Shown: positions 1 through 64,000 of the stretch, one piece after another
Layout of the letters: every line of letters starts with the position of its first letter
How positions within the stretch are numbered: the first letter of the stretch is position 1
NCBI GenBank assembly: GCA_964476705.1
Contig: CAYZBM010000002.1
Span: 6,980 to 70,979 of the forward strand
Source: an uncultured Rickettsiales bacterium
GTDB lineage: Bacteria > Pseudomonadota > Alphaproteobacteria > Rickettsiales > UBA6187
Direction: 5' to 3'
DNA: 64,000 bases
Notes under the pieces: model-generated
What the model saw: the letters and a program-made list of their open reading frames with translations, nothing else
What the model was told of the DNA's origin: nothing
The model's database searches: none
Translations under genes and position numbers: made by a program

Positions 1-438
1 AAGCAAGTGGTTGATGTTAACCTTATGGGCGCCATTAATGTTATTTATTCGGTATTGCCAATTTTTAAAAAACAAAATATGGGCCAGATAGTTTTATGTG
101 CTAGTGTAGCCGGGTTTCGGGGGTTGCCTAATGGTCAACCATATTGTGCAACCAAAGCGGCACTAATTAGTTTGGCCGAAAGTTTATATGTTGAAAATAA
201 GAAATTTAATATCGATATTCGCCTTATTAATCCTGGATTTGTGAAGACTCGCCTTACTGATCAAAATAATTTTAATATGCCATTTCTTATATCTCCAGAA
301 GAAGCGGCTAATTCTATAGTTAGTGGTTTAAGAAGTAATAAGTTTGAAATATCCTTCCCAAAATTTTTTGTATATATTATGAAGATTCTTAGGATGCTAC
401 CCAATAAACTATATTTTTTCTTAGCTAATAAATTTTAA
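1..438 (+). CDS. short-chain dehydrogenase/reductase (SDR), C-terminal part; 5' end lies outside the window
   Basis: Frame-1 ORF is open from nt 1. It has the catalytic YxxxK motif (PYCATKAAL) preceded by the SDR-like strand LCASVAGF. Confidence 0.8.
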   Translation, partial: KQVVDVNLMGAINVIYSVLPIFKKQNMGQIVLCASVAGFRGLPNGQPYCATKAALISLAESLYVENKKFNIDIRLINPGFVKTRLTDQNNFNMPFLISPEEAANSIVSGLRSNKFEISFPKFFVYIMKILRMLPNKLYFFLANKF

Positions 439-469
439 ATATTATTCCTTAATAAAAATGGACATGTAG

Positions 470-1573
470 ATGACAACATTATTTGATAAAATAAAGCTTG
501 GCGACATTACTCTTGCTAACAGGATCGTTATGGCTCCGTTAACCAGAATGAGAAGTAAGCAACCTGGAAATATCCCCCAAGAAATTAATGCTAAATATTA
601 TGCTCAGAGAGCAACAGCAGGACTAATTATTTCTGAAGCAACTCAGGTTTCACAGCAGGGTCAAGGTTATCCAGCTACCCCAGGAATTTATTCAGAAGAT
701 CAAGTTAAAGGTTGGAGATTAGTTACTGATTCTGTTCATAAAGCTGGCGGAAAAATATTTCTTCAATTATGGCATGTAGGTAGGGTATCTCATAGATCTC
801 ATCAGCCCAATGGAGATCTTCCAGTTTCGGCATCCGCAATTAAGCCAGAAAATAGCGGAACCTTTTCAGCGCAGTGGAAACCAGTTTCTCTTGAAACTCC
901 TCGTGCTTTAGAATTATCTGAAATACCATCAATTATTAATGATTTTAAGAAAGGTGCTGAAAACGCAAAAGCTGCGGGCTTTGATGGCGTTGAGGTTCAT
1001 GGAGCAAATGGATATTTAATAGACCAGTTTTTACAAGATGGTTCTAATAAAAGAACAGATATTTATGGAGGATCTGTAGAAAATAGAGCTAGATTACTGT
1101 TGGAAATAATAGATAGTGTTATAAGTATATTTGGTAAAGATAGAGTTGGCGTTAGATTGTCTCCTTATGGGACATTTAATGATATGAAAGATAGCGATCC
1201 TAAGGCCTTATTTTCTTATGTTCTAGATGAGCTTAATATAAGAGGTATTGCTTATGTTCATATGATAGAGCCAAGAGCAACAAGTGCTGGTGGTAATGAT
1301 GATTTTAACCCTGAGGCTCCAAGTACCTCTCAATTATTTAAGAAGCACTTTAAAGGAATCTTTATTTCAGCTGGAGGTTACAACTCAGAATTAGCTAAAA
1401 AGGCAATTGATTCAGGACAAACTGATGCTATTGCTTTTGGTAGATTATTTATTTCTAATCCAGATCTTCCTAAAAGATTAAAGTTGGGCCATGATCTTAA
1501 TAAATATGACCGATCTACATTTTATGGTGGTAGCGAGAAAGGCTATACTGATTATCCGTTTATGGATGAATAG
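470..1573 (+). CDS. NADH:flavin oxidoreductase, Old Yellow Enzyme family (NemA-like)
   Basis: N-terminus LANRIVMAPLTRMRS, plus HGANGYLIDQFL and GVRLSPYG motifs typical of OYE/N-ethylmaleimide reductases. Length 367 aa. Confidence 0.9.
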   Translation: MTTLFDKIKLGDITLANRIVMAPLTRMRSKQPGNIPQEINAKYYAQRATAGLIISEATQVSQQGQGYPATPGIYSEDQVKGWRLVTDSVHKAGGKIFLQLWHVGRVSHRSHQPNGDLPVSASAIKPENSGTFSAQWKPVSLETPRALELSEIPSIINDFKKGAENAKAAGFDGVEVHGANGYLIDQFLQDGSNKRTDIYGGSVENRARLLLEIIDSVISIFGKDRVGVRLSPYGTFNDMKDSDPKALFSYVLDELNIRGIAYVHMIEPRATSAGGNDDFNPEAPSTSQLFKKHFKGIFISAGGYNSELAKKAIDSGQTDAIAFGRLFISNPDLPKRLKLGHDLNKYDRSTFYGGSEKGYTDYPFMDE

Positions 1574-1616
1574 TTGGTGGTGAAAAAACATCTTAGGATA
1601 TTTTTTCACAACCGAC
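1573..1616. terminator. 44-nt extended hairpin between convergent genes; putative bidirectional terminator (hairpin family H, copy 1)
   Basis: GTTGGTGGTGAAAAAACATC-ttag-GATATTTTTTCACAACCGAC. About 20-bp stem with A6/T6 tracts inside. It starts on the last base of the TAG stop of the upstream gene and ends 3 nt before the katG stop. Confidence 0.6.
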
Positions 1617-1618
1617 TA

Positions 1619-3814
<2,196 letters not shown>

Positions 3815-3827
3815 TTATTATCGCTCA

Positions 3828-3978
3828 TATAGCAGTTAAAGCTTGCGCTTACCTAAATTTTTATGGATCTCGGTCTCAAAGTACTCGGGATATGTGTAGC
3901 ATCATAGCAATGATTTATTTAAATAATTAAAACAGAAAATCATTAGCAAATCAGCGATTTATTATTGATCTACTATAG
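3828..3978 (-). mobile_element. MITE-1 family copy (modules B+A, reverse orientation), 14 bp upstream of the katG start codon
   Basis: It is the reverse complement of the copies at 14115-14235 and 27524-27650. Termini are TATAGCAG...CTACTATAG, with the internal hairpin GCAATGATTT/AAATCATT. Confidence 0.8.
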
Positions 3979-4002
3979 TTTATATTTTAAATAACAACTA
4001 AA

Positions 4003-4025
4003 TATAGCAGAACAAGCAATGATTT
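4003..4025 (+). repeat. MITE-1 5'-terminal fragment
   Basis: TATAGCAGAACAAGCAATGATTT matches the first 23 nt of module A. Confidence 0.6.
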
Positions 4026-4037
4026 GCTACCTGATTT

Positions 4038-4073
4038 ATAAAAAATATCTTATGATATTTTTTTGCGTACAAC
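4038..4073. terminator. degenerate copy of hairpin family H just downstream of ohr
   Basis: The AAAAAATATC-ttat-GATATTTTTT core is shared with the hairpins at 1573 and 37330. It ends ...CAAC like the other copies. Confidence 0.45.
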
Positions 4074-4079
4074 TAAATA

Positions 4080-4487
4080 TTACTTTTTAATATTTAAAAT
4101 AACATCAATATTTCCTCTGGTAGCCTTAGAATAAGGGCAGCCTTCATGAGCTTGATCGATAATTTTTTTTGCAGTTTCATCATCAACTCCAGGAAGAGTA
4201 ACATCTAAAATTACACTGATAAAATATCCACCATCATCATCTTGATTTAAATTAACAGCTGCCTGAACTTTAATTTCTGAGATTGCAATTTTATGTTTTT
4301 TAGCAACTCCTTCAACCGCGCTACCAAAGCAAGCACTATAGCCAGCTGCAAATAATTGTTCAGGATTAGTCCCTGGTTTATTGCTTCCGGGAGCAGAAAG
4401 TTTTACTGAGAGTTGTTTGTCGTCAGTTTCTGAGTAACCATTGCGACCTGATATTGTTGTAGCGTGAGCTGTGTAGAGAATCTTCAT
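4080..4487 (-). CDS. ohr: organic hydroperoxide resistance protein (Ohr/OsmC family)
   Basis: 135 aa. Both catalytic cysteines sit in Ohr context (GYSACF and GCPYSKATRGNI). Confidence 0.92.
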   Translation of the reverse strand: MKILYTAHATTISGRNGYSETDDKQLSVKLSAPGSNKPGTNPEQLFAAGYSACFGSAVEGVAKKHKIAISEIKVQAAVNLNQDDDGGYFISVILDVTLPGVDDETAKKIIDQAHEGCPYSKATRGNIDVILNIKK

Positions 4488-4520
4488 ATGAGTTATTCCT
4501 TTTTTAGATTAGAAATTAAT

Positions 4521-4673
4521 CTATAGTAGATCAAGAAATAATTTACCTCTAATCAATAATTATTAAATTATTTCTATGATGCTACATATCCTGAAAAAAC
4601 ATATACTTATAATACTATTTATGTTTTGTTCAGGATCCATAATATAGGTCATTTCAATCATGAAATACTATAG
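4521..4673 (+). mobile_element. MITE-1 family copy (modules A'-C-D), 34 bp upstream of the ohr start codon
   Basis: Terminal inverted repeats CTATAGTA...TACTATAG. Internal hairpins GAAATAATTT/AAATTATTTC and CCTGAAAAAACATA/TATGTTTTGTTCAGG. Confidence 0.8.
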
Positions 4674-4876
4674 CCTATTTCTTATTAAAATTTAATCATA
4701 AAATAAGGAAAAATAATAAAGAAGGTGTAAAGTGTGAGTTTTAGTGTGTTTGAACGATAAGAGAGCTGGATATTACAGAATATTTAAATAAGTCCGTCTA
4801 TGCGCTCAAGACTTTAAAATATGATTATAGCTGATAATTATGTAGTTTACTTAAGGTGCTTGGAAATTGCTGATTA

Positions 4877-4946
4877 GCTACGACGCGACATCCACTTCTC
4901 TCGCTTACGTCAGCTTCTCTCTATGCTCGTCGCGCCGAAGCGTAGC
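4877..4946 (-). other. GC-rich structured island immediately 3' of tRNA-Ala; function unknown
   Basis: About 55% G+C against a ~30% background. Long-range pairing GCTACG-ACGCGAC...GTCGCG-(CCGAAG)-CGTAGC, with a CGC-UUCG-GCG tetraloop hairpin on the minus strand. Confidence 0.3.
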
Positions 4947-4955
4947 GAAGGCGGA

Positions 4956-5031
4956 TGGTGGAGCCTAGGAGGGTCGAACTCCTGACCTCCTGAATGCAAA
5001 TCAGGCGCTCTACCAACTGAGCTAAGGCCCC
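4956..5031 (-). tRNA. tRNA-Ala (anticodon UGC), CCA encoded
   Basis: Reverse complement is GGGGCCTTAGCTCAGTTGGTAGAGCGCCTGATTTGCATTCAGGAGGTCAGGAGTTCGACCCTCCTAGGCTCCACCA. It shows the G3:U70 identity pair and a TGC anticodon. 76 nt. Confidence 0.95.
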
Positions 5032-5169
5032 ATAAAAAGTTGTAAGTTTAAGACTAACTTACTTTTGGTTTTGGCGCTTTTACACCAAAAAAACCTCAAG
5101 GTCAATTGCTTTAAAGATAATTTTATAATAAAAATTATTTTAGAGCCTAATTTTAGGCTAATTTATTAT

Positions 5170-5790
5170 TTATAATCTGGTAATTATAATTTTATTTATC
5201 TGCTGGGTTATGGTTTTTATATCTTGATTAGCATCTATAATTATATGGGTTTTAGGGTTATTCTGCGCTATTTTTAAGAATCCTTCTCGAACTTTAATAT
5301 GATATTCTATATTCATGGACTCATAACGAGTTTCAGTATTGTGACGGCTCACCGAGCGTTTAATTCCTATTTTAGGGTCGATATCTAAAACAAAAGTAAG
5401 ATCAGGCTTTATGCCAGATGAGGCAATAATATTTAACTGTTCTATTTGGTTAATATCCATATTGTTGCCGTAACCCTGATAAGCGGTGGTTGAGTCGCAG
5501 AATCTATCGCAAATTACCATTTTGCCTTGTCTCAAAGCAGGTTTAATAACTTTTTCAACATGTTCATTGCGTGCGGCTAAATATAATAATAGTTCTGCGG
5601 TTTTTGCCCACTCTTCAGCGCGGTCTTTAACTACTAAATCTCTAATAACTTCAGCGTTTTTAGTGCCTCCAGGCTCTCTAGTTATAATAGATGGAAGATT
5701 TTTTGTGCTAAAAAAATCTTGTAAAAGTTTAACTTGAGTTGATTTGCCTGATCCTTCAGGTCCTTCAAAAGTAATAAATTTTATGGTCAT
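5170..5790 (-). CDS. tmk: thymidylate kinase
   Basis: P-loop FEGPEGSGKST, TREPGGT and DRF motifs. 206 aa. Confidence 0.93.
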   Translation of the reverse strand: MTIKFITFEGPEGSGKSTQVKLLQDFFSTKNLPSIITREPGGTKNAEVIRDLVVKDRAEEWAKTAELLLYLAARNEHVEKVIKPALRQGKMVICDRFCDSTTAYQGYGNNMDINQIEQLNIIASSGIKPDLTFVLDIDPKIGIKRSVSRHNTETRYESMNIEYHIKVREGFLKIAQNNPKTHIIIDANQDIKTITQQINKIIITRL

Positions 5791-5987
5791 GTTATGCTAC
5801 ATTTATTTTGAAAATATTATTTTATCCTGGTTTATTTCCTAGGTAATAGATTATAATTTACTATCTGCAAAGTTATAAAAGTCAGATTTTTAAGGTAGTA
5901 ATCAATAAATATTTAGTTTATATGTTGGTTTTAGCATTTTAATATATGTATATTGTATAAAAATATAAAGATCTAAAAGAAATAATT

Positions 5988-6398
5988 ATGACCTCACGTA
6001 TTGAAAAATTATGTATCGAAAAAGGTCTTAAAATGACCGAACAAAGACGGATTGTAGCGCAAATTATCTCTGAATCGCATGATCATCCCGATGTTGAAGA
6101 AATCTATAATCGTGCGGTTAATAAAGACCCAAATATCAGTATTGCAACTGTATATAGAACTATGCGAATGTTTGAAGAGGCTGAGATTGTGAATAAACAT
6201 GATTTTGGCGATGGAAGATCGCGTTATGAAGAATCTTCAACCGAGCATCATGATCATTTAATTGATATTAAAAGTGGCAAAATTATAGAATTTCACGACG
6301 AAGATATTGAATTATTGCAAGAAAAAATTGCTAAAAAACTGGGCTACAAATTAGTTGACCATCGTTTAGAGCTTTATGCTGTGCCGATTAAGGAATAG
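5988..6398 (+). CDS. fur: Fur-family transcriptional regulator
   Basis: Winged-helix segment ISIATVYRTMRMFEEAEIV and HHDHLID metal-site motif. 136 aa. Confidence 0.88.
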   Translation: MTSRIEKLCIEKGLKMTEQRRIVAQIISESHDHPDVEEIYNRAVNKDPNISIATVYRTMRMFEEAEIVNKHDFGDGRSRYEESSTEHHDHLIDIKSGKIIEFHDEDIELLQEKIAKKLGYKLVDHRLELYAVPIKE

Positions 6399-6403
6399 TA
6401 CTA

Positions 6404-7285
6404 TTATCCACGTTTTCTTGGTTCTGCCGGCTTAGCAGCGGCGGAATCTAACTTCATATCTGGATCTATTTGTAAAGATTCAAGTTGCTTTATAAGGCCT
6501 ACGAAGTCATCGTAGCAACTATTAAGTAGCTTTGGATCTTGATCTAAACTATGGACAGAGTCTAGACTATCTATTACTTGCTTGCATTTTTTTTTAAATT
6601 CATTTGGATTTGAATCGCGTAATTTTATTAATTCAGCAACTCTTTTTTGTTCTGCTCCGCTTAATAATTTTTCTTTAAGATTTTTTGCTACCATTTTGCC
6701 ATTATCAAAAATTACTTCTGGAATCCTTGTAGCCCCTGGCCTTAGGTAAAAAAGTAGATCAGATTCAACTTGTCGTATTTTATTCTGGTTTATACCAAAA
6801 TCAAATTTAATTTTTGGACGCTGGCGTTCTTCTTCTAAAGAACTTGCGTTTTGAGGAGAAATTATATCTATTTTGCTAAAAGTACATTTCCCGTCTTTAA
6901 ATTCTGCAGCTACCGCTATATCAGGATTTAAGGTCTTTATTTGATATTCTAACTTTAATTCCGTTAGTTTGTCTTTTAAGTAACAAGTTCTATTAGAAGA
7001 TTTTTCTTTTTCTGGCACTAGAATTATTATTGATGGCTTTTTGCCCTCACTTTCTTCCTTCTGTAATTTATCAAGTTCAGTTTCTATAAAATCAAGTCTT
7101 GTAGACATGGTTATGCTAGTTACGGAAGCCATATCCTTAGAATTATTCATAATTAAATATACGCTTTGAACGTTAGTAGAATCCATTCTTCCTGTTACAA
7201 AAGTTATTTCAGAACCTTTTATTCTAGCAGTTTGATTGTTAAATAAAATAAGCCCTCTAAGATCTTGAGATTCTGCTTTTGCCAT
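6404..7285 (-). CDS. hypothetical protein (ORFan, 293 aa)
   Basis: Long ORF in a tight convergent arrangement with fur. No motif I recognise. Confidence 0.6.
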   Translation of the reverse strand: MAKAESQDLRGLILFNNQTARIKGSEITFVTGRMDSTNVQSVYLIMNNSKDMASVTSITMSTRLDFIETELDKLQKEESEGKKPSIIILVPEKEKSSNRTCYLKDKLTELKLEYQIKTLNPDIAVAAEFKDGKCTFSKIDIISPQNASSLEEERQRPKIKFDFGINQNKIRQVESDLLFYLRPGATRIPEVIFDNGKMVAKNLKEKLLSGAEQKRVAELIKLRDSNPNEFKKKCKQVIDSLDSVHSLDQDPKLLNSCYDDFVGLIKQLESLQIDPDMKLDSAAAKPAEPRKRG

Positions 7286-7486
7286 AAAAATACTACTCCA
7301 TTTTGTAAGGAAATAAAAGATTTTGCGGTGTATAGATGTATAATACGATAGTTAATATTTTAAAATATTCAAGGTAAAAAAATACAATACTCGCTTTTTT
7401 AGTAAATATACTGTATATGCAAGAACATAAAAATGGGACGTAATTATTAGAAAAAAATTAAAAGACCAACTATATGGTAGAAAAAT

Positions 7487-8839
7487 ATGTCAGCAAAACA
7501 ACAAAAAAAATTATATATAAAAACCTATGGTTGTCAGATGAATCAATATGATTCATCAAGAATGTTAGATATTATGAAGCCATATGGTTATGAATTAAGT
7601 GAAGATTATGATAATGCGGATATGGTAATTTTAAATACCTGTCATATCAGAGAAAAAGCTGCAGAAAAAGTTTATTCAGACTTAGGTCGGATTAAAAAAG
7701 CTAAAAATAAAAAAGAAAATAAAACTCCAGATGATAAAATGTTAATTGCTGTTGCAGGTTGCGTAGGTCAAGCAGAAGGCGAGGAGATATTTAAACGTGC
7801 TCCTTATGTAAATATTGTAGTGGGCCCGCAATCTTACCAATCATTACCAGATTTAATTAGCAAGGTAAATAGAGATAGAGGCCATGCAATTAATCTAGAA
7901 TTTGAAGATGATAAATTCGATAAGCTACCTGCATCTACAACTGAGCCGGTAAATGGTATGGCTATTGTGTCAGTGCAAGAAGGTTGTGATAAATTTTGTA
8001 CTTTTTGTGTAGTGCCTTATACCCGCGGGGCTGAATATTCTCGGCCAGTTGCAGATATTTATCGGGAATGTTTACAGCAAGCAAGTTTAGGTGCTACAGA
8101 AATTACTTTACTTGGGCAAAATGTTAATGCTTATCATGGAGTAGATCATGAAGGAAATGTCTGGAACTTAGGAAAATTAATAAATCATATCGCTAATATC
8201 CCGCAAATTAAAAGGATTAGATATAGTACTTCGCATCCTAGAGATATGCATGAAGAGTTATTTTTAGCTCACGGAAAACAAGAAAAATTAATGCCGTTTT
8301 TAAATTTACCAGTGCAGTCAGGTTCGGATAAAATTTTAAAAGCGATGAATCGTAAACATACCCGTAAGCAATATTTAGAAATTATAAAAAGATTAAGGCA
8401 AGAACGGCCTGACATGCAATTTAGCTCGGATTTTATAATAGGTTTTCCAGGTGAAACCGAAGAAGATTTCCAAGATACTATCGATTTAGCAAGACAAGTT
8501 AATTTTATCCAATCTTATTCTTTTAAATATAGTCCAAGACCAGGAACTCCTGGGGCCGAAATGGATAATCAAGTGGCTGAAGATGTTAAGCTCGAAAGGT
8601 TACATAGATTACAAGCTCAGATAACTACTCAGCAATTGGCTTTTAACCAATCTTGTGTTGGGAAAATTATGGAAATTATTCCAGAAAAATCTGGTAGAAT
8701 GGCGGGCCAATTAGCTGGTAAGACGGTTTATATGCAGTCGGTTTATATTAAAGATGCTCCAGAAAATATTTTAGGACAATTTATAAAAGTTAAAATACTA
8801 AATGGTTATGCAAATAGCCTTGAAGGTGAGTTAATTTAG
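7487..8839 (+). CDS. miaB: tRNA-i6A37 methylthiotransferase
   Basis: N-terminal YIKTYGCQMNQYDS, radical-SAM CDKFCTFCVVP and a C-terminal TRAM domain. 450 aa. Confidence 0.96.
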   Translation: MSAKQQKKLYIKTYGCQMNQYDSSRMLDIMKPYGYELSEDYDNADMVILNTCHIREKAAEKVYSDLGRIKKAKNKKENKTPDDKMLIAVAGCVGQAEGEEIFKRAPYVNIVVGPQSYQSLPDLISKVNRDRGHAINLEFEDDKFDKLPASTTEPVNGMAIVSVQEGCDKFCTFCVVPYTRGAEYSRPVADIYRECLQQASLGATEITLLGQNVNAYHGVDHEGNVWNLGKLINHIANIPQIKRIRYSTSHPRDMHEELFLAHGKQEKLMPFLNLPVQSGSDKILKAMNRKHTRKQYLEIIKRLRQERPDMQFSSDFIIGFPGETEEDFQDTIDLARQVNFIQSYSFKYSPRPGTPGAEMDNQVAEDVKLERLHRLQAQITTQQLAFNQSCVGKIMEIIPEKSGRMAGQLAGKTVYMQSVYIKDAPENILGQFIKVKILNGYANSLEGELI

Positions 8840-8993
8840 CAAATTGCTTTAAAAGATTAATTCTTAGTTAATTTTAGCAGTTATTTTCTTCTATATTTTT
8901 GCATATTATCGCCATTATTAACCTTATATTAAGATAATTAACCTACAATTAGTGCTGTAATATTGGTTACAGATTAATTGTAAGGGTAATATC

Positions 8994-11900
8994 TTGCCTA
9001 GTATAAGTAAAAGATCTGATGAAGAGGTTGTGGATAGAAAGGCATTGTTTAAAGATGCTTATAGTTTTTACGTGCGGAAATATTTATCGGCAGCAATAAA
9101 AAACGCAAACTTAGATCCAGAAGAAAATACTAGTCAATCTCAGTCATCATATATTACCTCAGCATTAAAAAAACATGAAGAATCAAAAAAGGCTGAAAGT
9201 AAAGCGCCTCAAACTTTTTTTGGTGTGCTGCCTAATTATATAAAACTAGCCCAAGATATATTTCGAAATAGATGGAATTATATCCCAGCTTTTCTAGGAG
9301 GAAAAAGTGCAGCTAATAAAAAATTAGCGATGATGGCTAAAGATTTAGATTTGTTAGATAGCGCTAAAATTAATGAAGCTGTAGAAGAGGTTGCTAGGAG
9401 TACCGATATAGAAGAGACTGCTTCAAGGGAAGAAGTGATTGCTCAAGCTAAATCTCTTGCCGCCAAAACGGTAAAAGATTTAAGCCAAAGAAGAGATTTA
9501 GCAAGCAGTGCACCAAAGCAAATAGCTAATGCGGCATTACGTAGAAAAGATGATAAAACTACATTAAATGATGCTCAAAAAAAAGAAGTATTCGTTAATA
9601 GTTTTGTTAGTCTTTTAGTAAAAAGAGGAATTAAATCTGATTTGAGATATTTTGGTTTGTTGTCAGAATTAGACTTAGATAATAAAAGTGAACAACAAGT
9701 AATTACTGAATTAAAAGAATGTACTATACTGCTCTATGATAACCCGAAATTTAAAGATCAAATTTCTGGTGGTACTAGAGATGAAGTAGAAAATATGGCC
9801 CAAATTATGGCCAGAGATGTTATTTCTGCTTATGATAAAGATGATTTTCATGCTGATATATCTGAATATAATGGTCGTAAAGATTTAGTTCTACTAAAAG
9901 GAATTATTGTTGGCGAAAAAGCCAAATCAGGAATTTTAACCTTAGATAGAATGCCAAAATGGGTAAGAGGTTTTGAGGAGATAATTCATGATAATGAAGA
10001 TGTTTTAAAGAAAGAAGTATCTAGTATTACTCCAGTTAAAAAAGCTCAAGAATATTTCAAAAAGAGTTGTAAACGTAGACTTACTGGAATTTTTATAGAA
10101 GCAATTAAACAGCAAACCGCTTCTAATGCCACAAAGACCAATCTTTGGTCGCTTTCAGCTAGCGCTGCACAAGCTGGAGTAGGTCCTTGGGGTGCAACAG
10201 CAGTTATCTTTGGTAGAAAGTTACTTGAAGGGACTCAAAATTCTATTTCTGAAGCTGGAATGTTAATTGGTCCTGATACTGCTAAAAGAATTTTCTCTTA
10301 TATGGAAGAGCAATTTAAGAATGTACCAAAGCAGGATATTGAAAAGCATTTGGAAAAAATTATTGATGAAGCAGTAGAGGATATTTCAAAAAATTATACT
10401 AAAAATAATAGTAATGTTAGTACTAAAGATATAGACAAAACAGTTACCGAATATTTAGAGAGATATGTAGATTTAGTAAGGCGCGGTAGATACGATCCTA
10501 CTAAATCAATGAAAGATCATATGGAAAGTGCCGCCGCAATTAAAAGCCGTAAATTATTTCATAAAACACCAAAAGATTATTTTAAAGGTGAAAGATCTTT
10601 TGATTCATTAGCTAAAGATAAGGATGAAGTAGAGAGAGATCCTGAGGGTCTAGAAGAAGAATTTGCTCGGTCTTTTGCTATAAAATTATATAAATTAGCG
10701 AGAAAAGATAAAAAACAAGTAGTAATAAGTAATAATTATCATTTAGAAGATAAAATAAAATCTGGAATTAAAAACTTAAAATTTGATGAGCATGTAGTTT
10801 TACAGAAATTATTAGGTGATCTTCCCGGAGCAGATAGTGGACAGCTTAGGGCCAAACAGGTAGAAAGTCTAGGTAGACAGCTTTATAAACAATATAAAGC
10901 TCAAGTATTAATTCCTGAAACTGAAAAAACTATAGATATTCGTAAATATGCTAAAAGACTTGCAGAATATTCATATGAGAGTGCAAATAGTAGCAAATTT
11001 AAGAAAACTGTTTTACAAGAAGGGATAGCTAAAGACCCTAGAGCCAGATTAGATTTGGCAATTAAAATGGGCAAAGATAAAGGTAACTTTATTACAAGGT
11101 TAGCCCATAAAGTAGCAGTTAAGTTGGCTAAAGCTACACCTGATGTAGCCGTTACTGAACCTAAGATTTCTTCTAAATCTAAAGATAAACAAGAACAAGA
11201 TAAAAAAGAAACAGGAAATATTTTTGTTGAAGCCGGTAGTACTAGAGCCAAGGATTTATTAATAACTAGTATTTCAAGAAATGTAAAAGTTCCGAAAAGA
11301 ACTAATTCTTTTGCGTTGTTTTTTAGTATTCCGACTATTGTATTTGCTGGAATCAATAATCCTTCGCATATTTTTGGCGCTTTACTTGATGAAGCTCGTT
11401 ATTTAAGGTCATTAAAAAAACAACAAAATACTGAAAATCTTTTTAAAATTGCCTTAACCAATTCTGAAGGTTTTGATAATGATGTAAAAGAAGCTTTTGA
11501 TGAAATACATAAGTTATTTTCCGGACAAATTAATCAGCTTAATGATAAGGGAAAAGTTTATTTTGCTTATAAGATAATGGAGGCTTACGGCAAAGATGTT
11601 AAAGATAATAGATATAATGGTGGGATGCCGGTTAAAGATCAAATCTTAAGTTCAGTGCTAAAATATCCAGATGTTTTAAAAACCTTAGCTATTGATAAAA
11701 TACAACCGAAATATTTAAGAAATCCCAAAGCCAAATTAGATTTTAAATTAGAGCATATAGATATAGCTAGAGTTATAACAATTACTCCAGAGGAAAGAAA
11801 AAGGCAATTTGTTGATGCTTTTACCACTAAACTTGCAGCAGATTTTGGTATTGATAGCGTAACTTTAGATCTAGATAAACATAATAGAAATGAACTTTAT

Positions 11901-13118
11901 AAAAAATTACAAAATTCTCCAGACAGTCCTCTAGTTTATAAAACTTTTGGTGCTTTAGAAGGAGAAATTACTAGAATCCAGCAATTAAAAGCCAAAGCTG
12001 AAGAAATTTATGATAAAAATTATAAGAGTTTATTGGGCTATAAATTTACTCCTTATGCGGAGTGTAGTTTATTAACTAAAGCTACCGAAATGGCTGGGAA
12101 TATTTATAAAAATGTAAAGGATAAAAAAGCAAAAGATTCTCCGCCTAATAAATTTTATGGAGTAGAACTTTTACCAGAAAGAAAAATTGACCAGAAAGAA
12201 CAATTCCAAAAAATATTCTTACAAGAATTTAGAGAAATATGCGGTAAACATTTAAATACTAACTTATTAGAAAGTAATCCTGAGCATAGTAATTTATTAA
12301 AAATTGCTGGAGACATTGGAGAAATTTTACATTTTACTACTGGTAGAGTAGCATTAGAGACATTAATTTGGGCGCCTAAATATTTACTCATAAAAGATAA
12401 AGCTGTTGCCCAAAAAGTTACTACTTATCTTCAAAATATGCCAGATGATTTTGCTCAACATTTAGAAAAGGCGGCGATAAAAATAAGCCAGATTTTAGGT
12501 GATAAAGGAACTCTTAAACCAGGCACTGAGAATAATTTAGCAGAAGAAATTCTAGGAAGCTATTTTGATGCCATAGCTAAAAATAAAGTTAATCCAGCAT
12601 TAAGTATAGAAAATCAAATAATTGCAGCAGCTCTTGGTGAAAAATATCCTAAAGAAGTAGCAAGCCTAATTACACCTGACATTAAAAAAGAATCTGAACA
12701 ACAATTTATTTTAAGTTTTTCCGGTACAATTATGGACTCATGCAAAGATCCTAAGGCGGAGGATTTAGCAATTAGCTGTTGGTTAGGACCTATACCTAGA
12801 GATAGAAATCCAAGAGAATATAGACAAGAGCAAATTGCAGAAATTTCTAAAACTGTAATTGCATCTCAAAATATTGAAATTGTATGTAATACAAATGGGG
12901 TGGACTATAAAAAAGCTGGTGAATATTATGCTAATGCTTTAAAAAAATCCTTAAGTGATGGTAGTGAAATAATGAAGCATAAAGGGGGCGATATAACAGA
13001 GGCTGCGGCTAATTTCGCCAAACAAGTATTAGATGATGTTAAGCCAGTTTATGGATCTCATAGTGCCGCATTTGCAAGTAAGGCTTCACGTGGTATAGAG
13101 CCTCATCAGGCTGGATAA
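8994..13118 (+). CDS. very large hypothetical protein (1374 aa, Lys/Glu-rich, predicted helical)
   Basis: 4.1-kb uninterrupted ORF with a TTG start 8 nt after AAGGG. No recognisable domain. Two short hydrophobic segments (around aa 385-415 and 765-790). Confidence 0.75.
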   Translation: MPSISKRSDEEVVDRKALFKDAYSFYVRKYLSAAIKNANLDPEENTSQSQSSYITSALKKHEESKKAESKAPQTFFGVLPNYIKLAQDIFRNRWNYIPAFLGGKSAANKKLAMMAKDLDLLDSAKINEAVEEVARSTDIEETASREEVIAQAKSLAAKTVKDLSQRRDLASSAPKQIANAALRRKDDKTTLNDAQKKEVFVNSFVSLLVKRGIKSDLRYFGLLSELDLDNKSEQQVITELKECTILLYDNPKFKDQISGGTRDEVENMAQIMARDVISAYDKDDFHADISEYNGRKDLVLLKGIIVGEKAKSGILTLDRMPKWVRGFEEIIHDNEDVLKKEVSSITPVKKAQEYFKKSCKRRLTGIFIEAIKQQTASNATKTNLWSLSASAAQAGVGPWGATAVIFGRKLLEGTQNSISEAGMLIGPDTAKRIFSYMEEQFKNVPKQDIEKHLEKIIDEAVEDISKNYTKNNSNVSTKDIDKTVTEYLERYVDLVRRGRYDPTKSMKDHMESAAAIKSRKLFHKTPKDYFKGERSFDSLAKDKDEVERDPEGLEEEFARSFAIKLYKLARKDKKQVVISNNYHLEDKIKSGIKNLKFDEHVVLQKLLGDLPGADSGQLRAKQVESLGRQLYKQYKAQVLIPETEKTIDIRKYAKRLAEYSYESANSSKFKKTVLQEGIAKDPRARLDLAIKMGKDKGNFITRLAHKVAVKLAKATPDVAVTEPKISSKSKDKQEQDKKETGNIFVEAGSTRAKDLLITSISRNVKVPKRTNSFALFFSIPTIVFAGINNPSHIFGALLDEARYLRSLKKQQNTENLFKIALTNSEGFDNDVKEAFDEIHKLFSGQINQLNDKGKVYFAYKIMEAYGKDVKDNRYNGGMPVKDQILSSVLKYPDVLKTLAIDKIQPKYLRNPKAKLDFKLEHIDIARVITITPEERKRQFVDAFTTKLAADFGIDSVTLDLDKHNRNELYKKLQNSPDSPLVYKTFGALEGEITRIQQLKAKAEEIYDKNYKSLLGYKFTPYAECSLLTKATEMAGNIYKNVKDKKAKDSPPNKFYGVELLPERKIDQKEQFQKIFLQEFREICGKHLNTNLLESNPEHSNLLKIAGDIGEILHFTTGRVALETLIWAPKYLLIKDKAVAQKVTTYLQNMPDDFAQHLEKAAIKISQILGDKGTLKPGTENNLAEEILGSYFDAIAKNKVNPALSIENQIIAAALGEKYPKEVASLITPDIKKESEQQFILSFSGTIMDSCKDPKAEDLAISCWLGPIPRDRNPREYRQEQIAEISKTVIASQNIEIVCNTNGVDYKKAGEYYANALKKSLSDGSEIMKHKGGDITEAAANFAKQVLDDVKPVYGSHSAAFASKASRGIEPHQAG

Positions 13119-13181
13119 TTAGATTATATATGATATATAGGTGAAGCATTTCTTGATCACTATTACAAAAGGCAGAATATT

Positions 13182-14147
13182 TTGAGTAAATCAGTTTGTT
13201 TAGAATTCCAAAATAATAAATTATCTATAGAGCTTTTTGGTCATAATAATGAGCATCTCAAATTAATTGAAAAAGCTTTAAAAGTGGCTATATCTATGCG
13301 AGGCAATAAGGTAGCTATCTCTGGAGATAAGGATTTTGTAGCAAAAGCCAAAAATATCTTACAAACATTATATGATTCTTTACAAGATGGAAATAATATC
13401 AGTAAATTTGAGGTGGAGGCAATAATAGCAATGTATAAAGAACAAAAGAATCATCAAAAACCTATAGATAATACAGCTATTAAAACTCCAAATCGTTTTG
13501 TAACTCCTTATTCTTTAAAGCAAAAACAATATGTAAAATTATTGCAAGAAAAAGAAATGGTTTTTGCTGAAGGTCCTGCAGGGACCGGCAAAACTTATTT
13601 AGCAGTTTCAGTTGCAGTTTCTATGTTTATTAATCATAATATTGAAAAAATTATTTTAAGCAGGCCAGCGGTTGAAGCGGGAGAGCGAATCGGTTTTTTA
13701 CCAGGAGATATGAAAGAAAAGGTCGATCCTTATATGCAGCCATTATATGATGCTCTATATGATATGCTGCCGCATGATAAAGTGCAAAAAAATTTACAAT
13801 CCGGGATATTTGAAATAGCGCCTCTGGCTTTTATGCGCGGCCGAACTTTAAAAAATGCTTTTATTATTTTAGATGAAGCTCAAAATGCTACCACTACACA
13901 AATGAAAATGTTTTTAACTAGGCTAGGTGAAGGCTCCAGAATGGTAATTAATGGCGATCTATCTCAAGTAGACTTACCAAATAATGTTCAAAGTGGTTTA
14001 AATGAAGCTATAGATAAGCTAAAAAATATTAAAGAAATTGGTTTTATAAAATTTAGTGGTAAAGATATAGTTAGGCATAAATTAGTAGCTAAAATAGTTA
14101 ATGCCTACCAGAAATATAGTAGATCAAGCAATGATTTTCCACTTTAA
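13182..14147 (+). CDS. phoH: PhoH-like ATPase (YbeZ); the last 10 codons plus stop are encoded by a MITE
   Basis: Walker A GPAGTGKT, ILDEAQN and VRHKLVAKIVNAY motifs. TTG start preceded by AAAGG. Confidence 0.93.
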   Translation: MSKSVCLEFQNNKLSIELFGHNNEHLKLIEKALKVAISMRGNKVAISGDKDFVAKAKNILQTLYDSLQDGNNISKFEVEAIIAMYKEQKNHQKPIDNTAIKTPNRFVTPYSLKQKQYVKLLQEKEMVFAEGPAGTGKTYLAVSVAVSMFINHNIEKIILSRPAVEAGERIGFLPGDMKEKVDPYMQPLYDALYDMLPHDKVQKNLQSGIFEIAPLAFMRGRTLKNAFIILDEAQNATTTQMKMFLTRLGEGSRMVINGDLSQVDLPNNVQSGLNEAIDKLKNIKEIGFIKFSGKDIVRHKLVAKIVNAYQKYSRSSNDFPL

Positions 14148-14235
14148 TTACTTACATAAATCATTGCTATGATGCTACATATCCCCTTCCGGGATCTATA
14201 AAAAATTTAGGCAATAGCAAGCTTTAACTGTTATA
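14115..14235 (+). mobile_element. MITE-1 family copy (modules A-B) overlapping the phoH 3' end
   Basis: TATAGTAGATCAAGCAATGATTTTCCACTTTAA...GCTTTAACTGTTATA, nearly identical to 27524-27650 and 46399-46525. Confidence 0.85.
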
Positions 14236-14283
14236 ATTTAATTTCAAACTTTCCCATTTTAAGAACAAAAAAGGAATTTAAGT

Positions 14284-14781
14284 ATGGAAATAATATCCGA
14301 TATAAATATTGAGAGCAATTTATGGACCAAAGATTTTCCAAATATTTTGGAACAAACTAACAATATTTGCGAGGAAATATTTAAGAATATTCCAGAAAGC
14401 AATAAAATTAAACAAATAGAAATTTCATTCTTATTAACTGATGATGCTAATATAAAAATAATTAACCGCGAATTTAGAAAAAAAGATAAAGCAACTAATG
14501 TTTTGTCCTTTCCTAGCGGAGAATATGCAGGAAATTTTAACAGTAAAGAAGATAGACTTTTTTTAGGTGATATAGCTTTAGCTTTTGAAACTATTAAAAA
14601 GGAAGCTCAATTGGAAGATAAAAAATTTATTGATCACTTTACTCATATGCTAGTTCATGGAATTTTACATCTATTAGGACATGATCATGAAAAAATAGAT
14701 GAGGCAGAAAAAATGGAGGCTTTGGAAATTAATATCCTTGCTAGTATGGGGATTAATGATCCATATATAAATTGCGAATAA
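14284..14781 (+). CDS. ybeY: rRNA maturation endoribonuclease YbeY
   Basis: Zinc motif HGILHLLGHDH. 165 aa. Conserved position after phoH. Confidence 0.95.
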   Translation: MEIISDINIESNLWTKDFPNILEQTNNICEEIFKNIPESNKIKQIEISFLLTDDANIKIINREFRKKDKATNVLSFPSGEYAGNFNSKEDRLFLGDIALAFETIKKEAQLEDKKFIDHFTHMLVHGILHLLGHDHEKIDEAEKMEALEINILASMGINDPYINCE

Positions 14782-14932
14782 TGCCTAAATAATATATTTA
14801 TACGCACAATTAATAGTTGTTTTGCGGAAACTGTGCCAATAATGCTGCAATTAGCTTGCAACTTTCCATTTACGAATGCTATAAAAATATAATATAATCT
14901 CAAAGCTTTGAGTAACCAAGGAATTAAAAATT

Positions 14933-15841
14933 ATGAGTAATGCAGATGATAATGCTAGTCTTGCCACCAAAGAGTTTGGCGGAGATAGTGAGTTATCGGA
15001 TAATAGTCTTGGCTTTATAGAAAAATCAGCAGCTAAATTAAAGAAAATGTTCTCGTTTAAAAGTAACTCTTTGGAAGAAGATGTTGCTGAGTTAATTAAT
15101 GAGCATGATCCAGATGGGACGTTAGTCGGTACAGAAGAGCGAGTTATCGTCCATAATCTAATGGGTTTAAGCGAGCGAACAGTAAGTGATGTTATGACTC
15201 AGAGGACAGATATAGTTTATATAGATTATTCTGTATCTTTAGAAGAATTACAAAAAATAGTTATCGAGACTGAACATACTAGATTTCCGGTATGTAAAAA
15301 TTCTTTGGATAATATTTGCGGATTTATACATATAAAAGATCTAATCCAAGTTTTATCGACAAGAAAAGATTTTCAGATGGACTCAATAATTAGGGAAGCA
15401 CTATATGTTCCTCCATCAATGAAAGTAGTAGATTTATTGGTTAGAATGCGAAATCAACGAATTCATATAGCGGTAGTTCTTGATGAATATGGTGGAACTG
15501 AAGGTCTGCTTACTATGGAAGATATTATGGAAGAAATAGTAGGTGATATAGCAGATGAGCATGATGATATTGAGGAGCCTGATTTTATTAAATTAGACGA
15601 AAATAATTATCAAGTTAAGGCTAGAATGGAAGTTAGGAAACTTGAAGAGCACATGAATGTTATGTTTAAAACTGGCGATGAGGATGAAGACTTTGATACA
15701 GTTGGAGGATTAATATTTTTTATGTTAGGACGGATTCCAGGAAAAGGTGAGGTGATTGAGCATAGTTCGGGAATTATTTTTGAAGTAACTGATGCCGATA
15801 TGCGAAAAATCAAAAAATTAATAGTAAAAAGACCGACATAA
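14933..15841 (+). CDS. tlyC: CBS-domain hemolysin C / CorC family protein
   Basis: Tandem CBS domains plus the CorC_HlyC C-terminal domain (GLIFFMLGRIP). Conserved ybeY-tlyC-lnt order. Confidence 0.9.
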   Translation: MSNADDNASLATKEFGGDSELSDNSLGFIEKSAAKLKKMFSFKSNSLEEDVAELINEHDPDGTLVGTEERVIVHNLMGLSERTVSDVMTQRTDIVYIDYSVSLEELQKIVIETEHTRFPVCKNSLDNICGFIHIKDLIQVLSTRKDFQMDSIIREALYVPPSMKVVDLLVRMRNQRIHIAVVLDEYGGTEGLLTMEDIMEEIVGDIADEHDDIEEPDFIKLDENNYQVKARMEVRKLEEHMNVMFKTGDEDEDFDTVGGLIFFMLGRIPGKGEVIEHSSGIIFEVTDADMRKIKKLIVKRPT

Positions 15842-15872
15842 TATTTTACAGATAATTATTTAGAGATTTATT

Positions 15873-17405
15873 ATGAGACTGGATTTAAGTAAAAGTCCTA
15901 AACTTACGGCATTTGTGCTAGGATTATTATTAGCATTGGCATTGCCTCCTTTTTATATTTTCCCATTAGCTTTTGTTGCGTTTAGTTTAATTCTAAAACT
16001 TTATGATAATACCAAGAATAAAAAAGAAGCTTTTAAGATTGGGTATTGGTTTGGATTTGGTTATTTTTTATTAGGTCTATATTGGATTTCAGCAGCCTTA
16101 CTTATTGATATAAAACAATTTGGTTGGATGATTCCTTTTGCTTTATTTGGTATTGCAGCAGTTGTTGCTGTCTATATTGGGTTAGTGTTTTATCTATTAT
16201 CTTACTTTAAGGCTAAGGGCTTTTTAAAGATTCTTATTTTTGCAGCTTTATGGACATTGGTTGAAGTTTTAAGGGGGATATTATTTACCGGCTTCCCGTG
16301 GAATCTGGTTGGTTATATTTGGAGTTTTTCTGATAGTGTAATTCAAACAGCAAGTGTAGTTGGTATTTGGGGATTAAGTTTTATAACTGTTGTGACTAGT
16401 AGTATTTTTTATTTAAAATTAACTTCAGATATATCGGCTAAAAAAAGTAACTTGTTTATTGCAGGTACGTTAGGTTTTTTCTGTATAATTAATAGTTTTG
16501 GTTATTTTAGGCTTTATTCGCACTCAACAGAGTTTGTACCAGGAGTTAATTTAAGAATTGTCCAAGCTAATATAAAGCAAGATCTTAAATGGGATGAGGG
16601 AGAAGTTTTTAATAATTTTAATAAACAAGTAGATTTGTCTTTATCTTCAGGTTATCAGGACATAACTCATATTATTTGGCCAGAATCTGCAATTCCTTAT
16701 TCTTTGGATGAAAATTCTAATCTCTTGAGTGTTTTAAAAGATATTGTGCCAAAAAATGGCTTATTAATTAGTGGTGCAGTAAGAAGAGAGCAAAGTCATG
16801 ATCCTTTATTTCCTGATATTTCTAGAAATATATGGAATTCAGTTTTAATTCTAGGCCGAAATAATAAAGCAGAATTTTATAATAAAAATCATTTAGTACC
16901 TTTTGGTGAGTATATACCTTTTAGGAATTTATTGCCCTTACCTATAAATAAAATAACTGGCGGAATGTTAGATTTTTCTGTAGGCGGGAGTAAAAAGATT
17001 TTTAATGCCGATAATTTTGTTAAATTTGCCCCAATTATTTGCTATGAAGTTATATTCCCAGATGGAATTGTTGATTCTAAAGAGCGACCTCAGGTCTTAA
17101 TAAATGTTACTAATGATGCTTGGTATGGTTATTCAACTGGTCCATTTCAACACTTTCAAATGGCAAGGATGAGATCTGTTGAACAAGGAATACCTCTTAT
17201 TAGAGCAGCTAATACCGGAATATCTGGAGTGGTTGATGCGTATGGTCGCGTGATAAAAAAATCGAACCTAGAAGAAGAAATTGTAATTGATTCAAAATTA
17301 CCTGTAGCATTAAGCGTCAAAACAATGTATGCTTATATCGGCGCCATTGGCGTTGTTATGCCTTTGCTGTTTTTCTTGTTTGTGTTTTACTATAAATTAA
17401 GATAG
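15873..17405 (+). CDS. lnt: apolipoprotein N-acyltransferase
   Basis: N-terminal multi-TM region with FPWN motif, and a C-terminal nitrilase-like domain (ICYE, NDAWYG). 510 aa. Confidence 0.94.
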   Translation: MRLDLSKSPKLTAFVLGLLLALALPPFYIFPLAFVAFSLILKLYDNTKNKKEAFKIGYWFGFGYFLLGLYWISAALLIDIKQFGWMIPFALFGIAAVVAVYIGLVFYLLSYFKAKGFLKILIFAALWTLVEVLRGILFTGFPWNLVGYIWSFSDSVIQTASVVGIWGLSFITVVTSSIFYLKLTSDISAKKSNLFIAGTLGFFCIINSFGYFRLYSHSTEFVPGVNLRIVQANIKQDLKWDEGEVFNNFNKQVDLSLSSGYQDITHIIWPESAIPYSLDENSNLLSVLKDIVPKNGLLISGAVRREQSHDPLFPDISRNIWNSVLILGRNNKAEFYNKNHLVPFGEYIPFRNLLPLPINKITGGMLDFSVGGSKKIFNADNFVKFAPIICYEVIFPDGIVDSKERPQVLINVTNDAWYGYSTGPFQHFQMARMRSVEQGIPLIRAANTGISGVVDAYGRVIKKSNLEEEIVIDSKLPVALSVKTMYAYIGAIGVVMPLLFFLFVFYYKLR

Positions 17406-17474
17406 AAAGAGCAATCTTTGATCAACCCATGATTATAAAAGTAAGAATATAATTAGAATTTTAGGTGTTATATT

Positions 17475-17966
17475 ATGAAAGAAAATAGACCGCATCCGGT
17501 GGATATACATGTAGGTAGACGTCTAAGATCAAGGCGTACTATGATGGGATTAAGCCAAGAAGCTCTTGGGGAGGCTGTTGATATTACCTTTCAACAAATT
17601 CAAAAATATGAGCGTGGCTATAACCGCATTGGTTCGAGCAGGCTATATGAATTTGCTTGTATTTTAGATATTAATGTTGGATATTTTTTTGATGAATATG
17701 ATGTTAATGCGCCTACAGATACAGAATATGTTTCTGATAGCGGAGATACAGAAAATAATTCTGAAGCTGCCAGCAGTAAAGAAATTTTAACTCTAATTAG
17801 ATCTTATCATGGTATACCTGACGAAGGTGTAAGAAGGAAAATATTATCATTAATGAGGTCTTTGACGACTTATAAAGATTTTAATCCTAATGCTGATACT
17901 CAAAATGATACTGCCAATAATTCTAGCGTAAATGATGAAGCTAGAATTAAAGTATTTTCTAGTTAA
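17475..17966 (+). CDS. XRE-family helix-turn-helix transcriptional regulator
   Basis: HVGRRLRSRRTMMGLSQEALGEAVDITFQQIQKYERGYNRI is a canonical HTH_XRE segment. The C-terminal tail is acidic and low-complexity. Confidence 0.85.
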   Translation: MKENRPHPVDIHVGRRLRSRRTMMGLSQEALGEAVDITFQQIQKYERGYNRIGSSRLYEFACILDINVGYFFDEYDVNAPTDTEYVSDSGDTENNSEAASSKEILTLIRSYHGIPDEGVRRKILSLMRSLTTYKDFNPNADTQNDTANNSSVNDEARIKVFSS

Positions 17967-17987
17967 AAATAAATCTTAAGTTGATAT

Positions 17988-18632
17988 ATGACTAAGCTAA
18001 TTTTTGCTGTTCCTAAAGGACGAATACTTGAGGAACTTCTACCTATTTTACAAAGAGCTGGAATTATACCAGAGGCTAGTTTTTTTGATTTAGAATCAAG
18101 ACAATTGCGCTTTACTACTAATCATCCTAATTTAGATATTATTAGGGTTAGAAGTTTTGATGTAGCAGCCTTTGTTGCCTTCGGTGCGGCTTGCATGGGA
18201 GTTGTTGGTAAAGATGTTTTACTTGAATTTCCTTATGAAGAAATTTACGCTCCTATTGATCTTAAAATTGGCAAATGCAGATTATCTATGGCTGGTTTAA
18301 AACACGCTAAACAGAATGATATTAATTCTAGTCATGTTCGTGTAGCAACTAAATATCCAAAAGCAACCCAAGATTATTTTGCTAAAAAAGCGATTCAAGC
18401 CGAATGTATTAAACTAAATGGTGCTATTGAATTGGCGCCAAGTTTAGGATTATGTTCTTATATTGTTGATTTAGTTTCTAGTGGCAATACTCTCACGGCT
18501 AATAATTTAGTTGAGGTTGATAAAATAGCGGATATTTCTTCTTATTTAGTATTAAATAGAACGCTCTATAAAACAGAAGGGCATTTAATTAAACCTTATG
18601 TTGATGGTATAGTTGGAGCGTTAAATGGTTAG
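17988..18632 (+). CDS. hisG: ATP phosphoribosyltransferase, short form
   Basis: [14 protein letters not shown]-terminus and DLVSSGNTL motif. 214 aa, the HisZ-dependent type. Confidence 0.9.
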
Positions 18633-19905
18633 ATTTCTTTGGCAAAAAGATAGTAATTTTTGGACAGATTTAGCCAAACTTCATGAAAGTGAGTCTTCTT
18701 ACTTACATGATGTGGATAAAAATGTGGATAAGATTATCGCGGATATAAAAGAATTTGGTGATAAAAGTCTAGTTGATTATACTCTTAAGTTTGACGGTCA
18801 CGATAATATTTTAGTTACTAAAGCTGAAATAGATGAAGCAATAAAACAATGTGATAAACAAGTATATGCGGCTTTAATTGCTGCAAAAGAAAGAATCTTT
18901 GCTTATCATCAAAAACAACTACCTCAAGATTTTGATTATGTTGACAATATTGGAGTACGCTTAGGTAATCTATGGCGGGCTATAGATAAAGTTGGAGTAT
19001 ATGTTCCTGGAGGATTAGCTTCTTATCCAAGTTCAGTGCTAATGAATGCGATCCCGGCGATTGTTGCTGGAGTTAAATCTATTTCGATGGTAGTTCCGGC
19101 ACCAAAAAATCAAATTAGTCCTTATGTGTTGGCTGCGGCTAACATACTTGGCATTGAAAAAATATATAAAATTGGTGGAGCGCAGGCAGTTGCAGCTTTG
19201 GCTTATGGCACAGAGACTATACATAAAGTTGATAAAATAGTAGGTCCAGGGAATATCTATGTAGCTACGGCTAAACGTAAATTATTTGGTCAAGTTGGAA
19301 TTGACATGATTGCCGGTCCTTCTGAAATTATGGTAGTTGCCGATAAAAATAATAATCCAGAATGGGTGGCCGCTGACTTATTGTCACAAGCTGAACATGA
19401 TAAAGATGCTAGCGCAATATTAGTTACTGATAATAAAGAGTTCGCAGATAAAGTTATTAAACAAATAGATTTATTTTTAGCTAAATTTACGCGGAAAGAT
19501 ATCACTAAAGCTAGTTGGGATAATAATGGTTTAGTTATTATTTTAGATAATTTAAGTGCTGTAAATAAAGTAATAAATCTTTTTGCGCCAGAGCATTTAG
19601 AATTATGTTTAGATGATGATTTTATCGCCAATTTATTACCGCAGATTAATAATGCGGGAGCAATATTTTTAGGTAAATATACTCCGGAGGCTATTGGTGA
19701 TTACATAGCCGGGCCTTCTCATGTGCTTCCTACTTCGGGAACTGCAAGATTTTCTTCTGGATTGTCAGTATATGATTTCTTAAAAAGAATATCTCTAATT
19801 GGCTGTAAACCTGAATCATTTGCTTCTCTGGCAAAAAATACTGAAATTTTAGCCACAGCTGAGCATTTAGAAGCTCATGCTTTATCTATATCTATCAGAG
19901 ATTAG
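18625..19905 (+). CDS. hisD: histidinol dehydrogenase
   Basis: Motifs [28 protein letters not shown] and APEHLEL. 8-nt overlap with hisG. Confidence 0.95.
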
Positions 19906-19997
19906 TATCAATATTGAAAAATCAGTTGCTTTATTGCTGGTTTTAGGGTAATGCACAGTGTGTTTTAAAGAATAATTTCAAGAAAGATTTGTATATT

Positions 19998-20219
19998 ATG
20001 GCGAAAGAGGAACTAATAGAATTTGAAGGTGTGGTACTAGAGTTATTACCAAATGCCATGTTCCGTATAAAATTGGATAATGGTCATGAAATCTTAGGAC
20101 ATACTTCAGGAAGAATGCGGAAAAATAGAATTAGAGTTTTAGTTGGCGATAAAGTTACCGTTGAAATGACTCCTTATGATCTTACTAAGGGCCGAGTTAT
20201 TCACCGTCATAAAAACTAA
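19998..20219 (+). CDS. infA: translation initiation factor IF-1
   Basis: [13 protein letters not shown]...[17 protein letters not shown] chose the ATG at 19998 over the TTG at 19989 to give the canonical 72-73 aa length. Confidence 0.95.
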
Positions 20220-20243
20220 TATAATTTAAAAGAGTATAACATT

Positions 20244-20813
20244 ATGGCAAAGCTGATCTTAGCATCATCTTCTGAGAGAAGATTATGGCTACTTGAACGG
20301 ATTGGAATTAAGCCAGATTTGATTATTCCTGCCGATATAGATGAATCTCAACATAAAAAAGAAAAAAATACTGATTATGTTGATAGAATGTCTAGAGAAA
20401 AACTAGCTAAAGTTGCTAAAGATAACCGGGGAAGTATAATTATTGCCGCGGATACTATAGTTATATCCAGAGGTCGGATTTTGCCTAAAGCTGAGACAGA
20501 TGAGCAAGTAAGATATTGCTTAAATAGTATGTCAGGTAGAGCTCATAGAGTTATTACTTCAGTTTCTGGAATTTCTGCCAATCAAGATAGAATTATTACC
20601 AAGAAAATTTGTACTCGGGTTATTTTTAAAAAATTAAGCGAATCTGAAATTGAGGCTTATGTGCTCGGTAAAGAAGGTTTAGGTAAAGCAGGCGGCTATG
20701 CCATACAGGCCTATGCAGATTCTTTTGTATTGTCACTTAATGGCTCTTATAGCAATATAGTTGGACTGCCTTTATATACTACCAAAAATATTCTCACCAC
20801 TTTAGGTTATTAA
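20244..20813 (+). CDS. maf: Maf-like nucleoside triphosphate pyrophosphatase
   Basis: LILASSSERR, AADT, and GKAGGYAIQ motifs. 189 aa. Confidence 0.92.
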   Translation: MAKLILASSSERRLWLLERIGIKPDLIIPADIDESQHKKEKNTDYVDRMSREKLAKVAKDNRGSIIIAADTIVISRGRILPKAETDEQVRYCLNSMSGRAHRVITSVSGISANQDRIITKKICTRVIFKKLSESEIEAYVLGKEGLGKAGGYAIQAYADSFVLSLNGSYSNIVGLPLYTTKNILTTLGY

Positions 20814-20825
20814 ATTGATTCTTTA

Positions 20826-20935
20826 TGGTAATTTTGTCGTTGAAGTTGATTTAGCTGTACTCATCCCGGATTAAATCCTGGACAGGCTCATACTAAAATA
20901 CGCTGCGCTAACTAAAGCAACTTCGCCTAAAAATT
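20826..20935. repeat. repeat family 2: ~110-bp hairpin element
   Basis: The 5' motif TGGTAATTTTGTCGTT recurs at 55812. Arms CGTTGAAGTTGATTTAGC / GCTAACTAAAGCAACTTCG are inverted repeats. The core TCCCGGATTAAATCCTGGACAGG recurs inside the MITE at 63669-63692. Confidence 0.6.
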
Positions 20936-20995
20936 CCTCAAAAATAATCAATTTAAGACCGTTATATCGAAAAATCTTTTAATTAAATTAAGTTT

Positions 20996-21151
20996 ATGCC
21001 TTGTCCAATTTGTAAAAAAACAGCAGATGAAAAATATAAGCCCTTTTGTAGTAAAAGATGCGCAGATGTCGATCTGGGTCATTGGTTTATGGGTTCTTAT
21101 GCGGTAGGAGCGGTAGAGAATGAGGATGATAAAGAGGAAAATACAGAATAA
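20996..21151 (+). CDS. yacG: DNA gyrase inhibitor YacG (zinc-finger protein, 51 aa); not in the supplied ORF track
   Basis: Own translation: MPCPICKKTADEKYKPFCSKRCADVDLGHWFMGSYAVGAVENEDDKEENTE. Shows the CPxC...CSxRC zinc finger and DLxxW motif. Conserved infA-maf-yacG order in Alphaproteobacteria. Confidence 0.85.
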   Translation: MPCPICKKTADEKYKPFCSKRCADVDLGHWFMGSYAVGAVENEDDKEENTE

Positions 21152-21167
21152 TAGGCTCTTCATCAAA

Positions 21168-21191
21168 TATAGTATTTCTTAATCTACTATA
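21168..21191 (-). repeat. 24-bp mini-copy of MITE-1 (two termini only)
   Basis: TATAGTATTT-CTTAATCTACTATA equals the two ends of the 58119-58294 copy with the interior deleted. Confidence 0.55.
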
Positions 21192-21213
21192 TTTGGAATA
21201 TAAGAGAAAAGCC

Positions 21214-21289
21214 TGGTGCCCAGAGGCGGAATCGAACCACCGACACAGGGATTTTCAGTCCCTTGCTCTACCGACTGAGCTATCTGGGC
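21214..21289 (-). tRNA. tRNA-Phe (anticodon GAA), CCA encoded
   Basis: Reverse complement is GCCCAGATAGCTCAGTCGGTAGAGCAAGGGACTGAAAATCCCTGTGTCGGTGGTTCGATTCCGCCTCTGGGCACCA. 76 nt. Confidence 0.95.
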
Positions 21290-21351
21290 AAAAAGATATT
21301 GAGGCTTTATAATACAAAAGATGTAGCCTGTCTAGTAATAGTTTTGAGTAT

Positions 21352-21762
21352 TTAGGCGGTATAAAGAAGATTTAATTGAGCTGCTGCTTGCGACAGTTTT
21401 TTGTCTAAGGTGGCAATTTTGCAGCTTCTTCTTAAAGCTAGCTCAAGATATGCGGCGTCATAGGTAGTTAAATCGTGATTTGTAGATAAATAGATTATTT
21501 CGGGGGCATTAAAAGTATAATCTGATTCTATCTCGGTATTATTGAGTAAATTAGTATAAAGTATTAGATCGGTTTTTGTAATGCGATTTCTTCTAAAGCT
21601 CATTAATATAGCATTAGCAGCTTCTATGAAAAATATATTTGGGACTACGGCTTTGAGCTCATTATTAACTAATTTGTCCACTAATCCAAACGATAAGGGA
21701 TTAAATTCATCTTTAAGCATTGCTGAGATAAAAACTGAGCAGTCTATTACTACACTTACCAT
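21352..21762 (-). CDS. vapC: PIN-domain ribonuclease toxin (VapC family)
   Basis: VVIDCSVFISAM provides the N-terminal acidic residue and TYDAAYLELAL is the PIN signature. 7-nt overlap with the upstream antitoxin gene. Confidence 0.85.
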   Translation of the reverse strand: MVSVVIDCSVFISAMLKDEFNPLSFGLVDKLVNNELKAVVPNIFFIEAANAILMSFRRNRITKTDLILYTNLLNNTEIESDYTFNAPEIIYLSTNHDLTTYDAAYLELALRRSCKIATLDKKLSQAAAQLNLLYTA

Positions 21763-22022
21763 TTCCTACCTTCTTCAATCAGGCTTTTTAAATCATCTAT
21801 ATCGGTTGCTATAGGTTTTGCTCTAACTAAATCTCTTAATTCTTTAAAAAAATTAGCTTGTTTTTCACTTTTCTTTTTCCCAGGAGGGGTAAGAATTGCA
21901 ACAGTATTTCCTCGATTAGTGATTGTAAATTCTTCACCATTTTGTACTCGCATAACTATTTCAGAAAGATGAGTTTTTAATTCAAAAATTCCTATAGAGT
22001 TTTCTTCCATTTTTTTACCCAT
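21756..22022 (-). CDS. type II antitoxin, Phd/YefM-like fold, paired with VapC
   Basis: FELKTHLSEIVMRVQNGEEFTITNRGNTVAILTP is a typical Phd/YefM N-terminal domain. 88 aa. The true start may be Met5. Confidence 0.8.
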   Translation of the reverse strand: MGKKMEENSIGIFELKTHLSEIVMRVQNGEEFTITNRGNTVAILTPPGKKKSEKQANFFKELRDLVRAKPIATDIDDLKSLIEEGRKW

Positions 22023-22046
22023 ATAACTAGTTATATAACTAGTTTA
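22023..22046. promoter_or_regulatory. tandem 12-bp palindromes abutting the antitoxin start; putative TA autoregulatory operator
   Basis: ATAACTAGTTAT (perfect palindrome) is immediately followed by ATAACTAGTTTA. Confidence 0.4.
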
Positions 22047-22115
22047 GTTCTAAATAACTGTAAAGTCAAGCTATTCTATGGTTAATAGTCTTTTCCTGCC
22101 TCGAAAGAGCCATTT

Positions 22116-23063
22116 CTATACATAATGCATTGAGGGGCGTGCTCTACTGGAACTGGATTCCAACTGGGTTCTTATTTTACTAGCTTCAGAAATTTTCTTA
22201 GCCATTTCTAAATTTCCCATTTCCTTAGCAAATTGATCCGCAGTTTGATTATTTTTATTTTTTTGAGATAGATCGATATTTTTATTATTTAAAAGATAAT
22301 CAACTATTTTTGGCATATTGCATTTTACGGCCACAAATAATAGATTAGGAGCATTACTATCTAATTTTCTATGGCTATTAATTTCTAAGCTTAAAGGCAG
22401 CAAATAAAGAGCTATATCTTCATATCCTTTTTGCATAGCGGCTATTATTGGAGATATTTGCTGTATATTTGATTTATATTGAAAGTCAGGATTGGCGCCA
22501 TATTGGGTAAGAAGTTTAACCATTTCAAAGTTACCATTAGCAGCTGCGACAGCTAAGTGGGTATAATAATATCCATCATTGGCTTTGGCCATTTTTGAAT
22601 CTAAAATTATTTGTGCAATTTCCTTATATCCTTTAATTGCGCATACAGTTAGACATTGTCTTAAAATAGTAGATAGCTCATCGGAAGTTACTTTAGTATG
22701 CTTAGATATTTGTCTTTCTTTAATTATATTATTTAATCTATTTAAAAATAATTGTGGTTCATTATCTAATGTTGCATCAACTAATGGATTTTTCTTATTT
22801 AAATAGTCTGTAGTAAAAAGTTGAGTGTTATGAAGTGGGCTTATAGGAGATACAGCATTAGTAGTAGAGTCCTTATGAGGTTTATGCTCATTTGGAGCCG
22901 AAAAAGACCTTGTGGTATTTACTAAACGCGAAGGATGTATTAATGTATGATTTAATACTGGAGTTAAGAGATGGCGATCGGTATTTTGTCCTGCCATAAA
23001 TCTTGCGGTAGCAACAGAGGCTGTTGGTAATAATCTTCGGGCTAATACTCTTGCTAGGCTCAT
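22116..23063 (-). CDS. ankyrin-repeat protein with an Arg/Ala-rich, acid-free N-terminal leader
   Basis: At least 3 ANK repeats (HLAVAAANGNFEMVKLLTQYGANPDF; SPIIAAMQKGYEDIALYLL; NLLFVAVKCNMPKIVDYLLNNKNIDLSQKN). The N-terminus is MSLARVLARRLLPTASVATARFMAGQNT. Confidence 0.85.
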   Translation of the reverse strand: MSLARVLARRLLPTASVATARFMAGQNTDRHLLTPVLNHTLIHPSRLVNTTRSFSAPNEHKPHKDSTTNAVSPISPLHNTQLFTTDYLNKKNPLVDATLDNEPQLFLNRLNNIIKERQISKHTKVTSDELSTILRQCLTVCAIKGYKEIAQIILDSKMAKANDGYYYTHLAVAAANGNFEMVKLLTQYGANPDFQYKSNIQQISPIIAAMQKGYEDIALYLLPLSLEINSHRKLDSNAPNLLFVAVKCNMPKIVDYLLNNKNIDLSQKNKNNQTADQFAKEMGNLEMAKKISEASKIRTQLESSSSRARPSMHYV

Positions 23064-23202
23064 TCTTATCTTCCTTTATTTGATTTTGCTTCATTTCTTT
23101 GGTTTGGGTGGTCTGGAGAGCTATGGCTATCTGTAAATAATGTTCTAACCAAGCTATCATTAAAATTATTACCTTTTTCTCCAACTAAATGAGTTTCACT
23201 TA

Positions 23203-23232
23203 TATAGTATTTCATGATTGAAATACCATAAT
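23203..23232 (-). repeat. MITE-1 module D fragment
   Basis: TATAGTATTTCATGATTGAAATACCATAATA matches the reverse complement of 4640-4673. Confidence 0.6.
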
Positions 23233-23289
23233 ACAAAATAATCTATCGTATTTTTATAACAAAATATGCCGATACACAACAAATATAAG

Positions 23290-24009
23290 TTATATAATAG
23301 GGAAAATTCCTTTAAGCAAAAACTGTTCTAAAGAAAATATAAATTTCTCTGTTTGTCCATTCTTAGTGAAGGTAATATTTTTATAATCAATATACGCATC
23401 AATATTGTTGAGATCTTGTATTTTATTTTCTTTAAAAATATCTGGATTAAGAACGGCTAAATTTAGGCCATCTTTATTTCTTGCCGAATAATATAAAATA
23501 CTATCAAAATTATCATCTCTAGCTTTTTTACCTATGGTTTGTGAATATTCATAACTAGCTGGATCTGATATTTTGCTCTTTAATTTTTTCCATATTTTAT
23601 CACTTAAATTTAAATTAGCTTTATTTTCAACTAATACCGAAAAAGCAGTATATTGTACTACTGATGGCCTTAAGACGGCGTCACTATCAAGTAAAAAACG
23701 GAAACGATAATAAGCAGCTTCTGATAACATAGTATGCTGATCGAGACTGGCATAAAATATTCCACTTTCTTGTGCTGATCCGAATCTTGAGCCGTGATTT
23801 AATGGTGGATAGCGAAAAGGAGTTTTTAGTAAATAATGAAATGAATCTGCTTTTGCCAAAGTTGGATAGGGAGGTTTATTATTGTCAATTAATTCTTCTA
23901 GAATTTCTTGCTCTAAATCAGAGTCAACAAGTTGCCTAGTTGCTATATAGGATTGAGCCTCAACAATTCTATAAACTTTGTTTTTAAAATATGATTTAAT
24001 TAATTTCAT
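23290..24009 (-). CDS. RES-domain toxin (NAD+-targeting toxin family)
   Basis: GSRFGSAQESGIFYASLDQHTMLSEAAYY and YYSARN supply the R, E and S signature residues. It lies directly downstream of an Xre/DUF2384-type antitoxin. Confidence 0.8.
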   Translation of the reverse strand: MKLIKSYFKNKVYRIVEAQSYIATRQLVDSDLEQEILEELIDNNKPPYPTLAKADSFHYLLKTPFRYPPLNHGSRFGSAQESGIFYASLDQHTMLSEAAYYRFRFLLDSDAVLRPSVVQYTAFSVLVENKANLNLSDKIWKKLKSKISDPASYEYSQTIGKKARDDNFDSILYYSARNKDGLNLAVLNPDIFKENKIQDLNNIDAYIDYKNITFTKNGQTEKFIFSLEQFLLKGIFPII

Positions 24010-24038
24010 TGGAGATATAGTATTTTAATTTAAAAGAA

Positions 24039-24437
24039 TTATATTTTGCCTCTGATGCTATCTAGATAATTAACTACTTTTACCATTCCACTTATGGTTT
24101 TCATTAATTCTAAGGGAATACCATTTAAAGATTTATTATTACTTCTTAGCCATTGTTTTTCATTTTCCAATACATTACCTAAAATGGCATCTAAGGCTCT
24201 AAAGATGCGGATGAATAATAAAACTAGTTCCCCTTCCTTGCTCTTAGGGTTAATACCCTTATCTTTATTACTAGAAAGCCGACTAATAGTTGCTTCGCTT
24301 GAGCCAATTATACTAGCTAAATCTTTATTACTTAAATCCCATAATTTGGCTGCCTTAAATAAGGCTTTTTTAAGAACTAATTCTTGGGATGGTTTAATGT
24401 CTTTTCTTTTCATAGAGCTAATAAAAATATATTTCAT
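24039..24437 (-). CDS. Xre-family antitoxin with C-terminal toxin-binding (DUF2384-like) domain
   Basis: HTH segment LASIIGSSEATISRL. C-terminal WLRSNNKSLNGIPLELMKTISGMVKVVNYLDSIRG is typical of MbcA/ParS/Xre antitoxins. Confidence 0.78.
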   Translation of the reverse strand: MKYIFISSMKRKDIKPSQELVLKKALFKAAKLWDLSNKDLASIIGSSEATISRLSSNKDKGINPKSKEGELVLLFIRIFRALDAILGNVLENEKQWLRSNNKSLNGIPLELMKTISGMVKVVNYLDSIRGKI

Positions 24438-24543
24438 ATGAAATTATAGCATAAAAATTTTGCAAATGCAATAGATATGTTTAAGTTTAAATATTAATGC
24501 AATATTAACATTTTTCACGGGTAACTAATTAATATTAAGAAAA

Positions 24544-25335
24544 TTAACTATAAGGCGGGCAATTAAACCCCTTAGGCGAAGAAGTAAAGATCTCAAACCC
24601 ATCTTTAGTCACGCCTAAACTATGTTCAAATTGAGCGGAGAGAGATTTATCTTTAGTCCATACTGTCCAGCCATCTTTTTGATTAAGTACAGTATGGTAA
24701 TTACCAATATTGACCATAGGTTCTATAGTAAAAAACATTCCTTCCTCAAGTACAGTTCCAGTTCCAGGAGTTCCAAAATGCATTATATTAGGTTCGGTAT
24801 GAAATATTCTTCCTAAGCCATGGCCGCAATAATCACGAACAACTGAGTAATTATGTTTTTCAACATAGGTTTGGATAGCATGGCCAATATCACCTAATCT
24901 TTTACCGGGCTTTACTTGCTCAATACCTAACATCATTGCTTCGTATGTAATTTTACATAAACGTCTAGCTTTAATTGAAGGCTCGCCTACAAAATACATC
25001 CGGCTAGTATCGCCATGCCAACCATCTACAATAACTGTGACATCGATATTAACTATATCGCCATCTTTGAGTTTGCGGTCGTCTGGTATACCATGGCAAA
25101 CTACATGGTTAACTGAGGTGCAAATAGATTTGGGAAAACCGCGATAACCAAGTGGAGCAGGTATTGCATTATTTTGGATAATCATATCATGACAAAGCTG
25201 GTTTAGCTTATTGGTATCAACACCAGGCTTAACATAATCTTTAATAAAGTCTAGAACCTGGGCGGCAAGCAATCCTGCTTTACGCATGGCAATAAAATCT
25301 TCTTTATTATGTATCTCTATTTTACTTTGCAACAT
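24544..25335 (-). CDS. map: methionine aminopeptidase, type I
   Basis: Metal ligands in context (DIVNIDVT, GHGLG, TIEP, FEH). 263 aa. Confidence 0.96.
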   Translation of the reverse strand: MLQSKIEIHNKEDFIAMRKAGLLAAQVLDFIKDYVKPGVDTNKLNQLCHDMIIQNNAIPAPLGYRGFPKSICTSVNHVVCHGIPDDRKLKDGDIVNIDVTVIVDGWHGDTSRMYFVGEPSIKARRLCKITYEAMMLGIEQVKPGKRLGDIGHAIQTYVEKHNYSVVRDYCGHGLGRIFHTEPNIMHFGTPGTGTVLEEGMFFTIEPMVNIGNYHTVLNQKDGWTVWTKDKSLSAQFEHSLGVTKDGFEIFTSSPKGFNCPPYS

Positions 25336-25439
25336 TTTAGTTTAATTACCTTGTAAGATGGGCTTTAAATATGTATTTTTAAAGATTATAACACGGAGTC
25401 TAGTATATACAATTAATATTTAAAATAATGAGATAAAAA

Positions 25440-26162
25440 GTGATAGTTACAGCCGCAGTTATTGTTATAGGTAATGAGATTTTATCTGGAAGAACTCAAG
25501 ATAGAAACATCAATTTTATTGCTTTAGAATTAGTTGCTTTGGGAATAAAACTGCAAGAGATTAGGGTTATTCCTGATATACATGAAACTATAGTTGAGGT
25601 AGTTAGAGAATTATCCGCTAAATATAACTATATTTTTACTACCGGTGGAATTGGACCTACTCACGATGATATTACAACTGAGGCTGTAGCTGCGGCATTT
25701 AATGTGAGCTTATATCGGCATCCAGAGGCGGTTAAAAGCCTAGCTGATTATTATGGTGCGGATGGACTAACTGCCGCTCGATTAAAAATGGCCGATGTAC
25801 CAGATGGTGCAGAATTGATTCCTAATTCCGTAAGTTCAGCCCCTGGATATAAAAAAGAAAATGTTTATGTTATGGCCGGAATTCCTAAAATTATGCAAGA
25901 GATGTTTTTAAGTGCAAAGAAATATCTAAAAGGCGGTAATGTTACAAAATCAGAAGAGGTTTCTGCATATGTTTCTGAAAGTAAAATTGCTGGAGATTTA
26001 AGTCTAATTCAAGATAGATTTAGTAATGTTGAAATAGGTAGTTATCCTTTTAGTGAAAATGGTAAATATGGCGTTAGTATAGTACTAAGGTCTGATGATG
26101 AGAAGTCTTTAGCTAAGGCTAAAGAAGAGGTGATTTTAATGTTTGCAAGTATTACAAGCTAA
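25440..26162 (+). CDS. CinA-like MoCF-biosynthesis (molybdopterin-binding) domain protein
   Basis: IVIGNEILSGRTQDRN and TTGGIGPTHDDIT motifs. GTG start. Confidence 0.85.
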   Translation: MIVTAAVIVIGNEILSGRTQDRNINFIALELVALGIKLQEIRVIPDIHETIVEVVRELSAKYNYIFTTGGIGPTHDDITTEAVAAAFNVSLYRHPEAVKSLADYYGADGLTAARLKMADVPDGAELIPNSVSSAPGYKKENVYVMAGIPKIMQEMFLSAKKYLKGGNVTKSEEVSAYVSESKIAGDLSLIQDRFSNVEIGSYPFSENGKYGVSIVLRSDDEKSLAKAKEEVILMFASITS

Positions 26163-26182
26163 ACTAAAGTTGGGTAATTATT

Positions 26183-26629
26183 CTAGAACTCCATTTTAAA
26201 ACCAATTTTAGGCGCAGTAAATTTTTTTTCTAAACCAAAAGAAAAGAAGAACTTTTTATTTTTAGTTTCAAATAATTTAGTTTCCGCACTAATACTTTTA
26301 TTCCGACGATAAAAAGTTACGATCCTAGTTTCTTCTTTTTTGTTAGGCTCGCTGAAATTTTTTACCTTACCTAATTTTATAGCTCCTAGATTTGACCTTC
26401 TTACATTGCTTGATTGATCTTGTGCATATTCTTTTTTTAATTCGCGACTAGTTAAATATTCTAGTTTTGTATCTCCAAAAGAGTCAATTTTGGCAACTCT
26501 AGTTTTTATATTATTTTGTAAGTTACTACGAAATTGTTCTGGGGTATAAGCACAGCCTGACATGATAATTGATGTTAGCATCATTAGTAGAAAACGTTCT
26601 ATTAAATAAAATATCAGTTTGTTACGCAT
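26183..26629 (-). CDS. putative lipoprotein, hypothetical
   Basis: Hydrophobic leader ends in the lipobox-like IIMSGC. No other recognisable motif. Confidence 0.5.
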   Translation of the reverse strand: MRNKLIFYLIERFLLMMLTSIIMSGCAYTPEQFRSNLQNNIKTRVAKIDSFGDTKLEYLTSRELKKEYAQDQSSNVRRSNLGAIKLGKVKNFSEPNKKEETRIVTFYRRNKSISAETKLFETKNKKFFFSFGLEKKFTAPKIGFKMEF

Positions 26630-26814
26630 ATATATAACTAAATAACAATACTCCTTTCTATTACTTATATTATACCATATTTTCTTAATTTTTTCATGAT
26701 TTGTTCCGATTTATAGGGAATATAGTGCTAATATTATTCTTGACAATTATAGTTAAATATGCTAGTTAAAGGCTTTATTGGCATATAAAGCTTTTTCGCC
26801 TTAAGGGTTTGATT

Positions 26815-27522
26815 ATGTATAGATTAAAAACTTTAGGTTTTTCCTTAGTTGAGCTAGCCATTACCTTGGTTATTATTTCTCTAATTATTGCAGCTATTAC
26901 AAGCGGGAACTATCTGCTTAAGGCTGCACGCATCAACAAAGTTATTAGTGAAATATCTGGCTACAAATCTGCCATAGATAATTTTAAACAAAAATACCAA
27001 GCAATGCCAGGAGACATGCCAAATGCAGTTAATTTCTGGCCAAATTCTTATAATGGTAATGGTAATGAAAAAATCGAAGGGGTTTTAACTGAATCATTAT
27101 GGGCTTGGCAGCATTTAAAAAATGCTAATATGATTGCAGGAAACTATAACGGTATTAAAGTTCCGCCTAGCGATTTTGCCATTGATATTAATGTGCCCAA
27201 AAGTACTATTGATAATACTTATTATTTTATTTCTTATGATAATTTTTATGGCCATAAAGGAAATAATTTACAATTGGTAACCACCAGTAATAATCTTCAT
27301 CCGACTGGAGGAGCTATAAGTGCAAGTGACGCCAGCATTATTGACAAGAAATTAGATAAAGAAGCAAATTCAGCTAATGGTAATTTTTTTGTAGTTAGAG
27401 CTGAAGCAAATAAAAATATAGATAATTCTTGTGTTTCATCTAATTATGAAATTGCAACTACTACGTCTTATGTAAATAGTGATTATACCGAATCTTGTCG
27501 TTTAGTATTATGGCTTGAGTAA
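26815..27522 (+). CDS. prepilin-type N-terminal cleavage/methylation domain protein (type IV pilin/pseudopilin-like)
   Basis: MYRLKTLG|FSLVELAITLVIISLIIAAI has a short basic leader, G-1, F+1 and E+5. I chose the ATG at 26815 over the TTG at 26809. Confidence 0.85.
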   Translation: MYRLKTLGFSLVELAITLVIISLIIAAITSGNYLLKAARINKVISEISGYKSAIDNFKQKYQAMPGDMPNAVNFWPNSYNGNGNEKIEGVLTESLWAWQHLKNANMIAGNYNGIKVPPSDFAIDINVPKSTIDNTYYFISYDNFYGHKGNNLQLVTTSNNLHPTGGAISASDASIIDKKLDKEANSANGNFFVVRAEANKNIDNSCVSSNYEIATTTSYVNSDYTESCRLVLWLE

Positions 27523-27523
27523 A

Positions 27524-27650
27524 TATAGCAGATCAAGCAATGATTTTCCACTTTATTTACTTACATAAATCATTGCTATGATGCTGCATATCCCAGATTT
27601 AGTCTGGGATCTATAAAAAATTTAGGTAACTGCAAGCTTTAACTGCTATA
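27524..27650 (+). mobile_element. MITE-1 family copy (modules A-B), starting 2 nt after the pilin stop codon
   Basis: TATAGCAGATCAAGCAATGATTTTCC...CCCAGATTTAGTCTGGG...GCAAGCTTTAACTGCTATA. TIR is TATAGCAG/CTGCTATA. Confidence 0.85.
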
Positions 27651-27742
27651 AAGATTAATTGCTTGAATTATATCTTTATTTTAATATAATGCACCCCCCA
27701 TTTTATTACCTATTAAAAATTCTCCTCTAAAGCGTAAAGACT

Positions 27743-29584
27743 ATGATAACAGATAATGACCTTACTTTACCAAAAAATATCGGCGGATTTATTTGGTATT
27801 TTGTTAAAAAACAAAAATGGTGGCTATTTGCCATTCAGATTTTATGTTTTGCTTGGACTTTAGATTTTACGGTTTGGCCGCAGATATTAAAAAATATGAT
27901 AGATAGTTTAATTTCTATTTCGGCTGATAAAAGTCAAATGTGGATTCTGTTAAAAGATCCGATTATATTTATGCTTTGTTTTTGGCTAGTAATAGAATTT
28001 TCTTTTCGGATTCAAGGTTTTTTAATTGCTAGAACTTTTCCAAAAATAGAATCTATGGTTAGAATGAGTATGTTTTCGTATATAGAGCAGCATTCTTACC
28101 GTTATTTTAGCAATCACTTTGCTGGCGATATCTCTAATAAGATTAGCGATATTAGTGGTAGTATTACTAATATTTTGCGGATGATAATAACTTTGTTTAT
28201 TCCGGTATTAGCAGGTTTCATAATCGCTACCTCAATTTTTGCTTCGATGCATTATCAATTTGCCTTAATTTTAGCAACTTGGATTATTATACATATAAGT
28301 ATATGTTTATTAAATGCCAAAAAGAGTAATGAACTTTCTATGCAGCATTCGGATTTAAGAAGTAATTTATCGGGCGCGATAGTTGATAATCTGAGTAATA
28401 TTATTAATGTAAAATTATTTGCAAGCCGGGTTTTTGAATATTCTTATATTAACAAGAAGCAAGATATTGAGCTAGCGGCCCATAGAAAATCTTTATTCTA
28501 TATTGAAAAAATTAAAATCCTGTTAGGCCTGTCTACCTTTATGTTTCCTGGAGTAATTATTACAGGTTACATGCTATATTCTTATAAAAATAATCTGATT
28601 ACTATAGGTGATGTAGTTTTAATTTTTACTACTACTTGGAATATTACTATGATGGCTTGGTTTGCTGGTTTAGAATTTCCTATTTTATTCAAAGAGATCG
28701 GAGTTTGTAATCAAGCACTTAAATTAATTAAAGTTGAGCATGAAATAAAAGACTCAACCGATGCTCATGAATTGCAGGTAAAAAAAGGCGAGATTGAATT
28801 TGCTAATGTTAAGTTTGCTTATAGTAAAGATAGAGCTTTATTTAATGATAAGACAGTTATTATAAAAGCTGGAGAAAAGGTTGGGCTAGTAGGTTTATCT
28901 GGATCTGGCAAAACTAGTTTTGTAAATTTAATTATTAGATTTTTTGATGTTGATGAGGGCGCCATAAAAATTGATGGTACGGATATTAGAGAAGTAACTT
29001 TAGATTCCTTACGCCGCAATATTGCCATGATTCCTCAAGATCCTAGTTTGTTTCACCGGAGTATCGCTGAAAATATTTTATATGGTAGGGAAGATGCAAC
29101 TAAAGAAGAGATGATAGATGCCGCAATCAAAGCTAACTGCCATAATTTTGTCGATAATCTAGTTGATACTTCAGACCCAGGAAATGTTAAATATGCTTAT
29201 GACGTAACTGTGGGTGAAAGAGGGATTAAATTATCTGGTGGCGAAAGGCAAAGAATAGCAATTGCCAGGGCAATTTTAAAAAATGCACCAATTTTAATTA
29301 TGGATGAAGCAACTAGCGCTCTTGATTCTGAAACTGAAAGTAAAATTCAAGAAAGTTTAGAACATTTAATGAAAAATAAAACTACCATAGTTATTGCGCA
29401 TAGGCTTTCTACTTTAGTTAAGATGGATAGAATTTTAGTTTTTGCTAATGGTGGTATTGTTGAAGATGGCAGCCATAAAAAACTTATAGATTCTGGCGGA
29501 CATTATTCCTTACTGTGGAAAATGCAATCTGGGGGCTTTTTACCGGAGAAGCTTGTCTCGGGCTTAGACCCTGGATCCATCTGA
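27743..29584 (+). CDS. ABC exporter, fused permease/ATPase (MsbA/MdlB-like)
   Basis: Six-TM N-terminal domain. Walker A GLSGSGKTS, signature LSGGERQR and Walker B ILIMDEATSALD. Confidence 0.92.
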   Translation: MITDNDLTLPKNIGGFIWYFVKKQKWWLFAIQILCFAWTLDFTVWPQILKNMIDSLISISADKSQMWILLKDPIIFMLCFWLVIEFSFRIQGFLIARTFPKIESMVRMSMFSYIEQHSYRYFSNHFAGDISNKISDISGSITNILRMIITLFIPVLAGFIIATSIFASMHYQFALILATWIIIHISICLLNAKKSNELSMQHSDLRSNLSGAIVDNLSNIINVKLFASRVFEYSYINKKQDIELAAHRKSLFYIEKIKILLGLSTFMFPGVIITGYMLYSYKNNLITIGDVVLIFTTTWNITMMAWFAGLEFPILFKEIGVCNQALKLIKVEHEIKDSTDAHELQVKKGEIEFANVKFAYSKDRALFNDKTVIIKAGEKVGLVGLSGSGKTSFVNLIIRFFDVDEGAIKIDGTDIREVTLDSLRRNIAMIPQDPSLFHRSIAENILYGREDATKEEMIDAAIKANCHNFVDNLVDTSDPGNVKYAYDVTVGERGIKLSGGERQRIAIARAILKNAPILIMDEATSALDSETESKIQESLEHLMKNKTTIVIAHRLSTLVKMDRILVFANGGIVEDGSHKKLIDSGGHYSLLWKMQSGGFLPEKLVSGLDPGSI

Positions 29585-29662
29585 AATTAGATCATGGGTT
29601 TGTATAGGTTTCTGGTAAAATATATTTAGAATAAACATTTGCTTATTGAAGATAAAAATATT

Positions 29663-30364
29663 CTATTTAGGCAATTTTTTTAGCCGCTCTTTAATAAAAT
29701 AATGCATAAAATTAAGCTCACCTTCGCTTATATTATCGGCATTATCAATGATGTTTTGGATTATATATAAAGCCTCATTCATTTCTCCACGTTGTTCATG
29801 AATAAGAGCGGGCATTTGTTTTACCCAGAGAGGAACATTATTTAGTGGGGTCTTGCTGAGCTTATAAGCTAGTTTTAAAGCTAGATCTTGATTTTTGAGC
29901 TTATGACCTGCAAGATAAACAGCTTGGCTCATCCACCACCATTTATGGCTTAAATCGTGTTCTGAATGTTCATCAAGATAGTTTATTATATATCTAACAT
30001 CAGCTGTTCTTTGGGTTTGGCTATAATAGTAACTAGCCATAGAAGGAACATAGTTTGATTTATGGTCGAGAGTATCTAGTAAAGAAAACCAATTATATAG
30101 TTTTTTATAATTATAATCTTTTAAAGCAGTGAACCTACCAAAGCTATCTCCAGCATTTTGTAAACGATAGGCTAGTAAACGAAAATAAAATTCTTCATCA
30201 CCAAAAGCAAAAGCTTTAACGGATAATTTACTCGGTACATCAGGAACTATAGACAAATTAGGCTTATATTCTTTACTTACATTCCAAAATAAAACTTGAG
30301 TTATAAGAATAATAATAAAGATACAGCCTATAATATTTATTTTGGGAAAAGAAATTAATTTCAT
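29663..30364 (-). CDS. hypothetical membrane-anchored protein (233 aa)
   Basis: Single N-terminal TM (IIGCIFIIILITQVLFW) followed by a helical, Trp/Tyr-rich domain. Probably co-oriented in one operon with the two upstream genes. Confidence 0.6.
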   Translation of the reverse strand: MKLISFPKINIIGCIFIIILITQVLFWNVSKEYKPNLSIVPDVPSKLSVKAFAFGDEEFYFRLLAYRLQNAGDSFGRFTALKDYNYKKLYNWFSLLDTLDHKSNYVPSMASYYYSQTQRTADVRYIINYLDEHSEHDLSHKWWWMSQAVYLAGHKLKNQDLALKLAYKLSKTPLNNVPLWVKQMPALIHEQRGEMNEALYIIQNIIDNADNISEGELNFMHYFIKERLKKLPK

Positions 30365-30375
30365 ATTATATGCTT

Positions 30376-31143
30376 TTAAAATTCTTTTTTTCTAATGTCC
30401 AGAAAAGCCATTGAAATAATTAAACTAATTGAAATTCCAGCTTGAGTTGTAAATAACCACCAATCATGATTATTATTAATACCATAAATTAGCCAATCAC
30501 TTTTGGCAAATAGATCTAGCCTTGGAATTAGGCTAGAGATTATCTTTAAAGCTCCGAGCATTAACTCGGAGAATTTATTATCATGAGCGAGCGAGTTAGG
30601 ATTATAGATAGCTATTAAAAAAAATCCCATAAGTCTACAAACAAAATAAAAAGCAAAATTAGCCATGACAGCACTAGTTGCGCTACTTAAAATAAAAGCG
30701 GTAAGTAAAGAAAAAGCTGAAATTATAGATAATTCTAAAATTAAACTTAAAGTCCAAGCTAGAAAACCATCATAATTAATATTATGAAAAGTAAAAATAA
30801 TGCTAAAGGGAATAATAACTGCGATAATTTCTAAAATAGTAAAGCCCAAAAAATAACCTAAAATAAATTTAAATCTTGATATAGGTTTTGATAAAATTGA
30901 TTCAATTTCTTTGGTTTCAAAAGCTCGCCTAATATGAAAACAAATAAAAACAATAAAGCCTATAGCTAGAATAAATCTAACTCCTCCAGCAAATAAGACT
31001 AAGGCCATATTTTCTTGTTCAGTAAGAGCTGTTCCTCCAGTGAACATAGCTAGGCCTAAACAGAAAAAAATAGCTATTATTAGTCCTAAAAATAACCAAT
31101 CTCTAAGGGCAGTGAGGAGAATATACTTAATTATAGTTTTCAT
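30376..31143 (-). CDS. ABC-2-type transporter permease-like membrane protein
   Basis: Six predicted TM helices. ETKEIESILSKPISRFKF resembles the ABC-2 loop motif (E..tle.ll..P.sR). No cognate ATPase gene is adjacent. Confidence 0.65.
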   Translation of the reverse strand: MKTIIKYILLTALRDWLFLGLIIAIFFCLGLAMFTGGTALTEQENMALVLFAGGVRFILAIGFIVFICFHIRRAFETKEIESILSKPISRFKFILGYFLGFTILEIIAVIIPFSIIFTFHNINYDGFLAWTLSLILELSIISAFSLLTAFILSSATSAVMANFAFYFVCRLMGFFLIAIYNPNSLAHDNKFSELMLGALKIISSLIPRLDLFAKSDWLIYGINNNHDWWLFTTQAGISISLIISMAFLDIRKKEF

Positions 31144-31226
31144 GGTTTTTAAAGTCTTAAGAAATATGGTTCTTAAAATTACGTATTAATAAAAGATATA
31201 AATATAATTAAGATATAAGTCTAGAT

Positions 31227-33281
31227 TTAAACAGAATTGATATTGGTAGGCTTTATATATTTAATTAATATTTCGACAATTTTCTCTTGGGTAACTGGTT
31301 TATTAAGATAATCATCCATTCCAGAATTTAAACATTTATCTCTATCCCCATCCATGGCGTTGGCAGTGAGGGCTACAATAATTTGGCCTTTTTTCTTATG
31401 AGTTTTTTCATATTTTCTAGTTTTTATTGTGGCTTCAAATCCGTCCATTTCAGGCATTTGACAATCCATAAAAACTAAATCGTAGGTATTTTGTTTAATA
31501 GCAGCAAGGGCTTCCAAACCATTTGCGACATTGTCGACTTTGCAGCCAAGTTTATTGAGTAAATTAGTCATTAACATTTGGTTTACTGGAATATCTTCAA
31601 CAACCAGAATATGACTATTTTCAAATTTAATTTTAGCTATAGGATTTTTAATAATATTATTCTTTTTGCTAATCATCTCATTAATTATGGGAGGGGTAAT
31701 AAATTCTAACGGTTCTTTTTTACTAAAAGCATCTAGAATTAAGGCTATGGCATTAATTAGAATATTTTTGTAAATCGGCTTAATTAATAGACCTTTAATA
31801 TTTTTTTGTTCAAGTTCTTCTATGGATAGATCTATGGTTTTATGGGCGGAGGTCATTAATAATAAAGTTTTGTTGTCATCAATTTCTCCTTTAATTTTAT
31901 CTATAGCATTTTCAATATTATTAGAGTCTATATTATTATCGATTATAACTATATTGTAAGAGTTACTTTTGGCTTTTTTTAACTTAATTTTAGCTTCGGT
32001 TAAACTAGTTACAAAATCACAGTAAGCACCTTGTTCTTTTAATTGTCCCATAGTTATTTTATGATTGATAGGATGTTTATCAATTATTAAAATACGGGTA
32101 TTTTTAATAATATTATTAGAAATAAGGAGATCGCTTTTCTTTTCTGTATATTCATAAGGAACTGAAATATTAAAAAAGAAAGTGGAGCCTTTGCCAAGAG
32201 TACTTTTAACTCCTATATTCCCATTCATTAAAGATACTAAAGTTTTGCAAATAGCTAGTCCTAGTCCAGTTCCCCCAAATTTCCGGGTTGTTGATTCTTC
32301 AGCTTGCGTAAATTTATTGAAGATGTAATCAATTTTATTTCGTGGGATTCCAATTCCAGTATCAGTTATTTCAAAAGAAATATTTGCAATTTTATTGTTA
32401 TAACTAGCCATACTTACGTTAAGTATAACATAACCATTTTGGGTAAATTTAATTGAATTACCAATTAAATTAATCAAAATTTGCCTTAATCTAACTGGGT
32501 CTGCATCAATAATTGATGGTAAATTATCTGAATATTTTACCAATAATTCAATATTCTGCTCATTAGCTTTTATGGACATTAATTCCATAGTTTCTTCAAT
32601 TAATGTGCTTAAATTAAATTTAATGGGCACTAAGGTAAATTTTCCGGCCCCAATTTTAGAAAAATCAAGTATATCATTAATAATATCGAGTAAAGATTCG
32701 CTAGAACGTTTAATTATATCTCCCCACATTCTTTGTTCAGGGTCTAAATTAGTATCAAGTAAAAGACCGGTCATGCCGATTATAGCATTCATCGGAGTGC
32801 GGATCTCGTGACTCATGTTAGCTAAGAAATCACTTTTTGCTAAATTGGCGGCTTCAGCTTCAGTTATTGCTAAATTTAAAACTTCTTCTTGTCGTGTTTG
32901 CTTGGTAATATCCTTAACTACAGCAATATAAATATGCTGCTCATCAGAGGACATAGCATCAATATTAAGTTCTATAGGAAATTTATTATTTTCTTTATGG
33001 AGGCCTACAGCTAAATAATTACCTTTCTTTGTCGTGGTTAATTTAATTTTTTTTAAAGTATTTCTTATTGATTCTTTGTTCTTTTTAAAGCCTTTATCAT
33101 AGACTAAACAACTAATGTTTTTATTTGTTACTTCTTCCAATGTATAGCCAAAAATATTTTCTGCAAAGGGATTTAAAAATAATATTTCGCCATCGTCATT
33201 AACAATTATTATACCATCTGCAACATGGTCTAATAATTTTTTACAAGAATATATATCTGGAGATAAGTCTTTTTTTGCCAT
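31227..33281 (-). CDS. hybrid sensor histidine kinase (PAS-HisKA-HATPase-REC-REC)
   Basis: H-box SHEIRTPMNAIIGM, with N, G1 (DTGIGI) and G2 (GGTGLGLAI) boxes. The C-terminal receiver is canonical (VEDIPVN...FMDCQMPEMDG...NKP). The middle receiver-like domain lacks the acidic DD pair. Confidence 0.93.
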   Translation of the reverse strand: MAKKDLSPDIYSCKKLLDHVADGIIIVNDDGEILFLNPFAENIFGYTLEEVTNKNISCLVYDKGFKKNKESIRNTLKKIKLTTTKKGNYLAVGLHKENNKFPIELNIDAMSSDEQHIYIAVVKDITKQTRQEEVLNLAITEAEAANLAKSDFLANMSHEIRTPMNAIIGMTGLLLDTNLDPEQRMWGDIIKRSSESLLDIINDILDFSKIGAGKFTLVPIKFNLSTLIEETMELMSIKANEQNIELLVKYSDNLPSIIDADPVRLRQILINLIGNSIKFTQNGYVILNVSMASYNNKIANISFEITDTGIGIPRNKIDYIFNKFTQAEESTTRKFGGTGLGLAICKTLVSLMNGNIGVKSTLGKGSTFFFNISVPYEYTEKKSDLLISNNIIKNTRILIIDKHPINHKITMGQLKEQGAYCDFVTSLTEAKIKLKKAKSNSYNIVIIDNNIDSNNIENAIDKIKGEIDDNKTLLLMTSAHKTIDLSIEELEQKNIKGLLIKPIYKNILINAIALILDAFSKKEPLEFITPPIINEMISKKNNIIKNPIAKIKFENSHILVVEDIPVNQMLMTNLLNKLGCKVDNVANGLEALAAIKQNTYDLVFMDCQMPEMDGFEATIKTRKYEKTHKKKGQIIVALTANAMDGDRDKCLNSGMDDYLNKPVTQEKIVEILIKYIKPTNINSV

Positions 33282-33497
33282 CTTTAAAGTACAATGCCTT
33301 AAGTTATAAAGCTTGTATTATAGCGGCTAAACCTTAAAACTAGCTTAATTTTAGGAGACTATATCAGTAAATCTATAGCGGCATTATGTGCCTATATAGT
33401 TACATATGCTGCTATATGAAGCAGATTTAAGCTTTTATTAAGGTTTGTTTGCTATATTCAGTTAATAAAAACTTGAATTTTAGAAATAATAAATATT

Positions 33498-33818
33498 ATG
33501 CCTAGTTCTATAGATTTAACTAATTTGCGAGATATTACCGATGGTGATGTTGAGTTTGAACAAAAGCTTCTCGCTATGTTTATTGATAATAGTAGTGAAT
33601 GCTTAAGCAATCTAAAGAAATTTTGTGATAAAGATGAAAATGATATGTGGCATAGGCAGGCTCATTCATTAAAAGGTCTCGCACTTAATATTGGCGCTAA
33701 AAAACTTGCCGAATTTTGTTTGGCTGCAGAAAAATCTCCAAGTAAGTCTAGTCTTATATTAGTAGAAAAAGAATATAAAAAAGTAAAAAGTGAAATTGAG
33801 AAGTTAATCAAGAAGTAG
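33498..33818 (+). CDS. histidine phosphotransfer (Hpt) domain protein
   Basis: HSLKGLALNIGA phosphohistidine motif. 106 aa. Divergent from the hybrid kinase gene. Confidence 0.88.
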   Translation: MPSSIDLTNLRDITDGDVEFEQKLLAMFIDNSSECLSNLKKFCDKDENDMWHRQAHSLKGLALNIGAKKLAEFCLAAEKSPSKSSLILVEKEYKKVKSEIEKLIKK

Positions 33819-34425
33819 TTTTTTCACAGGAAGCTGCCAATTCTAAAGTAGCTTTTACCGGATCTTCGCTTCCCCAAATATTTGAAACCACCGCAATCAA
33901 ATCGGCCCCAGCTTTAATTAATGGCTTGCAATTATTTTGGTTTATTCCGCCAATGGCCACGCAAGGCAATACTGAAATGCTAGTCCATTGTTCTAAAATA
34001 TCAATTTTAGGTTTTGCTGTATTAAGTTTAGTAGTTGTCGGATAAAAAGCCCCAAAAGCTATATAATCAGCGCCAGCTTCACCTACTTCCATAGCTCTAT
34101 CTATAGAGTCATAACAACTAACGCCGATAATTTTATTCGGCCCTAAAATTTTACGGGCATTTTCTACAGATCCATCTTCTTTGCCAATATGTACGCCATC
34201 AGCATTAACTAATTTTGCTAAATCTGCGCGATCATTGAGGATAAATTGTATAGAATATTTATGGCACAACCTAACTAATATATTTGCTGATGCAATTATT
34301 TCGTCATCTAAGCATTCCTTTAAGCGTAATTGAAATACTGAAATTTTTCCAGTTTGCAAAATACTCTCAAGTAATGGCTCAAAAGAATCCAAAGAAATTT
34401 TAGGTGGACTAATTAAATAAATCAT
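33808..34425 (-). CDS. thiE: thiamine-phosphate synthase
   Basis: VFQLRLKE, ILNDRADLA, ADGVHIG, and GGI motifs. 205 aa. Confidence 0.88.
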   Translation of the reverse strand: MIYLISPPKISLDSFEPLLESILQTGKISVFQLRLKECLDDEIIASANILVRLCHKYSIQFILNDRADLAKLVNADGVHIGKEDGSVENARKILGPNKIIGVSCYDSIDRAMEVGEAGADYIAFGAFYPTTTKLNTAKPKIDILEQWTSISVLPCVAIGGINQNNCKPLIKAGADLIAVVSNIWGSEDPVKATLELAASCEKTTS

Positions 34426-34434
34426 TTTAAAGCA

Positions 34435-35355
34435 CTATTTTTCTAGATAAACTTTTATAATAGAGTTTAAAAGCTCCAAAGCTTCCATACGAGGTCTTTG
34501 GAAAGTATTTCGACCAATGATAGAGCCATTAGCCCCGCCATTTTTTAGCTCTTTAACTTCAGCTAGTAGAGCTGCATTATCTTTAGCATTACCACCAGAA
34601 AATACTACTATTCTTTTACCATCAAAACAAGATTGTTTAATATGCGCGATACGTTTAGTTAAAGTGCTGACATCTATTTTATATTTTTCATAGACTTTTT
34701 TAGCTTCTTCTTGTTCAATAAAGGCTGTTGGTGGTTTAACTTTTATAATATGGGCACCAAGTAAGGCTGCCATATGAGCGGCATAAGCTGTAACATCAAT
34801 TGCTGTTTCGCCATCTTTGCTTAAATCTCCGCCTCTTGGATATGACCAGATAACTACAGCAAGACCAAAAGCTTTAGCTTCTCTTGCCATTTCTTTAATC
34901 TCTTCCATTAAGTTAAAGGCTTTATCAGAACCTGGATAGATAGTAAAGCCAATGGCGCTACAACCAAGTCTGATGGCATCTTTAACTGAAGCAGTTATCG
35001 CTTGGTCTTTAATACCCGGGGCTAATGAATTGCAGCTATTTACTTTAAGAATAGTTGGAATGAGTCCGGCAAAGCTATCAGCTCCCGCTTCAATCATACC
35101 AAGTGGGGCTGCATAAGCACTAAGACCAGCATCAATTGCCAGCTGAAAATGATAATGTGGATCATAAGCCTCAGGGTTTGGCGCAAAGCTTCTAGCAGGA
35201 CCATGTTCAAAACCTTGGTCGACCGGTAATATTACTAACTTACCAGTTCCACCTAATTTACCTTGCATTAATATGCGAGTTAAATTAGCTTTAGTACCAG
35301 GATTATCGCTCTCATAATGAGAAAGTATAGTTCTTACAGCTTTGGTCATACGCAT
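34435..35355 (-). CDS. fbaB: class I fructose-bisphosphate aldolase (DhnA/FbaB family)
   Basis: LVILPVDQGFEHGP and HIIKVK Schiff-base lysine context. I chose the ATG at 35355 (preceded by AAGGATAAGGA) rather than the TTG at 35382. Confidence 0.8.
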   Translation of the reverse strand: MRMTKAVRTILSHYESDNPGTKANLTRILMQGKLGGTGKLVILPVDQGFEHGPARSFAPNPEAYDPHYHFQLAIDAGLSAYAAPLGMIEAGADSFAGLIPTILKVNSCNSLAPGIKDQAITASVKDAIRLGCSAIGFTIYPGSDKAFNLMEEIKEMAREAKAFGLAVVIWSYPRGGDLSKDGETAIDVTAYAAHMAALLGAHIIKVKPPTAFIEQEEAKKVYEKYKIDVSTLTKRIAHIKQSCFDGKRIVVFSGGNAKDNAALLAEVKELKNGGANGSIIGRNTFQRPRMEALELLNSIIKVYLEK

Positions 35356-35494
35356 CTTAAAAATCCTTATCCTTAGGGGCAAAAGAAAAAATTATAATTT
35401 ATTTGTTGTATTTCCTTAGCAAATTAGAATAATAAAAGCAATAAATCAATTTGATTATGTAATATTTGCTTAAAAATGGTGGAATTTAAATAGT

Positions 35495-36652
35495 ATGTCT
35501 AGTTCAAAAGTCAGTAATTTATTAACCGGCACTGTAAGAGCTGCTCAAACGATAGGAGCAAATAGCTCAAGATCGCCTATAATTAGGCGTTCTTTTGTCG
35601 ACTCCTTGCAAGGAAAAGGAGGTGAAAATCCAAAGCCTAGAATATTTACTTTGCCATCGCCGGCAGATGCCAGTTTTCGTACAGATCCTTGTTCAGAAAC
35701 AATAAGACTTAATAATTATTTACTTAAAGATTTACTACCTAAGGATTATAAAGATAAATTAAGTACTTTAGAAGAAGTAGCTATACACGCTAGAAATGCT
35801 ATCCAAATGGCTGATGCGATTATTGTACCAGGATCTCCTTTTACCCTTTCTGAAGAATATAGAAAACCAGTATTAATTTCTCCAGCTGCTAATATGCAAG
35901 ATAAGCTTAAAGATCCTGCGAAAAAAAATGAACTTAGAAATCTTGCTTATATTGCTGCCGCTTTGGCTAGAGGGCTACCGATAATATCATCTTGTAATGG
36001 AGCAGCACAAGTAAGTGCACTTTTAGGAGCTAAAATGTGGACTCAAGAAGAGATGCATAAAGAAAAAGAAGATTGGGACGCCATCAACCATGATCGTAAT
36101 TCTCAGCATGATATTTTATTAAATCCAGAGAGTTTTTTAGCACAATCTAGAGGAAAAAAACAAACCTTTAATAGCCATGGATTAGTTATTATCAGAAATG
36201 TTCCATCAACTCATCCTTTGCTTATAAAAGAACCATCTTATGGAACAAAAATAGAAGCTTGGGCTCCTGATGAGAGTCCGTCACTTATGAGTTCGCATGG
36301 CAATAATATAATTATTTTGTCTGATAGCATACATAGATGTTTACTTAAGGATCCTAAGGTTGCAATAGATCAGAATGAAATGAATCATACGGATGTTTAT
36401 TTAAATGCCGCATGTGAATTTTCAGTATGTGCCCATAAAAGTATGGTAAATAATGGTAACCAATATAAAGTTAGCCTTATGGATATGAACCATCCTCTGA
36501 TAAATGCATTAAAATTAACAGGATTATTTGATGGGAATAAAGTAGTGCCTGATCCAAATGATTGGACATTTAAAAGTATATCCGAAAAACTAGCAGAACT
36601 AGAAAAACTAGATCTTAATACATCTAGTCTAAGTGATACTCGAGGTAGATGA
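35495..36652 (+). CDS. hypothetical protein with a divergent class I glutamine-amidotransferase / peptidase C26-like core
   Basis: ADAIIVPGSPF ... GLPIISSCNGAAQVSALLGA (nucleophile-elbow-like CxGxQ) ... FNSHGLVI ... KIEAWAPDES follows the order of PuuD/C26 motifs. It has a ~90-aa N-terminal extension and a ~100-aa C-terminal extension. Confidence 0.45.
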   Translation: MSSSKVSNLLTGTVRAAQTIGANSSRSPIIRRSFVDSLQGKGGENPKPRIFTLPSPADASFRTDPCSETIRLNNYLLKDLLPKDYKDKLSTLEEVAIHARNAIQMADAIIVPGSPFTLSEEYRKPVLISPAANMQDKLKDPAKKNELRNLAYIAAALARGLPIISSCNGAAQVSALLGAKMWTQEEMHKEKEDWDAINHDRNSQHDILLNPESFLAQSRGKKQTFNSHGLVIIRNVPSTHPLLIKEPSYGTKIEAWAPDESPSLMSSHGNNIIILSDSIHRCLLKDPKVAIDQNEMNHTDVYLNAACEFSVCAHKSMVNNGNQYKVSLMDMNHPLINALKLTGLFDGNKVVPDPNDWTFKSISEKLAELEKLDLNTSSLSDTRGR

Positions 36653-36670
36653 ATATTATAAGGATTTTAT

Positions 36671-37330
36671 ATGAAGATATTACTTACAACAATTTTGTTA
36701 TTATTATCTTTATCTGCCTCAGCCAGCCAGCTGGAGGGTGTATTATTATATCCTCAGGTAGTTAGGATAATTATTTTAGGTGATGAGTTTATATCGTCTG
36801 TGAATGTTGGTAAAATGCAATCTTTTCCTTATGTATTAGAAAGGCATATACGTAATACTGGTAGAAAAAAAATTCAAATAATTCCAGAATTTGGTGAGAA
36901 TTATACTAGCTTAGATGGGGTAAGATCCTTACCTAAAATTCAAGGAATGAAACCTGATATAGTAGTTTTAATGTTAGGAGCTAATGATCTAAAACAACAT
37001 ATAGATCCTAAAGAAACTTATAAAAATTTAGGTGATTTAGTTAAATTACTTACCGAGAAAAAAATTAACGTGATTTTAGTTGGAATTAAGCCCGGAATTA
37101 ACGAGGGGGATATATATAAAGAAAAATATCCAAAAATTTATGATTATTTAGCTTATAAATATAAGCTCCCTTATTACAAATCTTTATTTGAAGGGTTAGA
37201 TAAAAATCCGCAATTAGTCAACAAAGATGGATCAGTTAACGATTTTGGTATGGAATATATAGCAGAAGCTATAGCTCCTGTTATGCTGCCAACTATTGAT
37301 AAGGTAATGAAGGAAAATAATATTAAGTAG
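36671..37330 (+). CDS. secreted SGNH/GDSL-hydrolase-like protein lacking catalytic Ser and His (probable pseudoenzyme)
   Basis: Signal peptide MKILLTTILLLLSLSASAS. Block I reads GDEF instead of GDS(L). Block III GAND is conserved. Block V reads DGSVND instead of DGxHP. Confidence 0.7.
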   Translation: MKILLTTILLLLSLSASASQLEGVLLYPQVVRIIILGDEFISSVNVGKMQSFPYVLERHIRNTGRKKIQIIPEFGENYTSLDGVRSLPKIQGMKPDIVVLMLGANDLKQHIDPKETYKNLGDLVKLLTEKKINVILVGIKPGINEGDIYKEKYPKIYDYLAYKYKLPYYKSLFEGLDKNPQLVNKDGSVNDFGMEYIAEAIAPVMLPTIDKVMKENNIK

Positions 37331-37373
37331 TTGCCAGTGAAAAAATATCGTAAGATATTTTTTCACTGGCAAC
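37330..37373. terminator. perfect 20-bp-stem hairpin between convergent genes (hairpin family H, copy 2); putative bidirectional terminator
   Basis: GTTGCCAGTGAAAAAATATC-gtaa-GATATTTTTTCACTGGCAAC. It begins on the last base of the TAG stop, exactly as at 1573. Confidence 0.7.
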
Positions 37374-37397
37374 TATTTAGGTAATATTCTCTTCTCT

Positions 37398-40391
37398 CTA
37401 TTTCTTCTGGCGATCTTTTACCACAGTAATATCCGCCTTGTTACAAACAAGTAAGCCCAAAACAATATTATATAATATTATGATCATAATTGGGATAAGT
37501 AGATTCATTTTATGAGTAGTCATCATCTGATATTGCAAGCTTAATACTGCGGTTAGGCCAAATACTCCGGTCATAATGAGGACAAGTTTGCTAATATTTT
37601 TGGCTTTTAAAAATGAACTACATTTTGGACAACGATAAAATAAGGCATTAAATCCTGCAACTAGCTTAAGTAATTTATATTCATTATTACAAACAGGGCA
37701 TTTAAAGCTGGTTTTTAGAGAAAATTTACAGTTGTTTTTTTTTATAACTTCACCATTATTAAATTTACGTATTACATGCTGCAATATGCCACCATTTTTA
37801 TAATATTCTAATTCATTTTCAGTATCTATACGGCATAAGAGGCTGATAATTTTTATGTTTCCATCAGGGTAAGTGATTTTGCAATTAAGTTCGCATCTAG
37901 GGGTTATAGTTTGTAAGTCAATTATATCAATGGTTTCGTAGCCTGTAAGATTAAGAGTTTTTCTGGTTACTCCATCTTTAAAAGTTAAAGGAAGTATGCC
38001 CATGCCAACTAAATTTGAGCGATGAATCCGTTCGAAACTTTCAGCAATAACGGCTTTAACTCCAAGTAATAAAGTTCCTTTTGCGGCCCAATCGCGTGAT
38101 GAGCCCATGCCATAATCTTTTCCGGCAATAATAATTAAAGGAATATTATCAGCTTTATATTTTTGTGCGGCATCAAAAATACTTAAAGTTTCTTTAGTTT
38201 TTACATAAGTGGTAACTCCACCTTCAGTTCCTGGTGCCATCTCATTTTTAATTCTGATATTGGCAAAAGTACCACGGGTCATGATATCGTCATTACCACG
38301 CCTTGCCCCATAAGAATTAAAATCTCCGGCTTTTACACCATGTTCTTCTAAGAATTTTGCAGCTGGGGTATTTTTGGCAATAGAACCTGCTGGCGAAATA
38401 TGATCGGTGGTTATACTATCGCCCAGCAAAGCTAAAATATTAGCTTTAACTATGTCATTAACTTTTGTAGGGTTTGGTCGCATATTAGCAAAATAAGGCG
38501 GTTTTTTGATATAAGTGCTAGAATCTGACCAATTATAAGTTTGCGCATCCTCAGTTTTAATATTTTGCCAAGATTTATCGCCAGTAAATACATCTTTATA
38601 TTTTTCTTTAAACATTTCTCTAGTTACAAAATTAGCTACAATGTCGCTAATTTCTTGGGTACTAGGCCAAATATCTTTTAAATATATTTTATTACCATTA
38701 TCTCCGGTTCCTATAGGATCTTTACTTAAATCTATATTCATAGTTCCAGCTAAGGCGTAAGCTACAACTAAAGGCGGGGAGGCTAAATAATTAGCTTTTA
38801 CTTGCTGATGAACTCTTCCTTCAAAATTACGATTGCCGGATAATACCGCAGCTACAACAAGATTATTATCTTTAATAGTTTTTTCAATTTTCGGGTCAAA
38901 GGGCCCAGAATTACCAATACAAGTAGTACAGCCAAAGCCAACTATATTAAAGCCTAATTCGTTTAAAGGATTAGTTAGGCCAGATTTATCTAAATATTCA
39001 GAGACAACTTGTGATCCTGGAGCTAAAGAAGTTTTAACCCAAGGTTTTACTTTTAAGCCTAAAGCTAAAGCCTTTTTTGCAACTAACCCAGCAGCTATCA
39101 TTACTTGTGGATTGGAGGTATTAGTGCAGCTAGTTATTGCGGCAATTAATACATTAGCATTTTTTAAAGAAAAATCTTTATTCTCAACTAAAAATTCGGT
39201 ATTTAAATCAAGGTTTTTATCAAAATTAGTTTTAAAATTTTCAGCAACATTAGGAAGAATTACTTTATCTTGCGGTCTTTTTGGCCCAGAAAGACATGGC
39301 TCCACAGTACTTAAATCTAAAGTTACAATATCTGAAAATATGGGTTCAATATTATTATCGCGCCATAATCCTTGCGCTTTAGCGTAGGCTTCAATTAAAG
39401 CAATTTTATGCTCCTCACGCGCAGTTAAGTTTAGATATTTTATAGTTTCAACGTCAATTGGAAAAAATCCACAAGTTGCACCATATTCTGGAGCCATATT
39501 GGCAATCGTTGCTCGATCAGCTAAAGTTAAATAATCAAGACCAGAGCCATAAAATTCAACAAATTTTTCAACAACCCCTTTTGCTCTTAGAATATTAGTT
39601 ATAGTAAGAACTATATCTGTTGCGGTAACGCCTTCTTTAATTTTACCAGTTAATTTACAACCGATTACTTCAGGTAGCACTAATGATATTGGCTGGCCAA
39701 GCATAGCAGATTCGGCTTCAATTCCCCCAACTCCCCAACCTAAAACCGCTAAACCATTAACCATTGTAGTATGAGAATCAGTGCCAACTACCGTATCTGG
39801 AAAAATAAATCCCTCAGCATCTTGGCTTACCACATCAGCTAAATATTCAATATTTACCTGGTGGCAAATTCCGGTTCCAGGCGGTACGGTACGGAAGTTT
39901 TTAAACATTTTTTGTGCCGAGCGTAATAACTCATAACGTTCGATATTCCGTTCCATCTCTAAGGCCACATTTTTTGCTGAAGCATCTGGTGTCGCATAAA
40001 AATCTACTTGAACCGAATGGTCGATAACCAAATCAACGCGAGCTAAAGGATTAATTTTAGTTGCGTCCCCACCTAAATCATTCATTGCATCACGCATAGC
40101 GCATAGGTCAACAACGGCGGGAACTCCAGTGAAATCTTGCATTAATACTCTTGCCGGACGAAAGGCTATTTCTTCTGGATTTTTTTTATTTTCTAGCCAA
40201 ATTGCGAAGGCTTTTATATCTGAATCATTGCCATTGTAATCATGAAATCTTAAAGTATTTTCAAGTAAGATTTTTAAAGAATAAGGTAGTTTTGCAATAT
40301 CAATGCCAAACTCTTTGGCAGCACTATTTAGATCGTAATATTTATATTCTTTATAGTTAATCTTAATATTAGAAATATTTTTGTTTTCCAT
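37398..40391 (-). CDS. acnA: aconitate hydratase A with an in-frame 120-aa C-terminal zinc-ribbon + 2-TM extension
   Basis: Full AcnA/IRP motifs (TDSHT, CTNTSNP, CTTCIGNSGP, SSRDWAAKG). Homology ends at GGILQHVIRKF. The ORF then continues through CPVC-x19-CPKC and two hydrophobic helices. Confidence 0.9.
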   Translation of the reverse strand: MENKNISNIKINYKEYKYYDLNSAAKEFGIDIAKLPYSLKILLENTLRFHDYNGNDSDIKAFAIWLENKKNPEEIAFRPARVLMQDFTGVPAVVDLCAMRDAMNDLGGDATKINPLARVDLVIDHSVQVDFYATPDASAKNVALEMERNIERYELLRSAQKMFKNFRTVPPGTGICHQVNIEYLADVVSQDAEGFIFPDTVVGTDSHTTMVNGLAVLGWGVGGIEAESAMLGQPISLVLPEVIGCKLTGKIKEGVTATDIVLTITNILRAKGVVEKFVEFYGSGLDYLTLADRATIANMAPEYGATCGFFPIDVETIKYLNLTAREEHKIALIEAYAKAQGLWRDNNIEPIFSDIVTLDLSTVEPCLSGPKRPQDKVILPNVAENFKTNFDKNLDLNTEFLVENKDFSLKNANVLIAAITSCTNTSNPQVMIAAGLVAKKALALGLKVKPWVKTSLAPGSQVVSEYLDKSGLTNPLNELGFNIVGFGCTTCIGNSGPFDPKIEKTIKDNNLVVAAVLSGNRNFEGRVHQQVKANYLASPPLVVAYALAGTMNIDLSKDPIGTGDNGNKIYLKDIWPSTQEISDIVANFVTREMFKEKYKDVFTGDKSWQNIKTEDAQTYNWSDSSTYIKKPPYFANMRPNPTKVNDIVKANILALLGDSITTDHISPAGSIAKNTPAAKFLEEHGVKAGDFNSYGARRGNDDIMTRGTFANIRIKNEMAPGTEGGVTTYVKTKETLSIFDAAQKYKADNIPLIIIAGKDYGMGSSRDWAAKGTLLLGVKAVIAESFERIHRSNLVGMGILPLTFKDGVTRKTLNLTGYETIDIIDLQTITPRCELNCKITYPDGNIKIISLLCRIDTENELEYYKNGGILQHVIRKFNNGEVIKKNNCKFSLKTSFKCPVCNNEYKLLKLVAGFNALFYRCPKCSSFLKAKNISKLVLIMTGVFGLTAVLSLQYQMMTTHKMNLLIPIMIIILYNIVLGLLVCNKADITVVKDRQKK

Positions 40392-40517
40392 AATAATTTC
40401 TTGATTTTAATTATTTGTAGTTGGCTTAAAGATTTATATTCTTTATATAATATCAATTAGTTATGTTAAAGGAAATACTTATATACTTAATGCTTTTTAT
40501 TTAAACAAAATATTATT

Positions 40518-41135
40518 ATGCTAACTCTTGATAATCTTACCTGCATTAGAGGCGACAAAGTCTTATTTAAAGATTTAGGAATTACTTTTGGTGAAGGGTC
40601 GCTTACTATAGTAAAAGGCCCCAATGGTTCTGGTAAGAGTAGTTTACTTAAAATTGTAGCTAATTTGCTTGATCCTACTTTGGGTTCAATCATGTATAAT
40701 GAGCAAATAATTAATCAAGATACAAAAGAAAATTATTTTAAAGATTTAGTATATTTAGGGCATAAAAATGCTTTGTCGAATAATTTATCGGTTGAAGATA
40801 ATGTAGCATTTTGGGCGAAACTTGCTGGTAGCTACGAATTATTACTGGAAACCGCCTTGCATTATTTTCAGCTTTCACACTTGCGGGAGGTGACGGTAAA
40901 TAAATTATCAATGGGGTTATGTAAAAGGGTTGAACTTACCAGGCTTATTACTAAAAAAGCCAAAATTTGGCTACTTGATGAGCCTTATAGTTTTTTAGAT
41001 GAAGAAGGCAAAAAATTGCTAGATGCTTTGATTATGACTAAGGCTAATCAAAAAGGTATAATAATAATTGCCAGTAATGATGAGATCGCAATTAAAAATC
41101 AGACTACCCTTTCTATCCCTGACTTTTGGCAGTAG
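40518..41135 (+). CDS. ccmA: cytochrome c biogenesis heme exporter ATPase
   Basis: Walker A GPNGSGKSS, signature LSMGLCKR and Walker B WLLDEP. ~205 aa, the CcmA size class. Confidence 0.8.
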   Translation: MLTLDNLTCIRGDKVLFKDLGITFGEGSLTIVKGPNGSGKSSLLKIVANLLDPTLGSIMYNEQIINQDTKENYFKDLVYLGHKNALSNNLSVEDNVAFWAKLAGSYELLLETALHYFQLSHLREVTVNKLSMGLCKRVELTRLITKKAKIWLLDEPYSFLDEEGKKLLDALIMTKANQKGIIIIASNDEIAIKNQTTLSIPDFWQ

Positions 41136-41979
41136 CCAATATCTTTCCTTTTATCCTCTGGTAACTAACATCTAAATTTTCTGGTAAAGGCAGGTTAATC
41201 AAGGCCAATCCTAGATTATTTTGGGTAGAAGTTATAATACCCTTATTATTATCTAGAAATTTATTGTCATTTAAAATTATATTTTTTTCAAACTCTATTA
41301 TTTGGAGAAGTTTCTTTCTTATGCTTTGCTTATTATGTACTCTTGCGGTTACTTCTTGGCCTATGTAGCAACCTTTAGTATATGAAATTGCATTTAATTG
41401 CTCTAAGTTGAAATCATGTGGGTAGGACTCCCCGCTTACTAAATCATGCTCGCTATCAGGTATAAGATTTAATATTCGGGCTTGATTATATTTTGGATAA
41501 TCTATCTCTACGAAGTCCTCAGTAGGAAAAATCTCTCTAATATCATCTTTAGCAATTAACCTAGGCCATAAATTTTTATTTCTGGGATCTGGAGATAAAA
41601 AATTATTTTTCAAATAACCATTTTTTAATTGCTCTTTTAAATCTGAGTAATTTTGCTCTATAGCATAAATTTTATAGCTATCTGAAGCATCAGTTATATT
41701 AATATTTGCTCCTAGCTTATAAATGGATAAAGTTTTGATAATTTTTTCTTTTTCGCGGAATAAGCAATCAAGAAGATAGATGTTATTATTTTCATCATAA
41801 GTAATAAAAAAATCATACAGAAATTTACCTTGAGGAGTAAGGAGTAGGGTATAGAGAAAAATATCTCTTTTTGCATTATTTATATTGTTACTGATTATTT
41901 TTTGTAAGAATATTTGGTTGTCTATTCCTGATATAGCAATAATTGTCCGTTTTTGCAGAGTTATGTAACTTATGGCCAT
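41113..41979 (-). CDS. ygfZ: folate-binding YgfZ/GcvT-like protein
   Basis: Signature TKGCYIGQEVTARV. 288 aa. 23-nt convergent overlap with ccmA. Confidence 0.78.
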   Translation of the reverse strand: MAISYITLQKRTIIAISGIDNQIFLQKIISNNINNAKRDIFLYTLLLTPQGKFLYDFFITYDENNNIYLLDCLFREKEKIIKTLSIYKLGANINITDASDSYKIYAIEQNYSDLKEQLKNGYLKNNFLSPDPRNKNLWPRLIAKDDIREIFPTEDFVEIDYPKYNQARILNLIPDSEHDLVSGESYPHDFNLEQLNAISYTKGCYIGQEVTARVHNKQSIRKKLLQIIEFEKNIILNDNKFLDNNKGIITSTQNNLGLALINLPLPENLDVSYQRIKGKILATAKSQG

Positions 41980-42004
41980 ATTTTTAAATTATATATATTA
42001 TTGT

Positions 42005-42049
42005 GATAAATCATTAGCAAATCAGCTATTTACTATTGATATACTATAG
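42005..42049 (-). repeat. MITE-1 5'-terminal fragment (reverse), 26 bp upstream of the ygfZ start
   Basis: GATAAATCATTAGCAAATCAGCTATTTACTATTGATATACTATAG matches 3933-3978. Confidence 0.65.
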
Positions 42050-42138
42050 TTATTTCTTGCTAAATAATGAATTTTCTCTAGAGTAGCTTACAGTATTTCT
42101 AGTAATTTTCTAGTTTAAAAAATAAAAAGAGATTTAAA

Positions 42139-43191
42139 ATGCGCATTATAAACGCAATGTTTAGCCAGGGGCTTGGTGGCATCGAGCAAGCTTTTTTGAA
42201 TTATTGTATCGCGCTTAAAGCTGGTGGGCATACTGTTAATGCGGTAATTCTTCCTAAGGCCGCAATAAAGGATCATTTAACTAAGCTTGGCGGAATTAAT
42301 ATTATCGAGATTGATAATTGGGGTAATTGGGATTTAGTTGCCAAATCAGCGCTAAAAAATATCGCGCGTCAGGTTAAAGCTGATGTTATTATTAGTCACG
42401 GTTCAAGAGCTGCAGAATTATTTCGTGGAGTTAGTAAGCGGGCTAAAAATATTGGGGTTCTCCATAATTATAGCGTTCAAAGATTTTTATATATGGATTT
42501 GATTTTTGCCGTGAGCCAAGATTTGCGGCGTAAAATTATTGCCGATGGTATGGCCGAAAATAAAGTTTTTTATTTACCAAATATGATTGCTCTTAATAAT
42601 AAAGAGCTAAATAAAAATGAATATGATAGCAAAGATAAAAATGAAATTTTAACTTTTGGTACTTTGGGTCGTTTCGTAAAAAAGAAAGGTTTTGATGTTT
42701 TTTTACAGGCGTTAGCGTTGTTAAAAGCCAAAAATTATGATTTTAGAGTTTTAATTGGTGGTGACGGTGAAGAAAAAGATAACTTAAGGTTATTATGTGA
42801 TCAGTTAAATCTTGAACACGAAGTTAGTTTTTTAGGTTGGTTAAAAGAAGAAGATAGAAATAATTTTTATAAAAAACTAGATGTTTTTTGCTTACCGTCA
42901 TTACATGAACCTTTTGGTATAGTTATATTGGAGGCTTTAAAATATTCCTTGAGTATAGTGACCACCAATACCGAAGGACCAAAAGAAATATTGTCTGAAG
43001 GGCAAGATGCATTATTTGTTCCAAAAAATGATCCAGTAGCTTTAGCTGAGGCCTTAGAAAAACTTATAAAAGATAAAAATTTAAGGAATAATTTGGCGGG
43101 TAATGCTATTAAAACTGCGGCTATTTATAGTATAGATGTGGTTGGTAAAACTTTAAACGAATATATAAAGCTACCAGTTGGAAATATCTAA
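42139..43191 (+). CDS. glycosyltransferase, GT4 (GT-B fold) family
   Basis: C-terminal EPFGIVILEA...E motif. 350 aa. Confidence 0.85.
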   Translation: MRIINAMFSQGLGGIEQAFLNYCIALKAGGHTVNAVILPKAAIKDHLTKLGGINIIEIDNWGNWDLVAKSALKNIARQVKADVIISHGSRAAELFRGVSKRAKNIGVLHNYSVQRFLYMDLIFAVSQDLRRKIIADGMAENKVFYLPNMIALNNKELNKNEYDSKDKNEILTFGTLGRFVKKKGFDVFLQALALLKAKNYDFRVLIGGDGEEKDNLRLLCDQLNLEHEVSFLGWLKEEDRNNFYKKLDVFCLPSLHEPFGIVILEALKYSLSIVTTNTEGPKEILSEGQDALFVPKNDPVALAEALEKLIKDKNLRNNLAGNAIKTAAIYSIDVVGKTLNEYIKLPVGNI

Positions 43192-43245
43192 TCGGTATTT
43201 AACATTAATCTAATAAAACTAAAATTGAAAATAAGAGTTAAAAAA

Positions 43246-44541
43246 ATGATACCACGTTATAGTCGCGAAGAAATGGTTAAAATTTGGGAACCTGAAAATA
43301 AGTTCCGTATTTGGTTTGAGATAGAGGCTCATGCTTGTGATGCGCAGAGTGAACTTGGAATAATTCCTAAAGAAGCTGCTAAATTAATTTGGCAAAAAGG
43401 TAAGTTTGATATTGCTAAAATTGATGAAATTGAAAAAACTACTAAACATGATGTAATAGCATTTTTAACTAATTTAGCGGAATATGTTGGCGAGCCTGCC
43501 AGATTTATTCATCAAGGTATGACAAGTTCTGATGTTTTAGATACTTGTTTTAATATCCAACTAAAACAAGCTGCAGACATATTGTTAGTTGATATAGATA
43601 AAGTTTTAGCGGCGCTTAAAAAAAGAAGTTTAGAATGTAAATATATGGTTTGTATGGGTAGAAGTCATGGGATTCATGCCGAACCTACTACTATGGGAAT
43701 AAAGCTGGCTAGATTTTATGCGGAGATGGAGCGAAATAAAGAAAGATTACTCAGAGCCAAAGATGAAATTTCTACTTGCGCTATTTCTGGCGCAGTTGGT
43801 ACTTTTGCTAATATTGATCCATTTGTAGAAGTTTATGTGGCAGAAAAAATGGGTTTACATTTTGAGCCAGTATCTAGCCAAATTATACCTCGTGACCGTC
43901 ATGCTATGTATTTTGTAACTTTGGCTGTTATAGCGAGTTCGATGGAAAATATTGCAGTTGAAATAAGGCATTTGCAAAGAACTGAGGTTTTAGAAGTTGA
44001 AGAATATTTTAGTCCTGGACAAAAAGGCAGTTCGGCAATGCCACATAAGCGTAATCCGGTATTAAGCGAAAATATTACGGGTCTTGCTAGATTAGTTAGA
44101 GGTTATGCTATGCCAGCATTGGAGAATGTTGCGCTGTGGCATGAACGCGATATCTCCCATTCTTCAGTAGAAAGAGTCATTGGTCCAGATGCTACGGTTA
44201 ATCTAGATTTTGCTTTAAATAGACTGGCAAATTTACTAGAAAACTTGGTATTTTATCCAGAGAATATGCAAAAAAATCTAGATAAATTAGGTGGCTTGGT
44301 CTTCTCGCAAAGATTACTTTTGGCTCTAACCCAAAAAGGGGTAAGTCGTGAATATTCCTATGAGATAGTACAAAGAAATGCGATGAAAGTTTGGCAAGAA
44401 AATAAAGATTTTAAATCTGAATTAAAGGCAGATAAAGACGTTATTGCTAAAGTTAGTCCTGCAGAAATAGATGAAATTTTTGATATGAATTACCATACTA
44501 AGCATGTAGATACGATATTTAAGCGGGTTTTTGGGGAGTAA
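43246..44541 (+). CDS. purB: adenylosuccinate lyase
   Basis: MIPRYSREEM N-terminus and GSSAMPHKRNP signature. The ATG at 43246 is preferred to the TTG at 43225. Confidence 0.95.
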   Translation: MIPRYSREEMVKIWEPENKFRIWFEIEAHACDAQSELGIIPKEAAKLIWQKGKFDIAKIDEIEKTTKHDVIAFLTNLAEYVGEPARFIHQGMTSSDVLDTCFNIQLKQAADILLVDIDKVLAALKKRSLECKYMVCMGRSHGIHAEPTTMGIKLARFYAEMERNKERLLRAKDEISTCAISGAVGTFANIDPFVEVYVAEKMGLHFEPVSSQIIPRDRHAMYFVTLAVIASSMENIAVEIRHLQRTEVLEVEEYFSPGQKGSSAMPHKRNPVLSENITGLARLVRGYAMPALENVALWHERDISHSSVERVIGPDATVNLDFALNRLANLLENLVFYPENMQKNLDKLGGLVFSQRLLLALTQKGVSREYSYEIVQRNAMKVWQENKDFKSELKADKDVIAKVSPAEIDEIFDMNYHTKHVDTIFKRVFGE

Positions 44542-44588
44542 GAATAACAACCTGCCCCACCTTTTGTGAAGCCCGGAAGACCCGTGGA

Positions 44589-44665
44589 TGGTAGCGGAGG
44601 AGGGAATCGAACCCCCGACACACGGATTATGATTCCGCCGCTCTAACCAACTGAGCTACTCCGCC
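44589..44665 (-). tRNA. tRNA with CAT anticodon, most like elongator tRNA-Met (tRNA-Ile2 not excluded)
   Basis: Reverse complement is GGCGGAGTAGCTCAGTTGGTTAGAGCGGCGGAATCATAATCCGTGTGTCGGGGGTTCGATTCCCTCCTCCGCTACCA. 77 nt. It lacks the three G-C pairs in the anticodon stem that mark initiator tRNA. Confidence 0.85.
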
Positions 44666-44832
44666 GTAAAATAGAAAAGAACCGCAATATATAAGAAGCT
44701 TTAGAAAACATGTCAAGTTATACCATTTTAAGTTATGCTTATATCCCTAAAAATTTATTAATTTATTATTTAAATTTAAAGAAAGTTGTGCTATAGTTAA
44801 GTTTTTAATAATTAAACCTACGCTTTAAAACA

Positions 44833-45213
44833 ATGTCTGCAGCAGTAAAATATAAGTCCCAAAAGAATATACTATTAGTAGATGATAATCGGCTAAATAT
44901 AAGGTATTTTTCTGATATATTAGCTTTTATGGGGCATAATGTGATTGCAGTTTCTAATCCAGATGATGTGTTACCTAAGGTTAAAGAGTATAGTCCAGAC
45001 CTTATAATTATGGATTTTGATTTAAAACATATGGTAGATGGTATAGATCTAATTAATTCTTTACGTTTAGATAAAAGTTTCTGTACGCCAATAATTGGCT
45101 CTAGCTCGGATGTTTATAATAAAGTTGATATTTTTTATGGGTTATGCAATTTAGCTATACCTAAGCCTCTGACCATCAATAAAGTGCAAGAAGCCGTTAG
45201 TAAATTTTGCTAG
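44833..45213 (+). CDS. single-domain response regulator (CheY-like receiver)
   Basis: LLVDDN, IIMDFDL and IPKP give the conserved acidic pocket, phospho-Asp and Lys. 126 aa. Confidence 0.85.
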   Translation: MSAAVKYKSQKNILLVDDNRLNIRYFSDILAFMGHNVIAVSNPDDVLPKVKEYSPDLIIMDFDLKHMVDGIDLINSLRLDKSFCTPIIGSSSDVYNKVDIFYGLCNLAIPKPLTINKVQEAVSKFC

Positions 45214-45227
45214 GTTTAAATATTTTC

Positions 45228-45290
45228 TATATAGTATTTCTTGTTTGAAATGACCCATATTATGGAATAAAACATAAAATGTTTTTTATA
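45228..45290 (-). repeat. internally deleted MITE-1 copy (modules D-C, reverse), abutting the stop codon of the next gene
   Basis: CTATATAGTATTTCTTGTTTGAAATGACCCATATTATGGA...AAAACATAAAATGTTTTTT aligns to the reverse complement of 4590-4673 with two internal deletions. Confidence 0.65.
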
Positions 45291-45291
45291 G

Positions 45292-46350
45292 CTAAATATA
45301 GTTGTCAATCCAATGTTCACGGTTGAATAGGTACAATATTAAAGCGGCCCTTATCCACATGCCATTTCGCGCTTGTTTCCAATATAAAGCCCGCTTATCT
45401 TTATCAACCATAACTTCTATCTCATTACGTCGTGGGAACGGATGCATGATTATAGCATCTTTTTTAAGAGTACTTAAATGCGATTCTTTGAGACAAAAAT
45501 TATCTAAATTATATTTAGTAGATTCATTTTCAGTATCATGCTCATCTTGAATTCTTGTCATATAAATAGCATCGGCTATTTTTATAGATTCTTCAAAATT
45601 ATCCGTAGTTTTATATTTTATTTTATTTTTATCTAGAAAATCTAATACATCTTGCTGCATGGTAAAATTTTTAGGTGCCACAAATATCAAATTTATATTT
45701 TGATATAAGGCTAATAAATATGTTAGTGATCTTACAGTTCGTCCGCGTTTTAAATCGCCGACCATAACATAAGTTTTATTTTCAATTCCGCCTAAATTTT
45801 TAAAGGCACGGTTAATAGTGTAAATATCAAGTAAGGCTTGGGTTGGATGTTGATCTTTACCTGAGCCGCCATTAATTACCGGCACGGATCTTTTAGCATG
45901 AGTATTTAAAACCCAAGCAGATTTTTCAGCAAAACCTTCATTAAAGTGGCGAGTTATAATTAGATCAACATAGCTGGAAAATGTTTGAATACTATCTTCC
46001 GATGATTCTCCTTTTATTTCTGAAGAAGTACTGCTATCTCTAATTTCGGTGGTTTGTAACCCTAAAATATGGCAAGCATTTAAAAATGACATAAAAGTAC
46101 GGGTAGAAGGCTGGACAAAAAATAACATAGCTCTTTTGTCAGCAAGTAATGAACGTAAAAATATTAGACCATTATAAGTTTTGGCGATAGATCTTATTTT
46201 ATCAGCTAAAACAAAAATTTCTTCTAAAAAATTTTTATCAAATTGTTGGGCGTAAATTATATCAAACAACTTGTTATTTAGACAAAATTTAGCCAATTTA
46301 TCTTCTATGTCTAAAGAGACAAAATCGGACCATTCTTCGTTGTAGTGCAT
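45292..46350 (-). CDS. pyrB: aspartate/ornithine carbamoyltransferase family protein, ATCase-like
   Basis: Motifs STRTFMSF (canonical STRTR), ITRH, HPTQALLD, GDLKRGRTVRS, MTRIQDE and HPFPR. It has a ~40-aa N-terminal extension. Confidence 0.8.
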   Translation of the reverse strand: MHYNEEWSDFVSLDIEDKLAKFCLNNKLFDIIYAQQFDKNFLEEIFVLADKIRSIAKTYNGLIFLRSLLADKRAMLFFVQPSTRTFMSFLNACHILGLQTTEIRDSSTSSEIKGESSEDSIQTFSSYVDLIITRHFNEGFAEKSAWVLNTHAKRSVPVINGGSGKDQHPTQALLDIYTINRAFKNLGGIENKTYVMVGDLKRGRTVRSLTYLLALYQNINLIFVAPKNFTMQQDVLDFLDKNKIKYKTTDNFEESIKIADAIYMTRIQDEHDTENESTKYNLDNFCLKESHLSTLKKDAIIMHPFPRRNEIEVMVDKDKRALYWKQARNGMWIRAALILYLFNREHWIDNYI

Positions 46351-46398
46351 GGATATAATCAGAGTTTTAAGCGTTCATAATTTTATTTCTTATCTAAG

Positions 46399-46525
46399 TA
46401 TAGCAGATCAAGCAATGATTTTCCACTTTATTTACTTACATAAATCATTGCTATGATTCTGCATATCCCAGATTTAATCTGGGATCTATAGAAAATTCAG
46501 CTAAACTGCAAGCTTTAAAGTATAG
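46399..46525 (+). mobile_element. MITE-1 copy (modules A-B), first of three abutting copies
   Basis: Near-identical to 27524-27650. Confidence 0.85.
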
Positions 46526-46672
46526 TAGATTAGAAAATGATTTACATAAAATACACATATAATCAATCATTTTTATAATGCTACATATCCTGAAAAAACA
46601 TATACTTATAATACTATTTATGTTTTGCTGAAGGATCCACAAAATATAAATTTTTCAAACTAAAATACTATA
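46521..46672 (+). mobile_element. MITE-1 copy (modules A''-C-D), second of three abutting copies
   Basis: TATAGTAGATTAGAAAATGATTT...AATCATTTTTATAATGCTACATATCCTGAAAAAACATA...AAAATACTATA. Same type as 63598-63779 and 58119-58294. It shares the TATA junction with the flanking copies. Confidence 0.85.
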
Positions 46673-46700
46673 TAGTAGATCAAGATTAGAAAAAATAATG
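46671..46700 (+). repeat. MITE-1 5' fragment, third abutting copy
   Basis: TATAGTAGATCAAGA then diverges. Confidence 0.55.
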
Positions 46701-46934
46701 CAAACTGTTAAAAAACTGAAACATTACTGTGATATTATAACAATAAGGCTCTTTTTTTTATAGGTAATATAAATTACTTGTAGAAATAAGTTACAAATAA
46801 AGTTATGTTTCTTTTTTATAAACCTAGATTTTATTTGAATTTTGGTTGGTATTTAAGGGCCTAGATCTTGGATTGTTTATACTATAGATTCTAGGTATCT
46901 AAATTTATGTATATTAAGATTTTAAAACAATATA

Positions 46935-64000: not shown

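Follow-up and report, generated by a model that had tools for sequence, protein, structure and literature searches.

Features of the acnA locus

Within the window, the 64,000-nucleotide stretch of DNA that was analyzed, positions 37398 to 40391 of the minus strand form a single open reading frame (ORF) of 997 codons with an ATG start. The earlier note had described it as AcnA continued in frame by a tail with a zinc ribbon and two transmembrane (TM) segments, with the normal AcnA C terminus at the junction. Both descriptions held: the ORF was read straight through from the sequence, and all of the 119 best AcnA homologues end about 5 to 23 residues beyond their GGIL motif. The features of the locus are the following, in window coordinates:

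37328..37375, no strand assigned: 22-bp perfect hairpin separating the tail stop codon from the end of the convergent GDSL-lipase gene; terminator-like (-32.5 kcal/mol, z -9.07)
37398..37433, minus strand: strand and basic tail (DITVVKDRQKK) at the C terminus, with the stop codon TAG (AF2 strand 104-109)
37401..37718, minus strand: residues 892-997, orthologous to a small membrane protein that relatives encode as a free-standing gene linked to acnA (family HMM and phmmer)
37437..37499, minus strand: second hydrophobic helix, residues 965-985, with the family motif LLVCNKA at its end (AF2 helix 82-102)
37518..37592, minus strand: first hydrophobic helix, residues 934-958, a predicted TM segment (AF2 helix 51-75, pLDDT ~90)
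37620..37700, minus strand: zinc-ribbon-like CPVC-x19-CPKC, Cys898, 901, 921, and 924 (motif invariant in the family; four short strands in AF2)
37716..37718, minus strand: CTA (Leu-892), aligned with the family Met-1 ATG, a lost start codon (phmmer and family alignment)
37719..37760, minus strand: 14-residue linker, NNGEVIKKNNCKFS, between the last AcnA-aligned residue and the codon aligned to the small-family Met-1
37735..37743, minus strand: A9 run on the sense strand (T9 on the plus strand), also an A_AAA_AAA heptamer (direct reading)
37761..40391, minus strand: AcnA proper, residues 1-877, ending in YYKNGGILQHVIRKF (Pfam domains and AcnA homologues)

Both domains characteristic of AcnA were present: Pfam Aconitase (PF00330) covered residues 64 to 549 (E 7.5e-164; 546.5 bits, cut-off 28.7), and Aconitase_C (PF00694), the swivel domain, covered residues 678 to 806 (E 1.9e-43; 148.4 bits, cut-off 22.8). 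Past residue 806 of the 997-residue protein, the Pfam scan gave no match at threshold. The 119 best homologues were 62 to 69% identical to the AcnA part and 884 to 931 amino acids (aa) long, the closest ones having 889 to 892 aa, and a long C-terminal extension was found in none of them. AcnA proteins are typically about 885 to 930 aa and end soon after GGILxxV, and the 997-aa product departs from this pattern. The linker would consist of former AcnA C-terminal residues and former intergenic spacer, as its alignment suggests, and stop codons lie in both other frames of this region. The probability that the 120 codons beyond AcnA proper stay open by accident is about 7e-5, because the per-codon stop probability is 0.076 at 32% G+C.

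A family of small, predicted zinc-ribbon membrane proteins

Judged by sequence comparison, the tail belongs as an orthologue to an unnamed family of small proteins and is not a new aconitase domain. When 1.84 billion representatives were searched with the tail by phmmer, 15 free-standing proteins of 104 to 124 aa were returned, the best match being P0121 (E 1.3e-17; 40% identity). A word-indexed search of 5.8 billion proteins with the tail gave no match, and the family surfaced through the full HMMER scan. Family members have about 105 to 125 aa, start with MK[FY]xxxCPxC, and contain the pattern CPxC-x19-CxxC, two hydrophobic helices, the motif L[IV]CNKA, and a basic C terminus, the last being common to all aligned members. 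Four Cys and one Pro (alignment positions C15, P16, C18, C38, and C41) are invariant in 18 of 18 aligned members, the tail included, and the Asn of CNKA (alignment position N101), which 90% or more of the members share, is also present in the tail. A family HMM built without the tail gave it 94 to 100 bits (E 9e-28); with the HMM of 17 free-standing members, the tail scored 100.1 bits, compared with leave-one-out scores of 65.7 to 125.7 bits for the members themselves.

The CPVC-x19-CPKC pattern and the two hydrophobic helices claimed for the tail were all located, with the Cys codons running from 37700 to 37620. In the AF2 model, for which the query was 114 residues of the tail and to which the helix and strand numbers refer, a four-strand ribbon is followed by a pair of long helices and by a strand at the C terminus (pLDDT 83). 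Clusters of Lys and Arg lie ahead of helix 1, which has a Lys-rich flank, and after helix 2. From the model together with the distribution of hydrophobicity and charge, the tail is predicted to be a zinc-binding, membrane-inserted module. Comparison of the tail with Pfam, NCBIfam, PDB sequences, and PDB folds yielded nothing beyond subthreshold or generic zinc-finger matches, including below-threshold matches to Pfam zinc-ribbon models.

The tail gave no sign of decay at the sequence level. In pairs with 69 to 71% AcnA identity, the free-standing small proteins were 33 to 43% identical, and the tail was 30 to 34% identical to its counterparts. Its divergence matches that of the free-standing orthologues, although its identity is among the lowest expected at this AcnA distance. 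In the tail sequence, 5% of substitutions create stops, and had the sequence drifted neutrally by 0.1 substitutions per site, the frame would stay open only 15% of the time; the 106 homologous codons contain neither a stop nor a frameshift.

Gene order in relatives and loss of the start codon

In 11 distinct related loci, the small gene lies directly after acnA on the same strand (L003, L004, L005, L006/L007/L053, L009, L010, L012, L013, L016, L087, and L104), and 3 of these 11 carry Rickettsiales or Rickettsiaceae metagenome-assembled genome (MAG) titles. The distances from the acnA stop to the small-gene ATG are -1, 0, 1, 1, 3, 14, 17, 24, 25, 106, and ~121 nucleotides (nt), with nine of the 11 between -1 and 25 nt, and the small gene is often translationally coupled to acnA in related Rickettsiales lineages. 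The order ccmBA, acnA, small gene, GDSL, DeoC, and ThiE is common to L003 and the window. Three strong family members (L008, L011, and L025) and a weaker one (L064) are not adjacent to acnA. The earlier note had named, as one observation that would count against it, the presence in relatives of an independent small zinc-ribbon membrane gene at this site that has a start codon of its own; relatives do carry such a gene, and the tail is therefore a captured neighbor gene, not a novel aconitase domain. The fusion does not become an artifact for that reason. The comparison of acnA 3' ends in relatives, which the note had proposed, revealed the separate small gene at the 11 loci and no other fusion.

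All other family members that were found are free-standing and have their own ATG. A second fused ORF of acnA and the small gene was found neither among the 119 AcnA homologues nor in the tail searches; within these searches, the fusion is a one-off, lineage-specific event. The tail search used clustered representatives, among whose matches the window's own protein was absent, so that fused forms may be hidden there. Further loci were sought with a degenerate DNA pattern that requires ATGAAR and hence detects free-standing members only; its 113 matches, mostly due to chance, were screened with the family HMM.

The codon aligned with the family start is CTA, two substitutions away from ATG. In the phmmer alignments, query residue 10 (Lys) pairs with residue 2 in 10 of the 15 free-standing matches, and residue 9 pairs with residue 1 in two more. 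In the family alignment, the column of Leu-892 holds Met in 15 of 17 other members, the remaining two being annotated with N-terminal extensions. Ahead of the zinc ribbon there is no ATG, GTG, or TTG whether the run is read as A8, A9, or A10; for all three lengths, the first such in-frame codon of the tail is the ATG within LVLIMTG, in agreement with the earlier claim that the tail lacks a start codon before the first TM helix. Near-cognate starts ahead of the ribbon are likewise absent with A8 or A10, and with A9 there is a single in-frame ATA, inside the acnA frame. An independent small gene beginning in another frame upstream of the A run was considered and rejected: TGA (A8) or TAA (A10) lies immediately upstream, with no intervening start. 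With no start before the ribbon, a 1-nt correction of the A run would leave a normal AcnA and an untranslatable small ORF, not the two-gene state of the relatives.

The A9 run and the transcription unit

The T9 tract reported earlier is present at 37735 to 37743, and the claim that a slip of one nucleotide in either direction yields AcnA of normal length was reproduced. With A10 the frame ends in IKKKQL-stop, 3 codons past the run, giving 888 aa; with A8 it ends in IKKTTVNFL-stop, 7 codons past the run, giving 891 aa. Stops in other frames are expected about every 13 codons at the base composition of the window. Runs of 9 A or T undergo high-efficiency slippage in vivo (PMC5009743), and the locus has both a run of at least 9 A/T within an ORF and nearby stops that give a defined shorter product. 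Given efficient slippage on such runs and stops within 3 to 7 codons in the other frames, some transcripts should encode soluble AcnA. The A9 run is thus a likely site of RNA polymerase slippage, and a mixture of isoforms is physically to be expected from it (PMC5009743), with no sign here of a selected device. The A_AAA_AAA heptamer also conforms to the X_XXY_YYZ zero-frame pattern of -1 ribosomal frameshifting of the Escherichia coli dnaX type. No stimulatory RNA structure was found in the 80 nt after the run (-7.4 kcal/mol, z 0.22; 110 of 200 shuffles folded at least as well).

Runs of A9 are depleted in the window (4 observed, compared with 18.6 +/- 6.1 expected), and no run is longer; the other three lie inside ordinary genes. 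Among all A/T runs of at least 8 bases, 15 of 19 fall within ORFs that are intact and no shorter than 150 aa. The DUF218 domain continues unbroken through two runs, one A9 and one A8, as does the Aconitase domain through an A8 run. At the acnA ends of relatives, none of them fused, an A7 run was seen in L004 and no run in the others.

The hairpin between the tail stop and the convergent GDSL-lipase gene is likely a bidirectional terminator closing the acnA-tail transcription unit. No comparable hairpin or terminator was found between the AcnA core and the tail. AcnA and the tail were taken to form one transcription unit, the only strong hairpin being 3' of the tail stop, and this was counted in support of the fusion. 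A candidate internal promoter between AcnA and the tail was also considered and set aside, with promoter-like matches at the chance level (17, compared with 16.4 expected).

Interpretation and alternative explanations

The structure of the ORF, the orthology of the tail, the synteny, the loss of the start codon, and the lack of decay are established features of the locus. With a probability of roughly 0.6, they are explained by a real fusion of neighboring genes that gives a membrane-tethered AcnA, soluble AcnA being a likely by-product of slippage at the A9 run. Among the three readings of the earlier note (a membrane-tethered aconitase, a slippage-controlled mixture of soluble and tethered isoforms, and an assembly artifact), the membrane-tethered enzyme is the best supported. 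In the proposed mechanism, the acnA frame continues through the 14-codon linker with its A9 run into the small gene, whose ATG has decayed to CTA. An indel in the A run may have created the fusion, the A9 run being probably the site at which the two frames were joined. The default product would be a 997-aa AcnA on the cytoplasmic face of the inner membrane, with the enzyme, the zinc ribbon, and the C terminus in the cytoplasm and the short loop in the periplasm, and slipped transcripts would give soluble AcnA of 888 or 891 aa. By the logic that fusion implies interaction, the small protein may normally bind or anchor AcnA, a proposal drawn from gene order, tight coupling, and the one fusion.

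The A9 length and the fusion are known from one assembly of an uncultured organism; neither exact-product look-ups with the fused AcnA and with CcmA nor a scan of JGI metagenomes for a peptide pattern turned up a second assembly. A homopolymer miscall or assembly error, in which the true run is A10 or A8, acnA ends normally, and the fusion exists in the assembly only, is nevertheless improbable. An A9 run is a typical site of consensus errors, the corrected length of 888 or 891 aa would fit that of the closest homologues, and the two genes are separate in all relatives, with a single assembly available here. Such a correction, however, would leave the small ORF without an ATG, GTG, TTG, or near-cognate start, yet intact and family-like, and the two-substitution loss of the start codon is beyond what a homopolymer error can produce. 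The other A8 and A9 runs of the window, moreover, sit in genes and domains whose frames are continuous.

A real but functionless fusion would have arisen by a recent indel, with the start already lost, the tail a remnant that has not yet decayed, and soluble AcnA supplied by slippage. It would agree with the occurrence of the fusion in one lineage only, with the position of the tail at the low end of identity to its orthologues, and with a G+C content of 32%, compared with 35 to 47% at the family loci, which makes the window the most A+T-rich of all, as expected of a degrading, endosymbiont-type genome. A start codon two positions away from ATG suggests, on the other hand, that time has elapsed, yet the 106 codons have acquired no stop or frameshift; the four Cys, the Pro, CNKA, and both helices have been kept, and the profile score falls within the family range. 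We regard a functionless tail as quite unlikely.

The least likely alternative, a sub-case of the membrane-tethered reading, is a selected recoding device in which the A9 run is maintained for a fixed ratio of soluble to tethered enzyme by slippage or -1 frameshifting: its layout is that of Thermus thermophilus dnaX (a run of 9, a long zero-frame product, and close stops), one of the depleted A9 runs is retained exactly at the junction, and the run doubles as a -1 slippery heptamer, but the three other A9 runs lie in genes where slippage only harms, downstream stimulatory structure is lacking, relatives lack the fusion, stops at this spacing are expected anyway, and the run is equally explained as the mutational hotspot that made the fusion.

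Relation to known systems

Aconitase counts as a soluble enzyme and, in the apo form, as an RNA-binding regulator. The literature searched contained no description of a bacterial aconitase anchored in the membrane, nor of a membrane partner linked to acnA. The membrane-tethered reading makes the fusion a natural experiment, suggesting that a small zinc-ribbon protein coupled to acnA at no fewer than 11 loci probably acts with AcnA; it might, for example, keep the enzyme membrane-bound in the vicinity of succinate dehydrogenase and the respiratory chain. An uncharacterized family would thereby gain a testable function, and the locus would be a candidate case of an A9 run that could partition one enzyme between two cellular locations. 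A more far-reaching conjecture, to which we give little credence, is that in a Rickettsiales clade the small protein serves AcnA as a dedicated receptor in the inner membrane, a partnership hard-wired here, with the A9 run splitting tethered from soluble, possibly RNA-binding and regulatory, aconitase in the manner of dnaX. If the A run is miscalled, the conserved pair of acnA and the small gene and the missing start codon remain to be explained.

The closest counterparts of the tail are the free-standing, acnA-linked proteins of Rickettsiales MAGs (P0121-P0139), which share its motifs, architecture, and position after acnA; the tail differs from them in having CTA in place of ATG and in being read as the C terminus of AcnA. 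The Rosetta-stone principle, reportedly set out by Marcotte et al. (1999) and Enright et al. (1999), is that separate proteins found fused elsewhere are predicted to be linked physically or functionally. The same logic is applied here, to one fused instance in a single metagenomic assembly.

Recoding of dnaX yields tau and gamma. In T. thermophilus, the dnaX run of 9 has stops in both other frames, and full-length product amounts to about 50% (PMC5009743). The window resembles it in having an A/T run of 9 within the ORF, a long zero-frame product, and slipped forms that lack the C-terminal module; the T. thermophilus run, however, is an established, used device, whereas the present case is read from sequence alone. 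Citrobacter rodentium tssM is said to produce two length variants by transcriptional frameshifting, with slippage rescuing an interrupted gene. It resembles the window in that a homopolymer decides whether one protein is made short or long, but in the window the long form is the zero-frame product.

Like the tail, TIGR04104 (cxxc_20_cxxc putative zinc finger protein), DUF983, and DUF7560 are small and have two CxxC pairs about 20 residues apart. The tail scored 17.9 bits against TIGR04104 (E 0.003), far below the 45-bit NCBIfam cut-off, and had no match to DUF983 or DUF7560 at an E value of 0.1 or less. By these scores, the three families would be distant relatives of the tail at most. Among the family members, 10 of 16 matched TIGR04104 weakly (best E 1.4e-8), 4 of 18 matched DUF983 (PF06170) weakly (best E 3e-4), and 11 of 18 matched DUF7560. 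The TIGR04104 matches reached into the hydrophobic part of the proteins (profile positions 2-81 of 93).

The aconitase reading frame and its junction

The aconitase gene (acnA) and the 120 codons that follow it in frame (the tail) are carried by a single open reading frame (ORF), with the following features:

37398..40391, minus strand: acnA-tail ORF, 997 codons, ATG start
Residues 64-549 of this ORF: Aconitase domain (Pfam)
Residues 678-806 of this ORF: Aconitase_C domain (Pfam)
37735-37743, sense strand minus: run of nine A (A9; T9 on plus) at the junction of acnA and tail
37328-37375: perfect hairpin, 22-bp stem, -32.5 kcal/mol, z -9, within the 67 nt that separate the acnA-tail ORF from the convergent GDSL-lipase gene

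Past residue 806 of the ORF, no match reached the Pfam threshold. The 119 best AcnA homologues (62-69% identity, 884-931 aa) all ended about 5 to 23 residues past the GGILxxV motif, and none had a long C-terminal extension, bearing out the claim of the earlier note that the ORF exceeds the normal AcnA end by 120 codons. The chance of 120 codons staying open at 32% G+C is about 7e-5. The note's description of the junction was likewise confirmed: the frame would read IKKKQL-stop with ten A (A10) and IKKTTVNFL-stop with eight (A8), and the tail has no in-frame ATG, GTG, or TTG ahead of its first hydrophobic helix.

Identity of the tail

A word-indexed protein search with the tail returned no matches. 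In a HMMER scan of 1.84 billion representatives, it matched 15 free-standing proteins of 104 to 124 aa (best match, E 1.3e-17, 40% identity), and this family has the N-terminus MK[FY]xxxCPxC-x19-CxxC, two hydrophobic helices, a conserved L[IV]CNKA motif, and a basic C-terminus. Every Pfam and NCBIfam model scored below its cut-off against the family, the nearest of these sub-threshold models being TIGR04104 (cxxc_20_cxxc), DUF983, and DUF7560, and PDB sequence and fold searches gave nothing specific. In the AlphaFold model derived from the alignment of the family (pLDDT 83), four short strands form the ribbon, helices span 51-75 and 82-102, and a further strand lies at the C-terminus. Because Lys/Arg clusters lie ahead of helix 1 and behind helix 2, and the loop between the helices is short and almost without charge, both ends of the module are predicted to be cytoplasmic, the sole arrangement in which the module could be joined to an enzyme of the cytoplasm.

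The closest AcnA relatives with a contig running past acnA, the loci L003 (70% identity) and L004 (69%), have a separate ORF with its own ATG directly 3' of acnA, encoding 112 and 116 aa, respectively. The order ccmB-ccmA, divergent acnA, small gene, convergent GDSL lipase, DeoC, and ThiE is common to L003 and the window. Look-ups and two pattern scans, screened by the family HMM, placed the small gene 3' of acnA on the same strand in 11 distinct loci; the DNA pattern for extra family members demands an ATG and is therefore blind to other fusions.

Spacing between acnA stop codon and small-gene ATG in the 11 related loci
L016: -1 nt; TAATG overlap, around 2040-2058
L012: 0 nt; same frame as acnA, TAG directly followed by ATG, 1200-1205
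L087: 1 nt; TAG A ATG
L104: 1 nt; TAA A ATG
L010: 3 nt; same frame as acnA, TAA GTC ATG, 473-481
L005: 14 nt
L003: 17 nt
L004: 24 nt
L009: 25 nt
L006 (one locus with L007 and L053): 106 nt
L013: about 121 nt

The overlapping or nearly abutting stop and start codons in L016, L087, and L104 suggest translational coupling of the two genes. In L010 and L012, one stop codon is the sole barrier to fusion, and its readthrough or a point mutation would yield the arrangement found in the window. The named genome records with the small gene were Rickettsiaceae or Rickettsiales MAGs. In the L013 spacer (3413-3532) lies a long inverted repeat, imperfect and with many GCGCAAAAG motifs.

Strong family members away from acnA were found in L008, L011, and L025, and a weaker one in L064. 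The divergent L008 member (5001-5375) follows groES-groEL, and 3' of it (8510-10353) lie a UvrD/PD-(D/E)XK helicase-nuclease and five tandem T4SS pilin paralogues; L011 keeps the GDSL-DeoC-ThiE block. The other two, at 1773-2132 in L025 (85 bits) and 2656-3105 in L064 (54 bits), are on contigs recorded as binned to Chloroflexota and Anaerolinea, respectively, with a trypsin-like peptidase, an alpha/beta hydrolase, and a DUF1232 protein as neighbours. A close AcnA relative, L001 (assembly GCA_001756385.1, 67% identity), is without the small gene; there, a convergent 188-aa ORF without a Pfam match (6670-7236) overlaps the acnA stop.

Evidence bearing on the fusion

The earlier note had proposed that its fusion would be refuted if relatives had, in the corresponding place, a separate small gene for a zinc-ribbon membrane protein with a start of its own. 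Relatives do have such a gene, and the tail is that gene; the fusion is nevertheless probably real, given the codon at Met-1 and a tail without decay. The family Met-1 column falls on a CTA codon (37716-37718), two substitutions from ATG, with no indels from there to the CPxC motif. The tail frame is closed just upstream by TGA with A8 and by TAA with A10, and in neither version does an ATG, GTG, TTG, or near-cognate codon lie ahead of the ribbon. A 1-base homopolymer correction would therefore leave a normal AcnA and an untranslatable small ORF, not the two-gene state of relatives, and the zinc-ribbon module is producible only by continued AcnA translation. The sole strong hairpin, likely a bidirectional terminator, sits past the tail's stop codon, so AcnA and tail form one transcription unit.

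The fusion is known from one metagenomic contig; no second assembly of the organism was found, nor was another fused example in searches where clustering could hide fused forms (the window's own protein was absent from the HMMER scan). That the junction is a homopolymer artefact is unlikely in view of the CTA codon and the startless small ORF under A8 or A10, and also because 15 of the 19 A/T runs of at least 8 bases in the window lie inside intact ORFs of at least 150 aa. The DUF218 domain is continuous across A9 and A8 runs and the Aconitase domain across an A8 run; homopolymers elsewhere in the window are correctly handled by the assembly.

Against an HMM of 17 free-standing members, the tail scored 100 bits, compared with 66-126 bits for members left out in turn, and it retains all family-invariant residues. 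Where AcnA identity was 69-71%, pairs of free-standing small proteins shared 33-43% of their residues, and the tail shared 30-34% with its L003 and L004 counterparts, a low value yet near the free-standing range; where AcnA identity was 64-66%, free-standing pairs gave 25-31% and the tail 23-31%. A stop would arise from about 5% of the substitutions possible in the tail, and after a neutral divergence of 0.1 per site the frame would still be open in 15% of cases, indels not counted. No decay is evident in the tail, and its score, invariant residues, and open frame make a real yet functionless fusion unlikely, too. We put the probability of a real and functional fusion at about 0.62.

The A9 run at the junction

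Four A9 runs occur in the window, at the junction and at 6587-6595, 57340-57348, and 58087-58095, each of them A9 when its intact ORF is read in the sense direction. Dinucleotide-preserving shuffles of the window gave 18.6 +/- 6.1 such runs, and no run of 10 or more was present; long runs are thus avoided in this genome. No relatives share the fusion. Most simply, the run would be a mutational hotspot, at which a 1-nt indel put acnA in its neighbour's frame; genomes are known to change in this way, with adjacent coupled genes becoming fused at a homopolymer.

Slippage of bacterial RNA polymerase on stretches of 9 A or 9 T is highly efficient in vivo, and Thermus thermophilus dnaX, with such a run and stops in both other frames, gives about 50% full-length product (PMC5009743). 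Given the same layout at the acnA-tail junction, slippage would be expected to yield a share of soluble AcnA, 888 or 891 aa long. That the run is a selected dnaX-like recoding site, a special case of a real and functional fusion, is improbable, as no stimulatory RNA structure was found in the 80 nt 3' of it (z 0.22), the other three A9 runs lie in ordinary genes, and no signs of a selected device were detected.

Proposed function

For a real and functional fusion, the default product would be AcnA anchored to the inner membrane, on the cytoplasmic side, through a zinc ribbon and hairpin at the C-terminus, with slipped transcripts giving untethered AcnA. That AcnA is bound by the free-standing protein in relatives, perhaps as a membrane anchor, is suggested solely by gene order and fusion logic: the two genes are conserved neighbours with tight or overlapping stop-start spacing, and in the window they are fused. 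Neither a bacterial aconitase with a membrane anchor nor a zinc-ribbon partner linked to acnA appeared in the literature searched; the pairing of AcnA with the small protein is new, as is the uncharacterised family to which the small protein belongs.

Other features of the window

Three further ORFs were recorded:

46935-47354: TrbC/VirB2-type pilin ORF, 139 aa, Pfam E 1.7e-14
47582-53929: very acidic 2115-aa ORF, after the pilin ORF
35495-36652: 385-aa ORF with a weak Peptidase_C26 match, between GDSL lipase and DeoC

The first two fit a Rickettsiales-type type IV secretion setting. The third looks like a lineage-specific insertion, because the GDSL lipase gene adjoins DeoC in L003, L010, and L011.
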